The translations under genes were made by a program, and so were the position numbers. DNA of 64,000 nucleotides, from NCBI GenBank assembly GCA_007119965.1, contig SKOR01000037.1:32595-96594 (forward strand), written 5' to 3'. Positions 1 to 64,000 of this stretch are shown here, piece by piece. This DNA is from Syntrophomonadaceae bacterium. Lineage in GTDB: Bacteria; Bacillota; Dethiobacteria; DTU022. The notes under the pieces are model-generated. The model did not search any database, was not told the DNA's origin, and worked only from the letters and a program-made list of their open reading frames with translations. How positions within the stretch are numbered: position 1 is the stretch's first letter; each line of letters starts with the position of its first letter.

Positions 1-10
1 CTTATTAATC

Positions 11-1324
11 TTGCTGGTATCCTTTTCCTTTTATTTCGGCACTGCCACAGGTGACGCATATCCGCCTGAAACTCTGCTTGATTTGACATTATCCAACCTG
101 GTCAATGACCGGGAAGCCCCGTCTGCTGAAGAAGAGCCCCCAGAACCAGAACCCGAGGAAGAAGTGTTTGAGCCGGACCTGCGCTCAGTCAACTTGGCCG
201 TAACCGGTAATATTATGGCCCACATACCACAAATCGAGCAGGCCTATGTAGGCGATGGCCGCTACGATTTCACCCCCAGCTTCGAGATAATTGCCCCTTA
301 CCTGCAGAGTGCAGATATCACCGTTGGCGACCTGGAAGGCATGCAGGCAGGCCCGGAAATTGTTTCTGCCGGGTGGGGAGTCAGGGGTTACACGGGGTTC
401 CCGGAATTTAACGCCCCCCAGGAGCTATCAGAAGCGCTTTATGATGCCGGCGTTAACGTCTTCACCTTTGCCAACAACCATGCTTTAGACCGCGGTTACG
501 AGGGCCTGATGGTGACGCTGGACCATGTCCGCGGACTCGGGGCTGAAACAATCGGAGCTTATAAAAGCTGGGATGAGCGGAACACCCCGCTGATTATTGA
601 AAAAAACGGGATAAAAATCGCCCTGCTTGCTTACACCTACGGAACTAACGGCATCCGGGTTCCCGAGGGCCGCGAGTATTGCGTCAACCTTGTTCCCGAT
701 TTTTCCGATATTACACCCGTCCTCGAAGATATTGAAACCGCACGCCAAAACGGGGCCGAACTGGTGGCGGTATTCCCGCACTGGGGATCCGAACACAGTC
801 ATGAACCACAACCCCGGCGCCTCCGCGAGGTCGCCGAAGAAATGGCTGCCGCAGGCGCAGACCTGGTAATCGGCGGCCACCCGAAGTTCATTCAGCCTCT
901 TGAATGGTTTTTCAATGAAAATGAAGATGGCTCAAAACGGGCTACCCTGGCCGTCTACTCACAGGGCAACTTTATTTCCAACCAGCACGAAGCAGCCAAC
1001 AACACCCCTTATGTCGAGTACGGCCTTCTGCTGGATGTTGATTTAACCAAGAATTACGATACCGGTGAAGCCTGGATCAGTGATGTTAATTACGAAATAA
1101 CCTGGGTAGACCGGGAGTCGCGACACCGGGTCCTCCCTCTTTCCGATGTTTTCAGATCTTCGCCGGAAGTTTTCAACCTCAGCGAATCACGCATTGACCG
1201 CTTAAAAACAATCTACGATCGTACTATTGAAGTGATTGAAATGTACGGCTATCCTGAAGGCAAAGCCGAGGCTTTGAGTATATCCGATCGACTGGTCGAG
1301 AAAGCATGGAGGAACGACAATTGA
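11..1324 (+). CDS. CapA/PGA_cap family metallophosphatase-like protein (poly-gamma-glutamate/capsule synthesis family); possibly truncated at its 5' end by the window edge
   Basis: Conserved blocks FTFANNHALDRGYEG, LLAYTYGTNG, VFPHWGSEHSHEP, LVIGGHPKF are typical of CapA/YwtB-type proteins. The N-terminus is hydrophobic. The frame is open back to position 2, so the true start may lie upstream of the window. Confidence 0.7.
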   Translation: MLVSFSFYFGTATGDAYPPETLLDLTLSNLVNDREAPSAEEEPPEPEPEEEVFEPDLRSVNLAVTGNIMAHIPQIEQAYVGDGRYDFTPSFEIIAPYLQSADITVGDLEGMQAGPEIVSAGWGVRGYTGFPEFNAPQELSEALYDAGVNVFTFANNHALDRGYEGLMVTLDHVRGLGAETIGAYKSWDERNTPLIIEKNGIKIALLAYTYGTNGIRVPEGREYCVNLVPDFSDITPVLEDIETARQNGAELVAVFPHWGSEHSHEPQPRRLREVAEEMAAAGADLVIGGHPKFIQPLEWFFNENEDGSKRATLAVYSQGNFISNQHEAANNTPYVEYGLLLDVDLTKNYDTGEAWISDVNYEITWVDRESRHRVLPLSDVFRSSPEVFNLSESRIDRLKTIYDRTIEVIEMYGYPEGKAEALSISDRLVEKAWRNDN

Positions 1325-2544
1325 ACATAGGCGTTTTTACAGACAGTTTCCGCCCCTATACCAGCGGCGTGGTCAGATCAATTGAGCTGTTTTCGCGGGA
1401 ATTCAAATCACTGGGGCACGAGGTATATATTTTCGGGCCTGACTACCCCATGCTTAATCCCCCTAAGGAAGAGGGAGTATTTCGCTTTATTTCGGTACCC
1501 TGGCCGATCAATCCTGATTTTTCACTGCCCATACCGTTCTCAACCCATCTCGGTGCTACAATCAGGCATCTGGAGCTGGACATTATCCATGCCCACTCCC
1601 CTTTCCTGCTCGGAAGGCTGGGGGCAAGGGCTGCTCGTCGCCATAAACTACCCCTGGTTTTTACATTCCATACCCTCTACGATCAGTATGTCCACTATTT
1701 TCCTTTTGCCGAAAAAACTTCGAAACAGGTAGTACAGAACATCGCCCGCAATTTCTGCAACCGCTGCAACATGGTAGTTGCCCCGTCGCAGCTGGTCGTC
1801 AATTACCTGCGCAGGATCGGCGTGGAAGCTCCGCTGGTCAATATTCCCACGGGCGTTGACCTTAATGAATTCAGCGGCGCCGATCAAAACTGGCTGAGAG
1901 ATAACTACGGCATTAAACCGGAAGAAAAAGCGCTCCTTTTTGTCGGCCGCCTCGGCAAGGAGAAAAATGTTACCTTCCTGATGAAGTCTTTCCAGATTGT
2001 CCAGGAGCAGTTTCCCGAAACACGCCTGGTTTTGGTCGGCAAAGGGCCCCAGGAAAACTACCTGCGAAAAATGAGCAGCCAGATGGGCCTGGCCGATAAA
2101 GTTATCTTCACGGGAGTCCTGCCGCGCCAGACCATTGTCCACTGCTACGCCAGCGCAGATCTCTTTGTCTTTCCATCCGTAACAGAAACGCAGGGCCTGG
2201 TAATAGGCGAAGCCAAGGCCACAGGCCTGCCCGTGGTCGCTATCCGCGCTTTCGGCCCGGCGGAAATGGTGGCCCACGGTGAAGACGGCATATTAACCGA
2301 TCCCTCCATTCCCGCCTTCACTGAAGGGATTCTCTCCATTCTGAAAGATCGGGAGCTATATGACAGGATGAGCAGGCAGGCTTATGAAAATGCCGCCCTG
2401 GTTTCCTCCAGGTACTGCGCGGAGAGAACGATCGAGGTTTACCAGGATCTTATAGACGACAAAGCCATAGCCACCCGTAAATGGAAACCTTACAAAAAAA
2501 AGCGGGGAGGGCGTAATTCGGGCGGCAGTAACCACTACCGGTGA
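1306..2544 (+). CDS. Glycosyltransferase family 4 (diacylglycerol glycosyltransferase-like)
   Basis: N-terminus NIGVFTDSFRPYTSGVV resembles MGDG/DGDG-type lipid glycosyltransferases. A C-terminal GT4 EX7E-like block ETQGLVIGEAKATGLPVVA is present. The gene overlaps the preceding gene by 19 nt, suggesting co-transcription. Confidence 0.75.
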   Translation: MEERQLNIGVFTDSFRPYTSGVVRSIELFSREFKSLGHEVYIFGPDYPMLNPPKEEGVFRFISVPWPINPDFSLPIPFSTHLGATIRHLELDIIHAHSPFLLGRLGARAARRHKLPLVFTFHTLYDQYVHYFPFAEKTSKQVVQNIARNFCNRCNMVVAPSQLVVNYLRRIGVEAPLVNIPTGVDLNEFSGADQNWLRDNYGIKPEEKALLFVGRLGKEKNVTFLMKSFQIVQEQFPETRLVLVGKGPQENYLRKMSSQMGLADKVIFTGVLPRQTIVHCYASADLFVFPSVTETQGLVIGEAKATGLPVVAIRAFGPAEMVAHGEDGILTDPSIPAFTEGILSILKDRELYDRMSRQAYENAALVSSRYCAERTIEVYQDLIDDKAIATRKWKPYKKKRGGRNSGGSNHYR

Positions 2545-2627
2545 AGGCCCTGCTTTTTAGGGACCCGTGTTAACCCATATAATATTCTTACCCGGCAATG
2601 GTGGCTTACCCATCCGGTGATCAAACC

Positions 2628-2656
2628 TTGCTAAGCTCAGGTTATTTCAGTATAAT
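2628..2656 (+). promoter_or_regulatory. Sigma-A type promoter for tRNA-Gln (-35 TTGCTA, 17-nt spacer, -10 TATAAT)
   Basis: TTGCTA at 2628-2633 and TATAAT at 2651-2656 are separated by 17 nt. The tRNA 5' end follows 12 nt downstream. Confidence 0.5.
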
Positions 2657-2667
2657 ATACAATGCAA

Positions 2668-2741
2668 TGCGGGATGGTGTAGCGGTAGCACGGATGACTC
2701 TGACTCATCAAGCCTAGGTTCGATCCCTAGTCCCGCAGCCA
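2668..2741 (+). tRNA. tRNA-Gln (anticodon CUG)
   Basis: Folded by hand. Acceptor stem UGCGGGA/UCCCGCA with a U1-A72 pair and G73 discriminator, typical of bacterial tRNA-Gln. D-stem GUGU/GCAC. Anticodon stem GAUGA/UCAUC with loop CUCUGAC, giving anticodon CUG. T-arm CUAGG-UUCGAUC-CCUAG. An encoded CCA follows. Confidence 0.85.
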
Positions 2742-2853
2742 TAACAAAATAATCAGCCCGCTGTTTTAAACTCTGCAGTGGGCTGATTGTCTGTCACCGG
2801 TAACCGGGAAATTATCCCGGAAAACACTTATATCAATTAAAGGAGGGCGAGCT

Positions 2854-2970
2854 TTGTTTAACTTAATAATCGGCCTGATTCTCATTGCAGTTTTCTTCGT
2901 TTTGTTTTTTATGCTCAAACGGGGTTACGATGATCGGGAAGTGCAAAAAAACAAGGACAACAAACAGTAA
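2854..2970 (+). CDS. Hypothetical small hydrophobic peptide (38 codons, TTG start); not in the ORF track
   Basis: A strong SD AAAGGAGGG lies 7 nt upstream of the TTG. The product (M)FNLIIGLILIAVFFVLFFMLKRGYDDREVQKNKDNKQ has a single TM-like segment and a basic tail. Confidence 0.35.
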   Translation: MFNLIIGLILIAVFFVLFFMLKRGYDDREVQKNKDNKQ

Positions 2971-2984
2971 CCTTTAAGAAAGCA

Positions 2985-4430
2985 CTAATTTAAACTTTCT
3001 ATATAGCCGATCGCCTTTTCCATCCTGGCGATCGTCTTTTCTTTTCCCAGTAGTTCCATGATCTCGAACAGGCCCGGGCCACCCATCCGCCCGGTTATGG
3101 CCAGGCGGGTCGGCTGGATCAACCGGCCGAATGAAAGCCCGCTCCTTTCACTGACGGCATGGTAGAGGGCTTCCGTGGATTCCATATTAAAAGTTTCAAG
3201 AGATCGAAGCTCCCCTGTCAAAGTGCGCAACAGCTCCGCTGTGCCTTCTTTTTGAAAAGCTTTCTTGACCCCCTTGGGATCATATTCGAAACGCCCGATA
3301 TAAAAATATTCCGCTGCATCAGCCAGCTCTACCAGCGTCCTGGCCCTCTCCCGCACTGCAGCAATCACCTTTTTCAAATAATCATAACCCTCAGCAGGTA
3401 AATCGCCCTCTACAAGGCCCCTCTTCCTGAAAAAGGGCAGGGCCGCTTCAGCCAGCTTCTCCGGATCATATTCGCGGATATAGTGGCCGTTCATCCAGGC
3501 CAGCTTGGCAACATCATAGATTGCAGCGGTTTTATTGACTCTCTGCAGAGTGAACGATTCAATCATTTCTTCAAGGCTTAAGATTTCACGGTCTTCGCCG
3601 GGCGACCAGCCCAGCAAAGCGATGTAATTGATCAGTGCTTCAGGCAGGTAACCTTCGTTGTAAAATTCTTCAACCGAGGTAGCCCCGTGCCGCTTGCTCA
3701 GTTTGCTGCGGTCGGGAGCCAGGATCATCGGCACATGGGAAAAGCGGGGCAATTCATAACCTAGGGCAAGGGCGCACAATATTTGGCGTGGTGTATTGGA
3801 GAGATGTTCCTCAGCGCGAATCACATCGGTTATTTTCATCTGCAGGTCGTCGACTATGCTGGCAAAGTTATAGGTCGGCTGACCGTTAGATTTGAGGATG
3901 ATAAAGTCGTCGAGCATTTCATTTTCAAAGCTAACTTCTCCCCTGATCTGATCATCGACTACCGTGGTGCCGTGGTCGGGAGTGCGCAGTCTTATAACGG
4001 CCCCCCTCCCCTCTTTGCGCAGGGACTCCTCTGCAGCCGGGGTTAAATTCCTGCAGGTTCCCGGGTAGAGGAAAGTCTTGTTTTCACCGCGGGCGGCATC
4101 GCGCGCCCTGGCCAGATCTTCTACTGAACAGTAGCAGCGGTAAGCTTTATTTTCGGCAAGCAGTCGTTCTGCTTCGCCGGTATATTCTTTAATCCGCCCG
4201 GACTGATAATAAGGACCCTCGTCCCATTCAAAGCCCAGCCAGTGCAGCGAGTCAATCAGTTTATCTATGTATTCGGCACGCGATCTTTCAAGGTCGGTAT
4301 CATCGATGCGCAGGACAAAAGTTCCGCCTGCTGACCTGACAAACAGCAGGTTGAACAGGGCGGTCCTGGCCCCGCCGATATGCAGTTCGCCGGTAGGGCT
4401 GGGTGCAAACCTCACTCGTACATTCGACAC
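2985..4430 (-). CDS. gltX: Glutamyl-tRNA synthetase
   Basis: N-terminal class I motif RFAPSPTGELHIGGARTALFN and a KLSKR (KMSKS-type) motif. The GTG start is preceded by AAAGAGGTG. The gene lies 26 nt downstream of the decarboxylase beta gene. Confidence 0.9.
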   Translation of the reverse strand: MSNVRVRFAPSPTGELHIGGARTALFNLLFVRSAGGTFVLRIDDTDLERSRAEYIDKLIDSLHWLGFEWDEGPYYQSGRIKEYTGEAERLLAENKAYRCYCSVEDLARARDAARGENKTFLYPGTCRNLTPAAEESLRKEGRGAVIRLRTPDHGTTVVDDQIRGEVSFENEMLDDFIILKSNGQPTYNFASIVDDLQMKITDVIRAEEHLSNTPRQILCALALGYELPRFSHVPMILAPDRSKLSKRHGATSVEEFYNEGYLPEALINYIALLGWSPGEDREILSLEEMIESFTLQRVNKTAAIYDVAKLAWMNGHYIREYDPEKLAEAALPFFRKRGLVEGDLPAEGYDYLKKVIAAVRERARTLVELADAAEYFYIGRFEYDPKGVKKAFQKEGTAELLRTLTGELRSLETFNMESTEALYHAVSERSGLSFGRLIQPTRLAITGRMGGPGLFEIMELLGKEKTIARMEKAIGYIESLN

Positions 4431-4449
4431 AAAAACACCTCTTTCTAAA

Positions 4450-5580
4450 TTAGAGCAGGATCGATAACAGGATGCCTGCTGCCACTGCAGAACCGATTAC
4501 ACCGGCCACGTTAGGCCCCATGGCATGCATCAGGAGGTAATTGTTCGGGTTTTCTTCTTTTCCGACTGCCTGGGATACACGGGCTGCCATCGGGACAGCT
4601 GAAACCCCGGCAGAACCGATCAAGGGGTTTATTTTACCTTTTGTTATAACATACAGCACTTTTCCCATCAAAACCCCCGTTGCTGTACCGAATGCAAACG
4701 CACCGAGGCCCAGCAGGATAATCTTGATCGTGTCGGGGGTCAGAAAGTAAGCGGCAGTTGCCTTGCCCCCCACTGTGATACCTAAAAATATAACCACTAT
4801 ATTATTCAGTTCGTTTTGGGCTGCCTTGCTTAACCGGTCAGTCACGCCGGTTTCCCTGATCAGGTTACCGAACATCAGCATACCCAAAAGAGGTAAAGCT
4901 GCCGGCAAAAGGAGCCCAGTAAGGATAATGACAATAATCGGAAATACAATTTTTTCCACTTTTGATACCGGCCTTAACTGCTCCATGACCACCTGGCGTT
5001 CCTGCTTGGTAGTCAGCAGGCGCATGATCGGCGGCTGAATGATCGGAACCAGGGCCATGTATGAATAGGCAGCTATCGCTATTGATCCAAGCAATTCCGG
5101 GGCCAGGCGGCTGGCCAGGAAAATAGCGGTGGGTCCGTCTGCTCCGCCGATAATACCGATTGCCCCGGCTTCCGGGGCAGTGAACCCCAGCAGCATGGCG
5201 CCGAGGAAAGTCAGGAATATCCCAAACTGGGCCGCCGCCCCGAGGAGAATTGTAATCGGATTGGCTATCAGGGGGCCGAAATCGGTCATCGCCCCGACAC
5301 CGAGAAAGATCAGCGGGGGATAAATCCCCAGTTCCAGTCCGAGAGACAGGTAGTAGAGCAAACCACCCGGGTCTCCACCCAGCTCGGGGACCATCAGGCC
5401 GCCAAGGGGAAGGTTTACCAGCAAAACGCCGAAGCCAATAGGAACCAGCAGCAGCGGCTCATATTTTTTGGCAATACCTAAATACAACAGGATACAGGCT
5501 GTGACGATCATGATTACGTCATTAATTTGCAGGTTGTAATAACCTGTCCCCCGGATAAATTCTATCAGCATATCAAACAA
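4450..5580 (-). CDS. Na+-translocating biotin-dependent decarboxylase beta subunit (OadB/GcdB/MmdB family)
   Basis: Polytopic membrane protein of 376 aa. It begins [18 protein letters not shown]..., which is characteristic of OAD_beta family proteins. Confidence 0.85.
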
Positions 5581-5620
5581 CTCAGCTCAACCCCTTTCAG
5601 ATCTCTGGCAGACAGCTAAT

Positions 5621-6052
5621 TTATGACAAAACGATTAAGGGGTCTCCGCTGTTAACAGTATCGCCTTTTTTAACCAGCACTTCTTTTACGGTACCTGCCT
5701 GGGAAGCAGTCAATTCGTTTTCCATTTTCATTGCTTCCAAAACAAGCAGGACATCGCCGTTCTTTATTGTGTCCCCTACGCTGACTTTAACCTCAAGAAT
5801 CGAGCCGGGCATCGGGGCCTTGACATTAAAAGCGCCGCTTCCCCCGGGGGGCGGTGATTTTTTCGGCTGATCGTTTACGGGAGCGGCCGCTTCCGGCCTG
5901 GCGGGTGCAGGACCGGTTTGCGTCCGGGCTGCCGGGTCCCCGGAAGTTCTGTGATCGGGTGTTTCAGGGGAACCCTGTTTATCGTCCTCTTTCATTTCTT
6001 CAACCCGGACAGTGTATGATTGGCCGTCGACTGTTACTTTAAATGTTTTCAC
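5621..6052 (-). CDS. Biotin carboxyl carrier subunit of the decarboxylase (biotinyl domain)
   Basis: C-terminal EAMKM biotinylation motif, a Pro/Ala-rich linker, and an N-terminus MKTFKVTVDGQSYTV like 1.3S/MmdC/GcdC carriers. Confidence 0.85.
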   Translation of the reverse strand: MKTFKVTVDGQSYTVRVEEMKEDDKQGSPETPDHRTSGDPAARTQTGPAPARPEAAAPVNDQPKKSPPPGGSGAFNVKAPMPGSILEVKVSVGDTIKNGDVLLVLEAMKMENELTASQAGTVKEVLVKKGDTVNSGDPLIVLS

Positions 6053-6435
6053 TTTTTATTCCTCCTGGTTTCTTCTAACCTTTTTCTATGATCAAGCAGT
6101 TCTTTTCTGCCGATAATATGCCAGCTTGCTGAACCCGGGCTGCCGGAATGCTGCACTGCCACATTAAACCTGCTTCCGGTCGAAAGAGCGCCGCGTTCAT
6201 GCATATAGCTGTAAACTGCTGCAACAATGGCCGCTGTCCTGCGCCGATCTTCATCTTCAGCCGCTGCTTCTCCTGCTGTATCATGAGCAGGGGCTGTTTC
6301 GGCAGGTTTTAATTGCTCTTTTTTGTAAAATATCCGGTTAAAAACTATTAATATACCGTATAGTCCGGCCAGTGTAAAGATTACTACCAGAAAACCTATA
6401 ACCATAACCTGAAGAGCGAAATCGAAATTCTGCAT
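6049..6435 (-). CDS. OadG-like small membrane subunit of the decarboxylase
   Basis: Single N-terminal TM helix (VMVIGFLVVIFTLAGLYGILIVF) followed by a charged tail. It overlaps the biotin-carrier gene by 4 nt. Confidence 0.55.
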   Translation of the reverse strand: MQNFDFALQVMVIGFLVVIFTLAGLYGILIVFNRIFYKKEQLKPAETAPAHDTAGEAAAEDEDRRRTAAIVAAVYSYMHERGALSTGSRFNVAVQHSGSPGSASWHIIGRKELLDHRKRLEETRRNKK

Positions 6436-6632
6436 TAGTTAGTTTCTCCCTCCGCCAAAACATATAATAAATTTTATCACTTTCTTCCCATAATGAAAAG
6501 CTTAAGTTCTATTTTTGACTATACTATTTAAGCGCGTAAATATAGTACCGTTTTTCTTTTAAGCGTCGGGAGTTAGCTTTAACAGGCTGAAGAGATGACA
6601 GATTTAACCCGTCTTCCCGTTTTTGCAGATCT

Positions 6633-7454
6633 TTACCCGGCCTGTTCTTTTAGCTGTTCTAGATAGAAGTAAGGGACGGCAAAACGTGGGCTGTATAAGG
6701 GGCGCTGCAGGCTGTCGCCGTGGAAATCGGAACCGCCTGTAACCAGGAGCCCTTTATCATCGGCCATGGCCCTGTATTTGCCGGCCAGGGGTAAACCGTG
6801 ATCGGGATGGTATACTTCAATCCCTTTTAAGCCCAGGTGGATCAACTTATCGATATACTTGTGCCCGTCCCTTCCCGGGTGAGCAAAGACCGGAATAGCG
6901 CCCACTTCTGTAAGCAGCCCCATCACGGTCACGATCGAAGGGGTTTTCCGCGGAATAAAAGCAGGGCGGTTGCGGCCGAGGTACAGGGTAAACGCTTCAG
7001 CCAGGGTATGGACATACTTTTTTTTAAGCAGGACCCTGGCCAGGTGAAGGCGGCCCGGGGCAGCTGTGCCTGCTTCAGCACGCACTTCTTCCGGATTAAT
7101 CTTGAAACCTAAAAGTTTAAGTTTGGCCATCAGCATTTCCATCCGCCTGAACCTTTCCCGCTGCATGCCTTCCAGCGCAGCTTTCAACTGTTCACTGTAA
7201 CGCGGGTAGTAACCGAGAATGTGAAGCTCCTGCCCTTCATCCAGGACGCTTATCTCCACGCCGGGGATCAGCTCAAGACCCAGGCTGTGAGCAGCCCTTT
7301 CAGCTTCAGGAAGACCGTTAACAGTATCGTGATCAGTCAGTCCGGCGGCGGCAAGCCCGGCGGCGGCAGCCATCCTGAACAGTTCCTGCGGGCTGAACAG
7401 TCCGTCCGAAGCGTTACTGTGCATATGAAAGTCGACTTTTTTTTCCTGGTTCAT
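6633..7454 (-). CDS. PHP-domain phosphoesterase (TrpH/YciV-like)
   Basis: N-terminal VDFHMHSNASDG metal-binding motif and later HPD/H motifs of the PHP family. Confidence 0.75.
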   Translation of the reverse strand: MNQEKKVDFHMHSNASDGLFSPQELFRMAAAAGLAAAGLTDHDTVNGLPEAERAAHSLGLELIPGVEISVLDEGQELHILGYYPRYSEQLKAALEGMQRERFRRMEMLMAKLKLLGFKINPEEVRAEAGTAAPGRLHLARVLLKKKYVHTLAEAFTLYLGRNRPAFIPRKTPSIVTVMGLLTEVGAIPVFAHPGRDGHKYIDKLIHLGLKGIEVYHPDHGLPLAGKYRAMADDKGLLVTGGSDFHGDSLQRPLYSPRFAVPYFYLEQLKEQAG

Positions 7455-7607
7455 GAAAAAGGCCTCTCTTCTGCTTCACTTAAAAGCCGGCCTGCAAGTG
7501 CAGTCGGGCCCGTCATGTAAGGCCCACGCCTGTCACGGCGCCATTTTCCATGCCTGCAGGCGCGGAAATATCCAAAGGGTGCCGAATGATTTGCCGGCAG
7601 TTATAAT

Positions 7608-7645
7608 CAAAAAATCACCCTCCCTGGTTTAAATGAAGAGGGTGA
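7608..7645 (-). terminator. Rho-independent terminator downstream of spoVS
   Basis: On the minus strand, stem TCACCCTC/GAGGGTGA with a 15-nt loop is followed by UUUUUUG. Confidence 0.55.
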
Positions 7646-7678
7646 ATTTGATCCCTATTTTGTCGGCTTCAGGTATCT

Positions 7679-7939
7679 TCAGCGGGGTTCAATGATCAGC
7701 TTAATCGCTGTCCGCTCCTCGCCATCAATCTCGATATCCGTAAAAGCTGGAATACAAATCAGGTCAATACCTCCTGGAGCGACAAACCCTCTCGCTATTG
7801 CTACCGCTTTTACCGCCTGGTTCAATGCGCCTGCCCCGATAGTCTGAATCTCGGCTCCTCCCCGTTCCCTGAGGACCCCTGCAAGGGCCCCGGCTACAGA
7901 GTTGGGGTTAGATTTTGCTGAGACCTTTAATACTTCCAT
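7679..7939 (-). CDS. spoVS: Stage V sporulation protein S
   Basis: 86-aa protein MEVLKVSAKSNPNSVAGALAGVLRERG...IDLICIPAF matches SpoVS. Its position after rny-ymdB is conserved in Bacillus. Confidence 0.85.
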   Translation of the reverse strand: MEVLKVSAKSNPNSVAGALAGVLRERGGAEIQTIGAGALNQAVKAVAIARGFVAPGGIDLICIPAFTDIEIDGEERTAIKLIIEPR

Positions 7940-8032
7940 TACTATGTACCTCCTTTGCCTATTTTTTACTATATTCGCTATATTCTGCCGTTATCCTGCC
8001 TGAATTATATGAATTATGTATCATGCTGACAA

Positions 8033-8813
8033 TTATATAATATCATAGATTCTTTCGATGGCAATAGCCTTTCCGTTATCTTCGTCCAGTTCAACCAAAA
8101 CTGCGTTGAGCAGTTTTTTACCGTCTGAGATGGATAGCTTATGGGGCATTTGGGTCAGGAAACGCTTTAACGGCCCTTCCTTGTCTACTCCGAGGATCGA
8201 GTTATAAAGCCCGGCCATCCCCACATCGCTGATATAGGCCGTTTTTCCGGGCAATAATCTTTGATCTGCAGTTTGGACGTGGCTGTGTGTCCCGAGGACA
8301 GCGCTAACCCGGCCGTCCAGGTACCAGCCGAGAGCCTGCTTTTCAGATGTAGCCTCGGCATGGAAATCGACGATAATTACTTTTTCTTTCAGCTGCTTAA
8401 GCTCCCTGTCGGCAGCCCGGAAAGGACAGTCGACAGGCCGCATGAAGACCCGGCCGATCAGGTTTAATACCGCCAGACCCGGTTTTCCGCCGGATGCTTC
8501 TATTACTGCCGTGCCCTGCCCGGGCGTTGTTCCAGGAGGATAGTTCGCCGGCCTGATTATTCCCGGTTCGTGGCCGATAATCGAATAAATATCATTTTGA
8601 TCCCAAATGTGGTTACCGCCGGTTATGACATCAATACCCATGTCTCTCAGCTCGTTAAAGACTTTGCCGGTCAACCCGGCTCCCCCGGCAGCATTTTCGC
8701 CGTTGGCAATGATATAATCCGGGCTGTGAATCCGTTTTAATTCAGGAAGCCGCTGCTGCAGGCAGTTGCGGCCCGGTTTCCCGACGATATCACCGATAAA
8801 TAATACGCGCATT
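8033..8813 (-). CDS. ymdB: YmdB-family metallophosphoesterase (2',3'-cyclic-nucleotide phosphodiesterase, TIGR00282)
   Basis: MRVLFIGDIVGKPGR...ANGENAAGG...GNHIWD motifs. The ATG at 8813 is preceded by GGGAGTGGGG. The ORF-track start at 8917 is over-extended. Confidence 0.85.
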
Positions 8814-8964
8814 GAAACAACCCCACTCCCTGTTTTGCTACCGTCATGTAACTTGAACCATTCTTTACTGGTGCTGTTATTTCCTGCAGTACAGCAAGAA
8901 AGTGCCTTTAAGGGCACTTTCTTGTCAATATCGAGAGGCGGCGATCTGAAAGCTGAACCGCTTA

Positions 8965-10515
8965 TTATTTAGCGTAATCAACTGCTCTCGTTTCCCGGAT
9001 CACGGTCACTTTAATCTGCCCGGGGTATTCAAGTTCACCTTCTATTTTTTTAACAATATCTCTTGCTACCTGGATCGAGGTGTAATCATCAATCCGATCC
9101 GGCTTAACCATGATTCTGATTTCGCGACCGGCATGGATAGCGTAAGATTTTTCGACTCCTTCAAAGGAATCAGCGATATTCTCCAGTTTTTCAAGGCGCT
9201 TGATATATGCTTCCAGGGTTTCACGCCGTGCCCCGGGCCTGACTGCCGATATGGCATCAGCAGACTGGATCAATACTGCTTCGAGGGTATGAAAATCCAC
9301 ATCGCCATGGTGGGCTTCAATGGCATTAACAATACCCGGTGTTTCTTTGTATTTCTTAGCCAGTTGTGCACCGATCTCCACATGAGACCCTTCTGTTTCA
9401 TGATCAATCGCCTTACCGATATCATGAAGCAGGCCTGCCCTCTTGGCGAAAGTTACGTCGAGTCCCAGCTCGGCAGCCATAATCCCTGCCAGGTGGGCGA
9501 CTTCGATTGAATGCTGCAATACGTTTTGCCCGTAACTGGTCCTGAATCGCAGTTTCCCCAGTAAAAATACGATATCCGGGTGTAAACCATGAACCCTCGA
9601 TTCAAAGGTAGCCCGCTCGCCTTCTTCCTTGATCTGGGAGTCGACTTCTTTGCGTGTCTTTTCAACTATTTCTTCGATCCTGGCCGGGTGGATCCGCCCG
9701 TCACTGACCAGCTTTTCCAGGGAAAGGCGGGCAACTTCACGCCTGATTGGATCAAAGCCTGAGATAATAACCGCTTCAGGGGTATCATCGATAATTAAAT
9801 CAATACCGGTTAGTGTTTCCAGCGCCCTGATATTGCGGCCTTCACGGCCGATAATGCGGCCTTTCATTTCATCGTTAGGCAGTGAAACAACAGAAACGGT
9901 CGTCTCTGTAACATGGTCGGCTGCGTAACGCTGTATAGCCAGGGTAACAATTTCACGGGCTTTTTTCTCTCCCTCTGCCTTGGCCTGACTCTCCATATCC
10001 TTAACCATGACTATCATTTCGTGTTCGATCTCATTCCTGACCCTCTGCAGCAGAACGTCCTTTGCTTCTTCGGATGTCATACCCGATACTCTTTCCAGTT
10101 CGTTAAGCTGCTGTTGGTGCAGGTTGGTCAATTCTTCCCTGAAAGCCATGTTGTCCTCTTCTTTTTGCTTCAGTTCTTCTTCTTTACGCTCGACAGAATT
10201 CATCTTACGATCGAGACTTTCCTCTTTTTGATCTAATCTCCGCTCCAGCCGCTGCAGTTCTGAGCGCCTCTCTTTGCTTTCTTTTTCGAGATCGCTCCTG
10301 AGACGATGGGCTTCTTCTTTAGCTTCGAGCTGTTTTTCTCTTTTTAAAGAATTTGCTTCCTGGTTTGCTTCTTCGATAATTTTTTTGGCTGCTGCTTCAG
10401 CAGAAGATATCTTCGCTTCAGCAATCATTTTGCGGATAAAATAACCGCCCCCGATACCTAACAGCAAGGCAGCTATAATCATCAGTAAATTTTCCAGCAT
10501 ATAACTCACCTCCAT
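8965..10515 (-). CDS. rny: Ribonuclease Y
   Basis: N-terminal TM helix, coiled-coil region, KH domain ([15 protein letters not shown]) and HD domain (HDIGKA). SD GGAGGTG. Confidence 0.9.
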
Positions 10516-10549
10516 TTCATAGTATTGGCACCATTAGTTATTTGATCTT

Positions 10550-10581
10550 AAAAAAAATAAGCTGTGTCCGGGACACAGCTT
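10550..10581 (-). terminator. Rho-independent terminator after recA-recX
   Basis: Perfect hairpin AAGCTGTGTCC-CGG-GGACACAGCTT, followed on the minus strand by an 8-nt U run. Confidence 0.6.
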
Positions 10582-10778
10582 ATCAGAGAAAAGTCAGATA
10601 AAGGATATAATAATCCCTTTAGCAAAAAGCAAGATTAATTTATGCTCTTTTAATCTATCTTTAGTATCTTTCGATACCAGTGACTTTCTCTTCTCAGTTA
10701 TGACCTGAACCACTGTCACAAAAGTTTTACTTTTACATAATAATTGTAGCCTTTATAAAATATTATGTCAAGAAGAGA

Positions 10779-11255
10779 TTACTCGGAAAGCCCATATTCT
10801 TTAAGAGCTTTGAAAATCAGTCCGTCCTGAAAACCGCGCCTCTTCAGATAAGCCGCCTGGCGGTTCACCCAGCGATGATCAACCTGGCCGTTATAAGGCT
10901 CTCTTCTGGCCAGCAGTTCCCTGATCCTGCATAGATCGTCCTCGGGATCAAACATTTCTGCTGTCAGTTGATCAATTATCTGCCTGTCGACGCCTTTCAC
11001 CTGCAGTTCATAGCGGACTTTTTTCAGGCCATGGCCGCCCGATTTACGGTAACTGATTAAATCCGAAGCAAACTTGCGATCATCAAGATACCCGTATTCC
11101 AGCATTTCATTTAATACGGTATCGGCCACATTAGCATTGAAACCTTTTCGCGCCAAATAATCGGCCACTTCCCTGGCGCTGCGAGCCCTGTAGCCCAGCA
11201 GGCGCAAAACCCTGCTGCGGGCCTTTTTCAGATCCGCCCGGTCATCCAAGTTCAT
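10779..11255 (-). CDS. recX: RecA regulator RecX
   Basis: 158-aa protein with RecX-type helical repeats. It lies immediately downstream of recA. Confidence 0.8.
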   Translation of the reverse strand: MNLDDRADLKKARSRVLRLLGYRARSAREVADYLARKGFNANVADTVLNEMLEYGYLDDRKFASDLISYRKSGGHGLKKVRYELQVKGVDRQIIDQLTAEMFDPEDDLCRIRELLARREPYNGQVDHRWVNRQAAYLKRRGFQDGLIFKALKEYGLSE

Positions 11256-11275
11256 TCAACTCCACGGCAGGCAGG

Positions 11276-12370
11276 TTACTTGTCCTTCTTCCCTGTTTCC
11301 AGGTCCTGATCGCTCTTTTTCCGGACATCGCCGCCGTCAGCAGCCTTTTCTTCGGTTTTAACAGCGGCGACAGGGGCATTATTGATTGGCAGGCCGGCCA
11401 GCTCACGGACTTTTGTTTCAATCTCATTGCGCATGGCAGGGTTTTCCTTTAAATATTCCCTGACATTTTCCCGGCCCTGTCCCAGCCTCTCCTCACCGTA
11501 TGAGTACCAGGCACCGCTCTTGTTTATCACGTTATGCTCCAGGCCGAGGTCTATCAGCGACCCTTCCGCCGAAACCCCCTTGCCGTATAATATGTCGAAT
11601 TCGGCGATTTTAAAAGGTGGCGCCACCTTGTTTTTAACCACTTTAACCCGCGTCCTGTTGCCGATAATCTGATCGGAACCGATTTTAAGCGATTCAATTC
11701 TTCTGACATCCATTCTGACTGACGAATAAAATTTTAAGGCCCGGCCACCGGGAGTAACTTCCGGGTTACCGAACATAACCCCAACTTTTTCTCTGATCTG
11801 GTTAATAAATATGGCGCTGGTCTTCGATTTGCTGATCACACCCGATAATTTACGCAGGGCCTGCGACATCAGCCTGGCCTGCAGGCCAACATGGGCATCG
11901 CCCATTTCGCCTTCAATTTCTGCTCTCGGCACTAAAGCTGCCACCGAGTCGATTACCAGGACATCGATTGCATTGCTGCGCACCAAAGCTTCGGCAATCT
12001 CCAGGGCCTGCTCACCCGTGTCAGGCTGGGATACAAGCAGTTCATCAAGATTGACTCCAAGATTGGTGGCATACTGCGGGTCGAGAGCATGCTCTGCATC
12101 GATAAAGGCTGCATAGCCGCCTCTTTTTTGTGCTTCAGCTATAATATGCAAGGCAACAGTGGTTTTACCGGATGATTCGGGGCCGAATATTTCGATTACC
12201 CTGCCCCTGGGCACCCCTCCCACTCCCAGGGCGACATCCAAAACGAGGCTGCCTGTTGGGATGGCTGCAATTTCCACCCTGGCATCCGAGCCAAGCTTCA
12301 TGACCGAACCCTTGCCGAATTGCTTTTCGATTTGTACTAATGCTGCTTCCAGTGCTTTTTCTTTTTCCAT
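11276..12370 (-). CDS. recA: Recombinase RecA
   Basis: Walker [10 protein letters not shown] and canonical RecA blocks ([25 protein letters not shown]). Confidence 0.95.
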
Positions 12371-12437
12371 CTGTCTTTCCTCCTTATACTGGTCCTATTG
12401 ATTTCATATTTCGTTTTCCAATCATAATATCCTGCAA

Positions 12438-12998
12438 TTATATAAATGATTTCCTGTCGATTACCGTGTGCTGCGCACCCTGCGGAAGCAGTTTACTCTG
12501 GAACAGGGTAATCTCTTTTACATCAACCGGGGAGCTTTCGAAAGAGCTTTCGTCTTCAAGGAATTTCCTGACCATGTTAGCCGGCAGCGGTTTGCGCAGC
12601 CTGCCAATTGTCAGGTGCGGCCGGTAAAGCCGGTTTTTCCGTTCAAAACCGGATCCGGCCATATTTTCTTCGAGGCTGTCCGCAAGCATAGTAACCTGCT
12701 TTTCACCTTCTTTTAAACCGGTCCAGAGCACCCGCGCTTTTTGGGGGTTCGGAAAAACACCGCATCCCCCAAACCTGAGGGTAAAGGGCTTCAGCTCTTT
12801 AGAGGCTATTTCCATCGCTTCCATGACCGGGGCGACTTTATCTTCAGCGCATTCGCCTAAAAACTTCAGGGTCAGGTGCATGTTTTCTGCCCGCACCCAG
12901 CTTACCCCGGCAAATCTTTGCTTTGCCCTTTTTTGCAGTTCAAGAATTTCCAGTTTCTTTCGGCCCGCCAGTTCAATCGCGATAAACAGCCGTAACAA
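12438..12998 (-). CDS. thpR: RNA 2',3'-cyclic phosphodiesterase (2H phosphoesterase, ThpR/LigT)
   Basis: Two H-x-T-x motifs (HLTLKFLG and HLTIGRL). Confidence 0.8.
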   Translation of the reverse strand: MLRLFIAIELAGRKKLEILELQKRAKQRFAGVSWVRAENMHLTLKFLGECAEDKVAPVMEAMEIASKELKPFTLRFGGCGVFPNPQKARVLWTGLKEGEKQVTMLADSLEENMAGSGFERKNRLYRPHLTIGRLRKPLPANMVRKFLEDESSFESSPVDVKEITLFQSKLLPQGAQHTVIDRKSFI

Positions 12999-13047
12999 GG
13001 CAATCCCTCCTCCCTGCCTGCCAATAAACAGTCTGCATTGGCGCTGC

Positions 13048-14280
13048 CTACAATCGCAGGAGGACTTTCCTCAGCATATCGAGGGCAATTTGAGCTGACC
13101 GCTCTTTTACTGCCCTCCTGCTGCCACCTAAATTAAGCTGCCTGCTTTCAGGGCCGCCGGGACCGTCAACAGCGGCATAAACCAGGCCGGCCGGGTTTCC
13201 GGCACGGTCGCTGTCGGGGCCGGCAACCCCGGTTATCCCGACGGCAAAGTCGGTCCGGAAAAGTTTTTTGGCCCCTTCAGCCATTGCCAGGGCCGTCGCT
13301 GCGCTGGTTTCCCCTTCCCGCTCCAACAGTTCCCGGCTGACTCCGAGCAGTTCGGTTTTCAGCTCTTTATTGTAGGCAATTAATCCGCCCCGGTAAAATT
13401 TTGAGCTGCCGGGTATGTCGGTAATCAAATCGGACAGAAGGCCGCCGCTGCATGATTCGGCCAGCGACAGGGTCAACCCCCCGGCAGTTAGCATCGCTGC
13501 CGCCAAACCGGCAAGGGTTTCGTCATCACTGCCGTAGATATGATCGCCAAGCACCGCACGCAGGCGTTTTTCCGCCTCTTCGATGGAACGTTCCGCCGCT
13601 TCGCGTTCTCCACTGCCCTTGATCTGCAAATCCACCTCGTAGCCCCGGGCTACATAAGATATCTGGGGAAGATCCCACTTTCCGACTGCTTTAATCTTTT
13701 CCTCCAGCATCGATTCACCGATGCCGATACATTTCAGGGTTTTCACTGCAGTCAGCCTGGTCTTGTTGTTCTCGGCCAGGAACGGGAGAACCTGTTCATC
13801 AAACATGGCCTGAAGTTCATGGGGCGGGCCGGGCAGCATGATAATATATTTGCCTTCTTTCTCCACAATAGCCCCGGGAGCGGTTCCCCTCCTGTTTTCC
13901 AGCAGGATGCTTCCTTCCAGCGCCATGGCCTGCTTGCGGTTATTGCCGGGCATCCTGAATCCGCGGCGGCTGAAGAACTGCTCCATTTTATCAAACCACT
14001 GTTGATTGAAAACCAGGGTCAGGCCCAGGATAGAAGCAACCGCTTCCCTGGTCAAATCGTCATCGGTTGGGCCTAAACCGCCGGTTAATATAACCAGGCT
14101 GCTTTCTTCCAGGGCTCTTTCCAGGGCACCCCTGATCGCTTCTTCATGATCGGCTACAACGCATGTTTCACGGACTGATATTCCCGTTGACCAGAGCCGC
14201 CTGGCCAGGAAGCCGGCATTGCTGTTCTCAATCAGGCCGGTCAGCAATTCGCTGCCGACGCAAATCAGATCTGCCTGCAA
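13048..14280 (-). CDS. cinA: Competence/damage-inducible protein CinA (MoCF-binding N-domain plus CinA C-domain)
   Basis: ADLICVGSELLTG N-terminus and a C-terminal CinA domain. TTG start with GGAGGTG SD. cinA-recA synteny. Confidence 0.85.
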   Translation of the reverse strand: MQADLICVGSELLTGLIENSNAGFLARRLWSTGISVRETCVVADHEEAIRGALERALEESSLVILTGGLGPTDDDLTREAVASILGLTLVFNQQWFDKMEQFFSRRGFRMPGNNRKQAMALEGSILLENRRGTAPGAIVEKEGKYIIMLPGPPHELQAMFDEQVLPFLAENNKTRLTAVKTLKCIGIGESMLEEKIKAVGKWDLPQISYVARGYEVDLQIKGSGEREAAERSIEEAEKRLRAVLGDHIYGSDDETLAGLAAAMLTAGGLTLSLAESCSGGLLSDLITDIPGSSKFYRGGLIAYNKELKTELLGVSRELLEREGETSAATALAMAEGAKKLFRTDFAVGITGVAGPDSDRAGNPAGLVYAAVDGPGGPESRQLNLGGSRRAVKERSAQIALDMLRKVLLRL

Positions 14281-14420
14281 TATTTTTCACCTCCGGGCAG
14301 CGCATAAAGCTTTGCTGCATTACCTTGATGTTTGCATATAAAGTTCGTCTCTTCTCGAATCTCTAAAGAGGACCGGATCGGCAGGTTAACCGGGCAGATC
14401 CTTCAGATCGGCATAAATAG

Positions 14421-15797
14421 CTATTTCTCTCTGATGGCCATTAAATTATAGGGAGATGCAGCGCATATTCTGACTGTCACCCAATCTCCGGGCAACAGCG
14501 GCTGGACTGACCGGAAATAGACTCCGCCGTCCACCTCGGGAGCCTGGTATTCGGTCCGTCCGTAATACCACCTGCTGCCGGGGCGGCGGGCTTTATCAAC
14601 CAAAACGGTAAGCGTCCTGCCGATCATCCTGCTGTTAAGACCCTGCGCAATTTTCTGCTGGGTGATCATCAGTTCACTGAGCCGCTTTTTGCTGACCCTC
14701 TGCGGAACCTGCTTGCAGTTATGATAAGCAGCAGTCCCTTTTTGCGGCGAATATGTAAATGCACCCAGGCGATCAAAGGCCTGCTCGGTAATAAACCGGA
14801 GCAGGCTCCCGAACTCCCGCCTGCTTTCACCTGGGTAGCCGACCATGCAGGTCGTCCGCAGCGCAATGTCCGGGACCTTTGTGCGCAGCCGTTTAACAAG
14901 CTCAGTAAGATCGCCGCTGCCGTATTTTCGGCCCATCAGCGAGAGGACCCTGTCACTGCTATGCTGAATTGGGATATCAAGGTAATTACAGATTCTCGGT
15001 TGATCAGCAATCAGGCTGATCAGATCATCGGTAATCCTCGACGGGTAGGTATACATGATCCGCAGTCGGAAATCATCTTCCAGGCTCAGGATCTGCCTGA
15101 TCAACCCGGCCAGGTCGGGAAGACCTTCCTGATCGGTGCCATAAGCAGTAGTGTCCTGGGCAATCAGGTTGATTTCCCGGGTCCCTTTTTGCAGCAGCCC
15201 TTCTGCCTCGGCTACGATTTCCCCGGGAGGACGGCTGCGGTAAGGTCCGCGGATGCCGGGAATCAGGCAGTAGCTGCAGCGGTTACTGCAGCCTTCGCCT
15301 ATCTTGATATCGGCGCTGTGGGCCGGTGTAGTCAACACCCGCGGGGCCAGCGAAAAGTAATCTTCTGAAGGTTTTTGCCTGATCACTGTCCGTTTCCCGG
15401 CCAGCAGCAATTTCATGAACCGGTCAAGCCGCCTGTAACTGTGAACACCGATAGCCCCGTCTACTTCGGCCAGCGACCTGATAATTTTATTGCCAAACAG
15501 TTCAACAAGGCACCCGGCGGCCACTATTTTCGGGCCTTCACCCCGTGTCCCTGCTGACATTTCGAGCAGCGTATCGATCGATTCCTGCTGGGCAGCTTCG
15601 ATAAAACTGCAGGTATTCACAAATATTACATCGGCTGACCGGTAGTCCTCGGTTAGAACGCAGCCCCATTTTCTGAGCTGGCCGAGCACTTCCTCTGTAT
15701 CGATCCTGTTTTTTGAACAGCCCAGCGATACAGCCGCAATTCTTACGCCGCTGTAATCAGGCTGTTTATGCGGTATTTTATGTTCACTGTCCGGCAA
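14421..15797 (-). CDS. rimO: Ribosomal protein S12 methylthiotransferase RimO (radical SAM MiaB family)
   Basis: MTTase N-domain (VSLGCSKN), radical-SAM CSNRCSYC and a C-terminal TRAM domain. The start is uncertain: TTG at 15797 lies after GGGAGG, while the ORF-track start at 15836 has no SD. Confidence 0.8.
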   Translation of the reverse strand: MPDSEHKIPHKQPDYSGVRIAAVSLGCSKNRIDTEEVLGQLRKWGCVLTEDYRSADVIFVNTCSFIEAAQQESIDTLLEMSAGTRGEGPKIVAAGCLVELFGNKIIRSLAEVDGAIGVHSYRRLDRFMKLLLAGKRTVIRQKPSEDYFSLAPRVLTTPAHSADIKIGEGCSNRCSYCLIPGIRGPYRSRPPGEIVAEAEGLLQKGTREINLIAQDTTAYGTDQEGLPDLAGLIRQILSLEDDFRLRIMYTYPSRITDDLISLIADQPRICNYLDIPIQHSSDRVLSLMGRKYGSGDLTELVKRLRTKVPDIALRTTCMVGYPGESRREFGSLLRFITEQAFDRLGAFTYSPQKGTAAYHNCKQVPQRVSKKRLSELMITQQKIAQGLNSRMIGRTLTVLVDKARRPGSRWYYGRTEYQAPEVDGGVYFRSVQPLLPGDWVTVRICAASPYNLMAIREK

Positions 15798-15840
15798 ATA
15801 AATCTCTTTTTGCCTCCCTGTACCCTGAACGGGCAACTAT

Positions 15841-18174
15841 TTAAGTGGACTGACCTTCGTAATTTTCACATATTTGTGCCGCCTGTTCGGAGGTAATCAG
15901 TACCTCCCGCGGTTTGCTTCCTTCAAACGGCCCGACAACGCCCCTTCTTTCCAGGTCATCGATCAGGCGGGCAGCCCTTGTATAACCGATCCTGAAGCGG
16001 CGCTGCAGCAGCGATATCGATGCACTGCCGGTCCGCACTACCAGGTCAACCGCTTCGGCAAAGAGGGCGTCGCTCTCTTCTTCTTCTTTTTCTTCGGGGG
16101 TTTCAAGGAATGCACTGCCGTTTTCATACTCAACCCGGCCCTGTTCCTTGATAAAGTCGGTGACCTTTTTTACCTCTGCCTCGCTGATATATGCTCCCTG
16201 GACCCGGAAAGGTTTGACTGAGCCCACGGGATAAAAAAGCATGTCCCCACGGCCCAGCAGTTTTTCTGCCCCGGCCATATCAAGAATTGTCCGTGAGTCA
16301 AATTGAGATGAAACGGTAAAAGCGACCCTCGAGGTTATGTTAGCCTTGATAATCCCGGTCAATACGTCAACCGAAGGGCGCTGAGTGGCTACGATCAGGT
16401 GAATTCCTGCCGCCCGTGACATTTGAGCCAGCCTGGCGATTGAATCCTCTACTTCCCCTGGTGAAACCAGCATCAGGTCGGCCAGTTCGTCGATAATCAC
16501 CACGATAAAGGGCAGCTTCTCCAGTTCGGGATCTTCAGCGCAGAGTTCATTGTACGAGCCGATATCGCGAACTTCAAGGCGGGCGAATAAATCATAACGG
16601 CGCCCCATCTCCCTGACCATATTACGCAGGGCCAGCGCTGCCTTACGTGGATCGGTCAGGACAGGCATCAACAGGTGGGGTATCCCGTTGTAAACGCTCA
16701 ACTCAACAACCTTGGGGTCGATCATCAGGAAACGGACATTTTCAGGCCCGGCCTTGTAAAGAATGCTCGTGATCAGGGAGTTTAAGCAGACGCTTTTCCC
16801 GGCTCCCGTTGCCCCGGCGATCAGGAGATGCGGCATTTTTGCCAGGTCGGTAATAACCGGAATACCTGTAATATCTTTGCCCATGGCCACGGTAAGATAT
16901 GAAGCGCTGTTTTTGTAAACGCTGTCATCCATAACTTCCCGTAAGTTGACCAGGGCGATCACTTTATTGGGCACTTCTATGCCCAGCGCCGCCTTACCCG
17001 GAATCGGGGCTTCAATCCTGACCAGGGGGGCGGCCAGGTTAAGAGCCAGGTCATCTGAAAGGCTGATAATTTTACTGACTTTTACGCCGGCTTCAGGTTG
17101 AACTTCAAACCTGGTAATTGTCGGACCTGACTGGACATGGGTAACTTTAGCCCGCACACCGAAACTGTGCAGGGTATTCTCCAGAAGCCTGGCCCTGTCC
17201 CTGCTGCTTTTCTGGTGGTGCTGTTCGCCGGTTGAACGCGGCTTTGACAGCAGTTCCAGGGACGGGAACAGGTATTCCTGCGCCGATTGGCTGCCGCTGC
17301 TGACGGAAACTGCAGGTGCTGTGTCCGCCTCACCGCCGTTAAGGGCGCCTGCGGGCTGATCAGCCGCTTCGGTGCCTGCTCCTTCAGCCGCACTTTCCGG
17401 AACTTCAATGGCGTGGCCGTGGTTGCTGCTAACAACAACCGATTCCGCATCATTTATTTCACTGCCGCCGGTCCGGTTCAGGGCAGCCTGCTGCTCTGCC
17501 CCCTCTTTCCGGTTATAGGCGGCTGTTTTAATTTTTTCGTGTGAGTCGGAAGTTACATCGCCGATTATTTCAAAAACATATTTTGCCGAAGCTTTCAGAA
17601 CGCCTGTAAACCAGGCCGCCGCCCGCGATAATGTTTTAACAAAGCGTTTAATTGATATATTAAAGACCAAAAAGACCGCTATACAGGCCAGGGCAGCGAC
17701 CAGGATCCTGCTGCCGAACGGCCCGAGCAGGTATAACAGGGCTGCTGCAAAGGCAGCGCCGATAACCCCGCCGCCCTGCTGGTTTAAACCGAGCACAAAG
17801 CTCCGGTAAAAAAGATCATCTGCCGGGGGAAGCGGATCAGGCATTTGCCGGAGATGAACCCAAACCATGAACAGGAGCTGCAGGGCTAAAAGGCCGATCA
17901 GCCTGTTCCTGATGTTCCAGCGCCCCTGGGGCAGAAGCTGCCGCAGGGCCAGAAGGGCTATGAAGAAGGGAATTACTACAGCGGCATCCCCGGCCAGCAT
18001 GCGCAGGATACTGTTAACATATACGCCAACACCGCCGGCCTGGCCGGGGTGAAGAAGGCCGACATAGCAAAATGCGGCCAGGGCCAGCAGCAGTATGCCT
18101 TTAACCTGGGAACGCATTTCCTTATTTAAGCCTTTTTTCCGTCGCTTGGCCAAGTGCTGCAATCCACCTTTCAC
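15841..18174 (-). CDS. ftsK: DNA translocase FtsK/SpoIIIE
   Basis: N-terminal TM segments, Pro/Ala-rich linker, AAA motor with Walker A GATGAGKS, and a C-terminal gamma winged-helix domain. Confidence 0.9.
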   Translation of the reverse strand: MKGGLQHLAKRRKKGLNKEMRSQVKGILLLALAAFCYVGLLHPGQAGGVGVYVNSILRMLAGDAAVVIPFFIALLALRQLLPQGRWNIRNRLIGLLALQLLFMVWVHLRQMPDPLPPADDLFYRSFVLGLNQQGGGVIGAAFAAALLYLLGPFGSRILVAALACIAVFLVFNISIKRFVKTLSRAAAWFTGVLKASAKYVFEIIGDVTSDSHEKIKTAAYNRKEGAEQQAALNRTGGSEINDAESVVVSSNHGHAIEVPESAAEGAGTEAADQPAGALNGGEADTAPAVSVSSGSQSAQEYLFPSLELLSKPRSTGEQHHQKSSRDRARLLENTLHSFGVRAKVTHVQSGPTITRFEVQPEAGVKVSKIISLSDDLALNLAAPLVRIEAPIPGKAALGIEVPNKVIALVNLREVMDDSVYKNSASYLTVAMGKDITGIPVITDLAKMPHLLIAGATGAGKSVCLNSLITSILYKAGPENVRFLMIDPKVVELSVYNGIPHLLMPVLTDPRKAALALRNMVREMGRRYDLFARLEVRDIGSYNELCAEDPELEKLPFIVVIIDELADLMLVSPGEVEDSIARLAQMSRAAGIHLIVATQRPSVDVLTGIIKANITSRVAFTVSSQFDSRTILDMAGAEKLLGRGDMLFYPVGSVKPFRVQGAYISEAEVKKVTDFIKEQGRVEYENGSAFLETPEEKEEEESDALFAEAVDLVVRTGSASISLLQRRFRIGYTRAARLIDDLERRGVVGPFEGSKPREVLITSEQAAQICENYEGQST

Positions 18175-18268
18175 CGGCCCGGGCCTGCTGCCTTAAGCGC
18201 GGTCGGGCAAATAGCCTGACAGTATTATAAAACTAATGTTCGGTTTTGTAAAGTGCGCTTAAACCCGA

Positions 18269-19165
18269 TCAAGTGCCGAAAAGCACTTTCATCCCTTTCG
18301 GTTCAAGGGTGAAGTGCATCTCGTCGCCGAAATATATCTCGCCCTCCATGTGCAGGGGCCGGACCTCGCTGAGTTTCAGCTTTAATTCCTTTGTCCGGTA
18401 CATATTGGCCTGTTCCAGGTTTTTCAGTTTGCCGCTGAAGACTTTCGGAAAATGGTAGATCAGGCCCAGGCGGTTCATCCTGTCGAAAACGCAGACATCA
18501 AAGAGCCCGTCATCCTGGATGGCGTCGGGAACTATTCTCATCCCGCCGCCGTAAGCCTGGCCGATACCGACGGCAACAAGGACAGGATCAGATTTAACGG
18601 GGCCGCTGCCTAAATCGATTTCCATCTGGACATATTGATATGAAAGAAGTGTCTCAAAAAAGGCATAGATATAAGCGGAGACCCCATTAAAAAGCCTGAT
18701 CCCGCGGTTAACCCTCAGCGCTACCGCTGCATCAAAGCCGACTCCCACGGAATTTATAAAATAACGTTCCATTACCCTTCCCAGATCAATTGCCCTTATC
18801 TCGCTTCTCAGCAGGGACTTGCAGGCCTCGTCAATATTTTTGGGCATCGCTACGGCTGTCGCAAAGTCGTTGCCCTTGCCGCCGTGAATCGCGGCCAGCG
18901 CAGCCCCGCTCCCAACAAGGCCGTTTAAAACTTCATTAACCGTACCGTCGCCGCCGGCGGCGACAACGATATCAAAACCTTCTTCAGCAGCTCTGGCAGC
19001 AGCCAGGGTTGCATCGCGCGGCCCCGTGGTCCGGTATATCTTAAATTCAGCTCCCGCTGCCCTGAAGTTCTCTTCAATCCTGTAAACCTGCGAATTTGCT
19101 TTACCACCACCCGCAATCGGGTTGACAATAAAACAGTAGCTTTTCAACGAGCCAACTCCCCTCAA
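18269..19165 (-). CDS. Diacylglycerol/lipid kinase catalytic-domain protein (YegS/DgkB family)
   Basis: DAGK_cat motif VAAGGDGTVNEVLNGL. Size 298 aa. Confidence 0.8.
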   Translation of the reverse strand: MRGVGSLKSYCFIVNPIAGGGKANSQVYRIEENFRAAGAEFKIYRTTGPRDATLAAARAAEEGFDIVVAAGGDGTVNEVLNGLVGSGAALAAIHGGKGNDFATAVAMPKNIDEACKSLLRSEIRAIDLGRVMERYFINSVGVGFDAAVALRVNRGIRLFNGVSAYIYAFFETLLSYQYVQMEIDLGSGPVKSDPVLVAVGIGQAYGGGMRIVPDAIQDDGLFDVCVFDRMNRLGLIYHFPKVFSGKLKNLEQANMYRTKELKLKLSEVRPLHMEGEIYFGDEMHFTLEPKGMKVLFGT

Positions 19166-19375
19166 ATAGCTGTTATGACAGGATCAAGCCCGGACAGGCA
19201 GTGTATACAGTGATCATCACCGGCCCGTCCGGACAGGCTGCACCGGTAGTTTTCGCCCGAGAGGCCTGCCCCGGAGAAATCCCCGTTTTTTTTCCGGCAG
19301 CCGCACCGCTGCAGCTGCCGGCCGGTTATAGATCCAGGCAGTCCCGGCCCGCGGCTCTCCCTGCAGGGATAAAGG

Positions 19376-21076
19376 CTACCTGTTCTCTTTGCTGTCGGTC
19401 GACACATCGATTACAATCGGCATGATCATCGGGCGGCGGCCTGTATTGGCATAAAAGAATGTAGAAGCCGCATCCCTGACCCGCGATTTGATCTTATTCC
19501 ACTCCTGCAGCTGTTCGCTGTTTATTTTATCAACCGCCTTTGAAAGTTCCACTTTAGCTTCTTCCAGCAGGTCTATCGATTCCCGCACGTAAACGAAACC
19601 GCGGGTGATAATCTCGGGCCCGGCCAATACCCTGCTTTTGCCCTGGTCTACGGCTAAAACGATAATCACTATACCGTCTTCCGAAAGGACCTGCCGGTCG
19701 CGGATCACAACTTCACCCACATCTCCGACTCCAAAACCATCGACCAGGACCCTTCCGGCCGAAACCGAGCCGTTCATACGTCCCTCGCCATCAGAAAACT
19801 CCATCAGGCTGCCGGTCTTTGCCATGAAAACATTGCTTTCTTCAATCCCGAGTTTCTGGGCAATCTTGGAGCAAAAGGCCTGCTGGCGGTATTCCCCGTG
19901 AACGGGCAAAACATACTGCGGCTTGAGCAGGTTAAGCATCATCTTGATTTCTTCCTCACTGCCGTGCCCGGAAACATGCACGCCTGAAATCGGGCCGTAG
20001 ATAACCTCCGCCTTGAGGTGGAAGAGGTTGTTGATCGTCTTCGACACCAGTTTCTCGTTGCCCGGGATCGGGTTGGCGGCAATAATAACCGTGTCACCTT
20101 CGTAAATCGCTACCTGGCGGTGTTCCGACTGGGATATCCTGGTCAGAGCCGACATCGGTTCGCCCTGGCTGCCGGTTGTTATCAGGGCCAGCTTTTCAGG
20201 GGGCACATGTTTGATTTTATCGAGATCGATAAGAATCCCTTTCGGGATATTCAGGTAACCAAGTTGAGTCGAAATATCTACAGTGTTGACCAGGCTGCGC
20301 CCGGCAATGGCCACTTTACGGTCATAGCGAATCGCAGCATCGACTACCTGCTGGATGCGGTGGATGTTAGATGCAAATGTGGCCAGTATAATCCTGCTGC
20401 GCGAAAGGCGGAATATTTCATTGATGCTTTCGCCTACTTCTTTTTCGGACAGGGTATACCCGGGGCGATCGGCATTTGTCGAGTCAATCAGGGCGGCCAA
20501 AACCCCCTTGCGGCCCAGTTCGGCCAGCTTATAGTAATCAGTTACCCTGCCGTCGACAGGAGTCTGATCAAACTTGGAGTCACTGGTGTAAACGATGACG
20601 CCCTCCGGTGTTTCCACGGCGATCCCCACTGAATCGGGGATACTGTGGTTTGTCCTGAAAAAGTCCAGCTTGAAGTTTTCGGAGAGGACTAATCTCTCAT
20701 CGGGGTTGATTTCATTGAGATTAATTTTCTTTTTCGGGTGTTCCCTGAATTTGGCTTCGACTATGCCGAGGGTCAGCCTGGTCCCGTAAACAGGGGCGTT
20801 GATATCCTCTATAATATACGGCAGGGCCCCGATATGATCCTCGTGGCCGTGGGTTAATATAATCCCCAGGATGTTAATATTCTGATCCATCAGGTAAGAT
20901 ATATCGGGGATCACGATATCCACGCCGAGCATCGCTTCGTCAGGAAATTTCAGGCCTGCATCCATGATGATGCACTCCTGGCCGTACTTTAGCACAAACA
21001 TGTTTTTCCCTATTTCACCGACTCCGCCAAGCGGAATCAGCTGTAACGTTTTGCTTTTTCTATTTCTTCTGGACAA
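19376..21076 (-). CDS. rnj: Ribonuclease J (metallo-beta-lactamase/beta-CASP)
   Basis: HGHEDHIG motif, beta-CASP and C-terminal domain. The start is TTG (MSRRNRK...) with a GGAGGT SD. Confidence 0.9.
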   Translation of the reverse strand: MSRRNRKSKTLQLIPLGGVGEIGKNMFVLKYGQECIIMDAGLKFPDEAMLGVDIVIPDISYLMDQNINILGIILTHGHEDHIGALPYIIEDINAPVYGTRLTLGIVEAKFREHPKKKINLNEINPDERLVLSENFKLDFFRTNHSIPDSVGIAVETPEGVIVYTSDSKFDQTPVDGRVTDYYKLAELGRKGVLAALIDSTNADRPGYTLSEKEVGESINEIFRLSRSRIILATFASNIHRIQQVVDAAIRYDRKVAIAGRSLVNTVDISTQLGYLNIPKGILIDLDKIKHVPPEKLALITTGSQGEPMSALTRISQSEHRQVAIYEGDTVIIAANPIPGNEKLVSKTINNLFHLKAEVIYGPISGVHVSGHGSEEEIKMMLNLLKPQYVLPVHGEYRQQAFCSKIAQKLGIEESNVFMAKTGSLMEFSDGEGRMNGSVSAGRVLVDGFGVGDVGEVVIRDRQVLSEDGIVIIVLAVDQGKSRVLAGPEIITRGFVYVRESIDLLEEAKVELSKAVDKINSEQLQEWNKIKSRVRDAASTFFYANTGRRPMIMPIVIDVSTDSKENR

Positions 21077-21472
21077 AACAAACCTCCATCTATTTCGCGG
21101 GTATTAAGCAGTCTTGATTGTGCGTGCATAACACCCTAAAGTGTCCTTTCCCGCTTTTTAACATCTCTGCAGGAAAGCATAGCTGCAGTATTTTTCCGCC
21201 GTTATTTTTCGGAACAGGGCGTCCCGCAGTAACCGGTCCGGACCCTGCTGCTCAAACTAGGGCAGGTGCATACTGCCTGTCAAATTAACTGTCAGTTTAC
21301 CATTCGGCAGACATCTAATCTTTCGAGCAGGTTTTCAGCAAATCTGCTTCGCCCTGGCGGATTTGCCCGGTTAACCTGCCGATCGCCGGGACCCTTTTTA
21401 AAGAAATGTTCAGGGATCCCTCTCACGTGTTTCAGCTTCTTTTTCCGTCTTCTCCCCCCTCACCCTGGCGCT

Positions 21473-21925
21473 TTAACCTGTATGTCCGAAACCCCCGCCG
21501 CTGCGTCCGGTCGGAGGCAGTTCTTCCATTTCTTCTAAAACGGCCTGCGGGACAGGGCACAAGACCATCTGGGCAATCCTGTCTTTCCTGTGCACCGTAA
21601 ACGGTTCCGGCCCCAGGTTGATCATGATCACTTTGATTTCGCCGCGATAATCGGAATCGATCGTACCGGGTGAATTAAGGATACCGATCCCCTTTTTTGC
21701 CGCCAGCCCGCTGCGCGGCCTGATCTGCAGTTCGTAGCCTGCAGGGACAGCCACCATGATGCCTGCCGGTATCAGGGCTACCTCTCCGGGCTGGATCAGC
21801 GTATTTTCTGTAACCGCAGCGCACAGGTCCATCCCTGATGAACCATCAGTCATATAGCGGGGCACAGGAATATCTTCAGTGTGAGCGGCCTTCTTAAAAG
21901 GCAGGTTCACTCTTTCCGGGGGCAC
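21473..21925 (-). CDS. dut: dUTP diphosphatase
   Basis: dUTPase motifs GSSGMDL, RPRSGL, GTIDSDYRGE. Confidence 0.85.
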   Translation of the reverse strand: MPPERVNLPFKKAAHTEDIPVPRYMTDGSSGMDLCAAVTENTLIQPGEVALIPAGIMVAVPAGYELQIRPRSGLAAKKGIGILNSPGTIDSDYRGEIKVIMINLGPEPFTVHRKDRIAQMVLCPVPQAVLEEMEELPPTGRSGGGFGHTG

Positions 21926-22080
21926 AGTTTATCCTCTCCAATCAGCGCTAATCTTAAAACAAGGGAACCTGCCCGGCTAACCTGCAGGCCTCCGGCAGCT
22001 GTAAGCGAAGCAGCTGTTTCCAGTTGAAAGAAGATCCGGATCACTTTAGAGAGGCAATCCAGATGCGGGCGCTTTTAGTA

Positions 22081-22106
22081 AAAAACCCTACCGGGTAGGG
22101 TTTTTT
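22081..22106 (-). terminator. Rho-independent (bidirectional-looking) terminator downstream of pnp
   Basis: GC hairpin CCCTA-CCGGG-TAGGG flanked by A5 and T6. Confidence 0.55.
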
Positions 22107-22121
22107 ACCTTACAGTTTGTT

Positions 22122-24233
22122 TTAGCGGTTCCTTGAACTCCCGCCGCCTCCGCCGGAAGGTCTCTCCAAGAGGGCTTTCCGGGAGAGGTTGATCCGTCCT
22201 TTTTCATCTATATCGAGGACTTTAACTTCGATCTTATCTCCAAGCTTAACAACATCTTCGGTTTTTTCCACACGGGCGTGGTCCAGGTGTGATATGTGCA
22301 GCAGGCCCTCTTTACCGGGGAGCACCTCTACAAAAGCGCCGTAGCGTTCAACCCTGGTTACCTTGCCGGTATAAATCTCACCGGCTTCAACATCCTTGAC
22401 CAGCGCTTCAATCATTTCCCGGGCTTTCCTTCCGCCTTCAGGGTCGACGGCGGCAATAAACACCCTGCCGTCAGGTTCAATATCAATACCGACACCGGTT
22501 TCAGCGATTATCTTGTTAATCATTCTGCCCCCGGGTCCGATTACATCCCTGATCTTATCGATTCCGATCTGCAGTTTGATCATGCGGGGTGCGTTTTCTG
22601 AAAGCTCCGGCCGCGCCTCGCTGATCGTTTCGTTCATGATCCCCAGGATATGTTTATACCCTTTATCGGCTTCGTCAATAGCGTCCTTCAGAATCTCACC
22701 CGAGATACCCTTGATCTTGATATCCATCTGGATGGCGGTAATCCCTTCTTCAGTGCCGGCAATCTTGAAGTCCATGTCGCCCAGGAAGTCTTCTACACCC
22801 TGGATATCGGACAGGATAACAACATGGTCGCCTTCTTTAATCAGGCCCATCGCTATTCCCGAAACCCCTCTTTTCAGGGGGACCCCGGTATCCATCATCG
22901 CCAGCGAACCGGCACATACCGAACCCATTGAAGTCGATCCGTTTGATTCGAGCACCTCAGAAACCAGGCGCAGGGTATAGGGGAAGTCATCTTCGGAAGG
23001 GATGACCGGAAGCAGGGCCTTTTCAGCCAAAGCGCCGTGGCCGATTTCTCTTCGCCCGGGGCCGCGCATGAAACCTGCCTCGCCAACGCTGTACGGCGGG
23101 AAATTATAATGGTGCATAAACCGCTTCGACTCTTCAAGGCCGATTCCGTCGAGCATCTGCATATCCCGCAGGGCGGAAAGGGTGCAGATATTGAGAACCT
23201 GGGTCTGGCCGCGGGTAAAGATGGCAGAACCATGCGTCCGGGGCAGTGCAGATACCTCACAGCTGATTGGCCGTATTTCCCGGGGGCTGCGCCCATCCGG
23301 CCGCAAGCCGTCATTGACGATCGTCTTGCGCAGGGTATCTTTAAGCGTATTTTCAAAGATTTTGCCCAATTCAGCTTCATTATCGGGGTACTGATTCAGG
23401 AAATTTTCGATGACTTCCTGCTTAACTTCGGCCAGCTTATCTTCGCGCTCCTGTTTTTCGGAAATTTTCAGGGCCGCAGAAACACCCTCTCTTATGGCCG
23501 GTTCCACAGCATTAACTATTTCCTGCGGCAGTTCTACCTGGTCGACGACCATTTTTTCACAGCCCGCATCAGCGACCATTTGCTCCTGCAAGGCGATCAT
23601 TTCCCTGACCTGCTCATGCCCGGCCTGGATCGACCTGAGAACTTCTTCTTTGCTGATCTCATCTGCGCCGGCCTCTACCATCATAACTGCATCTTTCGAA
23701 CCGGCCAGCATCAGGTGCAGGCTGCTTTTTTCTGCCTGTTCCTGGGAAGGGCTGACTACCGGCTCACCGTCAATCAAACCGACGACTGCTGCGGCAATCG
23801 GACCTTCAAAAGGTATTTTAGATATGGAGAGCGCCGCCGATGCGCCGGTAATCGCCAGCGGTTCGGGGGGGCAATCCTGATCCATGGAGAGTACGGTAGC
23901 TACAACGTGGACTGAATTCCGAAAACCCTTGGGGAATAGAGGGCGCACTGAGCGGTCTGTCAGGCGGCAGCCCAGGATTGCTCTTTCTGTCGGGCGCCCC
24001 TCCCGCTTGATGAACCCGCCGGGAATCCGGCCCACGGCGTACAGTCTTTCTTCATAATCTACCGTTAAGGGCAGAAAGTCTACATTATCCCGCGGTTGGT
24101 CTGACGCGGTAGCGGTAACCAGGACCACTGTATCCCCATGACGCAGTAAAACAGCCCCGCTTGCCTGTTTGGCCAGGCGCCCTGTCTCCATAGTCAAAGT
24201 TTTTCCTTGCAATTCCATCGTGTATGAATGCAT
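22122..24233 (-). CDS. pnp: Polynucleotide phosphorylase
   Basis: Two RNase PH domains plus KH (GPGGRMINKI) and S1 domains. Size 703 aa. Confidence 0.95.
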   Translation of the reverse strand: MHSYTMELQGKTLTMETGRLAKQASGAVLLRHGDTVVLVTATASDQPRDNVDFLPLTVDYEERLYAVGRIPGGFIKREGRPTERAILGCRLTDRSVRPLFPKGFRNSVHVVATVLSMDQDCPPEPLAITGASAALSISKIPFEGPIAAAVVGLIDGEPVVSPSQEQAEKSSLHLMLAGSKDAVMMVEAGADEISKEEVLRSIQAGHEQVREMIALQEQMVADAGCEKMVVDQVELPQEIVNAVEPAIREGVSAALKISEKQEREDKLAEVKQEVIENFLNQYPDNEAELGKIFENTLKDTLRKTIVNDGLRPDGRSPREIRPISCEVSALPRTHGSAIFTRGQTQVLNICTLSALRDMQMLDGIGLEESKRFMHHYNFPPYSVGEAGFMRGPGRREIGHGALAEKALLPVIPSEDDFPYTLRLVSEVLESNGSTSMGSVCAGSLAMMDTGVPLKRGVSGIAMGLIKEGDHVVILSDIQGVEDFLGDMDFKIAGTEEGITAIQMDIKIKGISGEILKDAIDEADKGYKHILGIMNETISEARPELSENAPRMIKLQIGIDKIRDVIGPGGRMINKIIAETGVGIDIEPDGRVFIAAVDPEGGRKAREMIEALVKDVEAGEIYTGKVTRVERYGAFVEVLPGKEGLLHISHLDHARVEKTEDVVKLGDKIEVKVLDIDEKGRINLSRKALLERPSGGGGGSSRNR

Positions 24234-24297
24234 TTACTGTTAACTCCTCTCGACTTCTTCTCTGAATCTGCATTAAACTAAACCATATACTAACCGT

Positions 24298-24323
24298 AAG
24301 CACGGGGGCAGGCCCCCGTGCTT
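24298..24323 (-). promoter_or_regulatory. Stable GC-rich stem-loop in the rpsO-pnp intergenic region with no U tract (candidate pnp leader/processing hairpin)
   Basis: AAGCACGGGG-GCAGGC-CCCCGUGCUU. Confidence 0.35.
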
Positions 24324-24335
24324 ATTTAGAATCCC

Positions 24336-24602
24336 TTACTTCCTCAGGCCAAGCTTGCCCAATAGAGCCTGGTACCGCTCGGGTGACCGGTCGCGCAGGT
24401 AATTCAGCAATCCCCTTCTGCGCCCGACCATTTTCAGTAACCCGCGCTGGGAATGGTAATCTTTTTTGTGGACTTTTAAATGCTCGGTGAGGTAATTGAT
24501 TCGCGCCGTCAGCAGTGCAATCTGCACTTCAGGTGAACCGGTATCGCCCTCGTGCCTTTTGTGGAGATCAATAATCCCCTGCTTACTATCCTGGTCAAAC
24601 AT
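24336..24602 (-). CDS. rpsO: 30S ribosomal protein S15
   Basis: 88-aa protein with conserved S15 sequence ([25 protein letters not shown]). Confidence 0.95.
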
Positions 24603-24689
24603 AATAATTCATACTCCTCCCATTATTTTAATCGCCGCCGGCCAAGCACCACGTCGGGATGTCTCGTCAGGCCTAGCCTGCGGTTCAAA

Positions 24690-25685
24690 CTAGTGTGATT
24701 TTAGCACAGAACAACCGGCTTGTAAAGATTGCCCTTTGCCGTTTTTTTCCTGCCTGAAAGTCTTGATCAGTTCGCGGCTTTTTTCGATATCCCTTTTTAT
24801 CTGTTCCTTCAATTCAAGCGATGAATCAAAAGTCCGGGTATCGCGCAGCTTTTCCAGAAAACAGAGCCGGATTTCCCGGTTATAGATTGTATCGTTAAAA
24901 TCCAGAATATGGGTCTCTACAGCGGTATCGTGGTGGTCAAAGGTCGGCCTGGATCCGACGTTTGTCACCCCGTAGAGCAGGCCTCCGTTCAGTTTGCCGA
25001 CAGCGGTAAGGTAAACGCCCTTCCCGGGCCACAACAGGCGGGGGTTGGCAGCAATATTTGCCGTCGGGTAAACCATCTTTTTCCCGATGCCGTAACCCCT
25101 GATTACCCGGCCCTGGCGGAAAAAATAGTAGCGTAATAATTCGGCAGCCCTGTTAACGCTGCCGCTCAGAAGCAGGGACCTGATAATTGAACTGCTCACA
25201 TCTTTTTCACCGTGCTTCAGCATTGAGCTTACCTCAACGCTGAAACCAAGCTCTTCCCCCCAGTAGCGCAGGGTGTCGGAGCTGCCGGCTCCCTGCCGGC
25301 CAAACGAGTAATCCATGCCGACAAACACCCCGCTGACACCCAGCTTTTCGATGAGGATCCGGCGGACAAACTGCTCTGGCGACAGGGACGATATCCGGGA
25401 ACTGAAAGGCTGGACGATCATGTAATCGAGATCAAGTTCGGCCATTATTTCAGCGCGATCGGCAATATCAGTCAGCAGGGCCATCGGGTGCTCGGGGCGA
25501 AGGGCAATCAGCGGGTGTGGATCAAATATCAGTGCAGCGCTGGAACCGTTATCGCGGCGGGCCCGCTCAACAACCTTTTTAATAATTTCCTGATGACCGC
25601 GGTGAACCCCGTCAAAATTACCGAGAGCCAGGTATAACGGACGGGTCCTTTCAGGGAGCCGTTCAGCGCCATTAATTAGTTCCAT
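24690..25685 (-). CDS. ribF: Bifunctional riboflavin kinase/FMN adenylyltransferase
   Basis: N-terminal LALGNFDGVHRGHQ nucleotidyltransferase motif and a C-terminal flavokinase domain. Confidence 0.9.
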   Translation of the reverse strand: MELINGAERLPERTRPLYLALGNFDGVHRGHQEIIKKVVERARRDNGSSAALIFDPHPLIALRPEHPMALLTDIADRAEIMAELDLDYMIVQPFSSRISSLSPEQFVRRILIEKLGVSGVFVGMDYSFGRQGAGSSDTLRYWGEELGFSVEVSSMLKHGEKDVSSSIIRSLLLSGSVNRAAELLRYYFFRQGRVIRGYGIGKKMVYPTANIAANPRLLWPGKGVYLTAVGKLNGGLLYGVTNVGSRPTFDHHDTAVETHILDFNDTIYNREIRLCFLEKLRDTRTFDSSLELKEQIKRDIEKSRELIKTFRQEKNGKGQSLQAGCSVLKSH

Positions 25686-25798
25686 AGTCCAAACACCTTT
25701 CGCAATTAGGAATCGGTAACCGGGATCCGGAGGCCGGAATGTTTACATTTCGAAAGTTACCAGGGTCTGGCCGGATCCTTTAAGTAAGCGACCCATTA

Positions 25799-26719
25799 TT
25801 ACCTCTCCTGCATGATATATTTTAACGTTTTCAGCCCGGGCTCTCCACCCTGATCAATTTTTGAAACAAGGGCTTTAAAATTACCCTGCCTGTCATAAAC
25901 CCGGACCGGGGCGCTTTCTTCGATATCCCGGAGCAGTGACCGGTCGTCAGGCTTCAGAATCAATCCGTTTCTTAATGCTTCGAGCTGCTCATCTTTCAGG
26001 CTGATCCGGCGCAGATGTTGCACTGCCGTATCCATGGGCAGAACTATTTCCCCGGCCCTGCCAAGCTCAGCCATTTCCGCGGCCTGTTCGGGAGTCAGCG
26101 CGTTATCCAGGCGGTACGGGCCGACGGCAGTCCTGACCAGTGCAGACAGGTATGCGCCGCAGCCGATTTCCTCACCTATATCGGCGGCCAGGGTCCGGAT
26201 ATAGGTGCCGCTCGAACAGCGGACCTCTATAACCAGGTGGGGTTCCTGTTCAAAATTAAGCTGCAGCAGGTTAATTTCAAATATTGTAGCCGTCCTTAGC
26301 CGGCGGGGTACCTCCCTGCCCTTCCTGGTCCAGTGATAAAGCGGTTTTCCCTCGTGCTTTACAGCTGAGTAAAAGGGGGGCAGTTGTTCGATCTCCCCTT
26401 TAAATTTCAAGAGCACCTCTTCAATGCGGCCGTGTTCAAGGCTGGGAACTGCCCCTGTTTCAGATATCCGGCCTTCCGCGTCGCCGGTATCGCTGGTCTT
26501 GCCGAGGGTAATTTCTGCCCGGTAAGTCTTCGGCAACTGCACGACATATTCGGCCAGGCGGGTGGCCCGCCCCAAACAAACCGGCAGAACGCCGGTTGCC
26601 AGTGGATCAAGGGTGCCGGTATGTCCTGCCTTTTGACCGGGAAAGAGCCTGCAGATTAACTGCACGGCCCTGCTGGAAGTCATATCGATTGGTTTGTTGA
26701 CTACAATAATTCCATCCAC
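25799..26719 (-). CDS. truB: tRNA pseudouridine(55) synthase
   Basis: GIIVVNKP...GHTGTLDP catalytic Asp motif and a C-terminal PUA-like domain. Confidence 0.9.
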   Translation of the reverse strand: MDGIIVVNKPIDMTSSRAVQLICRLFPGQKAGHTGTLDPLATGVLPVCLGRATRLAEYVVQLPKTYRAEITLGKTSDTGDAEGRISETGAVPSLEHGRIEEVLLKFKGEIEQLPPFYSAVKHEGKPLYHWTRKGREVPRRLRTATIFEINLLQLNFEQEPHLVIEVRCSSGTYIRTLAADIGEEIGCGAYLSALVRTAVGPYRLDNALTPEQAAEMAELGRAGEIVLPMDTAVQHLRRISLKDEQLEALRNGLILKPDDRSLLRDIEESAPVRVYDRQGNFKALVSKIDQGGEPGLKTLKYIMQER

Positions 26720-26731
26720 TTAATTGCTCCC

Positions 26732-27709
26732 TCAGACTCCGGGTTCATTTAGCATCTTGCGGGACTCTCTTAAAACCCTCTCTTTGACCGTCTGGAAATC
26801 TCCCTGCAGGCGGCAGCCGGCAGCCCTGATGTGGCCCCCGCCGTTCAAATTTCCGGCCAGTTCGCTGACATCAAGCGTCTTGGAGCGGAAGCCTACTTTA
26901 ACTTCCTGTTCGCTTTCCACATAAAAAAGGATACCCAGCTCTACCCCTTCAATATTGCGGGTATAGTTGACTATACCTTCAAGGTCGTCGGTCGAAGCCC
27001 CGCTGCTCTCCCTCAGGTCCCTGCTCAGGGTCATTACGGCTATGCGGCGCCCTTCATACATTTCGAGTCCGGAAATAGCCACTTTCATCAACATGTAAAA
27101 TGACAGCGGGCGTTCATCAAAGATTCTCTGGGAAAGCGCCCCCGGGTTAAGGCCGGCCTCCAGGAGCGAGGCCACTACCCGGTGAGTATGCGGTGTTGTA
27201 TTTTCATACTTAAAAGAACCGGTATCTGTGGAAATCGCCACATAAAGCGATTCTGCGATACTCCTGTTCAGTTCAACCTGCAGCTCCTGCAATATCCCGT
27301 AAACAATTTCTCCCGTGGCCGCTGCGTTTGAATCAACATAATTCAGAGACCCAAACCGCTGATTGGTCACGTGATGATCCAGGTTAATGATCACCTTGCT
27401 CTTCAGGACTGCGTCTTTAAATATACCGAGGCGATCGGGATCGCTGCTGTCGAGCACAATCATGGTTATGTCCGGATCATTAACTAAAACTTCATGGACG
27501 ATCGATTCCGTCCCTTCCAGGAACCTGTACTTACCGGGAATGTATCCCGGGGCAAACAGCCTGACATCTTTTCCCATTTTTTGCAGCCCTTCCCCCATGG
27601 CCAGCAGGGATCCGATACTATCACCATCGGGCAGCATATGCGAGATCAGGTAAAACTTACTTTCTTTCTTCAGAATTTCAATTATTTTCGCTCGATCGGT
27701 CATGATCAT
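26732..27709 (-). CDS. nrnA: DHH/DHHA1 phosphoesterase (NrnA-like oligoribonuclease/pAp phosphatase)
   Basis: DHH motif (ISHMLPDGDSIGS) and DHHA1 GGGH motif. Confidence 0.75.
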   Translation of the reverse strand: MIMTDRAKIIEILKKESKFYLISHMLPDGDSIGSLLAMGEGLQKMGKDVRLFAPGYIPGKYRFLEGTESIVHEVLVNDPDITMIVLDSSDPDRLGIFKDAVLKSKVIINLDHHVTNQRFGSLNYVDSNAAATGEIVYGILQELQVELNRSIAESLYVAISTDTGSFKYENTTPHTHRVVASLLEAGLNPGALSQRIFDERPLSFYMLMKVAISGLEMYEGRRIAVMTLSRDLRESSGASTDDLEGIVNYTRNIEGVELGILFYVESEQEVKVGFRSKTLDVSELAGNLNGGGHIRAAGCRLQGDFQTVKERVLRESRKMLNEPGV

Positions 27710-28061
27710 TATTCTCTTCTTTTTTCAATGATTTTAGGACGCTCTCAATATAGGCCCCGTACTCTATGGAAGCATCCAGGTAGAAATTAAACTCGGGTAC
27801 ATACCTGAGCCTGATCCGCCGGCCGATTTCGCTGCGGATAAACCCTGAAGCCCTGACCAGGGTTTGCAGGGTTTCCTCTTTTTCGGAATCTGACCCGTAT
27901 ATGCTGACATAAACCGATGCGTAGCGTAAATCCCTGGTAAGCTCTACATCAGTAACGCTGGTTATTTCAGCAACGCGGGGATCTTTAAGCTCTGAGCCGA
28001 TTATCCGGCTTACGTCCTTTTTGATCTGCTCAGCGACCCGCCGTACTCTGTTTTCTGACAT
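27678..28061 (-). CDS. rbfA: Ribosome-binding factor A
   Basis: Conserved RbfA sequence (RVAEQIKKDVSRIIGSELKDPR). Confidence 0.9.
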   Translation of the reverse strand: MSENRVRRVAEQIKKDVSRIIGSELKDPRVAEITSVTDVELTRDLRYASVYVSIYGSDSEKEETLQTLVRASGFIRSEIGRRIRLRYVPEFNFYLDASIEYGAYIESVLKSLKKEENNDHDRSSENN

Positions 28062-28114
28062 GATAACACTCTCCTGTTACAAGGTTGATACGGCGTATGA
28101 TACAGCATAGTGTT

Positions 28115-30238
28115 TTATCGCGCAACCTGTTCCATGGCATAGGCTTCTATAATGTCCCCTTCACGGAGGTCATTATAGTTCTCCAGCAGTATGCCGCATT
28201 CGTAACCGGTCAGCACTTCACGGACGTCATCTTTAAACCGCTTCAGTGAGTCAATCTTCCCTGAATCAAGAACAACCGTCCCGTCTCTAATCACCCGGAT
28301 ACTGGCATTGCGGGTTATTTTCCCTTCAATTACATAAGAACCGGCAATGCTGCCCAGGCGGGACACCTTAAAGAGTTCCCTTACCTCAGCCTGGCCGAGG
28401 ATAACTTCTTTCATCACCGGCTTCAGCATTCCGGTTACAGCATTCTTGATATCTTCTATAGCTTCATAAATAATTCTGTAGAGCCTGATGTCGACACTGT
28501 CCTGTTCAGCAAGTTTACGGGCATTGGCATCAGGCCGGACATTGAAACCGATTACAATTGCATTGGAAGCAGACGCCAGCATAATATCCGACTCGTTTAT
28601 CGCGCCGACCCCTGTATGAATAATTTTAATCTGCACTTCTTCAAGGCTTAACTTAGAAAGGGCATCCTGCACAGCTTCAAGTGAACCCTGTACATCAGCT
28701 TTCAGGATCAGGTTTAAGTCTTTTACTTCTCCCTCCTGGATCTGTTTGAATAAATCGTCAAGGGTTACCCTCTGAATGCGCCTGCTTGCTTCTTTCAGCT
28801 TGAAGGCCCGTTTTTCAGCCACCTGCCTGGCCACCCGTTCATCAGCGACAACCTGGAAACGGTCTCCGGCCAGCGGAACATCATTGAGCCCCAGTATTTC
28901 AACCGGTGTTGAAGGGCCGGCCAGTTCAATTTTTTCGCCGCGGTCGTTATACATGGCCCTGACCTTGCCGGATATTGAACCGCAGATTAGCGATTCGCCA
29001 ACCCTGAGCGTCCCATCCTGGACCAGGAGGGTGGCAACAGGACCGCGGCCGCGATCGAGTTTTGCTTCGACCACCGAACCCCGGGCGGTGCGATCCGGGC
29101 AGGCTTTAAGCTCACCAACTTCGGACAACAACAGGATCATTTCCAACAGCTCTTCAATCCCGTCGCCCCTTATAGCGCTTACGGATACAAATATGGTATC
29201 CCCGCCCCATTCTTCGGAGACCAGGCCGTGCTCGGAGAGCTGCTGTTTAACCCGGTCCGGGTTGGCTTCGGGCTTGTCTATCTTGTTGACAGCAACCATA
29301 ATCGGCACCTGGGCCGCCTTAACGTGGTTGATAGCTTCAATGGTCTGGGGCATCACACCGTCATCGGCGGCAACTACCAGGACTGCGATATCGGTAACCT
29401 GGGCCCCCCTGGCGCGCATGGCGGTAAACGCCTCGTGGCCGGGCGTATCTAAAAAGACAATCTGTTTGTCGCTTACTTCTACCTGGTAAGCGCCGATATG
29501 CTGGGTAATCCCGCCGACTTCGCCGTCGGTAACCTTGGCGCTCCTGATTGAATCGAGCAGTGAAGTCTTACCGTGATCGACATGGCCGAGGACAGTAACC
29601 ACGGGTTTGCGCAGGACCTGGTACTGGTCTTCATCATCGCAAACGGCCAGGAGTTCTTCTTCTACAGGATCTTCAATATAATCTACTTCAAAACCGTACT
29701 CTTCGGCAAGCACTTCAACAGACTCCGGGGTTAGCGGCTGGTTAAGGCTGGCCATCACCCCTATGTCCATTAACTGTGTAATCAGCCGGGTGGCGGGCAC
29801 ATCAAAATGCCCTGCCAGTTCGGCGACCGTCACCTGTCCTTCAAGCCTGATCTTTGGTTTCTTGGCCTTAAGGGCGGCAGCTCTTTTTTCTTCCTGGATC
29901 GCTTTGCGGGCTTTGCGGCTCGGAGCCGCTTTTTCTTCTTCTTTGGGTTTATCCGTTTTCGGGGCGGCCTTGGCAGCGGGTTTCTCTTTTTCCGTCTTTT
30001 TCGACGGTTTTTTTCCGGCTTCCTTTTTTACCTCTTTTTTTGTCTCTTTGGGCGCCTCCGCAGGCGGTTTGCCTCCCGTTTGACCGGTCAAAATGGACAT
30101 GACCTTTTTAGCTTCATCGTCAGTCAGCGTACTCATATGGTTATTTACGCTTATATCCATACCTTCCATGACTTCGATCAGCTTTTTACTGGTCGTCCCT
30201 AATTCTTTTGCTAACTCGTAAACTCTAACCTTGCTCAT
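28115..30238 (-). CDS. infB: Translation initiation factor IF-2
   Basis: Lys/Glu/Ala-rich N-terminal region, GTPase G-domain ([25 protein letters not shown]) and beta-barrel domains. Confidence 0.95.
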
Positions 30239-30270
30239 TTAAAACACCTCCATAAGGTAAGCCCTCCCCG

Positions 30271-30558
30271 TCAAGATCCTTCAACTCCATTTTCTTTTTC
30301 AAGCATTTCGGTCAATTCAGTTACCAGTTCTTCCGAAACAGGAAGCTGCAGGTTTTTCTCCAGCCGCTTGCCTTTAATCGCCTTCTTCAGGCAGGACTGA
30401 AGCGGGCAGATATAGGCGCCCCGCCCCGGCTTTTTGCCGGTCATGTCGAGGGCCGCCTTTGCCTCTGCAGTCCTGACAACCCGAATCAGCTCTTTTTTCG
30501 GTTTTTTTTCCTGGCAGCCGATACAGATACGTAAGGGGATTTTACGTTTCTTAATCAT
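30271..30558 (-). CDS. ylxR: YlxR-family RNA-binding protein (DUF448)
   Basis: [11 protein letters not shown]...ELIRVV...GRGAYIC motif block. Position between nusA and infB. Confidence 0.85.
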
Positions 30559-31834
30559 CTTGCTTTGAATCCTCCTCGGGCTGCTCTGTGCCCTCAGAAT
30601 CTCCTGTTTCAGCTTTTACATCTTCAATTTCAGCATCGGCAGCAACACTTTCTTCTGCCGGTGTTTCTTCTGCTGCAGTTTCTTCTTTTACAACGGCTTC
30701 TTCGCCGGGCTCTTCTTTTACAACCGCCCCGGCTGTATCATCGGCGCTTTCCTGGTCACTGCCTGTATCGCCTGATAAGCCGATTGCAGAAAGGCTTTTT
30801 TCGGTATACTGGGTTTCACTCGATATGTCGATCTTCCAGCCGGTGATCCGGGCTGCAAGGCGGGCATTCTGGCCTTCCTTGCCGATCGCAAGAGAAAGCT
30901 GGCTGTCGGGCACGATTACCGATGCCGCTTTTTTCTCGTAGTCGGTTATAACCGAAGCTACTTTCGCCGGACTTAGCGCATTGGCAATATACTCTTCCGT
31001 TTCTTCGCTCCATTTTATAATATCAATTTTTTCACCTTTTAACTCATTGCTGATCGCCTGGACCCTGCTTCCCTTGGGCCCTACACAGGCGCCGACAGGA
31101 TCTATGTCCTGGTTGTGGGAAACTACCGCCAGCTTGGAACGGTGTCCGGCTTCCCTGGCCGAGGCTTTTATTTCGACAATGCCCTCGTATATTTCAGGCA
31201 CCTCCATCTCGAAAAGCCTTTTTAAAAAACCTGTATGAGTCCTGGTTACGATAATCTGCGGGCCCTTGGTGGTTTTCTTGACATCAAGGATATAAGTTTT
31301 GACCCGCTCCCCCTGCCGGTAGCGTTCGTGGGGAATCTGTTCTTCGACGGGAAGGACTGCTTCGGTCCGCCCCAGGTCGATAATTACATTTCTCTGCTCG
31401 AAACGGCGCACCAGGCCGGTAATTACTTCTTCTGTCCTGTCTGCAAAATTTTCATAGATTAACTCCCGCTCGGCTTCCCTGATTCGCTGTATTACAACCT
31501 GCTTGGCAGTCTGAGCCGCTATCCGGCCGAATTCCTTCGGGGTTACTTCCATTTCCACGGTATCGCCAATCTGGCAGTGCGGATCATAAACGCGCGCTTC
31601 ATAGAGGCTTACTTCCTGCTGGTCAGACTCAACATCTTCCACAACTTTCAACTGTGAGAATACCTGGATTTCCCCGGTTTCCCGATCTATGGTTACGCTG
31701 ACGGCGGGAGCCGCCTGAAAATTTCTCTTGTAAGCCGAAACAAGCGCTACCTCGAGGGCTTCGAAAAGAACTTCTTTGCTTATCCCCTTTTCTTTTTCCA
31801 ATGCTTCAATCGCTGAAAACAAATCTTTGTTCAT
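30551..31834 (-). CDS. nusA: Transcription termination/antitermination factor NusA, with a roughly 90-aa acidic C-terminal tail
   Basis: NusA N-domain, S1 and two KH domains. The tail is Glu/Asp/Ala-rich and low complexity. Confidence 0.95.
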
Positions 31835-31840
31835 CCTGTA

Positions 31841-32347
31841 TTATTCACCCTCCTTTCTCTTAGGCTTCAAACCATTGCCTTTCTCAGGCCCTGTATACCA
31901 GAGATTGGCCCGGTCAATTTCCCGGTAAGGAATCCGTGCAGCGGCGCCGTCTTCCTTTACAACTTCTATAAAATCATCTTCAGCCCTTCGTAAAAGCCCG
32001 CTGAATTTCTTACTGCCTTCAATTGGCTCTGCAGTTCTGACCTTAACTTTTTCACCCTGGAACCGGATAAAATGCTCTTTTTTGGTCAGGGGCCGCTCGA
32101 GGCCGGGAGACGATACTTCCAGGGTGTAGGCATGGGAAATCGGATCAACCTCATCGAGCAGCGCCGATACAGCCCTGCTAACCTCTTCGCAGTGATCGAT
32201 CAGCACCCCGCCCCCGGTGTCGATATAAAGATGCAGCTTTCCGTGTTTGCCGACAACATAATCAAGGCGCACCAGTTCGAAACCCATCTTTTCGATTAAC
32301 GGTTCGATTAAGGCAATTAACCTGTCCCTGGTTTCTTCTCTGCTCAA
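31841..32347 (-). CDS. rimP: Ribosome maturation factor RimP
   Basis: 168-aa protein with conserved RimP N-domain. It lies upstream of nusA. Confidence 0.9.
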   Translation of the reverse strand: MSREETRDRLIALIEPLIEKMGFELVRLDYVVGKHGKLHLYIDTGGGVLIDHCEEVSRAVSALLDEVDPISHAYTLEVSSPGLERPLTKKEHFIRFQGEKVKVRTAEPIEGSKKFSGLLRRAEDDFIEVVKEDGAAARIPYREIDRANLWYTGPEKGNGLKPKRKEGE

Positions 32348-32471
32348 AGTAACTACCCCTTATTAACATGAAAGAGTGGGAACCCCCACCCTTGATAAGT
32401 AAAACCATTTCACCTCAATTAATTTATCACAAATATGCTAAAAGTGCAAGGATAAAGACCCTTTTCAAGCT

Positions 32472-33119
32472 TCACTTCGGGCCTGCATCTATCCTGGCCA
32501 CGTATTTAAAAATTTCCCAGTACATTTTTGCCCTGGCCAGGATGCCTTTCCAGAACCCGAGTTTTTCCTCTTTCATAACGTGGGAAAGATCCGGCAGGGA
32601 TACTTCTGCTGTCCCGATATTGTGATCATCTACATACTTGTGCAGGGCAACTTCGATCCCGAAGCGCGAGAGATCAAGCCCGGAGATATTTTCCAGGAGT
32701 TCTCTCTTTAAAGCCCTCTGGCCGGAAAGAAAGGGCGTTATTTTTTGGGCAAGATCAGTCGTTGCCCTCCCTTTTTCAAAGATGCCGATCGACATCATGG
32801 TTTCCCCTTCCAAAACCGGCGTTAACAGCGTTTTAATGTGATCTTCGGTCAGACCAATCAGGTCGGCGTCAAGAATGAGAATTACATCCGCCGTACAGCG
32901 GTCGAGGCCCGCCTTGACCGCTCCTCCTTTACCCCTGTTTTCCAGGAGCTCAATCATCTTTACACCGTCGAAAGCCGAAGCCGCTTCTACGGTCCTGTCT
33001 TCAGAACCGTCGCTGACGACTATTATCTCTTCGACCAGGTCAGAACCCTGCAGGACAGTCAGGACATTTCCGATTGTCTTCTCTTCGTTATAAGCAGGTA
33101 TTATTACCGCTATCTCCAC
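32472..33119 (-). CDS. Glycosyltransferase family 2 (dolichyl-phosphate mannosyltransferase-like)
   Basis: VIIPAYNEE...VVSDGSEDRT...DADL motifs. A GTG start at about 33119 is preceded by GGGGGAGGAAGGG. The ORF-track start at 33170 is over-extended. Confidence 0.75.
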   Translation of the reverse strand: MEIAVIIPAYNEEKTIGNVLTVLQGSDLVEEIIVVSDGSEDRTVEAASAFDGVKMIELLENRGKGGAVKAGLDRCTADVILILDADLIGLTEDHIKTLLTPVLEGETMMSIGIFEKGRATTDLAQKITPFLSGQRALKRELLENISGLDLSRFGIEVALHKYVDDHNIGTAEVSLPDLSHVMKEEKLGFWKGILARAKMYWEIFKYVARIDAGPK

Positions 33120-34215
33120 AGCCCTTCCTCCCCCTTCCCAGTTTGCCGCGCCGGGCGGCCAGTAAGTCAAGTTCTTCTTTCAGGGCTTCCAGCAGAAGGC
33201 TTTGTTGAACTGTGCGGATAACCCTGCCCTGCCGAAATAAAATTCCCCTCTTTTTGCCGGCGGAAATGCCGATATCAGCTTCCCGGGCTTCTCCGGGGCC
33301 GTTAACCGCGCAGCCCATCACCGCAACTTTAACCGGCATATCGTAAGTTTCCAGCATCTTTTCAACTTCCGTTACCAGGGGAACAAGTTCTACTTCACAG
33401 CGCCCGCAGGTCGGACAGGATATCAAATCCGGGGCGAATGCCCGGAGGCCCAGGGATTGCAGGATCCGGCGGCCTGTTATTATTTCTTCCGACGGTGAAG
33501 CGGTCAGGGAGACCCGGATTGTATCGCCGATACCGTCAGCCAGAAGAGCGCCGATCCCCACGGCGCCTTTGATTGAGCCTGTTGACGGGGGTCCGGCCCC
33601 GGTAACCCCGAGGTGAAGGGGGTATGCTTTCGCTTTAGAAAACAGGCGGTAAGCGCTGATTGTTGTATAGACATCCGAAGCTTTCAACGAAAAGACCAGA
33701 TCCCCAAAACCGATATCTTCCATTGTTTGCAGGTAGCCGAGCGCCGATTCGACCAGGGCAGCGGCAGTTGCGCCGCCGTGCTTTTTAAACAGGCTCTTTT
33801 CCAGCGACCCGGCATTAACCCCGATTCTAAGGGGCACCTTATACTCCCGGGCCTTCCGGGCCAGCTCTGTAAGCTTATCGCGGCCGCCGATGTTGCCCGG
33901 GTTAATCCTGATCTTTGATGCCCCGTTGTCCAGGGCCAGGAAGGCAAGTTTTACATCGAAGTGGATATCGGCGATCAGGGGCAGCGGGCTTTTTACTGCC
34001 AGCCTGCCCAGTGTATCGGCCGCGCCCCTGTCGGGGACAGCAACCCTCACCAGGTCAGCCCCGGCTTCGCAGAGCCGGTTGATCTGGTCCAGGGTTGCGC
34101 CGTAGTCGCCGGAACCGGTGTTGGTCATCGACTGAACTGTTACAGGGGCGCCGCCGCCAATAGTTACCCCGCCGACTTTGACAGGGATAGTTTGCCTGCG
34201 CTTGATTTTATCCAT
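33088..34215 (-). CDS. ispG: 4-hydroxy-3-methylbut-2-en-1-yl diphosphate synthase (IspG/GcpE)
   Basis: VKVGGVTIGGGAPVTVQSMTNT N-terminal block and the C-terminal Cys triad CPTCGRC...C. The likely start is MDKIK at 34215. Confidence 0.9.
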   Translation of the reverse strand: MDKIKRRQTIPVKVGGVTIGGGAPVTVQSMTNTGSGDYGATLDQINRLCEAGADLVRVAVPDRGAADTLGRLAVKSPLPLIADIHFDVKLAFLALDNGASKIRINPGNIGGRDKLTELARKAREYKVPLRIGVNAGSLEKSLFKKHGGATAAALVESALGYLQTMEDIGFGDLVFSLKASDVYTTISAYRLFSKAKAYPLHLGVTGAGPPSTGSIKGAVGIGALLADGIGDTIRVSLTASPSEEIITGRRILQSLGLRAFAPDLISCPTCGRCEVELVPLVTEVEKMLETYDMPVKVAVMGCAVNGPGEAREADIGISAGKKRGILFRQGRVIRTVQQSLLLEALKEELDLLAARRGKLGRGRKGCGDSGNNTCL

Positions 34216-34335
34216 TTTAGCACCACATGTTTTTTTATTGTACCTGCTCAGCTTGCGCTGCAATTCCCGGCATCTGTCAGCGAAGCGCTATCTTAACGCT
34301 CAGCCGCGGGCAGTAATTATGGCAGCGCAGCGGTC

Positions 34336-35361
34336 TTAGTTATTCGGCGCGATAATAAAGCGCAGAATATCCTGGTATGTGACCAGTAAAATCAGGGTGA
34401 TCAGCAGGGCAAAACCGAGGAAGTGGATAAAACCCTCCTTCTCCGGTTCAATCGGCCGGCCCCTGACTGCCTCGACAGCCAGGAACAGAAGCCGCCCGCC
34501 GTCCAAAGCAGGAATTGGCAGCAGGTTAATGATCCCCAGGTTGATACTGATTAAAGCGGTCAGGATCAGCAGGTTGACAAAACCGGTCTGGGCCACCTCG
34601 CCGATCGTAACAACTATTCCCACCGGCCCGGCCACATCAAGCGGGGCCTGTCCTGATACAACCTGGTAAAGGGCAGCCAGGATTAACCCGAACCGCTCGA
34701 AACTGATCACCAGTGCCGGAAAGAACCTGTACTTCTCAATCTCGGGGCCGATTCCAATCACGCCCCGTTCAACTTCAGGCTCGGGGGCAATCTCGGTAGT
34801 AACCGCAAACTCCCTGGTGATCCCGTCCCTGTCTACGGTCAGCAGGATTTCCTCGTTCGGCCTGGCCGAAATATATTTTAAAACATCATTCCATTCTTCA
34901 ACCGGGTTGCCGTCGATAGCCGTAACCGTATCGCCGGGTTCAATCCCGGCAGCCTCCGCCGGGGAATCTTCAACGATATAGCCGATGCCGGAAGTATCGG
35001 TAATGGGCACTCCCACAATAAAAAAGAAGATGATGAAGAAGACTACTATGGCCAGGAGCAGGTTCATGGTCGCTCCCGCCAGGAGGACGGCAGCCCTCTT
35101 TAAAATTGACTGCCGGGGGAAACTATCCGGCTCAGAAGCTTCATCAGGGCTTTCGCCGAGCAGGCGGCAAAAACCGCCGAGCGGGAATGCCCGCAGGGAA
35201 TAATCAATGCCATCTTTTGTCCAGCCAAAAACTTTTGGCCCGAAACCGATCGCCAGTTCTAAAACCCTTATTCCTGTCCGGCGGGCTACAAAGTAATGGC
35301 CCAGCTCATGAACCAAAATCAGCAGGCCAAATACAAATATAGACGCAATGAAAGTTTGCAT
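34336..35361 (-). CDS. rseP: RIP site-2 zinc metalloprotease (RseP/RasP)
   Basis: HELGH zinc motif in TM1, a PDZ domain and an LDGG motif. Confidence 0.9.
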   Translation of the reverse strand: MQTFIASIFVFGLLILVHELGHYFVARRTGIRVLELAIGFGPKVFGWTKDGIDYSLRAFPLGGFCRLLGESPDEASEPDSFPRQSILKRAAVLLAGATMNLLLAIVVFFIIFFFIVGVPITDTSGIGYIVEDSPAEAAGIEPGDTVTAIDGNPVEEWNDVLKYISARPNEEILLTVDRDGITREFAVTTEIAPEPEVERGVIGIGPEIEKYRFFPALVISFERFGLILAALYQVVSGQAPLDVAGPVGIVVTIGEVAQTGFVNLLILTALISINLGIINLLPIPALDGGRLLFLAVEAVRGRPIEPEKEGFIHFLGFALLITLILLVTYQDILRFIIAPNN

Positions 35362-35362
35362 T

Positions 35363-36529
35363 TTAATTCACCCTTCCTGTTAACTCTTCAATTACTGCGG
35401 ACGCCTGCAGGCGCGACCAGCTGTCCGCATTGACTACATCTTCCACTTCGGGGCGGTCGGTTACCCTGTGCTGCTGCATTACCTTTTCAATGACATCAGG
35501 AATACCTGTAAAGCTTATGATCCCGTTCAAAAAGGCGTCAACAGCAGTTTCATTGGAACCGTTTAAAACAGCGGGCATCGTTCCCCCTGTCCTCGCGGCG
35601 CTGCAAGCCAGTTCCAGGCACGGAAAGTTTTCCCTGTCGGGCTCTTTAAACTCCAGAACCTGGCCGAATGGATTATACCTTTCAAATTCGCTGTTTTTAC
35701 GTTCAGGATATGTTAAAGCGTACTGGATCGGCAGCCTCATATCAGGCAGCCCCAGCTGCGCAATAATGGATCCATCTATATATTCTACCATAGAATGCAC
35801 AATACTTTGCCGGTGAATGATAACTTCAATTTGTTCAAGCTCGAGATCAAAGAGCCATTTGGCTTCAATTACTTCAAGCCCCTTGTTCATCATCGTCGCT
35901 GAATCAATCGTAATCTTGCTGCCCATCTGCCAGTTAGGGTGCTTTAAGGCCATGGCCGGTGTTACCGCTTCGAGCTCTTTACCTGATTTGCCATAAAAAG
36001 GACCTCCTGAGGCGGTCAGGTAGATCCTGCTCAGACCTGCTGTCGAAGATGAACCGAGGCACTGCCAGATTGCCGAGTGCTCGCTGTCTACAGGCAGGAT
36101 TTTTTCCAGGTTCAGCAAGCCCTCGCGCTTAAGGATTTCGCCGCCGATCACCAGGGATTCCTTGTTGGAAAGGGCAACCGTTTTATCGCTCTTCAGGGCG
36201 GCGACCAGGGGCTCAAAACCGCTGAATCCAACCTGGGCCATGACCACAAGGTCGGCTGCAGGCCAGGCAGCAGCAGCAAGCTGGCCTGCCGGGCCCTCTT
36301 CCACGACACACTTTTCGGTCTTTATATTTTCCCGGAGCCTGGCCGCTGCCCCTGCGTCAAGCAGGGCAGCCATTTCGGGTTTAAAGCGCCTGACCTGCTC
36401 AGCGAGCAGTTGATCGCTTTTTCCTGCCGCCAGCGCGGTTACCCTGTATCCGGGACCCAGCGCCTCGATCACTTCAAGCACCTGGCGGCCGATTGAACCT
36501 GTAGAGCCGAGAACAGCAATTTTTTTCAT
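35363..36529 (-). CDS. dxr: 1-deoxy-D-xylulose 5-phosphate reductoisomerase
   Basis: N-terminal NADPH motif KIAVLGSTGSIG and conserved Dxr core. Confidence 0.95.
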   Translation of the reverse strand: MKKIAVLGSTGSIGRQVLEVIEALGPGYRVTALAAGKSDQLLAEQVRRFKPEMAALLDAGAAARLRENIKTEKCVVEEGPAGQLAAAAWPAADLVVMAQVGFSGFEPLVAALKSDKTVALSNKESLVIGGEILKREGLLNLEKILPVDSEHSAIWQCLGSSSTAGLSRIYLTASGGPFYGKSGKELEAVTPAMALKHPNWQMGSKITIDSATMMNKGLEVIEAKWLFDLELEQIEVIIHRQSIVHSMVEYIDGSIIAQLGLPDMRLPIQYALTYPERKNSEFERYNPFGQVLEFKEPDRENFPCLELACSAARTGGTMPAVLNGSNETAVDAFLNGIISFTGIPDVIEKVMQQHRVTDRPEVEDVVNADSWSRLQASAVIEELTGRVN

Positions 36530-36544
36530 TGGAATACACCCTTA

Positions 36545-37354
36545 TTAAACAAGATTCATTAAAAGAAAGAAGTAGTATACAAACGGGGCCGCAAGGAGTA
36601 AGCTGTCAAAGCGGTCCAAAACCCCGCCGTGGCCGGGTATGATACCGCTCGCATCCTTAACTTTCATCTGCCTTTTCAAAGCCGATTCCAAAAGATCTCC
36701 CAGCTGGGCAAAAACAGCGATCCCCAGGGCTAAAATTGCCGCCTGCAGGGGGCTTAACGACACCAGGCCGGGCAGCAGAATCGATATTGAAAAAAAGATG
36801 ACCACAGTTGAGCCAATACCGGCCAGGGAACCTTCGACCGATTTTTTTGGGCTGACCTGCGGGGCAAATTTTCGCATACCCCACTTAACTCCGACCAGGT
36901 AAGCCGCTGTATCATGAACCCATACCCCAACCAGCAGAATGTAAGTATAAATAGCCCCGTCCGGCAGCATGCGCAGCATCAACAGGTACCCGCCCAGCCC
37001 GCCGAGGTAAATCATACCCCACAGGGACAGGGCAGAATCAGCGGCGCTGATTTTATCCATGTTGAAAAGCACTGAAACAAAGAGTAAGAAAAAAGCCAGC
37101 ATAACCAGCGGGTAGACCAGGTTTAACTGGTCAAAGAAAATAACGGCCAGCAAAAGAGTGGCCCCCAGGTAATTAACGATAGCCGGTGCATCAAATTCCT
37201 GCTTTTTTAAGATGCCGTTATACTCATAGAGCCCCAGGTTAACTACGATAGCTACGAAAATCGCATACCAGGACCCGCCGAGATAAACTATTCCCAGAAC
37301 CAGCGGTATGCCGATCAGGGCAGACAATGCGCGCAGTAAAAACAATATAATCAC
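36545..37354 (-). CDS. cdsA: Phosphatidate cytidylyltransferase
   Basis: Polytopic membrane protein with the C-terminal CdsA signature (GHGGVLDRFDS). Confidence 0.9.
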   Translation of the reverse strand: MIILFLLRALSALIGIPLVLGIVYLGGSWYAIFVAIVVNLGLYEYNGILKKQEFDAPAIVNYLGATLLLAVIFFDQLNLVYPLVMLAFFLLFVSVLFNMDKISAADSALSLWGMIYLGGLGGYLLMLRMLPDGAIYTYILLVGVWVHDTAAYLVGVKWGMRKFAPQVSPKKSVEGSLAGIGSTVVIFFSISILLPGLVSLSPLQAAILALGIAVFAQLGDLLESALKRQMKVKDASGIIPGHGGVLDRFDSLLLAAPFVYYFFLLMNLV

Positions 37355-37381
37355 CCTGCCTATACTTGAACCTGTCGATTT

Positions 37382-38125
37382 TTAAACGCTTCCAAAACGA
37401 CGCTTGCGCTTTTGATATTCGTAAACAGCTTCCATCAGGTGAATCTTAGAAAAATCGGGCCAATAGGCATCTGTAAACCAGAGTTCGCTGTAAGCCAGCT
37501 GCCAGAGCAGGAAGTTGCTGATCCTCTGTTCACCGCTGGTCCGGATCAACAAATCTGGATCGGGCAGATCGGCCGTGTAGAGGTAACGGGAAAATAATTT
37601 TTCGTCTACCTTCCCCTTTAAGCTGCCCGCTTTAGCTTCAGCAAGCAGGTTGTTTACGGCTCTTAAAATTTCAGATCTGGAGCCGTAATTAAGAGCAAAA
37701 TTCAGGATCATCCCTGTATTGTCTTTTGTTGCCTCGGAGCCGTCTTTTACCGCTTTTTGAACCCTGCCGGGAAGCTTTTTGCCGTCCCCGATCAACCTGA
37801 CCTGGACATTGTTGCGCATCAGTTCGGGCAGTTCGGTCTCAAAATATTTGCCGGGCAGGCTCATCAGGAAATTAACTTCGCTGATCGGCCTCTGCCAGTT
37901 TTCCGTGGAAAAAGCAAACAGGGTCAGCACTTTTATACCCAGTTCGCTGCAATTTCTGACCGTTGAACGGACAGTTTCCACACCCTGGCGGTGGCCTTCA
38001 TGACGCGGCAGGCCCCTTTCAACGGCCCAGCGCCCGTTGCCATCCATAATCACCGCCACGTGGTGAGGAATATTTTCAGCTTTTATGGCCTCTTTAAGTT
38101 TCTGCTCCCGCTGTTCAGGCTCCAA
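37382..38125 (-). CDS. uppS: Undecaprenyl-diphosphate synthase (cis-prenyltransferase)
   Basis: HVAVIMDGNGRWA motif. Size 247 aa. Confidence 0.95.
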   Translation of the reverse strand: MEPEQREQKLKEAIKAENIPHHVAVIMDGNGRWAVERGLPRHEGHRQGVETVRSTVRNCSELGIKVLTLFAFSTENWQRPISEVNFLMSLPGKYFETELPELMRNNVQVRLIGDGKKLPGRVQKAVKDGSEATKDNTGMILNFALNYGSRSEILRAVNNLLAEAKAGSLKGKVDEKLFSRYLYTADLPDPDLLIRTSGEQRISNFLLWQLAYSELWFTDAYWPDFSKIHLMEAVYEYQKRKRRFGSV

Positions 38126-38289
38126 TTAAGATCCCACCGTTCATAAACAGCAGCTCTCCCTGTTCAGCCAGGAGAGAGCCGCCTCTTGTTACATTTACGC
38201 CTGTTCAATAGTGTATCACAAAGGCATAACAATGCGGCTCCTGTCCGCCACCGGAAGGCGGCGCTGAAAACCATCCTGAACCGCTTATG

Positions 38290-38847
38290 TTAGACCTCCA
38301 TCATCTCTTTTTCTTTAAGCTCTGTGATACTGTCTATTTCTTTAATTTTTTGATCGGTCATTTCCTGGATGCTATCCTGGGCCCGGCGCTGTTCATCCTC
38401 GGAAATTTCACTGGATTTCTCCAGCTGCTTGACACCGTCGTTGGCGTCACGGCGGATATTGCGGATGCTGACCTTGCTCTCCTCGGATTTCTTCCGGACA
38501 TACCTGACCAGTTCTTTGCGGCGTTCTTCGGTCAACTGCGGGATGGCCAGCCTGATTACGCTGCCGTCGTTGTTCGGGGTCAGCCCCAGGTCTGACTTTA
38601 AAATTGCTTTTTCTATCTCGCCCATCGCGCTCTTATCCCAGGGCTGGATAACAAGCAAGCGCGACTCGGGGGCAGAAACTCCGGCCAGCTGGTTTAGAGG
38701 GGTTGTTGTCCCGTAGTATTCAACCTCAATGCGATCAAGCAGCGAAGGGGTCGCCCTGCCGGCACGCAGGGTAGCCAGTTCACGCTGGAAAGCAGCAACA
38801 ACCTTCTCCATTTTTTCTTCGGCTTCGAGATAAATATCGTCTAACAT
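38290..38847 (-). CDS. frr: Ribosome recycling factor
   Basis: 185-aa protein with conserved RRF sequence. Confidence 0.95.
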
Positions 38848-38850
38848 TAA

Positions 38851-39591
<741 letters not shown>

Positions 39592-39735
39592 TTATTCGAC
39601 AAAACCGCTTGCACAACCTTCAGGGGTAAAACTTTTTTGCAAAACAGCATTTTTTAGGAAATCACAGCCTCAGCTGCCGCTTTCTGCAGAAGGGTAATAA
39701 AAAAGAACACTTTGCAGTGTTCTTTTTCAGGCCGC

Positions 39736-40362
39736 TTAACCGCAGCAGCTCGCGGTATCCGAGTCAAGATTCTCACCGATCTCGAAACGGCTGTAGCGCC
39801 GGATCACGATATTTTCGCCGATCTTGGCAATCAGGTTGGTCAGCAGTTCGCTTATTGTCAAATCTTCGTCTTTGACAAAGGTCTGTTCAATCAGGCAGTT
39901 TTCACGGTAATATTTCTCAAGGCGCCCTTCAACAATTTTGTCGACCACCTTTTCGGGTTTGCCGTCATTTAAGGCCTGTGTTTTAATAATTTGCCGCTCT
40001 TTATCAAGAATGCTCTCGGGAACATCTTCCTTGCGCAGGTAAGCAGGGTTTGTTGCCGCCACCTGCAGGCAGAGGTTGCGGACAAAAGCGCGGAATTCAT
40101 CATTGCGGGCCACAAAGTCTGTCTCGCAGTTTACTTCAACGAGGACCCCGATTTTTCCACCAAGGTGGATATAGGAATCGATAATTCCCTGGTTTGCGGC
40201 GCGCCCCGACCTTTTGGCAGCAGCGGAAAGCCCTTTTTCCCTCAGGATATCAACAGCCTTTTCTTCGTTTCCTTCTGCTTCCTGCAGCGCTTTCTTGCAA
40301 TCCATCATTCCTGCGCCCGTTTTTTCACGCAGCGACTTAACAACTTTAGCGTCAATATGCAT
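39736..40362 (-). CDS. tsf: Elongation factor Ts (short form)
   Basis: N-terminal UBA-like [16 protein letters not shown]. Size 208 aa. Confidence 0.9.
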
Positions 40363-40411
40363 CTATCGTATTCACTCCTCCGGATAACTTGTTCTATGGA
40401 CTGACTTTATA

Positions 40412-41314
40412 TTACAGGTCAGTTTTTGTTTCTTCGTTTTTTACTTCCCCGGCAGCCTCTTCAGCAGTTTCGCCGTCGGCTTTTCCGGGAACCTCAACAG
40501 CAGCGCCTGCTTCTTCGGCGGCAGCGTCCGGTGTTTGCACAGAGCTTTCTTCAGCAGGCTTCTCGGCTTCGATCTTCATAACTTCCCGCTCTTTTTCTGC
40601 CTCTGCTTTCTGCGATTCCTCGGCAGATTCGATGATCTGCTTTCCTTCAAGGACAGCATCAGCCATAACTGATGTAATCAGCTTGACCGCCCTGATGGCG
40701 TCATCGTTTCCGGGAATCAGGTAATCAATTTCATCGGGATCGCAGTTTGTATCGACAATGGCGATAACCGGTATGTTAAGTTTCCTTGCTTCGGCAACTG
40801 CAATTTTCTCTTTGCGCGGGTCAACAATATACACCGCATCGGGTAGTTTTTTCATGCTGCGGATCCCGCTCAGAAACTTCATGAGCCTGTCCTTTTCGTT
40901 CCGCAGGGTCAGCACTTCTTTCTTGGTCAGGCGTTCAAAAGTGCCGTCTGTTTCCATCTGCTCCAGTTTGAGCATGCGGTCGATACGCTTGCGGATTGTG
41001 TTAAAGTTGGTCAGCATTCCACCGAGCCAGCGGTGGTTTACGTAGTGAGCACCGCTTCTTTCCGCTTCATTGCGGATCGACTCCTGGGCCTGTTTCTTGG
41101 TACCGACAAAAATAATGTTGCCTCCGTCGGCAACCGTGTCCCGCACAAAATTATAGGCGGTATCCATCAGTTTTACTGTTTTTTGCAGGTCGATAATGTA
41201 GATTCCGTTACGCTCGGTGAAGATGTAGTTTTTCATCTTCGGATTCCAACGGCGGGTTTGATGTCCGAAGTGGACCCCCGCTTCCAGCAGCTGTTTCATA
41301 CTTACTCTTGCCAA
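40412..41314 (-). CDS. rpsB: 30S ribosomal protein S2, with a roughly 60-aa acidic C-terminal extension
   Basis: [24 protein letters not shown]-terminal signature. The true start is probably TTG at 41314, with GGAGGAGGAAG as SD. The ORF-track start at 41353 is over-extended. Confidence 0.9.
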
Positions 41315-41620
41315 AATACTTCCTCCTCCTGTTTTTACCACCGCCGGCATCATCGCCCGGGACCAAGCATAAAGCCAACCGGCCCCCGGCTCTTCAGGCG
41401 TGAGTTTTAGATTTACCAGAGGTAGTATAGCATAGTTCTGCCCTGATTACAATGCAATATCTACTGATTTTGTTGCAAAGGACACCTGTATATATTAGAA
41501 TCATACTAGCTGCTCAGCAAACCTGGCATGCGGCGGAAGCGGATGGTCATAAAACCGGCAGTCCTGCCGCCTTAAAGTTACCCGCGGAATCTATGTCACT
41601 ATCATACCCGGAGGAATTAA

Positions 41621-42895
41621 ATGGCTACTATTAAACCGTTCAAAGGTATCAGGTATAACCTCTCCAGGGTCAAAGACCCCGGAAAAGTAATCACCCCCCC
41701 TTACGACGTAATCGGCTCAGCAGAACAGGAAAAACTTCACCAGGATAGCCCTTACAACATTATCCGCCTCGAGTACGCCAAAAGCAGCCCCGCAGACAGC
41801 CCCGCAGACAACCGGTACACCAGGGCCGCTGCAGCCTATCAGAAGTGGCTGGAAGATGGAATCCTTATCCCTGAGGAGAACAACTGCTATTACCTTTACG
41901 AACAGGTTTTTTCTTATCACAGCAAAGAGTTTAAGCGGCGCGGCGTTATTGCCGCCCTCAAACTGACGCCCTACTCCGAAAAGGTTGTCCTGCCGCACGA
42001 GCGGACCATGGCCGGTCCCAAAGCCGACCGCATGGAACTGCTTAAACACCTGAGAACAAATGTCAGCCCGATTTTTACCCTCTTCCCTGATCCGGAACAG
42101 CGTCTCGACCAGCTGTTTGCTGAAGTAGATTATGCTAAACCTGCAGTTGTGGTTGAGGAAGATTCCGGGCAAACCCACCGCCTCTGGCTCCTGGATGACC
42201 CCGCTCTGCAGGATCATTTGACAGCCTACCTGGCTCCGCAACCCCTGCTGATAGCAGACGGCCACCACCGTTACGAAACTGCATTAAGTTACTGCCAAAA
42301 CGAGGGTTCGCAGGGCGCACCGGGTTCCGGGTTTGTCCTTACGATCATGGTCAGCATGAAAGATCAAGGCCTGCTGGTTCTGCCTACCCACCGCCTGTTA
42401 AGCGGCCTCGATGCGGAACAAATAAAAGGCCTTTTCAGGATAATTGAACTGGATTTTGAATTAATTGACCGCGGTGATCCCCGCCGGCTGAACCGGGATA
42501 CTTTTTTGGAAGAGCTTTCTGAAGTAAGCCGTAAGAGGGGCGGTTTCGGGCTGATCACCGCCGGGCAGGCCTCCCTGCTGGTGCCGCGGGATGCAGCCGC
42601 TGCCGATAACCTGCCCGTAGCCCTGCTCCATGAGCGAATCTTAAAACCGGTTCTCGCCCCGGGTGAAAGCAGCGAAGTTGACAAGAAAATGCTCAGTTAC
42701 CCGCACGACCTTGAGAGCGCCCTCGAAGCGGTTCTCTCCCGGTCAGCCGATGCCGCCTTTATCCTCGACCCCATAGCCGTCAGCAAAGTCCTTGATCACG
42801 CCATGGAAGGTAAAGTCATGCCACAAAAGTCGACCTTTTTCTACCCCAAGCTGCCCAGCGGCCTGGTCCTCTACAATATGGATCTCAGTTACTGA
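41621..42895 (+). CDS. DUF1015-family protein (unknown function)
   Basis: N-terminus MATIKPFKGIRYN is the hallmark start of DUF1015 proteins. Size about 424 aa. SD GGAGGAAT. It is the only plus-strand gene in a long minus-strand region. Confidence 0.7.
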   Translation: MATIKPFKGIRYNLSRVKDPGKVITPPYDVIGSAEQEKLHQDSPYNIIRLEYAKSSPADSPADNRYTRAAAAYQKWLEDGILIPEENNCYYLYEQVFSYHSKEFKRRGVIAALKLTPYSEKVVLPHERTMAGPKADRMELLKHLRTNVSPIFTLFPDPEQRLDQLFAEVDYAKPAVVVEEDSGQTHRLWLLDDPALQDHLTAYLAPQPLLIADGHHRYETALSYCQNEGSQGAPGSGFVLTIMVSMKDQGLLVLPTHRLLSGLDAEQIKGLFRIIELDFELIDRGDPRRLNRDTFLEELSEVSRKRGGFGLITAGQASLLVPRDAAAADNLPVALLHERILKPVLAPGESSEVDKKMLSYPHDLESALEAVLSRSADAAFILDPIAVSKVLDHAMEGKVMPQKSTFFYPKLPSGLVLYNMDLSY

Positions 42896-42983
42896 TCCGC
42901 TGCTCCCGGACGGGGGCGGTGTGAGCAGGGTTCCGGGCAGCGGGTTCAACCCGGTCCGGGCCCCCCTGCAATGGGCGGTCCTT

Positions 42984-44036
42984 TTAAATATCCCAGTATT
43001 TTCGCTGGGTCTCCAGTACTTCTTCCAGGCGCTTACGGACATGTTTGCCCGCCTCCGGGCCGGGGGAACCTTCGGAAACCGGCAGGCCCCAGCCACCCAT
43101 CGCGTTGAGCACCTGGATCACCGCTTCGGCCTGTCCCTGCAGGTGATAACCGCCTTCCAGGCAAAGCAGGACCCGCCCATCACACCAGCGATCCGCAGCT
43201 GCGGAAAGTACTCCGGCCAGGTCATAAAAACCGCGGTGAGTAAGCGACATCCCGGCCAGTGGATCCTGGCGATAGGCATCCTGGCCGGCTGAAATAAGCA
43301 GCAGCTCAGGCTCGAATTGATCGATTATCGGAATAACCACCCGTTCAAAGATTTCACCGTATTCGTAATCGCCGCTGCCCGGAGGCAGGGGTATATTAAC
43401 CGTAAAGCCTTCGCCGCTGCCCCGGCCGGTTTCACTTACTGCGCCGGTCCCTGGAAAAGCGGGGCTTTGATGGGTGGAAATAAACAATACTCCCGGATCG
43501 CCTTCAAAAGTATGCTGGGTGCCGTTACCGTGATGGACGTCCCAGTCAACAATTGCAATTCGCTCCAGGCCGTAATCGCGTTTCGCCGCTTCAGCAGCAA
43601 CCGCAATATTATTAAAGAGACAAAAGCCCATGGCTTTGCCGGGCTCGGCATGGTGCCCCGGCGGGCGGTTAAGGGCAAATACTTTGCGCGGGCCTGCCCC
43701 CATCACCTTCCGCAGGCCGGTCAGCACGCCGCCGGCTGAAAGTAGGGCTACCCGGTACGATTCGGGGACAATGTATGTATCCATGTCCAGGAAGGGGCGC
43801 CCGCTGTTGCAGGCTTCTTCAATCGAGCGGATGTAACCGGGGTCATGGACCAGCTCGATATCGCCGACCTCTGCCGGCTGCGGGGAGAACATCTCCAGGC
43901 GGCCCATCAACCCTTGCTGGTCCAGCGCTGCAATAATATGCTCCAGCCTTTCTTTACGTTCAGGGTGCTGGCGCTGGGTATGGATCAGGTAGTCAGGGTG
44001 GTAGACCAGGCCTATTTTCTGATTTTCACTGCTCAT
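42984..44036 (-). CDS. Histone-deacetylase-family amidohydrolase (AcuC-like)
   Basis: Class I/II HDAC fold motifs (GLVYHPDY, HHGNGTQ, DVHHGNG, and a GGGY-like GGYH). Confidence 0.8.
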   Translation of the reverse strand: MSSENQKIGLVYHPDYLIHTQRQHPERKERLEHIIAALDQQGLMGRLEMFSPQPAEVGDIELVHDPGYIRSIEEACNSGRPFLDMDTYIVPESYRVALLSAGGVLTGLRKVMGAGPRKVFALNRPPGHHAEPGKAMGFCLFNNIAVAAEAAKRDYGLERIAIVDWDVHHGNGTQHTFEGDPGVLFISTHQSPAFPGTGAVSETGRGSGEGFTVNIPLPPGSGDYEYGEIFERVVIPIIDQFEPELLLISAGQDAYRQDPLAGMSLTHRGFYDLAGVLSAAADRWCDGRVLLCLEGGYHLQGQAEAVIQVLNAMGGWGLPVSEGSPGPEAGKHVRKRLEEVLETQRKYWDI

Positions 44037-44050
44037 CGTGGCACCTCGCT

Positions 44051-44473
44051 TTAATCCAAATCAATTTCCATCGCTTTACACAGCCTGTTCCATAGAAAGG
44101 GGCTGTTTTTTTTAAGGGCCACCGGACGGCCCTCTTCATTTATAAAAGCATGCTCGGTATAACCTCCGGCGACCTTTTTACCGTCCCTGCGAATCTCGTA
44201 ATTAAAAACCAGCCGCACTTTCCCCATACTTTCAATAAATGTGGTCAGCGTCAGCTGATCGTCGTACTTGGCCGCGCTCTTATATTCGCAATACGCCTTG
44301 AGCACCGGCAGATAGAGATTGCTTTTTTCAAATCCGGCATAAGGAAGGCCAATGCTTCTCATCAGTTCAGTCCGCCCAATTTCAAACCAGACCAGGTAAT
44401 TGGCGTGATAGGCGAAACCCATCTGATCAGTCTCCTGGTAGCGGACCCTGATAACTGTTTCATTTTTTTTCAA
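44051..44473 (-). CDS. Acyl-CoA thioesterase (4HBT hotdog fold, YbgC-like)
   Basis: 140-aa protein. The N-terminal RVRYQETDQMGFAYHANY motif is typical of YbgC/4HBT thioesterases. Confidence 0.75.
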   Translation of the reverse strand: MKKNETVIRVRYQETDQMGFAYHANYLVWFEIGRTELMRSIGLPYAGFEKSNLYLPVLKAYCEYKSAAKYDDQLTLTTFIESMGKVRLVFNYEIRRDGKKVAGGYTEHAFINEEGRPVALKKNSPFLWNRLCKAMEIDLD

Positions 44474-44494
44474 ATCCGTCCTGCTCCTAACCTT

Positions 44495-46243
44495 TTAGAG
44501 TACTTTTGCCTCTCCGCGGTAAACCAGGCCCCTGATCGCGTCTACAGTAATCAACTCACCGTCCCTGATCTCCAGGCAGGCCTTGTCAACTCCCACAATA
44601 GCGGGTTTGCGCAGGTTGATCGAGACTATCGCCCCGTGTGATGTCAGGCCGCCTTCTTCGGTAACCAGCGCCGCCGCCTTTTTAATGGCGGGTATGTAGC
44701 TTTTGCCGGTGCTGTGAGCGATGAGAATCTGCCCTTCTTCAATCTTCTCCAGGTCACTTTCATTGTTAACGATAAAAGCTCTGCCGCTTACGGCAGCATT
44801 TCCGATTCCTGTCCCTTTCACTATGATCTCCCCCACTGTTTCAACCCTGAGCAGGTTTGTCGTCCCCGATACCCCGACCGGGACTCCTGCCGTAATAACC
44901 ACGAGGTTTCCGTCGCTGATCAGTTTTTCTTTCAGCGAAGCCTGGGTGGCGTTCACAAACATTTCATCTGTCGATTTCGCAGGCGGGCAGACCAGGGTCT
45001 GGACGCCCCAGGTCAGGGTCAGGCTGGTCGCCACCCTGCGGTTGGAAGTAACGGCAACAATCGGCGCTTTAGGTTTATACTTTGACACCATCCGGGCCGT
45101 ATGACCCGACTGGGTCGCGGTTATTATTGCATCGGCATTAAGTTCATAGGCAATATGGCAGGTGCTGTAACTGATTGCATCGGTAACCGATTTTTTAAGA
45201 GTCATGCTGAGTTCCTGCATGATTCTCCTGTAATCCAGCTCTTCTTCTGTCCGCCTGGAAATCCGGCTCATGGTCTGGACCGATTCAATCGGAAAGCGGC
45301 CAACAGCCGTTTCTCCTGACAGCATAACCGCGTCGGTGCCGTCAAAGATAGCATTGGCGACATCACTGGCTTCAGCCCTCGTCGGGCGGGGGTTGCGGAT
45401 CATACTATCGAGCATCTGGGTGGCGGTGATCACCGGTTTTCCTGCCCTGTTGCATTTACGGATATACTCTTTTTGCAGTAGCGGAACCTCTTCAGGGGGG
45501 ATTTCAACCCCCAGGTCTCCCCGGGCAACCATGATTCCGTCAGATACTTCCATGATTTCGTCAAAATTATCGACGCCTTCCCTGCTCTCGATCTTGGCCA
45601 GGATCATTAAGCTTCCGCAGTGATTTTCGACCAGGCGCCTGATCTCGAGGATATCTTCAGCATTGCGGGTAAAGGAAGCGGCCAGGAAATCCACTTCGTA
45701 CTCCAGGCCATTGATAATATCGCGCCGGTCATCTTCATCGACAGCGGGAAGGTTGATCCTGGTTCCCGGTGTGTTCAGGCCCTTGTAGCTGTACAGTTTG
45801 CCGCCGTGCGCTATCCGGCAGCGGATATCCCGCCCGGATATTTCCAGCACTTCCAGGACAATCAGGCCGTCATCAATCAATATGGCACAGCCTTCTTTAA
45901 GGTCGCGGTGCAGTTCAGGGTAAGTAACCGAAACCCTGCTGCTGTCACCGGTAATTTGTTCAGTAGTGAGCACAATTTCCCCGCCGTCTTCCAGGAGCAC
46001 ATAATCTTCCTTCAGGTCGCCTGTCCTCACTTCAGGGCCGCGTGTATCATACAAAAAACCGACACTTTTTTTCATTTCCCTGCTGACTTCGCGGATCATC
46101 TCCAGGCGGCGGATATGATCTTCGCTGGTGCCGTGAGACAGGTTAAGCCTGGCCACATCCATGCCGGCCTCGATTAAATCATGGATTCGTTCCCTGCTAT
46201 CTATACTCGGCCCTATAGTACAGACAATTTTCGTTCTTCTCAT
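44495..46243 (-). CDS. pyk: Pyruvate kinase with a C-terminal PEP-utilising-enzyme mobile domain (Bacillus type)
   Basis: N-terminus RRTKIVCTIGP, PK barrel and C-domain, plus an extra roughly 100-aa PEP-utilisers domain (TSHGAIVSINLRKPAIVG). Confidence 0.95.
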   Translation of the reverse strand: MRRTKIVCTIGPSIDSRERIHDLIEAGMDVARLNLSHGTSEDHIRRLEMIREVSREMKKSVGFLYDTRGPEVRTGDLKEDYVLLEDGGEIVLTTEQITGDSSRVSVTYPELHRDLKEGCAILIDDGLIVLEVLEISGRDIRCRIAHGGKLYSYKGLNTPGTRINLPAVDEDDRRDIINGLEYEVDFLAASFTRNAEDILEIRRLVENHCGSLMILAKIESREGVDNFDEIMEVSDGIMVARGDLGVEIPPEEVPLLQKEYIRKCNRAGKPVITATQMLDSMIRNPRPTRAEASDVANAIFDGTDAVMLSGETAVGRFPIESVQTMSRISRRTEEELDYRRIMQELSMTLKKSVTDAISYSTCHIAYELNADAIITATQSGHTARMVSKYKPKAPIVAVTSNRRVATSLTLTWGVQTLVCPPAKSTDEMFVNATQASLKEKLISDGNLVVITAGVPVGVSGTTNLLRVETVGEIIVKGTGIGNAAVSGRAFIVNNESDLEKIEEGQILIAHSTGKSYIPAIKKAAALVTEEGGLTSHGAIVSINLRKPAIVGVDKACLEIRDGELITVDAIRGLVYRGEAKVL

Positions 46244-46261
46244 TCTAAAACCTCCTTATTG

Positions 46262-47224
46262 CTACCTCGCCAGCACCATGGCCAGCCTGTATAAATCTTC
46301 GGGAAAAGGCCTGGGATCCGTAAAGCTGGCGGTCAGGGGGACTGCCTCAAGATCCTTACCCCTGAGAGCGGTAAAATGCCCGCTTTTTCCTTCGTTAATC
46401 AGGTCAACGGCCATAGCGCCCATCCGGCTGCCCAGCAGGCGGTCTACAGCGCTGGGACTGCCGCCGCGCTGAATATGCCCCAGAACGGTCACCCTGCTGT
46501 CTGTATCGAGCCTTGCGCATATTTCCCTGTTGAGATCATAAATATCCCCCGCCCCTTCGGCAACGACGATAATGCTGTGAGTTTTTTGCCGTTCAATACC
46601 CCTGAGCAGCCTGGCGCAGATATCCTCGATATCATAATCTATTTCCGGAACCAGGATCGACTCTGCCCCGGCAGCCAGGCCGGCAGCAAGGGCCAGAAAA
46701 CCGTTGTTGCGGCCCATCACTTCTAACAGAAAGATCCGTTCGTGAGAGGTGGCAGTGTCCCGCAGGTTATTAACTGCGCTTAGGATTGTGTTGACCGCAG
46801 TATCAAAACCGATTGTCTGGTCTGTTCCGTTAATGTCGTTATCGATCGTCCCCGGCACGCAGGCAGTTTTTATCCCCCGCTGCTCCAGGGTCATCGCTCC
46901 CTTGAAGGAACCATCTCCGCCGATCACAACCAGCCCTTCGATCCCTTCATCCTTTAACCTGGCCGCAGCTTGATCCTGGCAGCCCTGCTCAAACATATCG
47001 GGAGCGCGGGCAGTCAGTAAGAATGTTCCGCCCCGATGGATAATATCGGCCACGGAACCCATTTCCATCTCGACAAAAGGCTGGTCGCCGAGCAGGCCGC
47101 TAAAACCGCGCCTGATTCCGCAGATCCCGTAACCGAGGCTGATTGCCCTGCGCACGACTGCCCGCACTGCCGCATTCATGCCCGGGGCATCTCCGCCGCT
47201 GGTTAACACTGCTATTTTTGGCAC
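46262..47224 (-). CDS. pfkA: ATP-dependent 6-phosphofructokinase
   Basis: IAVLTSGGDAPGMNAA, GGDGS and MGR motifs. Confidence 0.95.
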   Translation of the reverse strand: MPKIAVLTSGGDAPGMNAAVRAVVRRAISLGYGICGIRRGFSGLLGDQPFVEMEMGSVADIIHRGGTFLLTARAPDMFEQGCQDQAAARLKDEGIEGLVVIGGDGSFKGAMTLEQRGIKTACVPGTIDNDINGTDQTIGFDTAVNTILSAVNNLRDTATSHERIFLLEVMGRNNGFLALAAGLAAGAESILVPEIDYDIEDICARLLRGIERQKTHSIIVVAEGAGDIYDLNREICARLDTDSRVTVLGHIQRGGSPSAVDRLLGSRMGAMAVDLINEGKSGHFTALRGKDLEAVPLTASFTDPRPFPEDLYRLAMVLAR

Positions 47225-47240
47225 TGGTAATCATCCCCCT

Positions 47241-50200
47241 TTAACCGGGCCCTTCCTTTTGTTCCCCAACCTGTTCAATGACCGCTTCAGCGCCCAATAA
47301 GCTTTCGAGGCGTCTGCGGCAGGAGGGGTGGTCGCGGACCCAGTATTCTTCTTTCAGCATCAGCGTTCTATTGTCATTTTTAAAACACAGGCAGACCGGT
47401 ACTTCCCCGTTTTCGGCAACCAGTGTATCTTTCAGGCTTTGCAGGACAGTTTCATCATGCTCTTCCCCGATCAGCAGGCGGTAAAACTTTTTCTCCCGGT
47501 TTAAAGGCCTGATCGATTCGGCGAGAATCTTGATATCCTCTTCTTCTTTTAAATCGGTCCTCCCCTCAACCAGGAGCAGGTTATCTTCCTGCAGGTAGAC
47601 AGACTGGCTATCATACAAATCGGGAAAGATAACCAGTTCCACGCTTCCGGTCAGGTCTTCCAACCTGACAAAGGCCATCTGCTTGTTTTTTTTGGTGTAG
47701 AAGTTACGGACAGCAACAATGATCCCGCCGACCTTGACATGGCGGTTATCCCCGGCACCTGAAAGCTCTGCGCAGGGGGTCAGGTTTGGCGTGTTCTCCA
47801 GGATAGTCCTGTACGGTTCCAGGGGATGGCCTGAAATGTAGAGGCCGAGCATTTCTTTTTCCAGCGACAGCCTCTCTTTATCGGCAAAGGGTTCGATATC
47901 GGGAAGGTGATCGGTGAGCAGTTCTTCCTGGACTGTTTCATCCATCAGGGAAAACATCGATAACTGGCCATTTTCCCGCTCCCGCTGCACCGACTGGCCC
48001 TGGGCCAGGACATCCTCCAGGACAGCGAGGTACTGGGCCCTGTGCCCACCAAGCGAGTCGAACGCCCCGCATTTGACCAGGCTTTCTAAAACCTTCCGGT
48101 TACATGAACGCATATCGACCCGCGAGGCGAAATCGCGCATGGATAAAAAAGGCTTCTCCTGCCTGGCGGCAACAATCGAATCGATCGCCCCCAGGCCGAC
48201 ATTTTTGACTGCCGCCAGCCCGAAACGAATCCGGTTTTCACCGATCGGCGTAAAATGGGTATCGCTTTCGTTTATGTCGGGCGGCAGCAGTTCGATCCCC
48301 ATCCGCCTGCAATCTGCAATGTACATGGCTACCTTATCGCTGTTCGAGTAATAAACCGTCATCAGGGCGGCCATATACTCCACGGCGTAATTTGCTTTCA
48401 AATATGCAGTCTGGTAAGCAATCATGGCGTAAGCGGCGGCATGGGACTTATTAAAACCGTAAGAAGCAAATTTAAGGATCAGGTCATATATTTCGGCAGC
48501 AAGGCCCTCTGAATAACCGTTTTCCCGGCAGCCGTTTATAAACAACTGGCGCTGTTCGTCAAGTATTTCCATTTTCTTTTTGCCAATCGCCCGGCGCAGC
48601 AGATCAGCCTGGCCCAGGGTGAATCCGGCCATGCGGGCGGCAATTTCCATGATCTGCTCCTGGTAAACGATAACCCCGTACGTTTCATTCAGGATTGGCT
48701 CGAGAATGGGGTGGGCGTACTTGATCTGCCTTTTTCCGTGCTTGCTCTGTACAAAAACAGGGATTTGATCCATCGGGCCCGGGCGGTACAGGGCCACCAC
48801 GGCAATGATATCCTCAAATTTATTGGGCATCAGTTCGCGGAGGACAGAGCGCATCCCCGTGCTTTCCAGCTGGAAGGTGCCTGTTGTCTCCCCATGGGAC
48901 AGCGTTTCATAAGTCAGGACGTCATCAAGCGGGATCCGGTCAATGTCGATTGTTTTTCCGTGCCGCTTCTCGATATTCTCCAGCGCCACACCGATAATGC
49001 TTAAAGTCTTCAGGCCGAGGAAGTCCATTTTAAGCAATCCGAGATCTTCAAGTGTATTCATCGGAAACTGGGTTACCACCGTGCTGTCGGTTGTCTTGTA
49101 GAGGGGGACAAAGTTGATCAGCGGTTCTTCGGCGATTACCACCCCCGCGGCATGGGTTGAAGCATGGCGGGGCATCCCCTCGACGGCCATCGATGTGTCG
49201 AGCAGTTGGCGAAAGTGATCTTCCTTGTATAAAGATTGCAGGTCCCTGTTCTGGCCCAGCGCTTTCTTAATGGTCATCTTCGGCTCCATCGGGATCAGCT
49301 TGGCGATGCGGTCGACATCGGCATAGGGGATTGCCAGCGCCCTTCCCACGTCGCGGACTGCCGCCCTGGCTGCCATGGTCCCGAAAGTGATAATCTGGGC
49401 CACCCTTTCCTGGCCGTATTTATCACAGACGTACTGCATGATCTTGTCCCGCTTATCATCGCAGAAGTCGATATCGATATCGGGCATCGATATCCGCTCG
49501 GGGTTTAAAAAACGCTCAAAAAGCAGGCTGTATTTAAGCGGGTCGATGTTCGTGATCCCCAGGCAGTAGGCAACCAGGCTGCCTGCAGCTGAACCGCGGC
49601 CGGGGCCGACAATCACTTTATTATTTTTGGCATACTCAATCAAATCCCAGACAATTAAAAAATAATGGGAGTAGTCCATCTGCTGAATGACGCGCAGTTC
49701 ATATTCCAGGCGCTCTTCCATTGCAGGTGATATTTCCGTATAGCGCTTTCTGATCCCCTCATAACAGAGCTCTTTCAGATAGCTGTCGGGATCAACGCCC
49801 CCGGGAAGTTGGTACTCGGGCAGATAGCGCTTCGTAAAATCTTTTTCCACGTTACAGCGTTCAGCAATACGCAGGCTGTTGCTGATCGCCCCGGGGTAGC
49901 CGGCAAATAGTTCTGCCATCTCCTCCGCTGTTTTAAAATAAAATTCCTCAGATTCAAACTTCATGCGTTCTGTTTCATCAACTGTTTTACCGGTCTGGAT
50001 ACAAAGCAGCACATCATGCACCTCGGCATCTTCCCTGGACAGGTAGTGAACATCGTTGGCTGCAACAAGCGGGATAGACTCGTCCTGCGATATTTTCAGC
50101 AGGGCTTCGTTGACAACCTTTTGTTCGGGAATCCCGTGGTCGTGCAGTTCAAGGAAAAAACTGTCCTCTCCGAAAAGATCCCTGTAATAACGGGCGGCCT

Positions 50201-50681
50201 CGTAAGCTTTATCGATCTGCCCTTTCAGGATCAAAGAGGGCACTTCCCCGGCCAGGCAGGCGCTGAGGGCAATAATACCTTCACTGCACTCTTTGAGCAG
50301 CTCGCGGTCTACCCGCGGCTTATAGTAAAAACCATCAAGGTAGCCTGATGATACAAGGCGCATCAGGTTGCGGTAGCCGGTATTGTTTTCAGCAAGCAAA
50401 ACCATGTGGTAGTGCGCGTCATCCCTCCTTGCTTCTTTCTGCAGGCGGGAACGCGGGGCAACATAAACTTCGCAGCCCAGGATCGGTTTGACCCCGGCCT
50501 CGCGGGCCGCCCTGTAAAAATCAATCACCCCGAACATGGTACCGTGATCAGTAACAGCCAGGGCGGGCATACCCAGCTTTGCAGCACGGGCGACCATCTT
50601 CTTAATCCTGGCAGCGCCGTCAAGCAGGCTGTACTCGCTATGGCAATGCAGGTGGACAAAATTAACATCTGACAATCTCAA
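47241..50681 (-). CDS. dnaE: DNA polymerase III alpha subunit (DnaE type)
   Basis: N-terminal PHP domain (HLHCHSEYSLLDGA), polymerase core and OB fold. Size 1146 aa. Confidence 0.95.
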   Translation of the reverse strand: MRLSDVNFVHLHCHSEYSLLDGAARIKKMVARAAKLGMPALAVTDHGTMFGVIDFYRAAREAGVKPILGCEVYVAPRSRLQKEARRDDAHYHMVLLAENNTGYRNLMRLVSSGYLDGFYYKPRVDRELLKECSEGIIALSACLAGEVPSLILKGQIDKAYEAARYYRDLFGEDSFFLELHDHGIPEQKVVNEALLKISQDESIPLVAANDVHYLSREDAEVHDVLLCIQTGKTVDETERMKFESEEFYFKTAEEMAELFAGYPGAISNSLRIAERCNVEKDFTKRYLPEYQLPGGVDPDSYLKELCYEGIRKRYTEISPAMEERLEYELRVIQQMDYSHYFLIVWDLIEYAKNNKVIVGPGRGSAAGSLVAYCLGITNIDPLKYSLLFERFLNPERISMPDIDIDFCDDKRDKIMQYVCDKYGQERVAQIITFGTMAARAAVRDVGRALAIPYADVDRIAKLIPMEPKMTIKKALGQNRDLQSLYKEDHFRQLLDTSMAVEGMPRHASTHAAGVVIAEEPLINFVPLYKTTDSTVVTQFPMNTLEDLGLLKMDFLGLKTLSIIGVALENIEKRHGKTIDIDRIPLDDVLTYETLSHGETTGTFQLESTGMRSVLRELMPNKFEDIIAVVALYRPGPMDQIPVFVQSKHGKRQIKYAHPILEPILNETYGVIVYQEQIMEIAARMAGFTLGQADLLRRAIGKKKMEILDEQRQLFINGCRENGYSEGLAAEIYDLILKFASYGFNKSHAAAYAMIAYQTAYLKANYAVEYMAALMTVYYSNSDKVAMYIADCRRMGIELLPPDINESDTHFTPIGENRIRFGLAAVKNVGLGAIDSIVAARQEKPFLSMRDFASRVDMRSCNRKVLESLVKCGAFDSLGGHRAQYLAVLEDVLAQGQSVQRERENGQLSMFSLMDETVQEELLTDHLPDIEPFADKERLSLEKEMLGLYISGHPLEPYRTILENTPNLTPCAELSGAGDNRHVKVGGIIVAVRNFYTKKNKQMAFVRLEDLTGSVELVIFPDLYDSQSVYLQEDNLLLVEGRTDLKEEEDIKILAESIRPLNREKKFYRLLIGEEHDETVLQSLKDTLVAENGEVPVCLCFKNDNRTLMLKEEYWVRDHPSCRRRLESLLGAEAVIEQVGEQKEGPG

Positions 50682-50933
50682 CCAACCTCAATTCGCAATA
50701 TAATTTTGGAATAGGGAAACAGGATTCAGAAGGCATTTTAAATATTGCAGCCCCTCTTGAACCTTAACCTAAAGATTCGACTTTTTACGCGGCAGATCCT
50801 TTAGGCGATTATACTTTTTTAAGGGCGGCCTTTGTGGTACAATAGCTTTGACGAATTTAATTTTTGCCTTGCCCGGCCCCAATGGTTTTTAACTGTCCCG
50901 GTTCATCAATCTGATCGTGAAAGAGGTTTTGCC

Positions 50934-52016
50934 GTGTTTGAAGATCGCGAAACCCGCCTTGCCGTAAAAATCGTCGTTTTTGCTGCTGCCCTGTTTTTAG
51001 TAATCTGGTCGCTCTACCTGCTGATGCCGGTTATCTCGATCATTATTATTTCCCTGTTTATCGTCTATTTTATTAACCCGGTTGTTAAGTTCCTGATCGG
51101 CATCAAGATCAAACCTATTTTTGCGGCGATTATCGCCTCATCCACGATCCTGATTGCAGTAGTCCTCATGTTTTATCTTTTAATCCCCGGTTTAATTGTC
51201 GAAATGAGACAGCTTATGATCTTCCTCACCACCGAGTTTATCCGGGATCTGCCGCAGCTTGTGGCCGAACTTGAAGACCTCGATCAGCGCTTCAACCTGC
51301 AGTTGACAGAGACTTTTATCGAATACTCCAACCAGTTTATCAGGCAGGCGCCCGGGAACGTCCAGCAGCTCCTGCGCACCCTGACCATAGTGTCTATGGA
51401 CCTTGTAACCCGGATCTGGGTTATGCTGGCCACGGTCTTCCTGGTTTTTTACCTGGTCCAGGATATAGACAAGGCCAAGAAAAACCTGACCCTGATGTTT
51501 CCCCAGATCTATAAGCAAAATGTCCAGCACCTGATTAGCACTATCGATGAAAAAGTCGGGGCTTATGTTCGCGGCACCCTGATGAAGTGTATTTTTGTCG
51601 GCCTGCTGACCTGGGTCGGCCTGACCATTTTGGATATGCCCTTTGCCCTGCTGCTGGGAATCGTAGCCGGGGCTTTCAATATCATTCTCTACATCGGGCC
51701 TTTTGTCGCAGCTGTCCCTGCCGTTTTGTTAAGCATAATGCCCGACACGCCGGGCGTGCTGCCGGTTATTATCCTCTATATTTTCGTCCAAATCCTGGAC
51801 GCTTTCCTCTTTACGCCTTTTTTCCTGGGCAAGGCAACAGACCTGAGCCCGCTGACTGTAATTATCATGGTCCTGGCCGGCGCCCAGTTATTGGGCCTGC
51901 TGGGAATCATTCTTGCCATTCCGATTACCGCTACCGCTAAAGTCCTTCTCGATGAATACTACCTGGACAGGCGCAAGGTAGAGGAAGCCAACCACGTTGA
52001 CCACTTTGAAACTTAG
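50934..52016 (+). CDS. AI-2E family transporter (PerM/UPF0118 permease)
   Basis: Multiple TM segments and AI-2E family sequence. The probable start is GTG at about 50934, preceded by GAAAGAGG. The ORF-track start at 50832 is probably over-extended. Confidence 0.7.
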   Translation: MFEDRETRLAVKIVVFAAALFLVIWSLYLLMPVISIIIISLFIVYFINPVVKFLIGIKIKPIFAAIIASSTILIAVVLMFYLLIPGLIVEMRQLMIFLTTEFIRDLPQLVAELEDLDQRFNLQLTETFIEYSNQFIRQAPGNVQQLLRTLTIVSMDLVTRIWVMLATVFLVFYLVQDIDKAKKNLTLMFPQIYKQNVQHLISTIDEKVGAYVRGTLMKCIFVGLLTWVGLTILDMPFALLLGIVAGAFNIILYIGPFVAAVPAVLLSIMPDTPGVLPVIILYIFVQILDAFLFTPFFLGKATDLSPLTVIIMVLAGAQLLGLLGIILAIPITATAKVLLDEYYLDRRKVEEANHVDHFET

Positions 52017-52475
52017 CTAAGAAAGGTTGGGATAGCCCTGCTGCCGCAGCGCTTCGTAGAGGACAACGGCTACCGAATTGCCCATATTCAGGGAACGCGG
52101 GATCTGCTCTACCATGGGTATGCGCACAGTTTTTGCAGCCTGGGCCAGTATTTCCGGCGCCAGGCCCCTGGTTTCACTGCCGAAAACCAGGAAATCGTCG
52201 GGTTGATAGGCTATTTGATGATAATAGGTTTTACCCTTCGTTGAAAAACAGAACAGGCGAGCCTGCGGGTACGCCTCCCTGAGATCCCGGAAATCGGGGT
52301 GCACTTCCAGATCAAGATATTTCCAGTAGTCGAGGCCGGAGCGGCGCACCCGGCTCTCCGAAAGAGAAAACCCGAGCGGTTCAACCAGGTGCAGTTTTGT
52401 TCCCGTCATCACGCAGGTCCGGGCGACATTCCCCGTGTTGGGGGGTATTTCAGGCTCAACAAGGACTAAGTGCAT
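52017..52475 (-). CDS. trmL: tRNA (cytidine/uridine-2'-O)-methyltransferase TrmL (SpoU class)
   Basis: 152-aa protein. N-terminus HLVLVEPEIPPNTGNVARTC is a SPOUT motif. Confidence 0.85.
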   Translation of the reverse strand: MHLVLVEPEIPPNTGNVARTCVMTGTKLHLVEPLGFSLSESRVRRSGLDYWKYLDLEVHPDFRDLREAYPQARLFCFSTKGKTYYHQIAYQPDDFLVFGSETRGLAPEILAQAAKTVRIPMVEQIPRSLNMGNSVAVVLYEALRQQGYPNLS

Positions 52476-52575
52476 CGCACAACCTCACTTCACAACTTTT
52501 TTCCAGGGCCGGCAGCGGGCCTGGCATCAAAATCATTTTCGGTCTCCGCGGCCGGCAATCCTGACTTTTGCCCGC

Positions 52576-54987
52576 TTACCCGCGTTCGTTATTGTCCTCG
52601 TCACTTTCCCTGCGCAGCGTTTCATTGAAATGTTTCAGCCTGGCGAGAACTTTTTCGTTAAAGCTGCCTTCAGGGAAGGCCCCCTCTGCGGAAACTTCGC
52701 CTGCCTCCAGGCCCGACAAGAGTTCCAGGCCTTCTGATACCGTTTTTATAGTGTAAATATTAAACTGTTCACTGGCAACAGCTTCAACTACCTCTTTTTT
52801 AAGCATCAGGCTTTTTTGGTTTTGTTCAGGGATAATGACACCCTGCTTTCCGGTAAGCCCCAGTTCCTTGCAGGCCATGAAATAGCCTTCTATTTTACTG
52901 TTTACACCGCCAACGGGCTGGATTTCGCCTTTCTGGTTAACCGACCCGGTAACTGCGAGGTCCTGGCGCAGCGGCACTTCTGCCAGGCTTGAAAGAAGGC
53001 TGAACAGTTCAGCGGCTGAAGCGCTGTCACCATCAACACCGCCGTAAGACTGCTCGAAGCAGAGGCTGGCGGTCAGGTTAAGCGGTACCAGCGAGCCGTA
53101 GCGCATCCCGAGGTAACCGCTTAATATCAGGACTCCCTTGTTATGAATCCGGCCGCTCAGCTCGCTTTCCCGCTCAATGTTGATTATCCCCTTGCGGCCG
53201 AGGTAGGTTGAAGCGGTAATCCGTGACGGCCGCCCAAAGCGGTAGTCACCCTGGTCCAGGACCGAGAGGGCGTTAACCTGCCCAACCGTTTCGCCTTCAA
53301 AATCGAGTAGAATCTGCCCTTCCCTGATTAATTCAATTACTTTCTGCTCATACTTGTTGGAACGGTACACTATTTCTTCCAGGGCTTTTTCTACCTGCTT
53401 TTTACCGACAACATCGACGCCGTCTATATCCGCCCAGGCGTCGGCTTCAAACAGAAGATCAACAATTTCGTTGAAGCGGGTACTCAGTTTATCCTGGTGC
53501 TCCGCCAGTCGCGAACTGTACTCCACGATCTCCACTACCCCCGGCCGGTCAAAGGGTCGCAGGCCCTGTTCATCGCAGTGAAAAGAGATGAAGCTGGCCA
53601 TTTTGCCGACGTTGTTATTTTCCCGTTCCATTTCAGTATCGAAATCAGCTTTAATTTTAAACAACTTGCGGAAGTCTTCATCATAATGGTAGAGCAGCTG
53701 GTACAACAGGGGTATGCCGATCACGACTACCTTGATATTGAGGGGTATCGGCTGGGGACGCAGTGTAGACATGGCAACCAGGCCGAAATGTTCGCTGATA
53801 TTTTCAATCCTGATTTCGTTAGTCCTTAAAACCCTTTTCAGGACCTGCCAGGACTGGATGCTGGTCAACACATCCCTGGCCTGCAGGATCAGGTAACCGC
53901 CGTTGGCCCGGTGCAGAGAACCGGGTTTAATCATCGAAAAGTCGGTAACCATGGTTCCGAAGCGGTTTTCGTATTCGACCCTGCCCACCAGGTTATAGTA
54001 CGAAGGGTTGGTCTCGTAGATCATCGGGGCCCCACTGGTTTCGCGGTTATCAACCAGCAGGTTAACCCCGTATCGCTTCTCACTCTGTTCCTGGCTTTGC
54101 TGTTGGAGCATAAAAAGCGGGTTTTGCTGTTCATCGTCTTCGCTGCGAAAATCAGCCAGGTTAGACAGGACATCCTCCCGGTACGCTTCCAGGTATTTTT
54201 TTACCTGCGGGTACTGTCCGTATTCTTCGATCAGCTCGCTAAAGAGGTGCCCGATCGCCGCAAGGCCGATCTTGTGATCCAGATCCTTTAACTTCTCCTT
54301 CATCTCTTTTTCCACTTTTTGAATGCGTCTCATTATTTCCATCGCCTTCAGCTGCACTTCGGACGATTTTTTTTCAAGCTCGTCTTTCTTTTCCTGCTCC
54401 AGATTGGCGTAATCTTCCTCGCTGATTTGCTCTCCTTCCTGGAGCGGGATAGTCACAAACCCTGAGCTGGTCCGCTTCAAAGCAAAGCCTTTTTCGGAGG
54501 CAACCTTATTCAGTTCCTCCAGAAGCTCAGATCTTGCTTCCTGGAATTCTTTAAAATATACCGCCTTCTGTCTTTCATAATCTTCGCCTTCAAAAGCCTT
54601 CGGTATATTTTGCTTTAAATCTTCTAGCAGTTCCTCAATGTGCAGGCAGAAATCGTGCCCTTTCCCGGCGGGGAGGTTGAGAGCAATCGGCTCCCCGGGA
54701 TTTTCAAAGTTGTAAACATAAACCCAGTCATCGGGGACCGGTTCATTAGCCGATATTTTTTCTATAATTGATTGGGCGTAGCTCGATTTACCCGTCCCGG
54801 TCAGCCCGGTCATGAATATATTGTAACCGGGGCGTTTAATCCGCAGGCCGAACTCAGTAGCCTTAACGGCTCTCTCCTGGCCGATCATCCCTTCCAGCGG
54901 GGGCACATCTGCTGTAGTTTCAAATGTATTTCCCTCCAGATCGCAGACCAGCCTGAGTTCTTCCACTTTTAATTTTTTCCAATTCAT
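52576..54987 (-). CDS. LonC-type Lon-like protease (AAA_32 ATPase-like domain plus C-terminal S16 Lon protease domain)
   Basis: Walker A GLTGTGKS. A long coiled-coil insertion rich in E/K. C-terminal Lon proteolytic domain with catalytic Ser in GGVDGDSASAAE and Lys in NSKIEG. The ATG at 54987 (MNWKKLKVEEL) has a GGGGAGAA SD and overlaps the nth stop in an ATGA arrangement. Confidence 0.75.
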   Translation of the reverse strand: MNWKKLKVEELRLVCDLEGNTFETTADVPPLEGMIGQERAVKATEFGLRIKRPGYNIFMTGLTGTGKSSYAQSIIEKISANEPVPDDWVYVYNFENPGEPIALNLPAGKGHDFCLHIEELLEDLKQNIPKAFEGEDYERQKAVYFKEFQEARSELLEELNKVASEKGFALKRTSSGFVTIPLQEGEQISEEDYANLEQEKKDELEKKSSEVQLKAMEIMRRIQKVEKEMKEKLKDLDHKIGLAAIGHLFSELIEEYGQYPQVKKYLEAYREDVLSNLADFRSEDDEQQNPLFMLQQQSQEQSEKRYGVNLLVDNRETSGAPMIYETNPSYYNLVGRVEYENRFGTMVTDFSMIKPGSLHRANGGYLILQARDVLTSIQSWQVLKRVLRTNEIRIENISEHFGLVAMSTLRPQPIPLNIKVVVIGIPLLYQLLYHYDEDFRKLFKIKADFDTEMERENNNVGKMASFISFHCDEQGLRPFDRPGVVEIVEYSSRLAEHQDKLSTRFNEIVDLLFEADAWADIDGVDVVGKKQVEKALEEIVYRSNKYEQKVIELIREGQILLDFEGETVGQVNALSVLDQGDYRFGRPSRITASTYLGRKGIINIERESELSGRIHNKGVLILSGYLGMRYGSLVPLNLTASLCFEQSYGGVDGDSASAAELFSLLSSLAEVPLRQDLAVTGSVNQKGEIQPVGGVNSKIEGYFMACKELGLTGKQGVIIPEQNQKSLMLKKEVVEAVASEQFNIYTIKTVSEGLELLSGLEAGEVSAEGAFPEGSFNEKVLARLKHFNETLRRESDEDNNERG

Positions 54988-55649
54988 CAATGTTCTCCCC
55001 TTTCTATGGCATACAAGCAAAGCCCGGCCAGGAAACAACCGGAGCACAGCGGTTTGCGGGCCTTGCATACCGTGCGCCCATGGGCAATTAACCAGTGGTG
55101 GGCATTGGTCCAGTTTTCTACCGGGATCACCTCTTTCAGCTGATCCTCAACGATCCTGACAGATTTCCCGTCAGCAAGGCCCAACCTCCCCGAAACGCGA
55201 AAAACGTGTGTATCAACAGCCAGGGCCGGCTTGCCAAAAGCGCTGCTGATAATCACGTTCGCCGTTTTTCGCCCTACACCGGGCAGTTTAATCAGCTCAT
55301 TAAAATTGTCGGGGATAAGCCCGCCGTACTGCTCTGCAATTATCCTGGCTGCTTCAACCAGGTACCTGCTTTTATGGCGGTAGAGGCCGCAGCTTTTTAA
55401 ATACGGTTCCAACTCTGACGGTTTCATGGCAGACAGGTCGCAAACAGTGGGTGCCGCCTCAAAGAGCCTGGCGGTAATCCTGTTTACCTGCTCGTCTGTT
55501 GTCTGGGCGGAAAGGACTGTAGCGACAAACAGTTGGTACGGGTTGTTAAAAACCAGGGCTGTTTTGGCCTGCGGGTAATGGGCAGCAAGCTGTTCTAAAA
55601 TCAGGGCGGCCTGGTTAAAGGTATTTTCTTCTATCGCGGTTTTTACCAT
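54987..55649 (-). CDS. nth: Endonuclease III (DNA glycosylase/AP lyase)
   Basis: HhH-GPD motif (LPGVGRKTANVI) and C-terminal 4Fe-4S cluster Cys (C-x6-C-x2-C-x5-C). Confidence 0.9.
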   Translation of the reverse strand: MVKTAIEENTFNQAALILEQLAAHYPQAKTALVFNNPYQLFVATVLSAQTTDEQVNRITARLFEAAPTVCDLSAMKPSELEPYLKSCGLYRHKSRYLVEAARIIAEQYGGLIPDNFNELIKLPGVGRKTANVIISSAFGKPALAVDTHVFRVSGRLGLADGKSVRIVEDQLKEVIPVENWTNAHHWLIAHGRTVCKARKPLCSGCFLAGLCLYAIERGEH

Positions 55650-55747
55650 AATTAATTATAGATCGGGAAACCGGCAAGGTAAAGGGCAATCAGGCCTTCT
55701 GTCCGGCTGCCCCTTTTTTTCGTAAACTGCAAGCAGGGCGGGGCTCT

Positions 55748-56950
55748 TTAAAAGCGCACCGCCCCCTCAGAGGCCATCTGCTCAATGTCATTGGGGTTGT
55801 AACCGAGCGAGTGCAGGATTTCCCGGGTATGCTCACCGTGGCGCGGCGGAGGCAGACGGACCTGCCCTGCACAGCCGGAAAACAACAGCGGGAAACCGGG
55901 CATAATCTCGGTTTCACCGGCGCTGTTTACTGATTTGATCCAGTAGCGGCCCTCACGGCCGGTGGGGTAACCGACAGCCTCGGCCAGGCTTAGAACAGGT
56001 TCGCAGCAGGCATCAAGACCGGAAAAAAGGGTTTCCCACTGCTCCCTGGTTTTTTCTTTAAATAAAGCCTGTACTTCCCTGATTAACGCTTCCCGCCCTT
56101 CCTGTTCAAATTGAAGCGCGGTCCACTGATTTTTTCCGACCGCTTCACAGAACCTCTCCCAGAAAACAGGCTCAAGCGCTCCGAGACTCATATGTTTGCC
56201 GTCGGCAGTTTCGTAAATATTATAGCAGGCGTAAGCCCCGGTAATCGGGCCGCTCCCGCGCCTGGCCATCTCTTCAGAACTGTTCATGGCCGATGCGGCC
56301 ATGGTCAGCCAGGGAAGCAAACCCCTGGTCATCGAGACATCGACATGGCTGCCTTTGCCGTCCCGCCCTCTCCGGAATAAGGCGATCAGAATACCCTGCA
56401 GGGCCATCATCGCCCCCCCGGCGATATCAGCAACCTGGATCGCAGGCATTTGCGGCGAACCGCCTTCTTCGGCACTCAGATCGAGCAGCCCTGACAGGGC
56501 GGTGTAGTTTAGATCATGGCCGGCCCTGTCCCGGTAAGGGCCAGTTTGGCCGTAACCGGTAATTGAGGCATAAACCAGGCCCCCGTTAAGCCGGCTCAGT
56601 TCGCTGTAGCCCAGCCCCAGGCGCTCCATAACCCCCGGCCTGAAACCTTCAACCAGGACATCGGCTCTGCCGGCCAGCTTCTGGACTGCCGTACGGCCCT
56701 GTCCAGTCTTCAGGTTCACGGCCAGGCTTTTCTTGTTGCGGTTCAGCTGGCGGAAAAAAGAACCGCTGCCTTCAAAAAAACGGCCGACGAACCTTGTCGG
56801 GTCGCCGGCTTCAGTATCTTCAATTTTTACTATTTCAGCCCCGTAATCCCCCATCAGCATAGTGCAGAGCGGACCCGGCAGCAGGCGGGTCAGGTCCAGG
56901 ACCGTTAAGCCCTGCAGGGGCAGGCTTTTTTCGCTGTGTTCTTCTTTCAT
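55748..56950 (-). CDS. Family III CoA-transferase (CaiB/BaiF family)
   Basis: N-terminal LQGLTVLDLTRLLPGPLCTMLMGDYGAEIVKIE motif, typical of CoA_transf_3. Size 400 aa. The start overlaps the stop of the upstream flavoprotein gene. Confidence 0.85.
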   Translation of the reverse strand: MKEEHSEKSLPLQGLTVLDLTRLLPGPLCTMLMGDYGAEIVKIEDTEAGDPTRFVGRFFEGSGSFFRQLNRNKKSLAVNLKTGQGRTAVQKLAGRADVLVEGFRPGVMERLGLGYSELSRLNGGLVYASITGYGQTGPYRDRAGHDLNYTALSGLLDLSAEEGGSPQMPAIQVADIAGGAMMALQGILIALFRRGRDGKGSHVDVSMTRGLLPWLTMAASAMNSSEEMARRGSGPITGAYACYNIYETADGKHMSLGALEPVFWERFCEAVGKNQWTALQFEQEGREALIREVQALFKEKTREQWETLFSGLDACCEPVLSLAEAVGYPTGREGRYWIKSVNSAGETEIMPGFPLLFSGCAGQVRLPPPRHGEHTREILHSLGYNPNDIEQMASEGAVRF

Positions 56951-58554
56951 TACCGGTGTGTATAATGCGGCAGTAAAATCGGCCCTACCCGGTCTTCGGC
57001 CGCATTCGTTTCTTCTAATTCCCTGTGGTATTTTTCCACGTGCTCCAGGGTGAGCTTTCCGGGAACAGGAAGATCCTTGCTTTTCGCCGCTGCGTCTCTT
57101 CCGGCCCTGCGGCCAAAAACGATAATATCGAGCAGAGAATTACCCATCAGGCGGTTGGTGCCGTGAATCCCGCCTGCTGCCTCACCGGCAACATAGAGAT
57201 TTTCAACAGTACTGTGACCGCTGTCATCAATCAGCAGCCCGCCGTTCTGGTAATGCAGGGTCGGGTAAATCAGCATCGGCTCCTTGCGAATATCAACACC
57301 GAAGCGCTGGAACTGGCGCAGCATAGCCGGCAGCTGGCGCTCGATGGTCCCTTCACCGTGAGTCAGCTCGAGAATTGGCGAATCAAGCCAGACCGCGGTA
57401 ATTCCCGTCGGCAGCGGCACACCTAACCCGCGTTCTTCACACTCGCGGATAATCGCAGACGATTCCACATCCCTCGTTTCGAGGTGGTAGACAAACTGCT
57501 CGCCGTTGATATTAAGCGGCGTAGCGCCGAGGCCGCGCGTCTTTTCAGTAACCAGGAGCCCCAGGAGCTGGGGCGGGAAAGCGCCGCCTGTCGGGTGATA
57601 CTGGATAGAGTCGGCATAAATAGTTTTCGCCCCGGCCCGGTATCCCATCACCAGGCCGTCCGCGGTGGCCCCGTAGTGGTTGCTGGTCGGAAAACCGCGG
57701 TAATGAAGCCTTCCCGATCCTCCGGTGGCGATGATTACCGTTTTAGCCCGGGCCACCATGTACTGTTCTGTTTCGATATTGTAGAGGACTGCCCCGGCGG
57801 CACGGCCCTGCTCATCAAGGAGAACCTCAACCGCCGCACAGAATTCAACAACGGTAATATCCTTGTTATAAACTTCATCCCGCAGGGTCCTCATAATTTC
57901 AGCGCCGGTATAATCGCGGGCAGCATGCATCCGTTTCCGCGATGTCCCCCCGCCGTGAATTGTAACCATCCTGCCGTCTTCTTTTTTATCAAACATGGTA
58001 CCCATGTCTTCCAGCCACTTGATCACCAGCGGTGCGTCCATAACCAGGGCGCGGGCCAGTTCGGGAACGTTCTCCAGCCTTCCCCCGCCCATCACATCAA
58101 GGTAGTGGATTGCCGGAGTATCGTTTTCCTTGTCGGCCGCCTGGATACCGCCCTGGGCCATCATCGTATTGGCGTCTCCAAAGCGCAGTTTGGTGGCTAT
58201 CAGCACATCGGCCCCTGCTGCGTGGGCATCGAGCGCTGCCGCAGCCCCGGCTCCTCCTCCGCCGATTATCAGGACGTCGACATCGTAATCCGGCTCTGCC
58301 GTGAGGTCCAGTTCAACATCGCGCAGGCGGCTCCACGATTCAAATACATCTGCCATCTCGTTGGGCAGGCGCGATCCCTTGTTGACGCCTACTTTTAGTT
58401 CGCGAAACCCGTCCTCGATATAATCGGGATGAAACTTTTGCAGCACGTCGCGGCGTTCTTCCTGGGTCATCCGCGGAAAATTGACACCGACCCGGGAGGG
58501 CCTGGTCTCTTCTACTTTCTTCATAAGCTCTCTTAACTGCGGTGTGTAAGTCAA
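56950..58554 (-). CDS. Succinate dehydrogenase/fumarate reductase flavoprotein-like subunit (FAD_binding_2) with non-covalent FAD and an N-terminal extension
   Basis: GxGxAG dinucleotide motif (LIIGGGGAGAAAA). AQGGI block lacking the His used for covalent FAD. Active-site HPTGG, HYQNGG, and AGEAAGGIHGTNRLMGNSLLD...FGRRAG. An extra roughly 85 aa at the N-terminus. Confidence 0.8.
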   Translation of the reverse strand: MTYTPQLRELMKKVEETRPSRVGVNFPRMTQEERRDVLQKFHPDYIEDGFRELKVGVNKGSRLPNEMADVFESWSRLRDVELDLTAEPDYDVDVLIIGGGGAGAAAALDAHAAGADVLIATKLRFGDANTMMAQGGIQAADKENDTPAIHYLDVMGGGRLENVPELARALVMDAPLVIKWLEDMGTMFDKKEDGRMVTIHGGGTSRKRMHAARDYTGAEIMRTLRDEVYNKDITVVEFCAAVEVLLDEQGRAAGAVLYNIETEQYMVARAKTVIIATGGSGRLHYRGFPTSNHYGATADGLVMGYRAGAKTIYADSIQYHPTGGAFPPQLLGLLVTEKTRGLGATPLNINGEQFVYHLETRDVESSAIIRECEERGLGVPLPTGITAVWLDSPILELTHGEGTIERQLPAMLRQFQRFGVDIRKEPMLIYPTLHYQNGGLLIDDSGHSTVENLYVAGEAAGGIHGTNRLMGNSLLDIIVFGRRAGRDAAAKSKDLPVPGKLTLEHVEKYHRELEETNAAEDRVGPILLPHYTHR

Positions 58555-58578
58555 CTTAATTGCTCCTCCTCTCCAGGT

Positions 58579-59262
58579 CTACTTTTCAATTTCACGATCA
58601 TTGTACATCTGCTGCAGCGTCTCATCTTCTGCTGTAACGAGTTCGTCAATTTCAGCGTCCATCTCACCGTCTTTAATTGCCCTGGCCCTTTCGACCAGGA
58701 ACGGATCGGGTTTGGCGATGTAACGGCTGAAAAGGCGCCGGGCAGTCAGGCCGGCATTGTAATGGACTATATTGGCCGGGCAGCGTGATACACAGAGCCC
58801 GCACATCAGGCAGTCAAAAGAAATATCGGCTGCCTTTTCAAAATCGCCGCGCTGGCAGTAAGCAATGTACTGCATGACATCGATATCCTGGGGGCAGACC
58901 TTGTTACAGGAACTGCAGCCCAGGCACTTGTACACTTCAGGATAAAGCTGGGCAAAGTGAGCCATCGTAGGCTTAATATCTTCAAGGTTGAACTTTGCTT
59001 TACGGCCCGGGAAAAAGGGAATCTGGGCCAGGTACATACCATCTTCCACCTTGGTCTGGCAGGCCAGGCCGACCTGGAGTTCGTAATCGTTGGCCATCCT
59101 GAAAACGGTGGCGCAGGCGCCGCAGAAGCCGGCCCGGCAGCCGCAGCCGCGGGTTAACTGGTAACCGGCGTATTCCATTGCATCCAGGATGGTCAGCGTT
59201 TCCGGGACGGTATAACGCTTACCCATTAAATATATGTCAACCATTTTTATTTCGTCTGTCAT
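58579..59262 (-). CDS. Succinate dehydrogenase/fumarate reductase iron-sulfur subunit-like protein (2Fe-2S plus two Cys clusters)
   Basis: CGCRAGFCGAC plant-type 2Fe-2S motif, then CLGCSSCNKVCP and CLMCGLCVSRCP cluster motifs. Size 227 aa. No membrane-anchor gene is adjacent. Confidence 0.8.
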   Translation of the reverse strand: MTDEIKMVDIYLMGKRYTVPETLTILDAMEYAGYQLTRGCGCRAGFCGACATVFRMANDYELQVGLACQTKVEDGMYLAQIPFFPGRKAKFNLEDIKPTMAHFAQLYPEVYKCLGCSSCNKVCPQDIDVMQYIAYCQRGDFEKAADISFDCLMCGLCVSRCPANIVHYNAGLTARRLFSRYIAKPDPFLVERARAIKDGEMDAEIDELVTAEDETLQQMYNDREIEK

Positions 59263-59276
59263 ATTATCCTCCTCAA

Positions 59277-60611
59277 TTACTCGGCAGGCGGAGCCGGGAT
59301 AAAGCCCTGATCCATCGCCGCCTTGGTCTGATCCTGGGCTCTCTTGATCGTTTCTTCGGCTTTCTTGTATATTTCTTCGCGGCTAAGTTCAATCCTGGCC
59401 AGTCCCTCTTCAATGGCCTTCATGGCTGTAGCTGTAGCTACCCGCGGAAATACTTCCCACATATCCATCGTCGGCAGGATCATTTCAGGATCCATGCCGC
59501 CCCTGGGCGCGCAGGCGGCCAGTTCTTCAGCTGCAGCGATGCACATCGTATCGGAAATCCCGGTAGCCTGGACGTCTAAAACACCGCGGAAAATTGCGGG
59601 GAAACCGAGCGAGTTATTAACCTGGTTCGGGAAATCGGAGCGGCCGGTGGAGACAATCTTCGCCCCTGCATCAATCGCTTCCCAGGGCCAGATTTCCGGA
59701 ATGGGGTTGGCGCAGGCAAAGACAATTGCGTCTTTAGCCATACTCTGAATCCACTCTTTTTTAATTGTATCCGGGCCGGGCTTGGAAAGGCCGATTAAAA
59801 CATCAGCACCCTTGCAGGCGTCTGCTGCGTCAGTGGCCAGCCCTTCACCGTTAGTACTCTGGGCCAGTTCCCATTTCACCGGGTGCTCTTCCTTAAGCTC
59901 GGTGCGGCCCTTATGCAGGATGCCCTTGCTGTCTACCATAACAACTTTCTTTAAATCTGCCCCTGCCACGCCAAGCAGGCGGACGGTACAGATATTGGCA
60001 GCCCCGGCGCCGAGCAGGACAATTTTGGCATCCTCCATCTTCTTGCCGACAATTTTCAGGGCATTGATCAGGCCGGCCACGGTAACACAGGCGGTACCCT
60101 GCTGATCATCATGCCAGATCGGAATGTGGCATTCTTCTCTCAGGCGGTCGAGGACATAAAAACACTTCGGGCTGGCAATATCCTCAAGATTTACACCGCC
60201 AAAGCAGGGCTGCATCATTTTAACAAACTTAATCAGCTCATCGGGATCTTTCGTGTCAACGCAAACCGGAAAAGCATCGACGCCGCCTAAATACTTGAAA
60301 AGCAGCGCTTTGCCTTCCATTACCGGCATACTTGCTTCGGGCCCGATATCGCCGAGGCCGAGAACCCTGGTGCCGTCAGAGACAACGGCCAGGAAATTGC
60401 CTTTATTGGTATACTCATAAACAAGTTCTTTATTATCGGCGATAGCCTTGCACGGCTCGGCAACGCCCGGAGTATACCAGATCGCAAAATCTCCTATACC
60501 GCGCACACAGCACTTTAAGTTTACTTCAATTTTACCCTTGTAAAATGGGTGCAGCCGCATTGCATCCTGGGCCGGCTTTTTCGCCTTGGCCAGTAACTCA
60601 TCTTTATTCAT
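59277..60611 (-). CDS. NAD(P)-dependent malic enzyme (short bacterial form)
   Basis: Malic enzyme N-terminal and NAD-binding domains (LAVVSDGTRVLGLGDIG, VLLGAGAANI). The start is ambiguous: ATG at 60611 (MNKDEL) has an AGGA SD, and alternative in-frame ATGs exist up to 60638. Confidence 0.85.
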   Translation of the reverse strand: MNKDELLAKAKKPAQDAMRLHPFYKGKIEVNLKCCVRGIGDFAIWYTPGVAEPCKAIADNKELVYEYTNKGNFLAVVSDGTRVLGLGDIGPEASMPVMEGKALLFKYLGGVDAFPVCVDTKDPDELIKFVKMMQPCFGGVNLEDIASPKCFYVLDRLREECHIPIWHDDQQGTACVTVAGLINALKIVGKKMEDAKIVLLGAGAANICTVRLLGVAGADLKKVVMVDSKGILHKGRTELKEEHPVKWELAQSTNGEGLATDAADACKGADVLIGLSKPGPDTIKKEWIQSMAKDAIVFACANPIPEIWPWEAIDAGAKIVSTGRSDFPNQVNNSLGFPAIFRGVLDVQATGISDTMCIAAAEELAACAPRGGMDPEMILPTMDMWEVFPRVATATAMKAIEEGLARIELSREEIYKKAEETIKRAQDQTKAAMDQGFIPAPPAE

Positions 60612-60728
60612 TGTCATTATCCTGTCCCTACTTTCCATTAAAAATTTATTTAAACCGGCTCTCTGCCTGTTTCTGACCGGCAGCCGCAGAGATCAGACTT
60701 GCTGCCCTGTCTGCGGCCATCATAAAAA

Positions 60729-61280
60729 CTACCTGGCGTATTCTTTGGCTCCTTCGGCATAAAGATCGTTGCCATATGCGTCATTGACCACTGTTGCCGG
60801 GAAATCTTCCACTTCCAGGCGGCGAATTGCCTCCGGCCCCAGCTCAGGGTAAGCTACAACCTCGCTCTTCTTGATTTTTTTGGAGAGCAGTGCGCCGGCG
60901 CCGCCCACTGCGGCCAGGTACAGGCCCTTGTGCTTAACGAGGGCGTCTTTTACAACCTGGCTGCGAAGCCCTTTGCCGATACATGCTTTCATGCCTTTTT
61001 CCAGCATCTGGGGGGTGTAAGCATCCATCCGGCCGCTTGTAGTCGGACCTGCCGAACCGATGGCCTGACCCGGTTTTTCCGGGGTCGGACCGACATAAAA
61101 TATAAACTGCCCCGTCAGGTCGATGGGCAGTTCTTCGCCTTTATCCATTAACTCAACCAACTTTTTATGGGCGGCATCTCTTGCCGTGTAAATAACTCCG
61201 CTGATCAGGACATTATCTCCCGCTTTCAGGGCCATTACATCTTCATCAGTCAGGGGAGCCTTAATTTTTTTTGTTTCCAT
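60729..61280 (-). CDS. fumB: Class I (Fe-S) fumarate hydratase beta subunit
   Basis: 183-aa Fumerase_C-type sequence (LISGVIYTARDAAHKKL, GPTTSGRMD). SD GAGGAGG. Confidence 0.85.
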   Translation of the reverse strand: METKKIKAPLTDEDVMALKAGDNVLISGVIYTARDAAHKKLVELMDKGEELPIDLTGQFIFYVGPTPEKPGQAIGSAGPTTSGRMDAYTPQMLEKGMKACIGKGLRSQVVKDALVKHKGLYLAAVGGAGALLSKKIKKSEVVAYPELGPEAIRRLEVEDFPATVVNDAYGNDLYAEGAKEYAR

Positions 61281-61307
61281 TCCGCTTTGCCTCCTCTCTT
61301 CAGAGCT

Positions 61308-62153
61308 TTAAATAATTTTTTCAAGGTGCCGGCAGGCGTGGCAGTTGATATTAACCGCTGCTGCCATGCTGGCAATATGGGACGGGTAATCTTCGATGTG
61401 CACCGCCAGGGCGAAATTCCTTCCGCCGAAGCCCTGCGGCCCCACCCCGAGATCGTTGATTTTATCCTTGATTCTTTTTTCCAGGTCGGCAAACTTACTG
61501 TTCGGGTTGCTTTCGCCCACCTTACGGAAAAGCGCTTTTTTAGCCTGTACAGCAACCTTGTCAAAAGTTCCCCCGATGCCCACACCAACTACAATTGGCG
61601 GGCAGGGGTTTGGCCCGGCCGCCTTGACATGGTTTACGACGAAATCAATAAAACCGGCTTCGCCATCCGAAGGCTTGAGCATCTTTACTGCACTCATGTT
61701 CTCACTTCCGCCGCCTTTCGGCGCAAACGAAATCTTTACCTTATCACCGGGCACAATATCGGTATAAATTACCGCAGGGGTATTATCGCCGGTATTTTTG
61801 CGTTCATAAAGCGGATCGCTGACTATTGACTTGCGCAGGTATCCTTCCTCATAACCCCGTTTTACTCCGGCATTGATCGCTTCTTCCAGCGATCCGCCGG
61901 TTAAGTGTACTTCCTGGCCCCACTCGACGAAAAACACGGCAAATCCCGTATCCTGGCAGATGGGGATTTGTTCGTCGCGGGCAATTTCAACATTCTCAAT
62001 CAGCTGTTTTAAAACTTCTTTTCCGGTTGGCGATTCTTCCGTCTCCAGGGCGTCTTTCAAGGCACTGAATACATCTTCACCCAGGTAAATATTCGCCTGT
62101 TCGCACATCTCGGCCACATGATCAGAAATAGTTGACGCGGCAAGTTCCCGCAA
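61308..62153 (-). CDS. fumA: Class I (Fe-S) fumarate hydratase alpha subunit
   Basis: Fe-S hydro-lyase alpha-type sequence with Cys ligands (PICQDTG, NPCPP). A probable TTG start at 62153 is preceded by AGGGAGGTG. The ORF-track start at 62204 would translate through the SD. Confidence 0.8.
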   Translation of the reverse strand: MRELAASTISDHVAEMCEQANIYLGEDVFSALKDALETEESPTGKEVLKQLIENVEIARDEQIPICQDTGFAVFFVEWGQEVHLTGGSLEEAINAGVKRGYEEGYLRKSIVSDPLYERKNTGDNTPAVIYTDIVPGDKVKISFAPKGGGSENMSAVKMLKPSDGEAGFIDFVVNHVKAAGPNPCPPIVVGVGIGGTFDKVAVQAKKALFRKVGESNPNSKFADLEKRIKDKINDLGVGPQGFGGRNFALAVHIEDYPSHIASMAAAVNINCHACRHLEKII

Positions 62154-62566
62154 AATCAGACACCTCCCTGTTAGTCTTAAGTACCGGGCTTCAACATTAC
62201 CCAATATAATTTTATTTTCTGCTTTTTGCTTAAAATTCCTGCCGCGAATTATAATATTTACTATAATTCTAAAATTTATTTTCTAACTTGATGACATAAC
62301 GTCATTTATTTCTATATTTTTAGATCGGCTCCCGCCTGCGAAGGGATCCGGATCTTCATTCAGCTGTAAGCAAAGCTGCCCCCTGCCTTGCGGAGGAGCA
62401 GCTATAACCGGCAGGCGATTGTATCGGGCAGGCGGCAAAAACCCTGGCGCAGGCGCTTCCATTGCCCGTAAGCGCAGAGAGATAAGAAACCCTGCGCTTA
62501 CAGATGCCGGAAACCTTCAGGTTGGCTTGAGAGACAGATCTTATCCATAGTCAGGACCTGTGCTGA

Positions 62567-63460
62567 TTATTTAGAGGCCTCTATCCTCTTAAGCAGGACT
62601 TCCCAGTCATGATCCACTTCTTCCTGCAGGGCTTCGATCCTTACATCCTCCATCTGTTTAAACCGGCGCTGTCCGCTTAAATACTCTTTTAACGGCAGCC
62701 TCTTTCCTTCCGGCTGGCAGGTCATTTTCCAGGAGACTCCGTTTATAATCTCGTAGAGGGGGAAAAACCCTGTCGCTACGGCCTGCCTGGAAAGGTGAAT
62801 CGTATCCGAAGATTCGGTTCCCCAGCCCGGCGGGCAGGGCGATAAGATATGGATAAAGCGGAACCCCCTGATTTCCCGGGCCTTTTTAAGCTTCCTTTCC
62901 ATATCTTCCGGAAAAGCAACAGTAGCCGTAGCGGCGTAAGGGATGCTGTGGGCAGCCATAATCTGCATGATATCTTTTTTCTGCCCCTCTTTAAACAGCG
63001 GATAGGGTGCGGTAGCAGTCCGCGCCCCGAAAGGCGTGGCTGAACTGGTCTGCATACCTGTATTCATGTAGGCTTCATTATCGTAGCAAACAAACATGTA
63101 GTCTTCGTTGCGCTGGGCAGCGCCGGACAGGGCCTGCAGGCCGATATCGAAAGTACCGCCGTCACCGGCCAAAACGACCACGGTCGTGTCATACTGGCCC
63201 TTCGCGTTAAGGCCCCGCCTGACACCGCTGCCGACTGAACCGGCACTGGGGAAAGGACAGTGCAGGATTGGGCACTTCAGGGCTGTTAAGGGCGGCATCC
63301 CGGTTATAATGCTCCAGCACGAAGCGGTTAAAACCAGCGCTAAATCTGGCCCGAGCGCCCTGGTCAGGTAGCGGACCGCCAGGGCTGCACCGCAGCCGGG
63401 GCAGGCGTTGTGCCCGGCATAAAGCATTTCCGACTCATGGTTCATTATGTCAGTTTTCAC
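62567..63460 (-). CDS. porB: 2-oxoacid:ferredoxin oxidoreductase beta subunit (TPP-binding; PorB/KorB type)
   Basis: TPP-binding GDGG block, N-terminal CPGCG, size 297 aa typical of 4-subunit PFOR/KOR. Confidence 0.85.
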   Translation of the reverse strand: MKTDIMNHESEMLYAGHNACPGCGAALAVRYLTRALGPDLALVLTASCWSIITGMPPLTALKCPILHCPFPSAGSVGSGVRRGLNAKGQYDTTVVVLAGDGGTFDIGLQALSGAAQRNEDYMFVCYDNEAYMNTGMQTSSATPFGARTATAPYPLFKEGQKKDIMQIMAAHSIPYAATATVAFPEDMERKLKKAREIRGFRFIHILSPCPPGWGTESSDTIHLSRQAVATGFFPLYEIINGVSWKMTCQPEGKRLPLKEYLSGQRRFKQMEDVRIEALQEEVDHDWEVLLKRIEASK

Positions 63461-64000
63461 CTTAAATCAACTCCCCACTTTTGTTCGACATGCCCTTCAG
63501 CTTTCTCTTCCCTGACAATTCGTTCCAGCATTTCAATAGTCAGGTCGATCCCGCCGGCCAGGATTATATCCTGCACATCGGGCTGATTATCCATCCCGTA
63601 GAGGGCCGAACGCAGCTCCTGGGCAAATATGCCGCCCATGCCTGTCGAACAGTTGCGGTCGATCACTATAACTTTCTCCACCCCGTGTTCTTCCAGGGCG
63701 CTGCACAGCTCCTCGCGGGGGAAGGGGCGAAACATTCTCAGCTGCAGCAGGCCTGTATCCTGCATCTTCGGCAGCGCCCAGCGAACAGTTTCAGCTGTTG
63801 CGCCGGCGGCCAGGATAACGGTTTTGGCCCCGTCCGGGATAACCGGATCAATCGCGCCGTAGCTGCGTCCGAAGGTTTCCTGGAAGCGGCTGTTAATCGC
63901 TTTGAAGGACTGCGGCGCCAGTTTCATGGCCTCGTGGCGGCCCCTGATCAGTTCGATCTGGTTGTCCCCTGTGGTCAGGCCGTGCAGGTTTGCCGGCGCA
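63457..64000 (-). CDS. porA: 2-oxoacid:ferredoxin oxidoreductase alpha subunit, C-terminal part (gene continues beyond the window)
   Basis: Alpha-subunit C-terminal domain sequence. The frame stays open without a stop to position 64000. It overlaps the porB start by 4 nt. Confidence 0.75.
   Translation of the reverse strand, partial: APANLHGLTTGDNQIELIRGRHEAMKLAPQSFKAINSRFQETFGRSYGAIDPVIPDGAKTVILAAGATAETVRWALPKMQDTGLLQLRMFRPFPREELCSALEEHGVEKVIVIDRNCSTGMGGIFAQELRSALYGMDNQPDVQDIILAGGIDLTIEMLERIVREEKAEGHVEQKWGVDLR

What the first reader, a model, noticed from the sequence alone, without database searches (positions are those of the whole stretch)
52576..55649. LonC-type (AAA_32 plus Lon_C) protease gene sharing an ATGA start/stop overlap with nth
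An 803-aa protein combines a Walker-A-containing, coiled-coil-interrupted AAA-like domain with a Lon S16 protease domain carrying the Ser (GDSASAA) and Lys (KIEG) dyad. This is the architecture of the poorly understood LonC group. It lacks the N-domain of LonA and the TM anchor of LonB. Its start codon overlaps the stop of endonuclease III, implying translational coupling of a DNA-repair glycosylase with an unfoldase/protease.
Basis: partly seen in the sequence, partly recalled or inferred. Interest (0 to 1): 0.5.

Follow-up and report, generated by a model that had tools for sequence, protein, structure and literature searches.

The report
LonC-type protease gene downstream of nth
This is an ordinary member of the known LonC family of Lon-like proteases, predicted to work without ATP, and its tight pairing with the DNA-repair gene nth is a gene-order habit of one bacterial lineage, not a general partnership.

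Summary
The observation mostly holds. On the minus strand, nth (55649..54987, 220 aa) is followed by an 803-aa gene (54987..52576). That gene carries AAA_32, LonB_AAA-LID, LonC_helical and Lon_C domains. It aligns end to end with Meiothermus taiwanensis LonC (E 1e-97, 34% identity).

One correction: the junction is TGATG, a one-base overlap, not ATGA.

All sequence hallmarks of LonC are present:
- the GDS-A-S / KIEG catalytic dyad;
- both LonC-specific insertions (CKELGLTG and VVEAV);
- a charged helical-hairpin insertion in place of a membrane anchor.

The P-loop looks canonical (GLTGTGKS). The Walker B Asp-Glu pair, however, is Gln-Ala. Gln is invariant in 121 close homologues, and Glu never occurs among the 150 family representatives aligned with the query and MtaLonC. 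About half of these sequences have Arg instead of the P-loop Lys. I therefore predict an ATP-independent protease/holdase, not an unfoldase.

The nth-lonC adjacency occurs in 48 of 48 related genomes (lonC 61-87% identical) and is driven by a strikingly conserved promoter that abuts the nth ATG. It is nearly absent elsewhere: 1 of 80 diverse LonC loci has an nth-like gene nearby. It is lineage-specific operon synteny. The gene is a new member of a known kind, of low interest.

The parts
52576..54987 (-). lonC: 803-aa LonC-type Lon-like protease (ATG 54987-54985, TAA stop ending at 52576)
   Evidence: ORF. Pfam AAA_32, LonB_AAA-LID, LonC_helical and Lon_C. Full-length alignment to MtaLonC 4fwd, E 1.1e-97. 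Homologues align from residue 1.
54781..54807 (-). P-loop / Walker A-like motif GLTGTGKSS (residues 61-69)
   Evidence: Aligns with the MtaLonC P-loop GPPSLGKHE. The family pattern is GxxGxG[K/R], with K 72 and R 77 of 152 sequences.
54073..54627 (-). Helical-hairpin extension (HHE), residues about 121-305, inserted between the P-loop and the Walker B-like strand. It is rich in E, K and Q.
   Evidence: Pfam LonC_helical matches residues 87-120, immediately upstream of the insertion. Composition and lack of a TM segment. The AF2 model shows long helices 109-165 and 198-255 with a beta-hairpin at 168-183, at pLDDT 74-87. MtaLonC HHE description in PMC13069640.
53872..53898 (-). Degenerate Walker B-like strand GYLILQARD (residues 364-372). 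Gln369 and Ala370 stand in place of Asp-Glu.
   Evidence: Aligns with MtaLonC GYLILDALS. Q369 is present in 121/121 and A370 in 120/121 close homologues. Family-wide, position 370 is Ala in 118/152 and never Glu.
53023..53025 (-). Codon of the catalytic Ser655 (GDS*AS, Asp before Ser as in LonB and LonC)
   Evidence: Aligns with MtaLonC S582. GDSAS occurs in 137/152 family sequences and 120/121 close homologues.
52849..52896 (-). Catalytic Lys698 (KIEG) plus LonC-specific insertion 1, C706-KELGLT-G713 (CX3GLXG)
   Evidence: Aligns with MtaLonC K625 and the CKALGLSG insertion. The consensus is defined in PMC3391209 section 5.
52777..52791 (-). LonC-specific insertion 2, V733-VEA-V737 (phi-X2-A-phi)
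   Evidence: Aligns with MtaLonC VLEAV. The consensus comes from PMC3391209. It is conserved in close homologues.
54985..55006 (-). nth/lonC junction: SD AAAGGGGAG, a 7-nt spacer, and TGATG (stop and start share base 54987)
   Evidence: Sequence read directly. The same -1 overlap type occurs in 10 related loci, and overlaps or gaps of -26 to +8 nt occur in all 29 loci of the clade with lonC at least 73% identical.
54987..55649 (-). nth: endonuclease III, 220 aa
   Evidence: NCBIfam TIGR01083, 256.8 bits against a cut-off of 211.7. Pfam HhH-GPD, HHH and EndIII_4Fe-2S.
55655..55683 (-). Promoter TTTACC-17-TATAAT ending 5 nt before the nth ATG, with no SD. This predicts a leaderless nth-lonC transcript.
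   Evidence: Consensus scan, 10 of 12 matches. CTTTACC / TATAAT / 5 nt / ATG is invariant in position in 14 related loci, while the spacer and flanks vary.
52017..52475 (-). TrmL-like SpoU tRNA methyltransferase, 100 nt downstream of lonC on the same strand; possibly co-transcribed
   Evidence: Pfam SpoU_methylase 1.7e-33. TIGR00185, 179 bits (cut-off 190.6). No terminator-like site on the minus strand in the spacer. The spacer fold has z -0.74. trmL lies downstream of lonC, immediately so in most cases, in 35 loci of the first scan.

Best explanation
The 803-aa gene encodes a soluble LonC-subfamily protease. It has a Ser655-Lys698 S16 protease domain fused to a degenerate AAA+-like module. 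That module is interrupted by a long charged helical-hairpin extension.

By analogy with MtaLonC it should form ring oligomers. The hairpins would build a basket that captures unfolded polypeptides (holdase/chaperone activity) and feeds them to the chamber without ATP-driven unfolding. The conserved P-loop would bind phosphate or nucleotide as an assembly or activation ligand rather than as fuel. All of this is inference.

In this lineage the gene is the second cistron of an nth-lonC(-trmL?) operon. A conserved sigma-70-type promoter abuts the nth ATG, so the transcript probably starts leaderless. lonC is translated from its own strong SD embedded in the last codons of nth, and its ATG shares one base with the nth stop.

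The pairing with nth is inherited operon synteny of one Bacillota lineage (Dethiobacteria-like soda-lake and subsurface MAGs). It is not a family-wide functional partnership. At most it reflects co-expression of two housekeeping damage-control functions.

Shown: gene structure, domains, motifs, family membership at the sequence level, synteny statistics and promoter conservation. Inferred: ATP independence, oligomeric mechanism, leaderless start and co-transcription.
For: Domains: Pfam AAA_32, LonB_AAA-LID, LonC_helical and Lon_C.

Homology: full-length alignment to MtaLonC, E 1.1e-97, 34% identity overall and 49% in the protease domain.

LonC hallmarks: both LonC-specific insertions and the Asp-Ser motif are present (definitions in PMC3391209 via and PMC9569914).

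ATPase motifs:
- The Walker B pair is Gln369-Ala370. It is invariant or nearly so in 121 close homologues.
- Among 152 aligned family sequences, position 370 is never Glu, position 369 is variable, and the P-loop Lys is Arg in 77.
- MtaLonC has no ATPase activity, and only phosphate is seen in its P-loop (PMC3391209; PMC13069640).

Hairpin extension: the AF2 secondary structure shows long helices plus a beta-hairpin at moderate confidence.

Operon:
- TGATG junction with an SD.
- No promoter-like site on the minus strand inside nth.
- The promoter CTTTACC-17-TATAAT-5-ATG is conserved in 14 loci.
- nth lies immediately upstream in 48/48 loci with lonC 61-87% identical.

Lineage specificity:
- nth lies within 4 kb in only 5 of 28 more distant genome loci.
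- nth occurs in 1 of 80 diverse metagenomic loci, on the opposite strand.
- No conserved neighbour exists family-wide.
Against: - The P-loop here is more canonical (GxxGxGKS) than in MtaLonC (GPPSLGKH). Arg440 (DEDFRKLF) sits where an Arg finger might be. Some nucleotide-dependent behaviour therefore cannot be excluded from sequence alone.
- I could not obtain a residue-level alignment to an active LonB, so sensor-1, sensor-2 and the Arg finger are not rigorously mapped.
- The AF2 model is poor overall (mean pLDDT 52.7) and gives no independent structural confirmation of the AAA core.
- Promoter, leaderless start and co-transcription rest on sequence patterns only.
- nth reappears near lonC in a different arrangement in Halobacteroidaceae, and ogt sits upstream of lonC in some Bacilli. 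Pure synteny by descent explains this less comfortably.
Confidence: 0.8

Rival explanations
1. It is an ATP-dependent LonB-like unfoldase-protease. The intact Walker A would bind and hydrolyse ATP to unfold and translocate substrates, as the first reader's 'unfoldase/protease' implies.
For: - Canonical-looking P-loop GLTGTGKSS.
- AAA_32 and LonB_AAA-LID domains.
- Second-best solved relative is the ATP-dependent T. onnurineus LonB 3k1j, E 1.5e-29.
- Arg440 is conserved in the close clade.
- Public annotations call relatives 'lon-related putative ATP-dependent protease' or 'ATP-binding protein'.
Against: - The Walker B Asp-Glu is Gln-Ala. Gln is found in 121/121 close homologues.
- No sequence among 152 has Glu at that position.
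- Half of these sequences have Arg for the P-loop Lys, and the residue after K/R is variable.
- The sensor-1-like position is Ile here and variable family-wide.
- NCBIfam LonB TIGR00764 scores 150 bits against a cut-off of 516.6.
- There is no TM anchor.
- The characterised homologue MtaLonC has no ATPase activity.
Confidence: 0.08
2. LonC is a dedicated partner of base-repair enzymes. Co-expressed with Nth, it would control Nth levels or dispose of covalently trapped or spent repair proteins. Examples are Nth-DNA Schiff-base crosslinks here and alkylated Ogt in other lineages.
For: - nth is immediately upstream in 48/48 loci of the lineage, and this pair outlasts the flanking CoA-transferase and trmL genes.
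- nth lies about 650-700 nt downstream of lonC in four Halobacteroidaceae loci with otherwise different flanks.
- nth lies 1 kb upstream in L069.
- An O6-alkylguanine-DNA alkyltransferase gene (PF01035 1.9e-32, PCHR motif) lies 164-179 nt upstream of lonC on the same strand in three Bacilli loci.
- LonA has been reported to clear proteins from DNA (preprint 10.1101/317677, abstract seen).
Against: - In 80 diverse LonC loci, nth occurs once (34% identical, opposite strand, 1.4 kb away) and ogt never.
- No conserved neighbour exists at all.
- The lineage conserves the whole CoAT-nth-lonC-trmL-AI2E block, as expected from vertical synteny.
- The Halobacteroidaceae and Dethiobacter contexts share a rhodanese-like neighbour. 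They may therefore be rearranged descendants of one ancestral block rather than independent events.
- With roughly 15 independent contexts, two or three repair-gene neighbours is close to the chance expectation. This is my estimate, not a formal test.
- No DNA-binding domain was detected in LonC.
Confidence: 0.07
3. It is a component of a phage-defence or mobile system with a Lon-like protease, such as BREX BrxL.
For: BREX systems are known to include Lon-like proteases (a paper listed). There is a weak PADLOC hit of the P-loop region to mad8, E 1e-5 and 23 bits.
Against: - No BrxL or other defence-protease model matched.
- The neighbours are housekeeping genes: nth, trmL, a CoA-transferase, an AI-2E transporter and dnaE.
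- The locus is stably syntenic across a lineage.
- The nth hit to the PADLOC 'Type II nicking endonuclease' model most likely reflects shared ancestry of that model with the HhH-GPD glycosylase fold (my interpretation, not tested).
Confidence: 0.01

Closest known systems
Meiothermus taiwanensis LonC (MtaLonC; PDB 4fwd, 4fw9, 7euy, 8k8v; MEROPS S16.007) and Thermus thermophilus TTC1975
   Same: - Collinear full-length homology (E 1e-97, residues 15-761 against 12-688).
- Same domain order: N-terminal extension, P-loop, helical-hairpin extension, Walker B-like strand, LID, S16 protease.
- Ser-Lys dyad with Asp before Ser.
- Both LonC-specific insertions (CX3GLXG and phi-X2-A-phi).
- No catalytic Walker B Glu.
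- No TM anchor and no LonA N-domain.
   Different: - Only 34% identical overall (24% in the hairpin extension, 49% in the protease).
- The aligned region spans about 70 more residues (15-761 against 12-688); 46 residues of the hairpin extension have no MtaLonC counterpart.
- The P-loop is canonical GLTGTGKS rather than GPPSLGKH.
- The Walker B Asp is also lost (Gln369), whereas MtaLonC keeps Asp.
- Arg440 is present where MtaLonC has Ser.
- The host is a mesophilic or alkaliphilic Bacillota-type lineage rather than Deinococcus-Thermus (record titles).
- The gene is embedded in an nth operon.
Archaeal LonB (Thermococcus onnurineus TonLonB, PDB 3k1j; NCBIfam TIGR00764)
   Same: - AAA_32 and LonB_AAA-LID domains plus a B-type protease domain with Asp-Ser.
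- No LonA N-domain.
- Significant similarity over residues 309-757 (E 1.5e-29).
   Different: - LonB has a membrane anchor inserted between Walker A and Walker B, and it is an active ATPase with Asp-Glu.
- Here the insertion is a charged helical hairpin and the Walker B pair is Gln-Ala.
- TIGR00764 scores 150 bits against a cut-off of 516.6.
LonA (E. coli Lon, B. subtilis LonA, LONP1)
   Same: S16 Ser-Lys protease domain (E about 1e-5 to 1e-6 against LonA structures) and a chambered ring architecture.
   Different: - LonA has a large substrate- and DNA-binding N-domain, a Pro before the catalytic Ser, and a fully active AAA+ motor.
- None of these is present here (PMC9569914).
NCBIfam TIGR02903 'spore_lon_C' (endospore-former Lon-family protease)
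   Same: It shares only the C-terminal Lon protease domain (residues 649-737).
   Different: This is a name collision, not the MEROPS LonC. The score is 47.7 bits against a cut-off of 678.8.

Membership tests
LonC subfamily (MEROPS S16.007; Liao et al. 2012, PMC3391209) | C-terminal S16 Lon protease domain with a Ser-Lys dyad | tested here: met
   Pfam Lon_C 6.1e-10. S655 and K698 align with MtaLonC S582 and K625. The dyad is conserved in 137/152 and 124/152 family sequences.
LonC subfamily (MEROPS S16.007; Liao et al. 2012, PMC3391209) | LonC-specific insertion 1, CX3GLX(G/E), after the catalytic-Lys helix | tested here: met
   C706-KEL-GL-T-G713 aligns without gaps to MtaLonC CKALGLSG.
LonC subfamily (MEROPS S16.007; Liao et al. 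2012, PMC3391209) | LonC-specific insertion 2, phi-X2-A-phi, in helix alpha5 | tested here: met
   V733-VEA-V737 against MtaLonC VLEAV.
LonC subfamily (MEROPS S16.007; Liao et al. 2012, PMC3391209) | Helical-hairpin extension inserted in the alpha/beta subdomain instead of a TM anchor; no LonA N-domain | tested here: met
   Pfam LonC_helical 7.3e-14. Residues 121-305 are E/K/Q-rich with no hydrophobic segment. AF2 gives helices 109-165 and 198-255 plus a beta-hairpin at 168-183. The P-loop sits at residue 61, so there is no room for a LonA N-domain.
LonC subfamily (MEROPS S16.007; Liao et al. 2012, PMC3391209) | Degenerate AAA+ motifs (no catalytic Walker B Glu; sensors and Arg finger not conserved) | tested here: met
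   Walker B-like GYLILQARD has Gln369 and Ala370. The sensor-1-like position is Ile425. The sensor-2 and Arg-finger mapping is only approximate, because I had no LonB residue alignment.
LonC subfamily (MEROPS S16.007; Liao et al. 2012, PMC3391209) | No ATPase activity; ATP-independent degradation of unfolded substrates | not testable with these tools
   This is a biochemical property. It is predicted from motifs and from MtaLonC and TTC1975 data.
LonB (archaeal, membrane-bound; TIGR00764) | TM anchor between Walker A and B; intact Walker B Asp-Glu; model score above the cut-off | tested here: not met
   No TM segment in the insertion. Gln-Ala at Walker B. 150.5 bits against a cut-off of 516.6.
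LonA | N-terminal LON substrate-binding domain; Pro before the catalytic Ser | tested here: not met
   No N-domain hit. Asp654 precedes Ser655. TIGR00763 scores 32 bits against a cut-off of 608.
BREX BrxL / defence-associated Lon-like proteases | Match to defence-system protein models and a defence gene neighbourhood | tested here: not met
   PADLOC gives only a 23-bit P-loop hit to mad8. The neighbours are housekeeping genes.
Translationally coupled nth-lonC operon | Overlapping stop/start, SD within the upstream gene, no internal promoter or terminator, conserved across relatives | tested here: inconclusive
   TGATG junction plus an SD. No minus-strand promoter-like site inside nth; one weak terminator-like hairpin at 55043-55023 without a proper T-run. 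Overlap or a gap of 8 nt or less in 29/29 loci with lonC at least 73% identical, but spacers of 19-86 nt in most of the 61-72% clade. Transcription and coupling themselves cannot be tested here.

The most novel reading that the evidence does not exclude
In this lineage, and independently in some Halobacteroidaceae and Bacilli, LonC may have been recruited as an ATP-independent disposal protease for base-repair enzymes that end in covalent dead-end states. Examples are Nth trapped on DNA as a Schiff-base crosslink and alkylated suicide Ogt. This would be a bacterial analogue of DPC-protease or MGMT turnover pathways. The operon would be wired so that a leaderless, weakly translated nth is followed by an SD-driven lonC.
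Probability: 0.06. Interest if true: 0.6.

Novelty: new member of a known kind. Interest (0 to 1): 0.2.

Why it matters
As it stands this is mainly a correct annotation. It moves a gene labelled 'ATP-binding protein' or 'putative ATP-dependent protease' in public records into the LonC subfamily, and it predicts that the protein does not burn ATP.

Two by-products may be useful.

First, a family-wide view. There are 2391 clusters (at 50% identity) with E<=1e-30. Among the 150 best representatives the catalytic Glu is never present, and the P-loop Lys/Arg split is about 50:50. This suggests that the ATP-independent, phosphate-binding state seen in MtaLonC is the rule for this large and almost unstudied family.

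Second, a strongly conserved promoter abuts the nth start codon. It gives a testable example of a leaderless first cistron followed by an SD-driven, overlap-coupled second cistron in a Bacillota-type lineage.

The in vivo role of LonC remains unknown. The nth linkage offers only a weak, lineage-restricted hint.

Tried and rejected
- AlphaFold2 on the 12-sequence alignment A1 gave a poor model (mean pLDDT 52.7, pTM 0.32). Only the hairpin extension and part of the protease domain were usable, so I ran no fold search. Deeper alignments could not be submitted, because only homologous-protein hits (all at least 65% identical) are accepted.
- I could not obtain a residue-level alignment to TonLonB (3k1j). 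Five LonC entries fill the five alignment slots of the PDB search. Sensor-1, sensor-2 and the Arg finger are therefore mapped only approximately.
- DNA-repair-partner hypothesis: I followed it with a consensus-first profile scan of metagenome contigs. nth occurred in 1 of 80 loci, and ogt and trmL in none, so I rejected it as a family-wide rule.
- A search for a conserved LonC partner gene found none. The largest neighbour cluster is a 286-aa protein (it looks like a tandem universal stress protein by eye; not checked against Pfam) downstream in 7 of 80 loci.
- PADLOC gave no defence-system membership.
- Rfam found no RNA element near the locus, only a tRNA at 2668-2738.
- The lonC-trmL spacer has no significant structure (z -0.74) and no terminator-like site on the coding strand.
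- The 830-aa upstream-extended ORF was rejected, because homologues start at the ATG at 54987.
- A literature search for an nth-Lon or DPC link found nothing specific to LonC.


Full report
**1. Observation**

The region 52576-55649 holds two minus-strand genes.

The first is nth, at 55649..54987 (220 aa). It passes the NCBIfam nth equivalog (256.8 bits against a cut-off of 211.7). It has the HhH-GPD, HHH and EndIII_4Fe-2S Pfam domains. Read directly, it carries the catalytic Lys (LPGVGRKTANV) and a C-X6-C-X2-C-X5-C cluster.

The second gene runs from 54987 to 52576. The mechanical ORF starts 27 codons further upstream (830 aa).

The junction reads gaa-cat-TGA-TG-aat. The stop and start codons share one base (TGATG), not the four-base ATGA stated. 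An AAAGGGGAG Shine-Dalgarno sequence lies 7 nt upstream, inside nth.

**2. What the protein is**

Pfam gives AAA_32 (1.4e-56), LonB_AAA-LID (7.8e-25), LonC_helical (7.3e-14) and Lon_C (6.1e-10).

Against solved structures, the best hits are the Meiothermus taiwanensis LonC entries. 4fwd gives E 1.1e-97, with residues 15-761 aligned to 12-688. The archaeal LonB 3k1j follows far behind at 1.5e-29, and LonA structures at about 1e-5. Identity to MtaLonC is 34% overall and 49% in the protease domain.

The criteria published for LonC (PMC3391209; PMC9569914) are met at the sequence level:
- the Ser655/Lys698 dyad, with Asp before the Ser;
- insertion 1, CX3GLXG, present as CKELGLTG;
- insertion 2, phi-X2-A-phi, present as VVEAV;
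- a long insertion between the P-loop and the Walker B-like strand;
- no LonA N-domain.

That insertion (residues 121-305) is rich in E, K and Q and has no TM segment. AF2 models it at moderate confidence as long helices plus a beta-hairpin. This matches the helical-hairpin extension with beta-hairpin hooks described for MtaLonC (PMC13069640).

No NCBIfam equivalog reaches its cut-off. LonB TIGR00764 scores 150 against 516. The unrelated 'spore_lon_C' TIGR02903 scores 48 against 679 and is only a name collision. PADLOC gives no defence-system assignment.

**3. ATP dependence**

The P-loop GLTGTGKSS looks canonical, whereas MtaLonC has GPPSLGKHE. The Walker B-like strand is GYLILQARD, so Gln369 and Ala370 stand where an active AAA+ protein has Asp-Glu.

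In 121 sequences at least 65% identical, Gln369 is invariant and Ala370 is present in 120.

I aligned 150 representatives of the wider family (39-57% identical) with the query and MtaLonC, 152 sequences in all:
- Position 370 is Ala in 118 and never Glu.
- Position 369 is D 41, Q 29, N 24, E 22, P 12 and H 9.
- The P-loop Lys is Arg in 77 and Lys in 72.
- The residue after K/R is variable.
- The sensor-1-like position is variable, and Ile in the query.

MtaLonC and TTC1975 have no ATPase activity, and only phosphate is seen in the MtaLonC P-loop.

I therefore predict an ATP-independent protease/holdase whose P-loop binds phosphate or nucleotide as a ligand.

Two caveats apply. I could not align the protein residue by residue with an active LonB. 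Arg440, conserved in the close clade, might be a vestigial Arg finger.

**4. The nth pairing**

A scan of one genome per species returned 80 loci.

*The close lineage.* In all 48 loci with lonC 61-87% identical and with upstream DNA available, nth lies immediately upstream on the same strand. Most of these are MAGs labelled Syntrophomonadaceae, Bacillota or Dethiobacter, many from soda-lake sediments.
- In the 29 loci at least 73% identical, the junction ranges from -26 to +8 nt. The commonest type is the same one-base overlap as in the window.
- In the 61-72% clade, the spacers are mostly 19-86 nt (three are 10 nt or less). Several contain GC-rich hairpins without a U-tract, followed by a strong SD.
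- The wider block CoA-transferase - nth - lonC - trmL - AI-2E transporter is also largely conserved. nth-lonC is its most persistent pair.

*More distant genomes.* Among 28 loci below 60% identity, nth is within 4 kb in five. Four are Halobacteroidaceae loci where it lies about 650-700 nt downstream, after a small membrane-protein gene. One is L069, where it lies 1 kb upstream. Three Bacilli loci instead have an O6-alkylguanine-DNA alkyltransferase gene 164-179 nt upstream.

*A family-wide test.* To see whether this reflects a general link with base repair, I built a consensus-first profile and scanned metagenome contigs. In 80 diverse LonC loci (42-53% identical to the query), nth appears once (34% identical, opposite strand), and ogt and trmL never. 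No neighbour family recurs in more than 7 loci.

The pairing is therefore lineage-specific operon synteny, not a property of LonC or of Clostridia in general.

**5. Expression model**

The consensus scan finds one good promoter on the coding strand. It is TTTACC-17-TATAAT, ending 5 nt before the nth ATG. It finds none inside nth.

The arrangement CTTTACC / 17 nt / TATAAT / 5 nt / ATG is invariant in the window and in all 14 related loci whose nth start is aligned. The spacer and flanks diverge. This is a clear phylogenetic footprint.

With no room for a leader or an SD, nth is probably translated from a leaderless mRNA. lonC uses its own SD and the overlapping stop/start.

The 100-nt lonC-trmL spacer has no terminator-like site on the coding strand and no significant structure. 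trmL may therefore be co-transcribed. None of these expression statements has been tested experimentally.

**6. Comparison, novelty and verdict**

The gene works like, and by sequence criteria is, a LonC. It differs from MtaLonC in four ways:
- a more canonical P-loop;
- loss of the Walker B Asp as well as the Glu;
- a longer hairpin extension;
- its operon context.

The family is large, with 2391 clusters at E<=1e-30, but it has been studied biochemically in only two thermophiles.

This locus is a new member of a known kind. The one reading with real novelty is LonC as a disposal protease for trapped Nth or spent Ogt. The census does not exclude it within this lineage but gives it little support. 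I put it at about 6%. Overall interest is low (0.2).

Noticed in passing
window 55655-55683 (minus strand); L001-L009, L031-L037, L045, L050 upstream of nth: The promoter CTTTACC-17 nt-TATAAT sits exactly 5 nt before the nth ATG, with no Shine-Dalgarno sequence. Hexamers and spacing are invariant in 14 related loci while the surrounding sequence varies. This suggests a leaderless nth-lonC mRNA.
   Followed up: partly
L067, L074, L077 (Bacilli / Pseudogracilibacillus), about 170 nt upstream of lonC: An O6-alkylguanine-DNA alkyltransferase gene (PF01035, PCHR motif) lies directly upstream of LonC on the same strand, between pheT and a DUF7309/PRiA4 gene and zapA. This is a second small DNA-repair enzyme next to LonC in another lineage.
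   Followed up: partly
L065, L071, L078, L079 (Halobacteroidaceae) and L047, L057 (Dethiobacter sp.): A rhodanese-domain protein with a weak P-loop match (about 354 aa; it resembles SelU/MnmH from memory, not tested) is adjacent to lonC in both groups. It is upstream in Halobacteroidaceae and downstream in Dethiobacter. In Halobacteroidaceae the order is M16 peptidase - rhodanese - lonC - small TM protein - nth - gcvT - gcvH.
   Followed up: no
LonC family alignment (150 representatives), query positions 67-69 and 369-372: The P-loop Lys is Arg in about half of the aligned family sequences (77 R against 72 K). The Walker B Glu position is Ala and never Glu. An acidic residue three positions later (D/E at query position 372) is conserved in 116 of 152. 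This pattern does not seem to be described in the LonC papers I read.
   Followed up: partly
L033, L036, L042, L045 nth-lonC spacers (67-86 nt): Two stable GC-rich hairpins (MFE -27 to -37 kcal/mol) without U-tracts sit between nth and lonC in one subclade. They are followed by a GGGAGGAG SD and could be processing, stability or attenuator elements.
   Followed up: no
L093, L100, L102, L103, L123, L125, L149 downstream of lonC: A 286-aa protein that looks like a tandem universal stress protein (judged by eye, not checked against Pfam) is the only recurrent neighbour of LonC in the diverse metagenome sample (7 of 80 loci, same strand).
   Followed up: no
window 52576-54987 against public annotations and NCBIfam: Relatives are annotated 'ATP-binding protein', 'AAA family ATPase' or 'lon-related putative ATP-dependent protease'. 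No NCBIfam equivalog covers this family. TIGR02903 'spore_lon_C' is an unrelated family with a confusingly similar name.
   Followed up: yes
window 2668-2738 (+): The only Rfam gathering-threshold hit in the 64-kb window is a tRNA gene.
   Followed up: no

What the first reader, a model, noticed from the sequence alone, without database searches (positions are those of the whole stretch)
55748..64000. Contiguous minus-strand catabolic array: porA-porB, then fumA-fumB, malic enzyme, SdhB-like, SdhA-like, CoA-transferase III
Eight tightly spaced, co-oriented genes sit together with gaps of 0 to 90 nt, apart from one roughly 360-nt spacer between porB and fumA. They encode pyruvate/2-oxoacid:ferredoxin oxidoreductase, Fe-S fumarase (alpha and beta), malic enzyme, a flavoprotein:Fe-S succinate/fumarate oxidoreductase pair, and a family III CoA-transferase. 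Together these cover every step from a CoA-activated C3/C4 acid through succinate, fumarate, malate and pyruvate to acetyl-CoA. That is the lower half of the methylmalonyl-CoA pathway used by syntrophic propionate oxidisers of the Pelotomaculum/Desulfotomaculum type. It could equally be a reductive branch for fumarate respiration or fermentation. Such a complete colinear arrangement with a CoA-transferase fused onto a soluble SdhAB is not a textbook operon.
Basis: partly seen in the sequence, partly recalled or inferred. Interest (0 to 1): 0.65.

Follow-up and report, generated by a model that had tools for sequence, protein, structure and literature searches.

The report
Soluble fumarate-reductase operon beside amino-acid genes

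Summary
The eight minus-strand genes are present with the stated domains and spacing. They are not one pathway array.

- **porA/porB** are the last genes of an upstream sigma-54-controlled operon: leucine dehydrogenase plus a VOR-type 2-oxoacid oxidoreductase, for branched-chain amino acids.
- **fumA-fumB-malic enzyme-FeS-flavoprotein** is an operon of its own, with a promoter block conserved in nine relatives.
- **The "SdhAB" pair** has no membrane anchor. An invariant Asn replaces the covalent-FAD histidine, all fumarate-site residues are kept, and the Fe-S subunit carries [2Fe-2S] plus two [4Fe-4S] motifs. This points to a soluble fumarate reductase working in the reductive direction.
- **In other genomes** the same pair most often follows an Hdr/MvhD/Flx-like module (33 of 52 informative loci) and precedes an Asp-Al_Ex-family transporter (30 loci).
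- **The "CoA-transferase"** overlaps frdA by 1 nt. It travels with nth-lon even where the frd genes are absent, and it has a racemase-type active site.
- **No methylmalonyl-CoA pathway genes** lie within 20 kb upstream. The B12 mutase there is of the isobutyryl-CoA type.

A genuine methylmalonyl-CoA cluster built around this reductase family exists in another genome (L030) and looks quite different. Interest is moderate.

The parts
63457..64000 (-). C-terminal part of the alpha subunit of a 2-oxoacid:acceptor oxidoreductase (porA/vorA). The gene runs off the window end; the full protein is 380 aa.
   Evidence: PFOR_II hit. The full gene is seen in L001/L082. The full protein's best NCBIfam hits are PorA (347 bits) and 2-ketoisovalerate ferredoxin oxidoreductase alpha (305 bits), both below their cut-offs.
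62567..63460 (-). TPP-binding beta subunit of the same oxidoreductase (porB/vorB). It is the last gene of the upstream sigma-54-dependent operon: leucine dehydrogenase, gamma subunit, GltD-like/delta-like protein, alpha, beta.
   Evidence: TPP_enzyme_C. Best NCBIfam hit is 3-methyl-2-oxobutanoate dehydrogenase subunit beta, 361.6 bits against a cut-off of 405; PorB scores 331; 2-oxoglutarate-type models score below 62 bits. Operon context.
62154..62566 (-). porB-fumA intergenic spacer. The porB-proximal half is GC-rich and structured and is not conserved in relatives. The fumA-proximal half is AT-rich and holds a promoter/operator block.
   Evidence: Sequence. Fold z-score -3.7. No Rfam family. 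Spacer length varies from 123 to 669 nt in relatives.
62216..62280 (-). Conserved AT-rich block (AATAAATTTTAGAATTATAGTAAATATTATAAT..GCAGGAATTT..AGCAGAAA). It is the probable promoter/operator of the fumA operon and contains a TATAAT.
   Evidence: It is the only part of the spacer conserved across 9 relatives whose spacers differ five-fold in length. No sigma-54 motif is present here.
61308..62153 (-). Class I (Fe-S) fumarate hydratase, alpha subunit (fumA, 281 aa from the RBS-supported TTG start).
   Evidence: Pfam Fumerase 393 bits. NCBIfam equivalog NF004885 fumarate hydratase 399.8 bits against a cut-off of 276. GGAGGTG RBS before the TTG.
60729..61280 (-). Class I fumarate hydratase, beta subunit (fumB).
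   Evidence: Fumerase_C 208.9 bits. NF005310 273.4 bits against a cut-off of 238.
59277..60638 (-). Short-form NAD(P)-dependent malic enzyme (446-453 aa, no PTA domain).
   Evidence: Pfam malic + Malic_M. NADP-dependent malic enzyme subfamily model 327 bits, N-terminal part only.
58579..59262 (-). Iron-sulfur subunit of the soluble fumarate-reductase-like pair (FrdB-like, 227 aa). It carries one [2Fe-2S] motif and two full CxxCxxCxxxC [4Fe-4S] motifs.
   Evidence: Fer2 and Fer4 dicluster hits. Cys42/47/50/68, Cys113/116/119/123 and Cys151/154/157/161 are invariant in 59 homologues. It lies directly upstream of the flavoprotein in 74 of 80 loci.
56950..58554 (-). Flavoprotein subunit (FrdA-like, 534 aa). 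It has a folded 90-aa N-terminal extension, a FAD_binding_2 core, no long C-terminal domain, and non-covalent FAD.
   Evidence: FAD_binding_2 covers residues 93-474. The catalytic residues align to E. coli SdhA, and Asn129 replaces the covalent His. Asn is found in 73 of 73 homologues. AF2 pLDDT 82; best fold match is E. coli FrdA 1kf6_A.
55748..56950 (-). Family III CoA-transferase-fold protein (400 aa) with an alpha-methylacyl-CoA-racemase-type active site. It is translationally coupled to frdA by a TAATG overlap.
   Evidence: CoA_transf_3 355 bits. No NCBIfam equivalog is reached. SUGCT scores 201 bits and MCR 195 bits. The equivalents of MCR H126/D127/D156/E241 are present and invariant. 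Synteny with nth-lon without the frd genes.
54987..55649 (-). Endonuclease III (nth). This is context only: the start of the housekeeping block nth-lonC-spoU-...-dnaE-pfk-pyk that the family III gene travels with.
   Evidence: Gene calls with Pfam families in L001/L092. The same CoAT-nth-lon-dnaE order occurs in L085-L088, which lack the frd genes.

Best explanation
The region holds three functional units, not one pathway.

**Unit 1 (porA/porB).** These are the tail of a sigma-54-activated operon: leucine dehydrogenase, OFOR gamma subunit, a GltD-like NAD(P)-binding protein with a delta-like ferredoxin tail, then the alpha and beta subunits. It oxidatively deaminates and decarboxylates branched-chain amino acids to acyl-CoAs. 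It sits next to an isobutyryl-CoA-mutase, acyl-CoA-dehydrogenase and thiolase cluster.

**Unit 2 (fumA-fumB-malic enzyme-frdB-frdA).** This is an independent operon with its own conserved promoter. It encodes a fully cytoplasmic, quinone-independent C4 branch: pyruvate + CO2 + NAD(P)H <-> malate <-> fumarate -> succinate. The last step is catalysed by an anchor-less two-subunit fumarate reductase of a widespread, biochemically uncharacterised family. Its features are non-covalent FAD, an intact fumarate site, a [2Fe-2S] plus two [4Fe-4S] subunit, and a 90-aa N-terminal domain.

Electrons must reach it from a soluble donor. In most other genomes that donor is encoded next door as an Hdr/MvhD/Flx-like module. 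Here the donor is not in the 64-kb window and is unknown.

The likely role is a succinate-forming redox sink, and possibly a succinate supply, during amino-acid or acyl-CoA oxidation.

**Unit 3 (the terminal family III gene).** It is co-translated with frdA in this lineage but is ancestrally tied to nth-lon. It looks more like a 2-methylacyl-CoA racemase than a CoA-transferase.

**Shown versus inferred.** Shown: gene identities, active-site and cluster residues, operon boundaries, synteny statistics. Inferred: direction of flux, physiological role, electron donor, and the activity of the family III protein.
For: **Separate units.**
- A unique sigma-54 promoter (TGGTACGATAATTGCA) lies 56 nt upstream of the leucine dehydrogenase gene, next to a PrdR-like activator. 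None lies before fumA.
- The amino-acid dehydrogenase matches leucine dehydrogenase structures at 366 bits, against 78 bits for glutamate dehydrogenase.
- A conserved AT-rich block of about 65 nt precedes fumA in 9 relatives despite spacers of 123-669 nt.

**Fumarate chemistry.**
- Both fumarase subunits pass NCBIfam equivalog cut-offs.
- The flavoprotein conserves the equivalents of E. coli SdhA H242, T254, E255, R286, H354 and R399. The corresponding motifs are present in 74 of 74 homologues.
- The position of L-aspartate oxidase Glu121 is His.
- The AF2 model matches E. coli FrdA best.
- fumAB is linked to the pair in 29 of 80 loci across several phyla, on either side of it.

**Reductive direction.**
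- Asn replaces the covalent-FAD histidine in 73 of 73 homologues. From my own knowledge: E. coli FrdA His44 mutants keep fumarate reduction but lose succinate oxidation.
- There is no anchor gene.
- The second Fe-S motif is a 4-Cys [4Fe-4S] type rather than the [3Fe-4S] type.
- An Asp-Al_Ex-family transporter follows the pair in 30 loci. From my own knowledge: this family includes the C. glutamicum succinate exporter SucE.
- P. thermopropionicum's cytoplasmic SDH2 was shown to be an NADH-linked fumarate reductase not used for propionate oxidation (PMC10308238).

**Soluble donor module.** An HdrB-HdrC-HdrA-MvhD-FeS-FeS-FlxA-like block precedes the pair in 33 of 52 loci with enough upstream DNA.

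**Family III gene.** CoAT-nth-lon-dnaE synteny occurs without the frd genes. The racemase residues are invariant in the subfamily.
Against: - No electron-donor module (Hdr, Flx, Etf, hydrogenase) is present in the window or the flanks examined. How the enzyme is reduced here is open.
- Direction is inferred from sequence features and neighbours, not measured.
- One relative (L030) embeds the same family, also with Asn, in a complete methylmalonyl-CoA cluster that could run either way.
- Malic enzymes usually run in the decarboxylating direction.
- The por block and the fum block stay adjacent in about 10 relatives, and a different VOR-type OFOR sits before fumA in L089. A functional tie between units 1 and 2 is therefore possible but not explained.
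- The family III protein also has transferase-like N-terminal segments and scores slightly higher against SUGCT than against MCR.
Confidence: 0.55

Rival explanations
1. The array is the lower half of a methylmalonyl-CoA pathway running oxidatively: succinyl-CoA -> succinate -> fumarate -> malate -> pyruvate -> acetyl-CoA. It would degrade propionate, or propionyl-CoA derived from isoleucine or valine, in a syntroph.
For: - All the needed enzyme classes are nominally present.
- A B12 acyl-CoA mutase with MeaB lies 8-10 kb upstream.
- The organism belongs to soda-lake 'Syntrophomonadaceae' MAGs, for which syntrophy has been proposed.
- In L030 the same FrdBA family sits in a complete cluster with SucCD, an Arg-type methylmalonyl-CoA mutase, an epimerase, a carboxyltransferase and malate dehydrogenase.
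- Malic enzyme normally decarboxylates.
Against: - The local mutase has Phe and Gln at the Tyr89 and Arg207 positions, which is the isobutyryl-CoA mutase type.
- No epimerase, carboxyltransferase or SucCD lies within 20 kb upstream or in the 55 kb downstream.
- porAB is part of a leucine-dehydrogenase/VOR operon.
- The reductase has no anchor and no covalent FAD. Succinate oxidation in propionate syntrophs needs a membrane-bound, membrane-potential-driven SDH (PMC10308238, PMC5947623).
- The CoA-transferase assignment is doubtful.
Confidence: 0.12
2. The operon is purely anabolic. It is the reductive branch of an incomplete TCA cycle. It supplies succinate or succinyl-CoA (and, through the neighbouring OFOR acting as 2-oxoglutarate synthase, glutamate) in an organism that lives by the Wood-Ljungdahl pathway.
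For: - The related 'Ca. Contubernalis alkaliaceticus' is described as having an incomplete TCA cycle used for anabolism and lacking annotated succinate dehydrogenase and succinyl-CoA ligase (PMC10608574).
- These MAGs carry Wood-Ljungdahl genes (PMC6146748).
- An OFOR sits directly upstream of fumA in two lineages with different OFOR types.
- A family III enzyme could make succinyl-CoA.
Against: - The adjacent dehydrogenase is a leucine dehydrogenase, not a glutamate dehydrogenase.
- Both OFORs score as POR/VOR-type, with only weak 2-oxoglutarate-type scores.
- A sigma-54 PrdR-like activator is typical of catabolic operons.
- The Asp-Al_Ex-family transporter next to the pair in 30 loci suggests that succinate is excreted.
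- The family III protein looks like a racemase.
Confidence: 0.2
3. The flavoprotein/Fe-S pair is not a fumarate reductase. It would act on another substrate (a substituted fumarate such as mesaconate, an enoyl or acyl-CoA, or L-aspartate), with the fumarase-like genes acting as mesaconase and the family III enzyme handling the chiral 2-methyl product.
For: - No NCBIfam Sdh/Frd/Tfr equivalog cut-off is reached; the best is TfrA at 330 bits against 718.
- The domain layout is unusual, with an N-terminal extension and a short C-terminus.
- A racemase-like gene is translationally coupled to it.
- From my own knowledge: class I fumarases are known to hydrate mesaconate.
Against: - Every dicarboxylate-binding and catalytic residue of Sdh/Frd is invariant.
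- The fumarase subunits pass the fumarate-hydratase equivalog cut-offs.
- The Glu121 needed by aspartate oxidase is absent.
- The pair co-occurs with SucCD and malate dehydrogenase in L030.
- The racemase-like gene is linked to the pair in only 9 of 80 loci.
Confidence: 0.08

Closest known systems
Cytoplasmic anchor-less fumarate reductases of syntrophs: P. thermopropionicum SDH2/FrdAB (PTH_1490-1492) and S. fumaroxidans SdhAB-2 (Sfum_2103-2104, next to fumarase Sfum_2101-02) and FrdABEF (Sfum_4092-4095)
   Same: - A two-subunit flavoprotein/Fe-S enzyme without a transmembrane subunit.
- Adjacency to a two-subunit fumarase (Sfum_2101-2104).
- Assigned to fumarate reduction rather than to the succinate oxidation of propionate degradation (PMC10308238, PMC5947623).
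   Different: - I could not retrieve those sequences, so membership in the same family is untested.
- PTH_1492 is an FrhB-like partner and FrdEF are Hdr-like partners. Neither is present in this window.
- None of those enzymes has been purified.
Thiol:fumarate reductase TfrAB of methanogens
   Same: - Best NCBIfam hits for both subunits.
- Soluble, with no quinone.
- In relatives, a separate HdrB (CCG-domain) and HdrC directly precede the pair. This recreates in split form the Fe-S + CCG architecture of TfrB.
   Different: - Scores are far below the cut-offs: 330 against 718 bits and 51 against 385 bits.
- The window's FeS protein has no CCG domain and there is no Hdr gene in the window.
- Bacteria lack CoM/CoB.
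Complex II (SdhCDAB / FrdABCD)
   Same: - The FAD_binding_2 fold and the full set of fumarate/succinate catalytic residues.
- A [2Fe-2S] N-terminal domain in the Fe-S subunit.
- Best structural match is E. coli FrdA.
   Different: - No membrane anchor.
- Asn in place of the covalent-FAD His.
- No PF02910 C-terminal domain; a 90-aa N-terminal domain instead.
- The third cluster motif is the 4-Cys type.
FlxABCD-HdrABC (Hdr-Flox) NADH dehydrogenase/heterodisulfide reductase of Desulfovibrio
   Same: In 33 of 52 informative loci the pair's neighbours are an NAD/FAD/[2Fe-2S] FlxA-like protein, two Fe-S proteins, an MvhD-like protein and HdrA/B/C-like proteins. Hdr-Flox has been linked physiologically to fumarate reduction in D. 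alaskensis G20 (Meyer et al. 2014, as cited in PMC5861303).
   Different: That module is absent from this window. A direct Hdr/Flx-to-fumarate-reductase complex has not been described in the papers searched. Only a STRING-level association is noted in a preprint (10.1101/2024.09.26.615249).
mmc cluster of P. thermopropionicum / Wood-Werkman-type methylmalonyl-CoA clusters
   Same: Fumarase, a C4-acid decarboxylating or dehydrogenating enzyme, an Sdh/Frd-like pair and an OFOR are nearby. L030 shows this reductase family can be part of such a cluster.
   Different: This locus lacks SucCD, an Arg207-type mutase, a VOC epimerase, a carboxyltransferase and malate dehydrogenase.
Alpha-methylacyl-CoA racemase (M. 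tuberculosis MCR, human AMACR) and SUGCT, both in family III of the CoA-transferase fold
   Same: - 36% identity to MCR, with the equivalents of R91, H126, D127, D156 and E241 conserved.
- 32% identity to SUGCT over the full length, with a transferase-like GD.TR...NRNKKS segment.
   Different: It belongs to its own subfamily, confined largely to Bacillota/Dethiobacteria MAGs. No NCBIfam equivalog matches. Its activity is unknown.
B. subtilis bkd operon (sigma-54/BkdR-dependent, includes leucine dehydrogenase)
   Same: A sigma-54 activator plus leucine dehydrogenase plus a branched-chain 2-oxoacid-oxidising enzyme. The comparison with bkd is from my own knowledge.
   Different: The 2-oxoacid dehydrogenase complex is replaced by a ferredoxin-type OFOR carrying a GltD-like NAD(P)-binding subunit.

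Membership tests
Methylmalonyl-CoA (mmc) pathway cluster of syntrophic propionate oxidisers | Methylmalonyl-CoA mutase with the carboxylate-binding Arg207 and Tyr89 (P. shermanii numbering) | tested here: not met
   The mutase 8 kb upstream reads TMRQFSGF and EYIAQKSW, i.e. Phe and Gln. It scores equally against 2-hydroxyisobutyryl-CoA mutase and human MCM. L030's mutase has Arg.
Methylmalonyl-CoA (mmc) pathway cluster of syntrophic propionate oxidisers | Methylmalonyl-CoA epimerase and carboxyltransferase/transcarboxylase genes in the cluster | tested here: not met
   Neither is among the called genes 20 kb upstream or in the rest of the window. Both are present in L030. The rest of the genome was not searched.
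Methylmalonyl-CoA (mmc) pathway cluster of syntrophic propionate oxidisers | Succinyl-CoA synthetase or a succinate/propionate CoA-transferase | tested here: inconclusive
   No SucCD. The only candidate is the family III protein, whose active site is racemase-like.
Methylmalonyl-CoA (mmc) pathway cluster of syntrophic propionate oxidisers | Membrane-bound, quinone-linked succinate dehydrogenase | tested here: not met
   There is no anchor gene next to the pair, and there is no covalent-FAD His. The requirement is taken from PMC10308238.
Complex II flavoprotein (SdhA/FrdA) | FAD_binding_2 fold with the catalytic residues His, Thr, Glu, Arg, His, Arg | tested here: met
   H320, T336, E337, R361, H434 and R468 align to E. 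coli SdhA H242, T254, E255, R286, H354 and R399. They are invariant in A3 and in 74 of 74 loci.
Complex II flavoprotein (SdhA/FrdA) | Histidine for covalent 8-alpha-FAD attachment | tested here: not met
   The sequence is DANTMMAQGG against RSHTVAAQGG in SdhA. Asn is found in 73 of 73 homologues.
Complex II flavoprotein (SdhA/FrdA) | C-terminal Succ_DH_flav_C domain (PF02910) | tested here: not met
   No Pfam hit. Only about 60 residues follow the FAD domain.
Complex II iron-sulfur subunit (SdhB/FrdB) | [2Fe-2S], [4Fe-4S] and [3Fe-4S] cysteine motifs | tested here: not met
   The [2Fe-2S] motif and the first CxxCxxCxxxC motif are present. The second motif is also a full 4-Cys CxxCxxCxxxCP. TIGR00384 scores 37.8 bits against a cut-off of 88.
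Thiol:fumarate reductase TfrAB | TfrA/TfrB equivalog scores and CCG (HdrB-like) domains in the Fe-S subunit | tested here: not met
   TfrA 329.9 against 718 bits; TfrB 51.4 against 385 bits. There is no CCG domain and no Hdr homologue in the window.
Class I two-subunit fumarate hydratase | NCBIfam equivalog cut-offs for the alpha and beta subunits | tested here: met
   399.8 against 276 bits and 273.4 against 238 bits.
Family III CoA-transferase fold (PF02515) | Full-length Pfam match and the conserved active-site Asp | tested here: met
   355 bits over profile positions 1-366. D175 is invariant.
Family III CoA-transferase, specific enzymes (Frc, SUGCT-like, Mct, CaiB) | NCBIfam equivalog cut-off | tested here: not met
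   The best scores are 186, 178 and 168 bits against cut-offs of 442, 750 and 700.
Alpha-methylacyl-CoA racemase | Catalytic His126/Asp156 with Asp127 and Glu241 (MCR numbering; residues as mutated and analysed in PMC10967716) | tested here: met
   AGHDLNY, VADIAGG and GALEP align to MCR AGHDINY, VGDFGGG and GAIEP, whereas SUGCT has AGYDAVA and GAGNN. H145, D146, D175 and E260 are invariant in 14 subfamily members. Racemase activity itself cannot be tested here.
Pyruvate:ferredoxin oxidoreductase (PorABDG) | PorA/PorB equivalog scores | tested here: inconclusive
   PorB 331 against 405 bits. The VOR beta model scores higher, at 361.6 against 405. PorA 347 against 550 bits. The gamma subunit passes only the subfamily model. 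Operon partners are leucine dehydrogenase and a GltD-like protein.

The most novel reading that the evidence does not exclude
The FrdBA pair in this window belongs to a large, uncharacterised family of soluble fumarate reductases. The ancestral or predominant form would be the terminal module of an Hdr/MvhD/Flx-type flavin-based electron-bifurcating complex: 2 NADH + fumarate + oxidised ferredoxin -> 2 NAD+ + succinate + reduced ferredoxin. In the soda-lake lineage the pair has been detached from that module and combined with fumarase and malic enzyme inside a branched-chain amino-acid catabolic neighbourhood. There it would give a membrane-independent, possibly energy-conserving, fumarate sink for electrons from acyl-CoA and 2-oxoacid oxidation. 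The probability given is for the family-level claim that Hdr/Flx-linked members bifurcate. For the window enzyme itself using such a module encoded elsewhere, I would put it near 0.15.
Probability: 0.3. Interest if true: 0.75.

Novelty: new variant of a known kind. Interest (0 to 1): 0.45.

Why it matters
**Annotation.** Soluble, anchor-less fumarate reductases are routinely annotated as succinate dehydrogenase. Metabolic reconstructions of uncultured anaerobes then read them as evidence for a TCA cycle or for propionate oxidation.

This locus shows concretely how that reading fails. The same eight Pfam domains that suggest a methylmalonyl-CoA pathway resolve into three things:
- a branched-chain amino-acid operon;
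- a reductive C4 branch;
- a probable racemase.

**Energy metabolism.** The enzyme family behind the pair is widespread. At least 595 genome loci matched in the one scan made. In most genomes it is wired to an Hdr/Flx-type module and an Asp-Al_Ex-family transporter.

If that complex bifurcates electrons, fumarate would join crotonyl-CoA and heterodisulfide as a high-potential acceptor driving ferredoxin reduction. That would change energy budgets for gut Clostridia and for alkaliphilic anaerobes.

Tried and rejected
1. **Glutamate route.** I considered that the whole array might be glutamate -> 2-oxoglutarate -> succinyl-CoA -> succinate -> fumarate -> malate -> pyruvate. I rejected this because the ELFV enzyme is a leucine dehydrogenase and the OFOR scores as POR/VOR-type, not 2-oxoglutarate-type.
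2. **Upstream mutase as methylmalonyl-CoA mutase.** Rejected on the Phe/Gln signature.
3. **Hdr/Flx/MvhD homologues in the window and flanks.** The only tblastn matches were weak Fe-S similarity to the FrdB-like gene itself.
4. **Riboswitch or leader in the porB-fumA spacer.** No Rfam family matched. The structured GC-rich half (z = -3.7) is not conserved in relatives.
5. **Sigma-54 promoter before fumA.** None found.
6. **Simple sigma-70/terminator scan.** It gave no convincing terminator after porB or after the family III gene, and terminator-like hits were at background level.
7. **Literature.** No paper in the library holds the phrase 'electron-bifurcating fumarate reductase'. Searches combining Hdr/Flx/MvhD with fumarate reductase returned only indirect mentions.
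8. **Names for the window proteins.** Exact-sequence cluster look-up returned none.
9. **Annotating window 1-14 kb.** The look-up through window:8965-10515 failed because no gene with exactly that product is on record.
10. **Same family as P. thermopropionicum Sdh2A or Sfum_2103/2104?** I could not retrieve those sequences with these tools, so this is untested.

Full report
**Observation**

The region 55748-64000 holds eight consecutive minus-strand ORFs.
- a family III CoA-transferase fold;
- a FAD_binding_2 flavoprotein;
- a Fer2 plus double 4Fe-4S protein;
- malic enzyme;
- the two subunits of a class I fumarate hydratase;
- the TPP-binding beta subunit of a 2-oxoacid:ferredoxin oxidoreductase, and the C-terminal half of its alpha subunit.

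The spacing is as described. Intergenic distances run from a 4-nt overlap to about 90-110 nt. The one long spacer is 362 nt to the longest fumA ORF, or 413 nt to the RBS-supported TTG that public gene calls use.

The flavoprotein and the CoA-transferase-like gene are separate ORFs sharing one base (TAATG), so they are not fused.

Co-orientation carries little weight, because almost the whole 64-kb window is transcribed on the minus strand. The rest of the window is housekeeping: nth, lonC, dnaE, pfk, pyk, rpsB, tsf, frr, dxr, nusA, infB, pnp, rnj, ftsK.

**Source and extended context**

Exact copies of the window's proteins occur on a 199-kb ENA metagenome contig and on NCBI assembly GCA_007136415.1. 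The closest named genomes are 'Syntrophomonadaceae bacterium' MAGs from Siberian soda-lake sediments. These are Dethiobacter-related organisms with Wood-Ljungdahl genes (PMC6146748).

The public contig let me read 20 kb beyond the window end. Going upstream from porA, the genes are:
- a 514-aa GltD-like NAD(P)-binding protein whose last ~50 residues resemble the OFOR delta-subunit ferredoxin;
- the OFOR gamma subunit;
- a 351-aa Glu/Leu/Phe/Val-family dehydrogenase;
- a PAS/sigma-54/HTH activator (best NCBIfam hit PrdR);
- ligA;
- a B12-binding small subunit and a 553-aa acyl-CoA mutase large subunit;
- MeaB and a cob(I)alamin adenosyltransferase;
- two acyl-CoA dehydrogenases and a thiolase;
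- purine biosynthesis genes.

**Unit 1: porA/porB belong to a branched-chain amino-acid operon**

- The dehydrogenase matches leucine dehydrogenase crystal structures at 366 bits, against 78 bits for glutamate dehydrogenases.
- porB scores highest against the 3-methyl-2-oxobutanoate (VOR) beta model, at 361.6 bits. PorB scores 331. Both are below the 405-bit cut-offs. The 2-oxoglutarate-type models score very weakly.
- A near-consensus sigma-54 promoter, TGGTACGATAATTGCA, lies 56 nt upstream of the leucine dehydrogenase start. It is the only such site in the 20.9-kb locus. Nothing similar precedes fumA.
- The upstream mutase has Phe at the Tyr89 position (TMRQFSGF) and Gln at the Arg207 position (EYIAQKSW) of methylmalonyl-CoA mutase. 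To my knowledge these two substitutions distinguish isobutyryl-CoA mutase.
- With MeaB, two acyl-CoA dehydrogenases and a thiolase alongside, the neighbourhood reads as valine/leucine/isoleucine-derived acyl-CoA catabolism. It does not read as a methylmalonyl-CoA pathway.
- No epimerase, carboxyltransferase or succinyl-CoA synthetase is present in the 20 kb upstream or anywhere else in the window.

**Unit 2: fumA-fumB-malic enzyme-frdB-frdA is its own operon**

I aligned the porB-fumA spacers of nine relatives. Their lengths vary from 123 to 669 nt. Only a ~65-nt AT-rich block just upstream of the fumA ribosome-binding site is conserved, and it includes a TATAAT (window about 62216-62280). The GC-rich, strongly folding half of the window's spacer (z = -3.7) is not conserved and matches no Rfam family.

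**The reductase**

*Flavoprotein (534 aa).*
- The FAD_binding_2 domain spans residues 93-474 only. There is no PF02910 C-terminal domain. No NCBIfam equivalog is reached; the best hit is TfrA at 330 bits against a cut-off of 718.
- Aligned to E. coli SdhA, it conserves the equivalents of H242, T254, E255, R286, H354 and R399. The corresponding motifs are present in all 74 homologues examined.
- The histidine that carries covalent FAD is replaced by Asn (DANTMMAQGG) in 73 of 73 homologues.
- The Glu121 position of L-aspartate oxidase is His.
- An AlphaFold model (pLDDT 82, pTM 0.87) shows a folded 90-residue N-terminal domain. It matches E. coli FrdA best (1kf6_A, E = 2e-29, TM 0.69).

*Fe-S subunit (227 aa).* It has an SdhB-like [2Fe-2S] motif (Cys42/47/50/68) and two complete CxxCxxCxxxC motifs. 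All are invariant in 59 sequences. It therefore has a second [4Fe-4S] where classical SdhB/FrdB has a [3Fe-4S].

*No anchor.* No membrane-anchor gene is adjacent.

*Direction.* Non-covalent flavin argues for the fumarate-reducing direction. From my own knowledge: E. coli FrdA His44 mutants retain fumarate reduction but lose succinate oxidation.

**Comparative genomics of the pair**

A scan of one genome per species found at least 595 loci encoding a relative. I examined the best 80.
- The Fe-S gene directly precedes the flavoprotein in 74 of 80. The rest are cut by contig ends.
- fumA/fumB lie within 5 kb in 29, on either side, in Bacillota, a Desulfovibrio-labelled MAG and others. Malic enzyme is nearby in 15.
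- The commonest context is different from the window's. In 33 of 52 loci with at least 7.3 kb of upstream sequence, the pair is preceded by a conserved block: HdrB-like (CCG domains), HdrC-like, HdrA-like, MvhD/FlpD, two Fe-S proteins (one Fer4_22), and an NAD_binding_1/FAD_binding_6/[2Fe-2S] protein.
- In 30 loci the pair is followed by an Asp-Al_Ex-family transporter. To my knowledge this family contains the C. glutamicum succinate exporter.
- A smaller class has only HdrC-HdrB before the pair, often with SucCD after it.
- The window's class (fumAB, malic enzyme, pair, no Hdr) is confined to the soda-lake and Dethiobacter-like MAGs.
- No Hdr/Flx/MvhD homologue is present in the window or its flanks, so the electron donor here is unknown.

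**A genuine methylmalonyl-CoA cluster for comparison**

Locus L030 (Bacillota MAG158) carries, in order: FumA, FumB, HdrC, HdrB, the Fe-S/flavoprotein pair, SucC, SucD, a mutase with Arg at the 207 position, a B12 subunit, a VOC-type epimerase, a carboxyltransferase and a malate dehydrogenase.

So this reductase family can be part of a methylmalonyl-CoA or Wood-Werkman cluster. L030 also defines what is missing from the window.

**Literature context**

- In P. thermopropionicum, succinate oxidation during propionate degradation is done by the membrane-bound, membrane-potential-dependent SDH1. The cytoplasmic SDH2 is an NADH-linked fumarate reductase not associated with propionate oxidation (PMC10308238).
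- S. fumaroxidans has anchor-less FrdABEF, and an SdhAB-2 next to a two-subunit fumarase. Neither has been purified (PMC5947623).
- I found no paper describing an Hdr/Flx-fumarate reductase complex. One preprint notes a STRING association between HdrA and Sdh/Frd flavoproteins in Firmicutes.

**Unit 3: the family III gene**

- It matches PF02515 over its full length but reaches no equivalog.
- Against solved structures it scores 201 bits with human SUGCT and 195 bits with M. tuberculosis alpha-methylacyl-CoA racemase (MCR). Identities are 32% over 397 residues and 36% over 323 residues.
- At the active site it follows the racemase. It has AGHDLNY (MCR H126-D127; SUGCT has AGYDAVA), VADIAGG (MCR D156), GALEPVFW (MCR E241; SUGCT has GAGNNQQF) and RPGVMERLGL (MCR R91).
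- H145, D146, D175 and E260 are invariant in the subfamily. H126, D156 and E241 are the residues analysed by mutation in PMC10967716.
- Its N-terminal GD.TR...NRNKKS segment is transferase-like.
- In a widespread Bacillota lineage the orthologue (64% identity) sits as the first gene of the same nth-lonC-...-dnaE block with no fum or frd genes upstream.
- Among the 80 reductase loci it is present in only 9.

I conclude that its adjacency to frdA reflects lineage-specific juxtaposition, although the two are co-translated here. Its activity, racemase or transferase, is unresolved, with the racemase somewhat favoured. A 2-methylacyl-CoA racemase would fit the isoleucine-derived thioesters of the surrounding catabolic genes, but this is inference.

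**Mechanism proposed**

- Malic enzyme, fumarase and the soluble reductase form a cytoplasmic route from pyruvate (+CO2) or malate to succinate.
- The reductase takes electrons through its three Fe-S clusters from a soluble partner.
- Because the fumarate/succinate couple (+33 mV) lies above the enoyl-/acyl-CoA couple and far above NAD(P)H and ferredoxin, such a sink would relieve the redox burden of the branched-chain amino-acid and acyl-CoA oxidation encoded on both sides.
- The persistent adjacency of an OFOR operon to fumA in two lineages, with different OFOR types, hints at such a link.
- Direction, donor and physiological role are inferred, not shown.

**Rivals**

- Oxidative methylmalonyl-CoA reading: 0.12.
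- Purely anabolic reductive TCA branch: 0.20.
- A substrate other than fumarate: 0.08.

**Verdict**

The locus is a new variant of a known kind, an anchor-less cytoplasmic fumarate reductase in an unusual operon. The most interesting by-product is the family-wide linkage to Hdr/Flx modules, which is not present in this window.

Noticed in passing
L015-L079 (e.g. L018 1-15000, L027, L052, L072); not in the window: In 33 of 52 informative genomes the same FeS/flavoprotein pair is the last part of a conserved block: HdrB-HdrC-HdrA-MvhD-FeS-FeS-FlxA-like. These genomes include gut Clostridia, Clostridium, Sporomusa, Cetobacterium and Christensenella. In 30 loci an Asp-Al_Ex transporter follows, and fumAB and/or malic enzyme are sometimes present. 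This is a candidate electron-bifurcating NADH:fumarate/ferredoxin oxidoreductase that I could not find described.
   Followed up: partly
L030 55-13192 (JBFMBG010000065.1, Bacillota MAG158): A complete methylmalonyl-CoA/Wood-Werkman cluster built around this reductase family: FumA, FumB, HdrC, HdrB, FeS, flavoprotein, SucC, SucD, Arg-type mutase, B12 subunit, VOC epimerase, carboxyltransferase, malate dehydrogenase.
   Followed up: yes
window 62216-62280 (minus strand): An AT-rich block of about 65 nt upstream of fumA, conserved in 9 relatives whose spacers otherwise differ in length and sequence. It is a likely promoter plus operator. The cognate regulator is unknown.
   Followed up: partly
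L082 5556-5571 (outside the window, upstream of the leucine dehydrogenase gene): A near-consensus sigma-54 promoter, TGGTACGATAATTGCA, next to a PrdR-like PAS/AAA+/HTH activator. It is unique within the 20.9-kb locus.
   Followed up: yes
L082 7315-8859 (outside the window): A 514-aa GltD/NfnB-like NAD(P)-binding Fe-S flavoprotein with a C-terminal OFOR delta-subunit-like ferredoxin tail, encoded between the gamma and alpha subunits. It suggests an OFOR wired directly to NAD(P), as in phenylglyoxylate dehydrogenase.
   Followed up: no
L094 4565-12169 (outside the window): A cluster of thiolase, two acyl-CoA dehydrogenases, cob(I)alamin adenosyltransferase, MeaB, an isobutyryl-CoA-mutase-type large subunit (Phe/Gln signature) and a B12 small subunit. 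It points to isobutyryl/butyryl-CoA isomerisation in this organism.
   Followed up: partly
L089/L090 1-2519: In a related lineage a different, four-subunit VorB-type OFOR (delta-alpha-beta-gamma; VorB 542 bits against a cut-off of 399) sits 173 nt upstream of the same fumAB-ME-frdBA-family III-nth-lon arrangement. Two different OFOR types have thus ended up before fumA.
   Followed up: partly
window 62380-62566 (minus strand): The porB-proximal half of the spacer is GC-rich with several long hairpins, for example GTAAGCGCAG...CTGCGCTTAC. The whole spacer folds with z = -3.7. It is not conserved in relatives and matches no Rfam family.
   Followed up: partly
window 55655-55683 (minus strand): A sigma-70-like TTTACC-17-TATAAT ends only about 6 nt before the nth ATG. 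It could give nth-lon a leaderless or very short-leader transcript independent of the frd operon.
   Followed up: no
window 1-55000: Almost all genes are on the minus strand, with uniformly negative GC skew. The gene order is a highly conserved housekeeping one (dnaE to ftsK). The metabolic cluster sits at the edge of this block.
   Followed up: partly

Follow-up and report, generated by a model that had tools for sequence, protein, structure and literature searches.

The window, the whole 64-kb stretch of DNA analysed here, is part of a 199-kb contig and carries on its minus strand a pair of genes for a complex II-like iron-sulphur (Fe-S) protein and flavoprotein. Both open reading frames were found where a preliminary description of this DNA had placed an SdhAB-like pair, at 56950 to 59262, and every detail of what had been observed there that was checked proved correct. 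The features of the locus are as follows.

62205..62566, minus strand: 363-nt AT-rich intergenic region, between Por/Vor-type oxidoreductase genes and the gene row below (read from the sequence)
61308..62204, minus strand: class I fumarate hydratase alpha subunit (PF05681; NF004885, 400 bits, above cut-off)
60729..61280, minus strand: class I fumarate hydratase beta subunit (PF05683; NF005310, 273 bits, above cut-off)
59277..60638, minus strand: NAD(P)-dependent malic enzyme (PF00390 and PF03949; the public gene call in L084 starts at 60617)
58579..59262, minus strand: frdB-like Fe-S subunit, 227 aa
56950..58554, minus strand: frdA-like flavoprotein, 534 aa
58291..58554, minus strand: family-specific N-terminal extension, flavoprotein residues 1 to ~88 (alignment and model)
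58168..58170, minus strand: codon of Asn129, which stands in for the histidine of 8-alpha-N3-histidyl-FAD
55748..56950, minus strand: family III CoA-transferase, 400 aa (PF02515)

Downstream of the intergenic region, the gaps between genes range from -1 to 90 nt. The malic enzyme gene ends 14 nt before frdB, the Fe-S subunit gene lies 24 nt upstream of the flavoprotein gene, and the ATG of the CoA-transferase overlaps the flavoprotein stop codon (TAATG). The flavoprotein starts at a TTG codon with a strong ribosome-binding site, GGAGG, 9 nt upstream, and no convincing minus-strand terminator was found between the genes of the row. Given this tight spacing, the overlap of stop and start codons and the strong ribosome-binding site, fumarase, malic enzyme, frdBA and CoA-transferase would form a local operon and be co-transcribed. 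TATAAT-like stretches are visible in the intergenic region, which is probably the promoter region of the row. The true start of fumarate hydratase alpha is likely to be 62153, the gene call in L084. The best solved relative of the CoA-transferase is a succinyl-CoA user, succinate-hydroxymethylglutarate CoA-transferase (9br6), and the enzyme probably handles succinate/succinyl-CoA. All of its NCBIfam matches are below their cut-offs. The same CoA-transferase gene lies downstream of the pair in loci L001 and L003-L006.

The flavoprotein contains the HPTGG, HYQNGG and AGEAAGGIHGTNRLMGNSLLD blocks of the SdhA/FrdA active site, as the preliminary description had stated, together with NTMMAQGG. PF00890 covers residues 93-474, and the FAD-binding and capping domains occupy residues ~92-474. 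In an alignment with SdhA, FrdA and NadB of E. coli, taken from the annotated K-12 record, the catalytic residues His320, Thr336/Glu337, Arg340, Arg361, His434 and Arg468 are conserved. The predicted fumarate/succinate active site is kept in full, including all the dicarboxylate-binding and proton-transfer residues of FrdA/SdhA. An AlphaFold2 model of the protein (pLDDT 87, pTM 0.90) has the FrdA fold, its best Foldseek match being E. coli FrdA (1kf6_A, TMq 0.69 over ~450 columns). Among curated NCBIfam models the best match is TfrA (NF004900), with 329.9 bits at a cut-off of 718, over profile positions 6-427 of 546.

At the flavinylation position, Asn129 (ANTM) aligns with His45 of E. coli SdhA and His44 of FrdA (both SHTV), while NadB has a serine there. 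A phmmer search of the PDB gave the same result, placing AHTV of M. smegmatis Sdh1 opposite ANTM, and Asn129 is invariant among 125 family members. The loss of the FAD-linking histidine, first suggested from the motif alone, is thus borne out, and because this histidine is replaced by asparagine the FAD is predicted to be bound non-covalently.

The dinucleotide-binding fold begins at about residue 92, compared with about residue 9 in E. coli, so that the N-terminal extension comprises ~85 aa, the length originally proposed. The structure prediction suggested for it at the time models it confidently (pLDDT 85-96), with predicted helices at 5-21, 31-41 and 65-71 and short strands. No Pfam domain was detected in it, and in Foldseek every solved SdhA/FrdA/NadB structure leaves it unaligned. 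It is, however, matched by 416 representative proteins, and all 150 of the matches listed start at the N-terminus or lie no more than ~40 residues from it. At the other end of the flavoprotein, a short 60-aa tail takes the place of the usual C-terminal domain of SdhA/FrdA/NadB: PF02910 has no Pfam match and ~110-120 aa are missing in the alignment, a feature overlooked in the preliminary description. An hhalign comparison of the extension with the missing C-terminal domain found no similarity (probability <1%).

The 227-aa partner matches Fer2/Fer2_4 and a Fer4 dicluster in Pfam, and the 2Fe-2S site and two further cysteine clusters ascribed to it were located as 12 cysteines. Cys42/47/50/68 form the 2Fe-2S pattern, and two complete CxxCxxCxxxCP motifs lie at 113-123 (Cys113/116/119/123) and 151-161 (Cys151/154/157/161). 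All 12 are invariant in 60 sequences. The third-cluster position that gives a [3Fe-4S] cluster in E. coli is a cysteine here (Cys154), and the subunit is therefore predicted to hold two [4Fe-4S] clusters beside the [2Fe-2S]. This four-cysteine third site had also been overlooked. Relative to SdhB/FrdB the loop between the cluster motifs is ~30 aa shorter, and a C-terminal tail of ~60 aa has no counterpart in E. coli SdhB/FrdB. The CCG domain (PF02754) has no match in the subunit. Its best NCBIfam match is the N-terminal part of TfrB (51 bits, cut-off 385), and dhsB scores 37.8 bits at a cut-off of 88.

No CCG-domain or cytochrome b-like gene lies within 6 kb of the pair, as had been reported, and the statement holds for the whole window and, with anchor, Hdr, MvhD and Flx genes included in the search, for 4.5 kb past its end (L084). 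The sole nearby membrane protein, an AI-2E-family transporter, is encoded on the opposite strand. HdrA/B/C, MvhD and FlxA/B/C gave no tblastn match in the 64 kb, and no hdr/flx genes occur up to 10 kb upstream of the pair in L084 or within 10 kb of it in L002, L003, L005-L008 and L013. As these searches cover 64 kb and 4.5 kb of a 199-kb contig, they speak of linked partners. Across 71 related loci with an intact open reading frame, an SdhC/D-type anchor gene adjoins the pair in none, and it is almost certainly not quinone-coupled.

The family is carried by at least 593 species genomes and abounds in gut and rumen fermenters that produce succinate. In the same 71 loci, the Fe-S partner always adjoins the flavoprotein gene (in 59 by ORF call); HdrA, MvhD or Flx genes lie immediately upstream in 50, in the order hdrB-hdrC-hdrA-mvhD-flxC-flxB-flxA, and HdrCB alone in four. 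Downstream, 29 have an Asp-Al_Ex (AAE-family) transporter, a putative succinate exporter; fumarase adjoins the pair in 18 and SucC or SucCD in three. The orthologous pairs in Hdr/Flx-linked loci, among them those of Sporomusa rhizae, Cetobacterium, Ruminococcus flavefaciens and Christensenellaceae, are 59-70% identical to the window pair over their full length and form one tight clade with it. The window pair is therefore an orthologue of the pairs found downstream of hdrABC-mvhD-flxABC that has no hdr/flx genes adjacent to it. Its closest relatives are labelled Syntrophomonadaceae, and the members without Hdr/Flx linkage, from soda-lake Syntrophomonadaceae and Dethiobacter, are monophyletic and nested within the family. 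This clade has lost the linkage, and its gene context is fumAB-malic enzyme-frdBA-CoA-transferase.

The asparagine at the FAD position, the N-terminal extension and the anchor-less pair had been presented as special to this locus. Instead, they are invariant family traits, none of them peculiar to it, and the family itself is already known, having been flagged in the literature (PMC7282089, PMC6315080). According to PMC7282089, the succinate operon of the succinate producer Pseudoclostridium thermosuccinogenes comprises fumarase, Flx-Hdr, fumarate reductase and a putative succinate transporter, is co-regulated (~4-fold change), and has been proposed to act in bifurcation; in tubeworm symbionts, tfrAB are interspersed with flx-hdr (PMC6315080). 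The bifurcating fumarate reductase is a genomic and transcriptomic proposal. No report of the purification or assay of any family member was found in the literature searched, so that the assignment of substrate and direction is based on homology and on the neighbouring genes. Gene content, residues, cluster ligands, family distribution and gene contexts are direct observations, from which substrate, direction, operon status and electron donor are deduced.

Taken together, the pair is probably a cytoplasmic, anchor-less two-subunit fumarate reductase, belonging to a highly conserved family of enzymes from anaerobes that is related to thiol:fumarate reductase and serving a reductive C4 branch. 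Fumarate would bind at the canonical SdhA/FrdA active site and be reduced by the non-covalently bound FAD, which would receive electrons through the [2Fe-2S] and two [4Fe-4S] clusters of the small subunit. As its FAD would not be histidine-linked, the enzyme is expected to work only towards succinate. With fumarase, malic enzyme and CoA-transferase, it could complete a path from pyruvate/malate via fumarate and succinate to succinyl-CoA. For the majority of relatives, the electrons would be supplied by the adjacent HdrABC-MvhD-FlxABC module, coupling NADH oxidation to the reduction of fumarate and ferredoxin. In the clade of the window, where the module is unlinked, there would be two alternative donors: reduced ferredoxin, passing electrons straight to the exposed distal [4Fe-4S] cluster, or a module of Hdr/Flx type whose genes lie in another part of the genome. 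A soluble, quinone-independent enzyme with a thiol, ferredoxin or bifurcating partner was what the preliminary description had envisaged, and that part of it stands, since Hdr/Flx or hdrCB genes, the very partners it guessed, adjoin most orthologues.

A bolder and more tentative suggestion, which we consider possible but hold to be rather less likely than its negation, is that the bare FrdBA of the Hdr-less clade is a self-sufficient ferredoxin:fumarate oxidoreductase of an as yet uncharacterized two-subunit soluble type. The N-terminal domain would structurally replace the lost C-terminal domain, and FrdB would present, at its all-[4Fe-4S] distal end, a plug-in port for free ferredoxin or, in other lineages, for the Hdr/Flx module. 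Were this so, the pair would be the smallest, readily expressed unit with which the flavin-based bifurcating fumarate reductase long proposed for quinone-free Clostridia could be tested.

The pair has been read in the opposite sense, as a soluble succinate dehydrogenase through which a syntroph oxidizes succinate using a low-potential or confurcating partner in place of quinone. Its nearest relatives are indeed labelled Syntrophomonadaceae, and malic enzyme, fumarase and a succinyl-CoA-type transferase, like the upstream Por/Vor-type oxidoreductase, are equally steps of oxidative propionate/succinate (methylmalonyl-CoA) metabolism, so that context alone leaves the direction unfixed. The covalent FAD bond is, however, 'absolutely required' if succinate is to be oxidized, and homologues that bind FAD non-covalently work solely as fumarate reducers (PMC9557727); all family members have asparagine for the flavinylation histidine. 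The standard potentials (E0' of succinate +33 mV, ferredoxin about -450 mV, NAD+ -320 mV; PMC5861303) would also make the confurcating reaction unfavourable, as succinate and ferredoxin together average about -210 mV, which is not negative enough for NAD+ reduction. The family, moreover, is abundant among fermenters of the gut and rumen that produce succinate, and it is linked to putative succinate exporters and to succinyl-CoA synthetase or CoA-transferase. Oxidation of succinate, the part of the preliminary description that has not stood, is thus very unlikely. Least probable is an ordinary membrane-bound complex II with its anchor gene elsewhere. Only part of the genome is visible, which leaves room for such a gene, yet none of the 71 loci has one beside the pair, the covalent-FAD histidine and the C-terminal domain are missing, a four-cysteine site replaces the quinone-proximal [3Fe-4S] and the inter-cluster loop is shortened.

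The partner could instead be a separately encoded HdrB/HdrC-like CCG protein, which would make the pair one half of a split thiol:fumarate reductase oxidizing a low-molecular-weight or protein dithiol, after the manner of methanogen TfrAB and of the HdrC-HdrB-FrdB-FrdA loci. According to PMC13147460, the soluble H. thermophilus enzyme has five subunits, and close homologues of C/D/E are missing from some Aquificota that possess A and B. The best-scoring curated families are TfrA and TfrB; hdrC-hdrB lie directly upstream of the pair at loci L014, L016, L032, L041 and L052; and the Hdr-less clade keeps nearly all positions with an invariance of 95% or more among the Hdr-linked enzymes (196/205 in FrdA, 67/75 in FrdB). 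Against this, a CCG/HdrC gene is absent from the window and, in the seven related loci whose flanking sequence was long enough, from the 10 kb around the pair, and we know of no thiol cofactor in these bacteria, so that the split enzyme is judged unlikely. If the enzyme acted on some other dicarboxylate, unsaturated or amino (mesaconate, itaconate or L-aspartate, for example), the fumarate reductase label would be homology-based only. FAD_binding_2 members do include L-aspartate oxidase, urocanate reductase and further enoate reductases, family III CoA-transferases often use mesaconate, itaconate or glutarate, and all the curated HMM scores are far below cut-offs. The retention of every fumarate-binding and proton-transfer residue, the recurrence of fumarase, succinyl-CoA synthetase or AAE-family transporter genes beside the pair across phyla, and a context devoid of nadA/nadC nevertheless leave a different substrate with a low probability, and reduction of fumarate is preferred.

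Two known types can be set aside as identities for the pair. L-aspartate oxidase (NadB), a stand-alone flavoprotein whose gene usually accompanies nadA/nadC, does not fit, the NadB models scoring at best 258 bits (cut-off 639) and TIGR00551 254 (cut-off 453), and there is an Fe-S partner, no C-terminal domain and no nad gene nearby. A flavocytochrome c3 or other single-polypeptide soluble type, in which a fused haem or other donor domain serves in place of an Fe-S subunit, is disfavoured by the TIGR01813 score of 194.7 bits (cut-off 285) and by the dedicated Fe-S subunit gene.

E. coli FrdABCD/SdhCDAB share with the window pair the fold of the FAD and capping domains, the catalytic residues and the order of the Fe-S motifs, but the window pair lacks the covalent-FAD histidine, the C-terminal domain and the membrane anchor, and has the N-terminal extension, the four-cysteine third cluster and the shorter inter-cluster loop. 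NadB and the flavocytochrome c3 fumarate reductases are one-way fumarate reducers that likewise lack the histidine (serine in NadB); they have no Fe-S partner subunit, however, and NadB retains the C-terminal domain. Methanothermobacter TfrAB, reportedly described by Heim and co-workers in 1998 in a paper cited in PMC6315080, is said to be soluble and independent of quinone, with a [2Fe-2S] and two [4Fe-4S] clusters in its Fe-S subunit, the same set as is predicted here. Unlike TfrAB, the window pair falls well short of the equivalog cut-offs (330 bits where 718 are required, and 51 where 385 are), its small subunit has no counterpart of the C-terminal, HdrB-like CCG half of TfrB that forms the thiol-oxidizing site, and its flavoprotein lacks profile positions 428-546 of TfrA and has an additional N-terminal domain.

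The FrdABCDE enzyme of Hydrogenobacter thermophilus (Miura et al. 2008) is, according to PMC13147460, soluble, NADH-dependent, five-subunit and irreversible. By that description it resembles the window pair in being cytoplasmic, with a complex-II-like A subunit and extra soluble subunits, some relatives having A and B only, although it serves an autotrophic rTCA cycle. Similar in arrangement is the 'novel fumarate reductase' of P. thermosuccinogenes (CDQ83_RS03320-25; 2019 preprint by Koendjbiharie and van Kranenburg, cited in PMC7282089), from its description also a two-gene, anchor-less Fe-S and flavoprotein pair beside fumarase. In the window, which has no Hdr/Flx gene, with none within 10 kb either, CoA-transferase and malic enzyme replace the transporter and the Flx-Hdr module, whilst the P. 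thermosuccinogenes layout of hdr-flx, frdBA and putative succinate transporter is that of the orthologues with which the window pair shares 59-70% identity.

The Fe-S protein and flavoprotein under study are Hdr-less members of a widespread family, one that earlier work has remarked on but that has yet to be characterised. They are encoded within a row of genes that runs from class I fumarase to a family III CoA-transferase.

Features of the window and its continuation on the public source contig (L084)
4450-6435, minus strand: Na+-translocating decarboxylase genes (beta subunit of 376 aa, TIGR01109, 515 bits)
55748-56950, minus strand: family III CoA-transferase
56950-58554, minus strand: flavoprotein (FrdA-like), 534 aa
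58579-59262, minus strand: Fe-S protein (FrdB-like), 227 aa
59277-60638, minus strand: NAD(P)-malic enzyme
60729-61280, minus strand: fumarase beta
61308-62204 (likely start 62153), minus strand: class I fumarase alpha
62567-64000, continuing at 1-5988 of L084: Por/Vor-type 2-oxoacid:ferredoxin oxidoreductase cluster

The spacers from fumarase alpha through fumarase beta, malic enzyme and frdB to frdA are 27, 90, 14 and 24 nt, and the stop codon of the flavoprotein overlaps the start of the CoA-transferase (TAATG). The flavoprotein itself starts at a TTG codon, with GGAGG 9 nt before it. A 363-nt AT-rich gap lies between the row and the upstream Por/Vor-type cluster, and nth, the next gene after the row, has a promoter-like site in front of it. 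We infer that the row from fumarase to CoA-transferase is one operon.

The Por/Vor-type cluster encodes a 514-aa Fer4_20 and Pyr_redox_2 (GltD/NfnB-like) protein between its gamma and alpha genes; ahead of the cluster come a Leu/Val-type dehydrogenase and a sigma-54 activator. The cluster is kept beside the frd row in five related loci (L002, L003 and L005-L007) and may represent an NAD(P)-linked branched-chain 2-oxoacid system. The idea that it is a 2-oxoglutarate synthase, and with it that of a pyruvate-to-2-oxoglutarate operon, was rejected, since it scores as Por/Vor rather than Kor and is a separate cluster, with its own dehydrogenase and activator, behind the 363-nt gap. That porA looks truncated is due to the window boundary only.

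The flavoprotein was originally described as lacking the histidine that links FAD covalently, and alignment bears this out: His45 of E. coli SdhA and His44 of FrdA fall on Asn129, as does the corresponding residue in a phmmer alignment with the M. smegmatis Sdh1 PDB entry. NadB carries serine at this position in the alignment with E. coli SdhA, FrdA and NadB, for which the annotated K-12 record supplied the references. The SdhA/FrdA active site is fully retained (His320, Thr336/Glu337, Arg340, Arg361, His434 and Arg468), and the proposed N-terminal extension of about 85 aa is real, the Rossmann fold starting only at about residue 92. Unlike E. coli SdhA, FrdA and NadB, the window flavoprotein lacks the C-terminal domain; there is no PF02910 match, a point that the preliminary description did not raise, and the TfrA profile match ends at position 427 of 546. 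In the Fe-S protein a 2Fe-2S pattern is joined by two CxxCxxCxxxCP motifs, both complete. Its third cluster site, in a detail previously missed, has four cysteines as against the three-cysteine [3Fe-4S] site of E. coli, and the loop between the clusters is short of its E. coli counterpart by about 30 aa; both are as expected of an enzyme without a quinone to face. In agreement with the reported absence of an anchor or CCG-domain gene, no HdrB-type, Hdr/Flx or cytochrome-b-like gene was found in the 64-kb window or in the 4.5 kb past its end.

Neither the N-terminal extension nor the C-terminal tail of the flavoprotein has a Pfam match. When the extension alone was searched against 1.84 billion representative proteins, 416 matches were obtained, and in all 150 of those listed it lies at or within about 40 residues of the N-terminus. 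An AlphaFold model built from a 125-sequence alignment reached a pLDDT of 87 and a pTM of 0.90, with values of 85-96 (pLDDT) in the extension; an AF2 model from a shallower 13-sequence alignment (pLDDT 57) was unusable. Foldseek aligns about 450 columns of the flavoprotein core with E. coli FrdA (1kf6_A), in which the extension has no counterpart. Circular permutation, in which the extension would be the relocated C-terminal domain, was rejected at the sequence level, as hhalign against the C-terminal domains of E. coli SdhA, FrdA and NadB gave probabilities of <1%.

With one genome taken per species, a pattern scan confirmed at least 593 loci carrying the family. Full-length relatives of the flavoprotein share 59-94% identity with it and come from Bacillota, Cetobacterium, Synergistaceae, Anaerolineae and Planctomycetota. 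The 125-sequence alignment shows no variation at Asn129, at the catalytic residues or at several positions of the extension, and in 60 sequences of the small subunit none of the 12 cluster cysteines varies. The features first remarked on at this locus are thus traits of the whole family. The flavoprotein is 59-70% identical across Bacillota, Fusobacteriota (Cetobacterium), Synergistota, Chloroflexota and Planctomycetota. Identity of this order is unusual between phyla so far apart, and suggests that the protein is under very strong constraint, that the module has been transferred horizontally as a whole, or both.

Gene context was surveyed by calling ORFs in the 80 best loci, 71 of which had an intact ORF, and labelling them by BLAST against reference proteins identified with Pfam in Sporomusa rhizae (CCG, Fer4_17, HdrA-like FAD/Fer4, FlpD, Fer4, Fer4_22 and FAD_6/NAD_1/DHODB-FeS). 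In the commonest architecture, V1 (50 of the 71), a Hdr/Flx module of the electron-bifurcating type precedes the pair, in the order hdrB-hdrC-hdrA-mvhD-flxC-flxB-flxA-frdB-frdA. An Asp-Al_Ex (AAE-family) transporter follows the pair in 29 of the 71 loci and fumarase adjoins it in 18. Four loci were classified as V2, hdrC-hdrB-frdB-frdA, which looks like a four-subunit, split version of the methanogen thiol:fumarate reductase TfrAB in bacteria. hdrC-hdrB lies directly before frdB-frdA in L014, L016, L032, L041 and L052; further Hdr/Flx genes are nearby in L032 and L041, no hdrA or flx gene was seen in L014, L016 or L052, and sucCD follows the pair in L014 and L016. Among individual loci, L063 has two tandem copies of the flavoprotein gene (~10000-13300), and L077, from Anaerolineae, has several hdrA and mvhD copies flanking the pair on both sides, together with very large ORFs of 1075 and 1561 aa.

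The window belongs to a third architecture, V3, shared with L001-L008 and L013, in which no Hdr/Flx genes lie within 10 kb; fumarase and malic enzyme are upstream of the pair and a CoA-transferase is downstream (acetyl-CoA synthetase in Dethiobacter). The V3 sequences form one clade within the family in a neighbour-joining tree, so the Hdr-less state looks like a secondary loss of linkage. Of the positions at least 95% invariant in V1, the V3 proteins keep 96% in FrdA and 89% in FrdB. Relaxed constraint was looked for in the Hdr-less clade and none was found, which fits an unlinked partner and intrinsic constraints alike, and nothing in these sequences suggests a changed mechanism. The electron donor in V3 might be reduced ferredoxin, acting directly on the distal [4Fe-4S] cluster of FrdB, or a Hdr/Flx- or HdrBC-type module encoded elsewhere. 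A six-frame scan of the window turned up CxxCxxCxxxCP motifs in FrdB alone, and no ferredoxin gene.

The conserved active site and recurrent neighbours make fumarate and succinate the probable substrate pair, the neighbours in question being fumarase, succinyl-CoA synthetase, the putative succinate exporter of the AAE family and CoA-transferase; the nearest solved relative of the window CoA-transferase uses succinyl-CoA. The potential of ferredoxin is about -450 mV. With quoted literature values of -320 mV for NADH and +33 mV for fumarate/succinate, electron flow from NADH to fumarate should be able to pay for ferredoxin reduction, while the reverse confurcation would have a mean of about -210 mV and should be unable to reduce NAD+. 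Asn129 predicts non-covalent FAD. Succinate oxidation is stated to have an absolute need for the covalent bond, and homologues with non-covalent FAD to catalyse fumarate reduction only (PMC9557727). Taken with the energetics, this leads us to read the pair as a one-way fumarate reductase, which would complete a reductive branch from pyruvate or malate to succinate and succinyl-CoA. Of the role first proposed, a soluble enzyme independent of quinone is supported by comparative genomics; succinate oxidation in syntrophs is not supported, in view of the replacement of His by Asn and of the energetics. The pair is no answer to the difficulty that syntrophs have in oxidising succinate, and most likely just completes the reductive C4 branch to succinyl-CoA in its host.

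Elsewhere in the window, the Na+-translocating decarboxylase genes could tie to succinate/propionate metabolism. They include a small gamma subunit and a 143-aa biotin carrier whose second-best match is the methylmalonyl-CoA decarboxylase gamma subunit MmdC; no carboxyltransferase alpha gene adjoins them. The window is a core housekeeping region rather than a mobile element (recA, rny, ftsK, pnp, infB, nusA, dnaE, pfk and pyk, by N-terminal sequence). Of the ~58 ORFs taken to be genes, only four are not encoded on the minus strand, and one of these is an antisense artefact that overlies porA where the window ends. Plus-strand GC skew is negative throughout. Together these place the window on one replichore and show a strong gene-strand bias.

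Succinate is produced by many strict anaerobes that have neither quinones nor cytochromes, among them abundant Clostridia of the gut and rumen, which raises the question of how they reduce fumarate and whether they conserve energy in the process. The family looks like the main candidate for this reaction. The window pair, just two genes and a strong RBS, is a naturally Hdr-less version of the catalytic core, and its expression would allow tests of whether FAD is non-covalent, whether catalysis is one-way and whether ferredoxin, a thiol or an NADH module is the donor. It is of value mainly because it offers experiments a minimal way in to the bifurcating fumarate reductase that has been proposed for anaerobes without quinones.

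The V1 layout is that of the ‘succinate operon’ of Pseudoclostridium thermosuccinogenes, which comprises fumarase, Flx-Hdr, fumarate reductase and a putative succinate transporter and reacts as one unit to CO2 limitation (PMC7282089). The authors, citing their own 2019 preprint, regard it as a fumarate reductase of a unique kind, in which the formation of succinate is coupled to that of reduced ferredoxin. Similarly, tfrAB-like genes are interspersed with flxABCD-hdrABC in the rTCA clusters of tubeworm symbionts (PMC6315080), and network data associate HdrA with SdhA in Firmicutes. No purification, assay or other biochemical test of a family member was found in the literature searched. The characterised fumarate reductase of Hydrogenobacter is, according to PMC13147460, a soluble, irreversible, five-subunit, NADH-dependent enzyme, of which some Aquificota possess only the A and B subunits. 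As described, this would be a parallel to the window pair.
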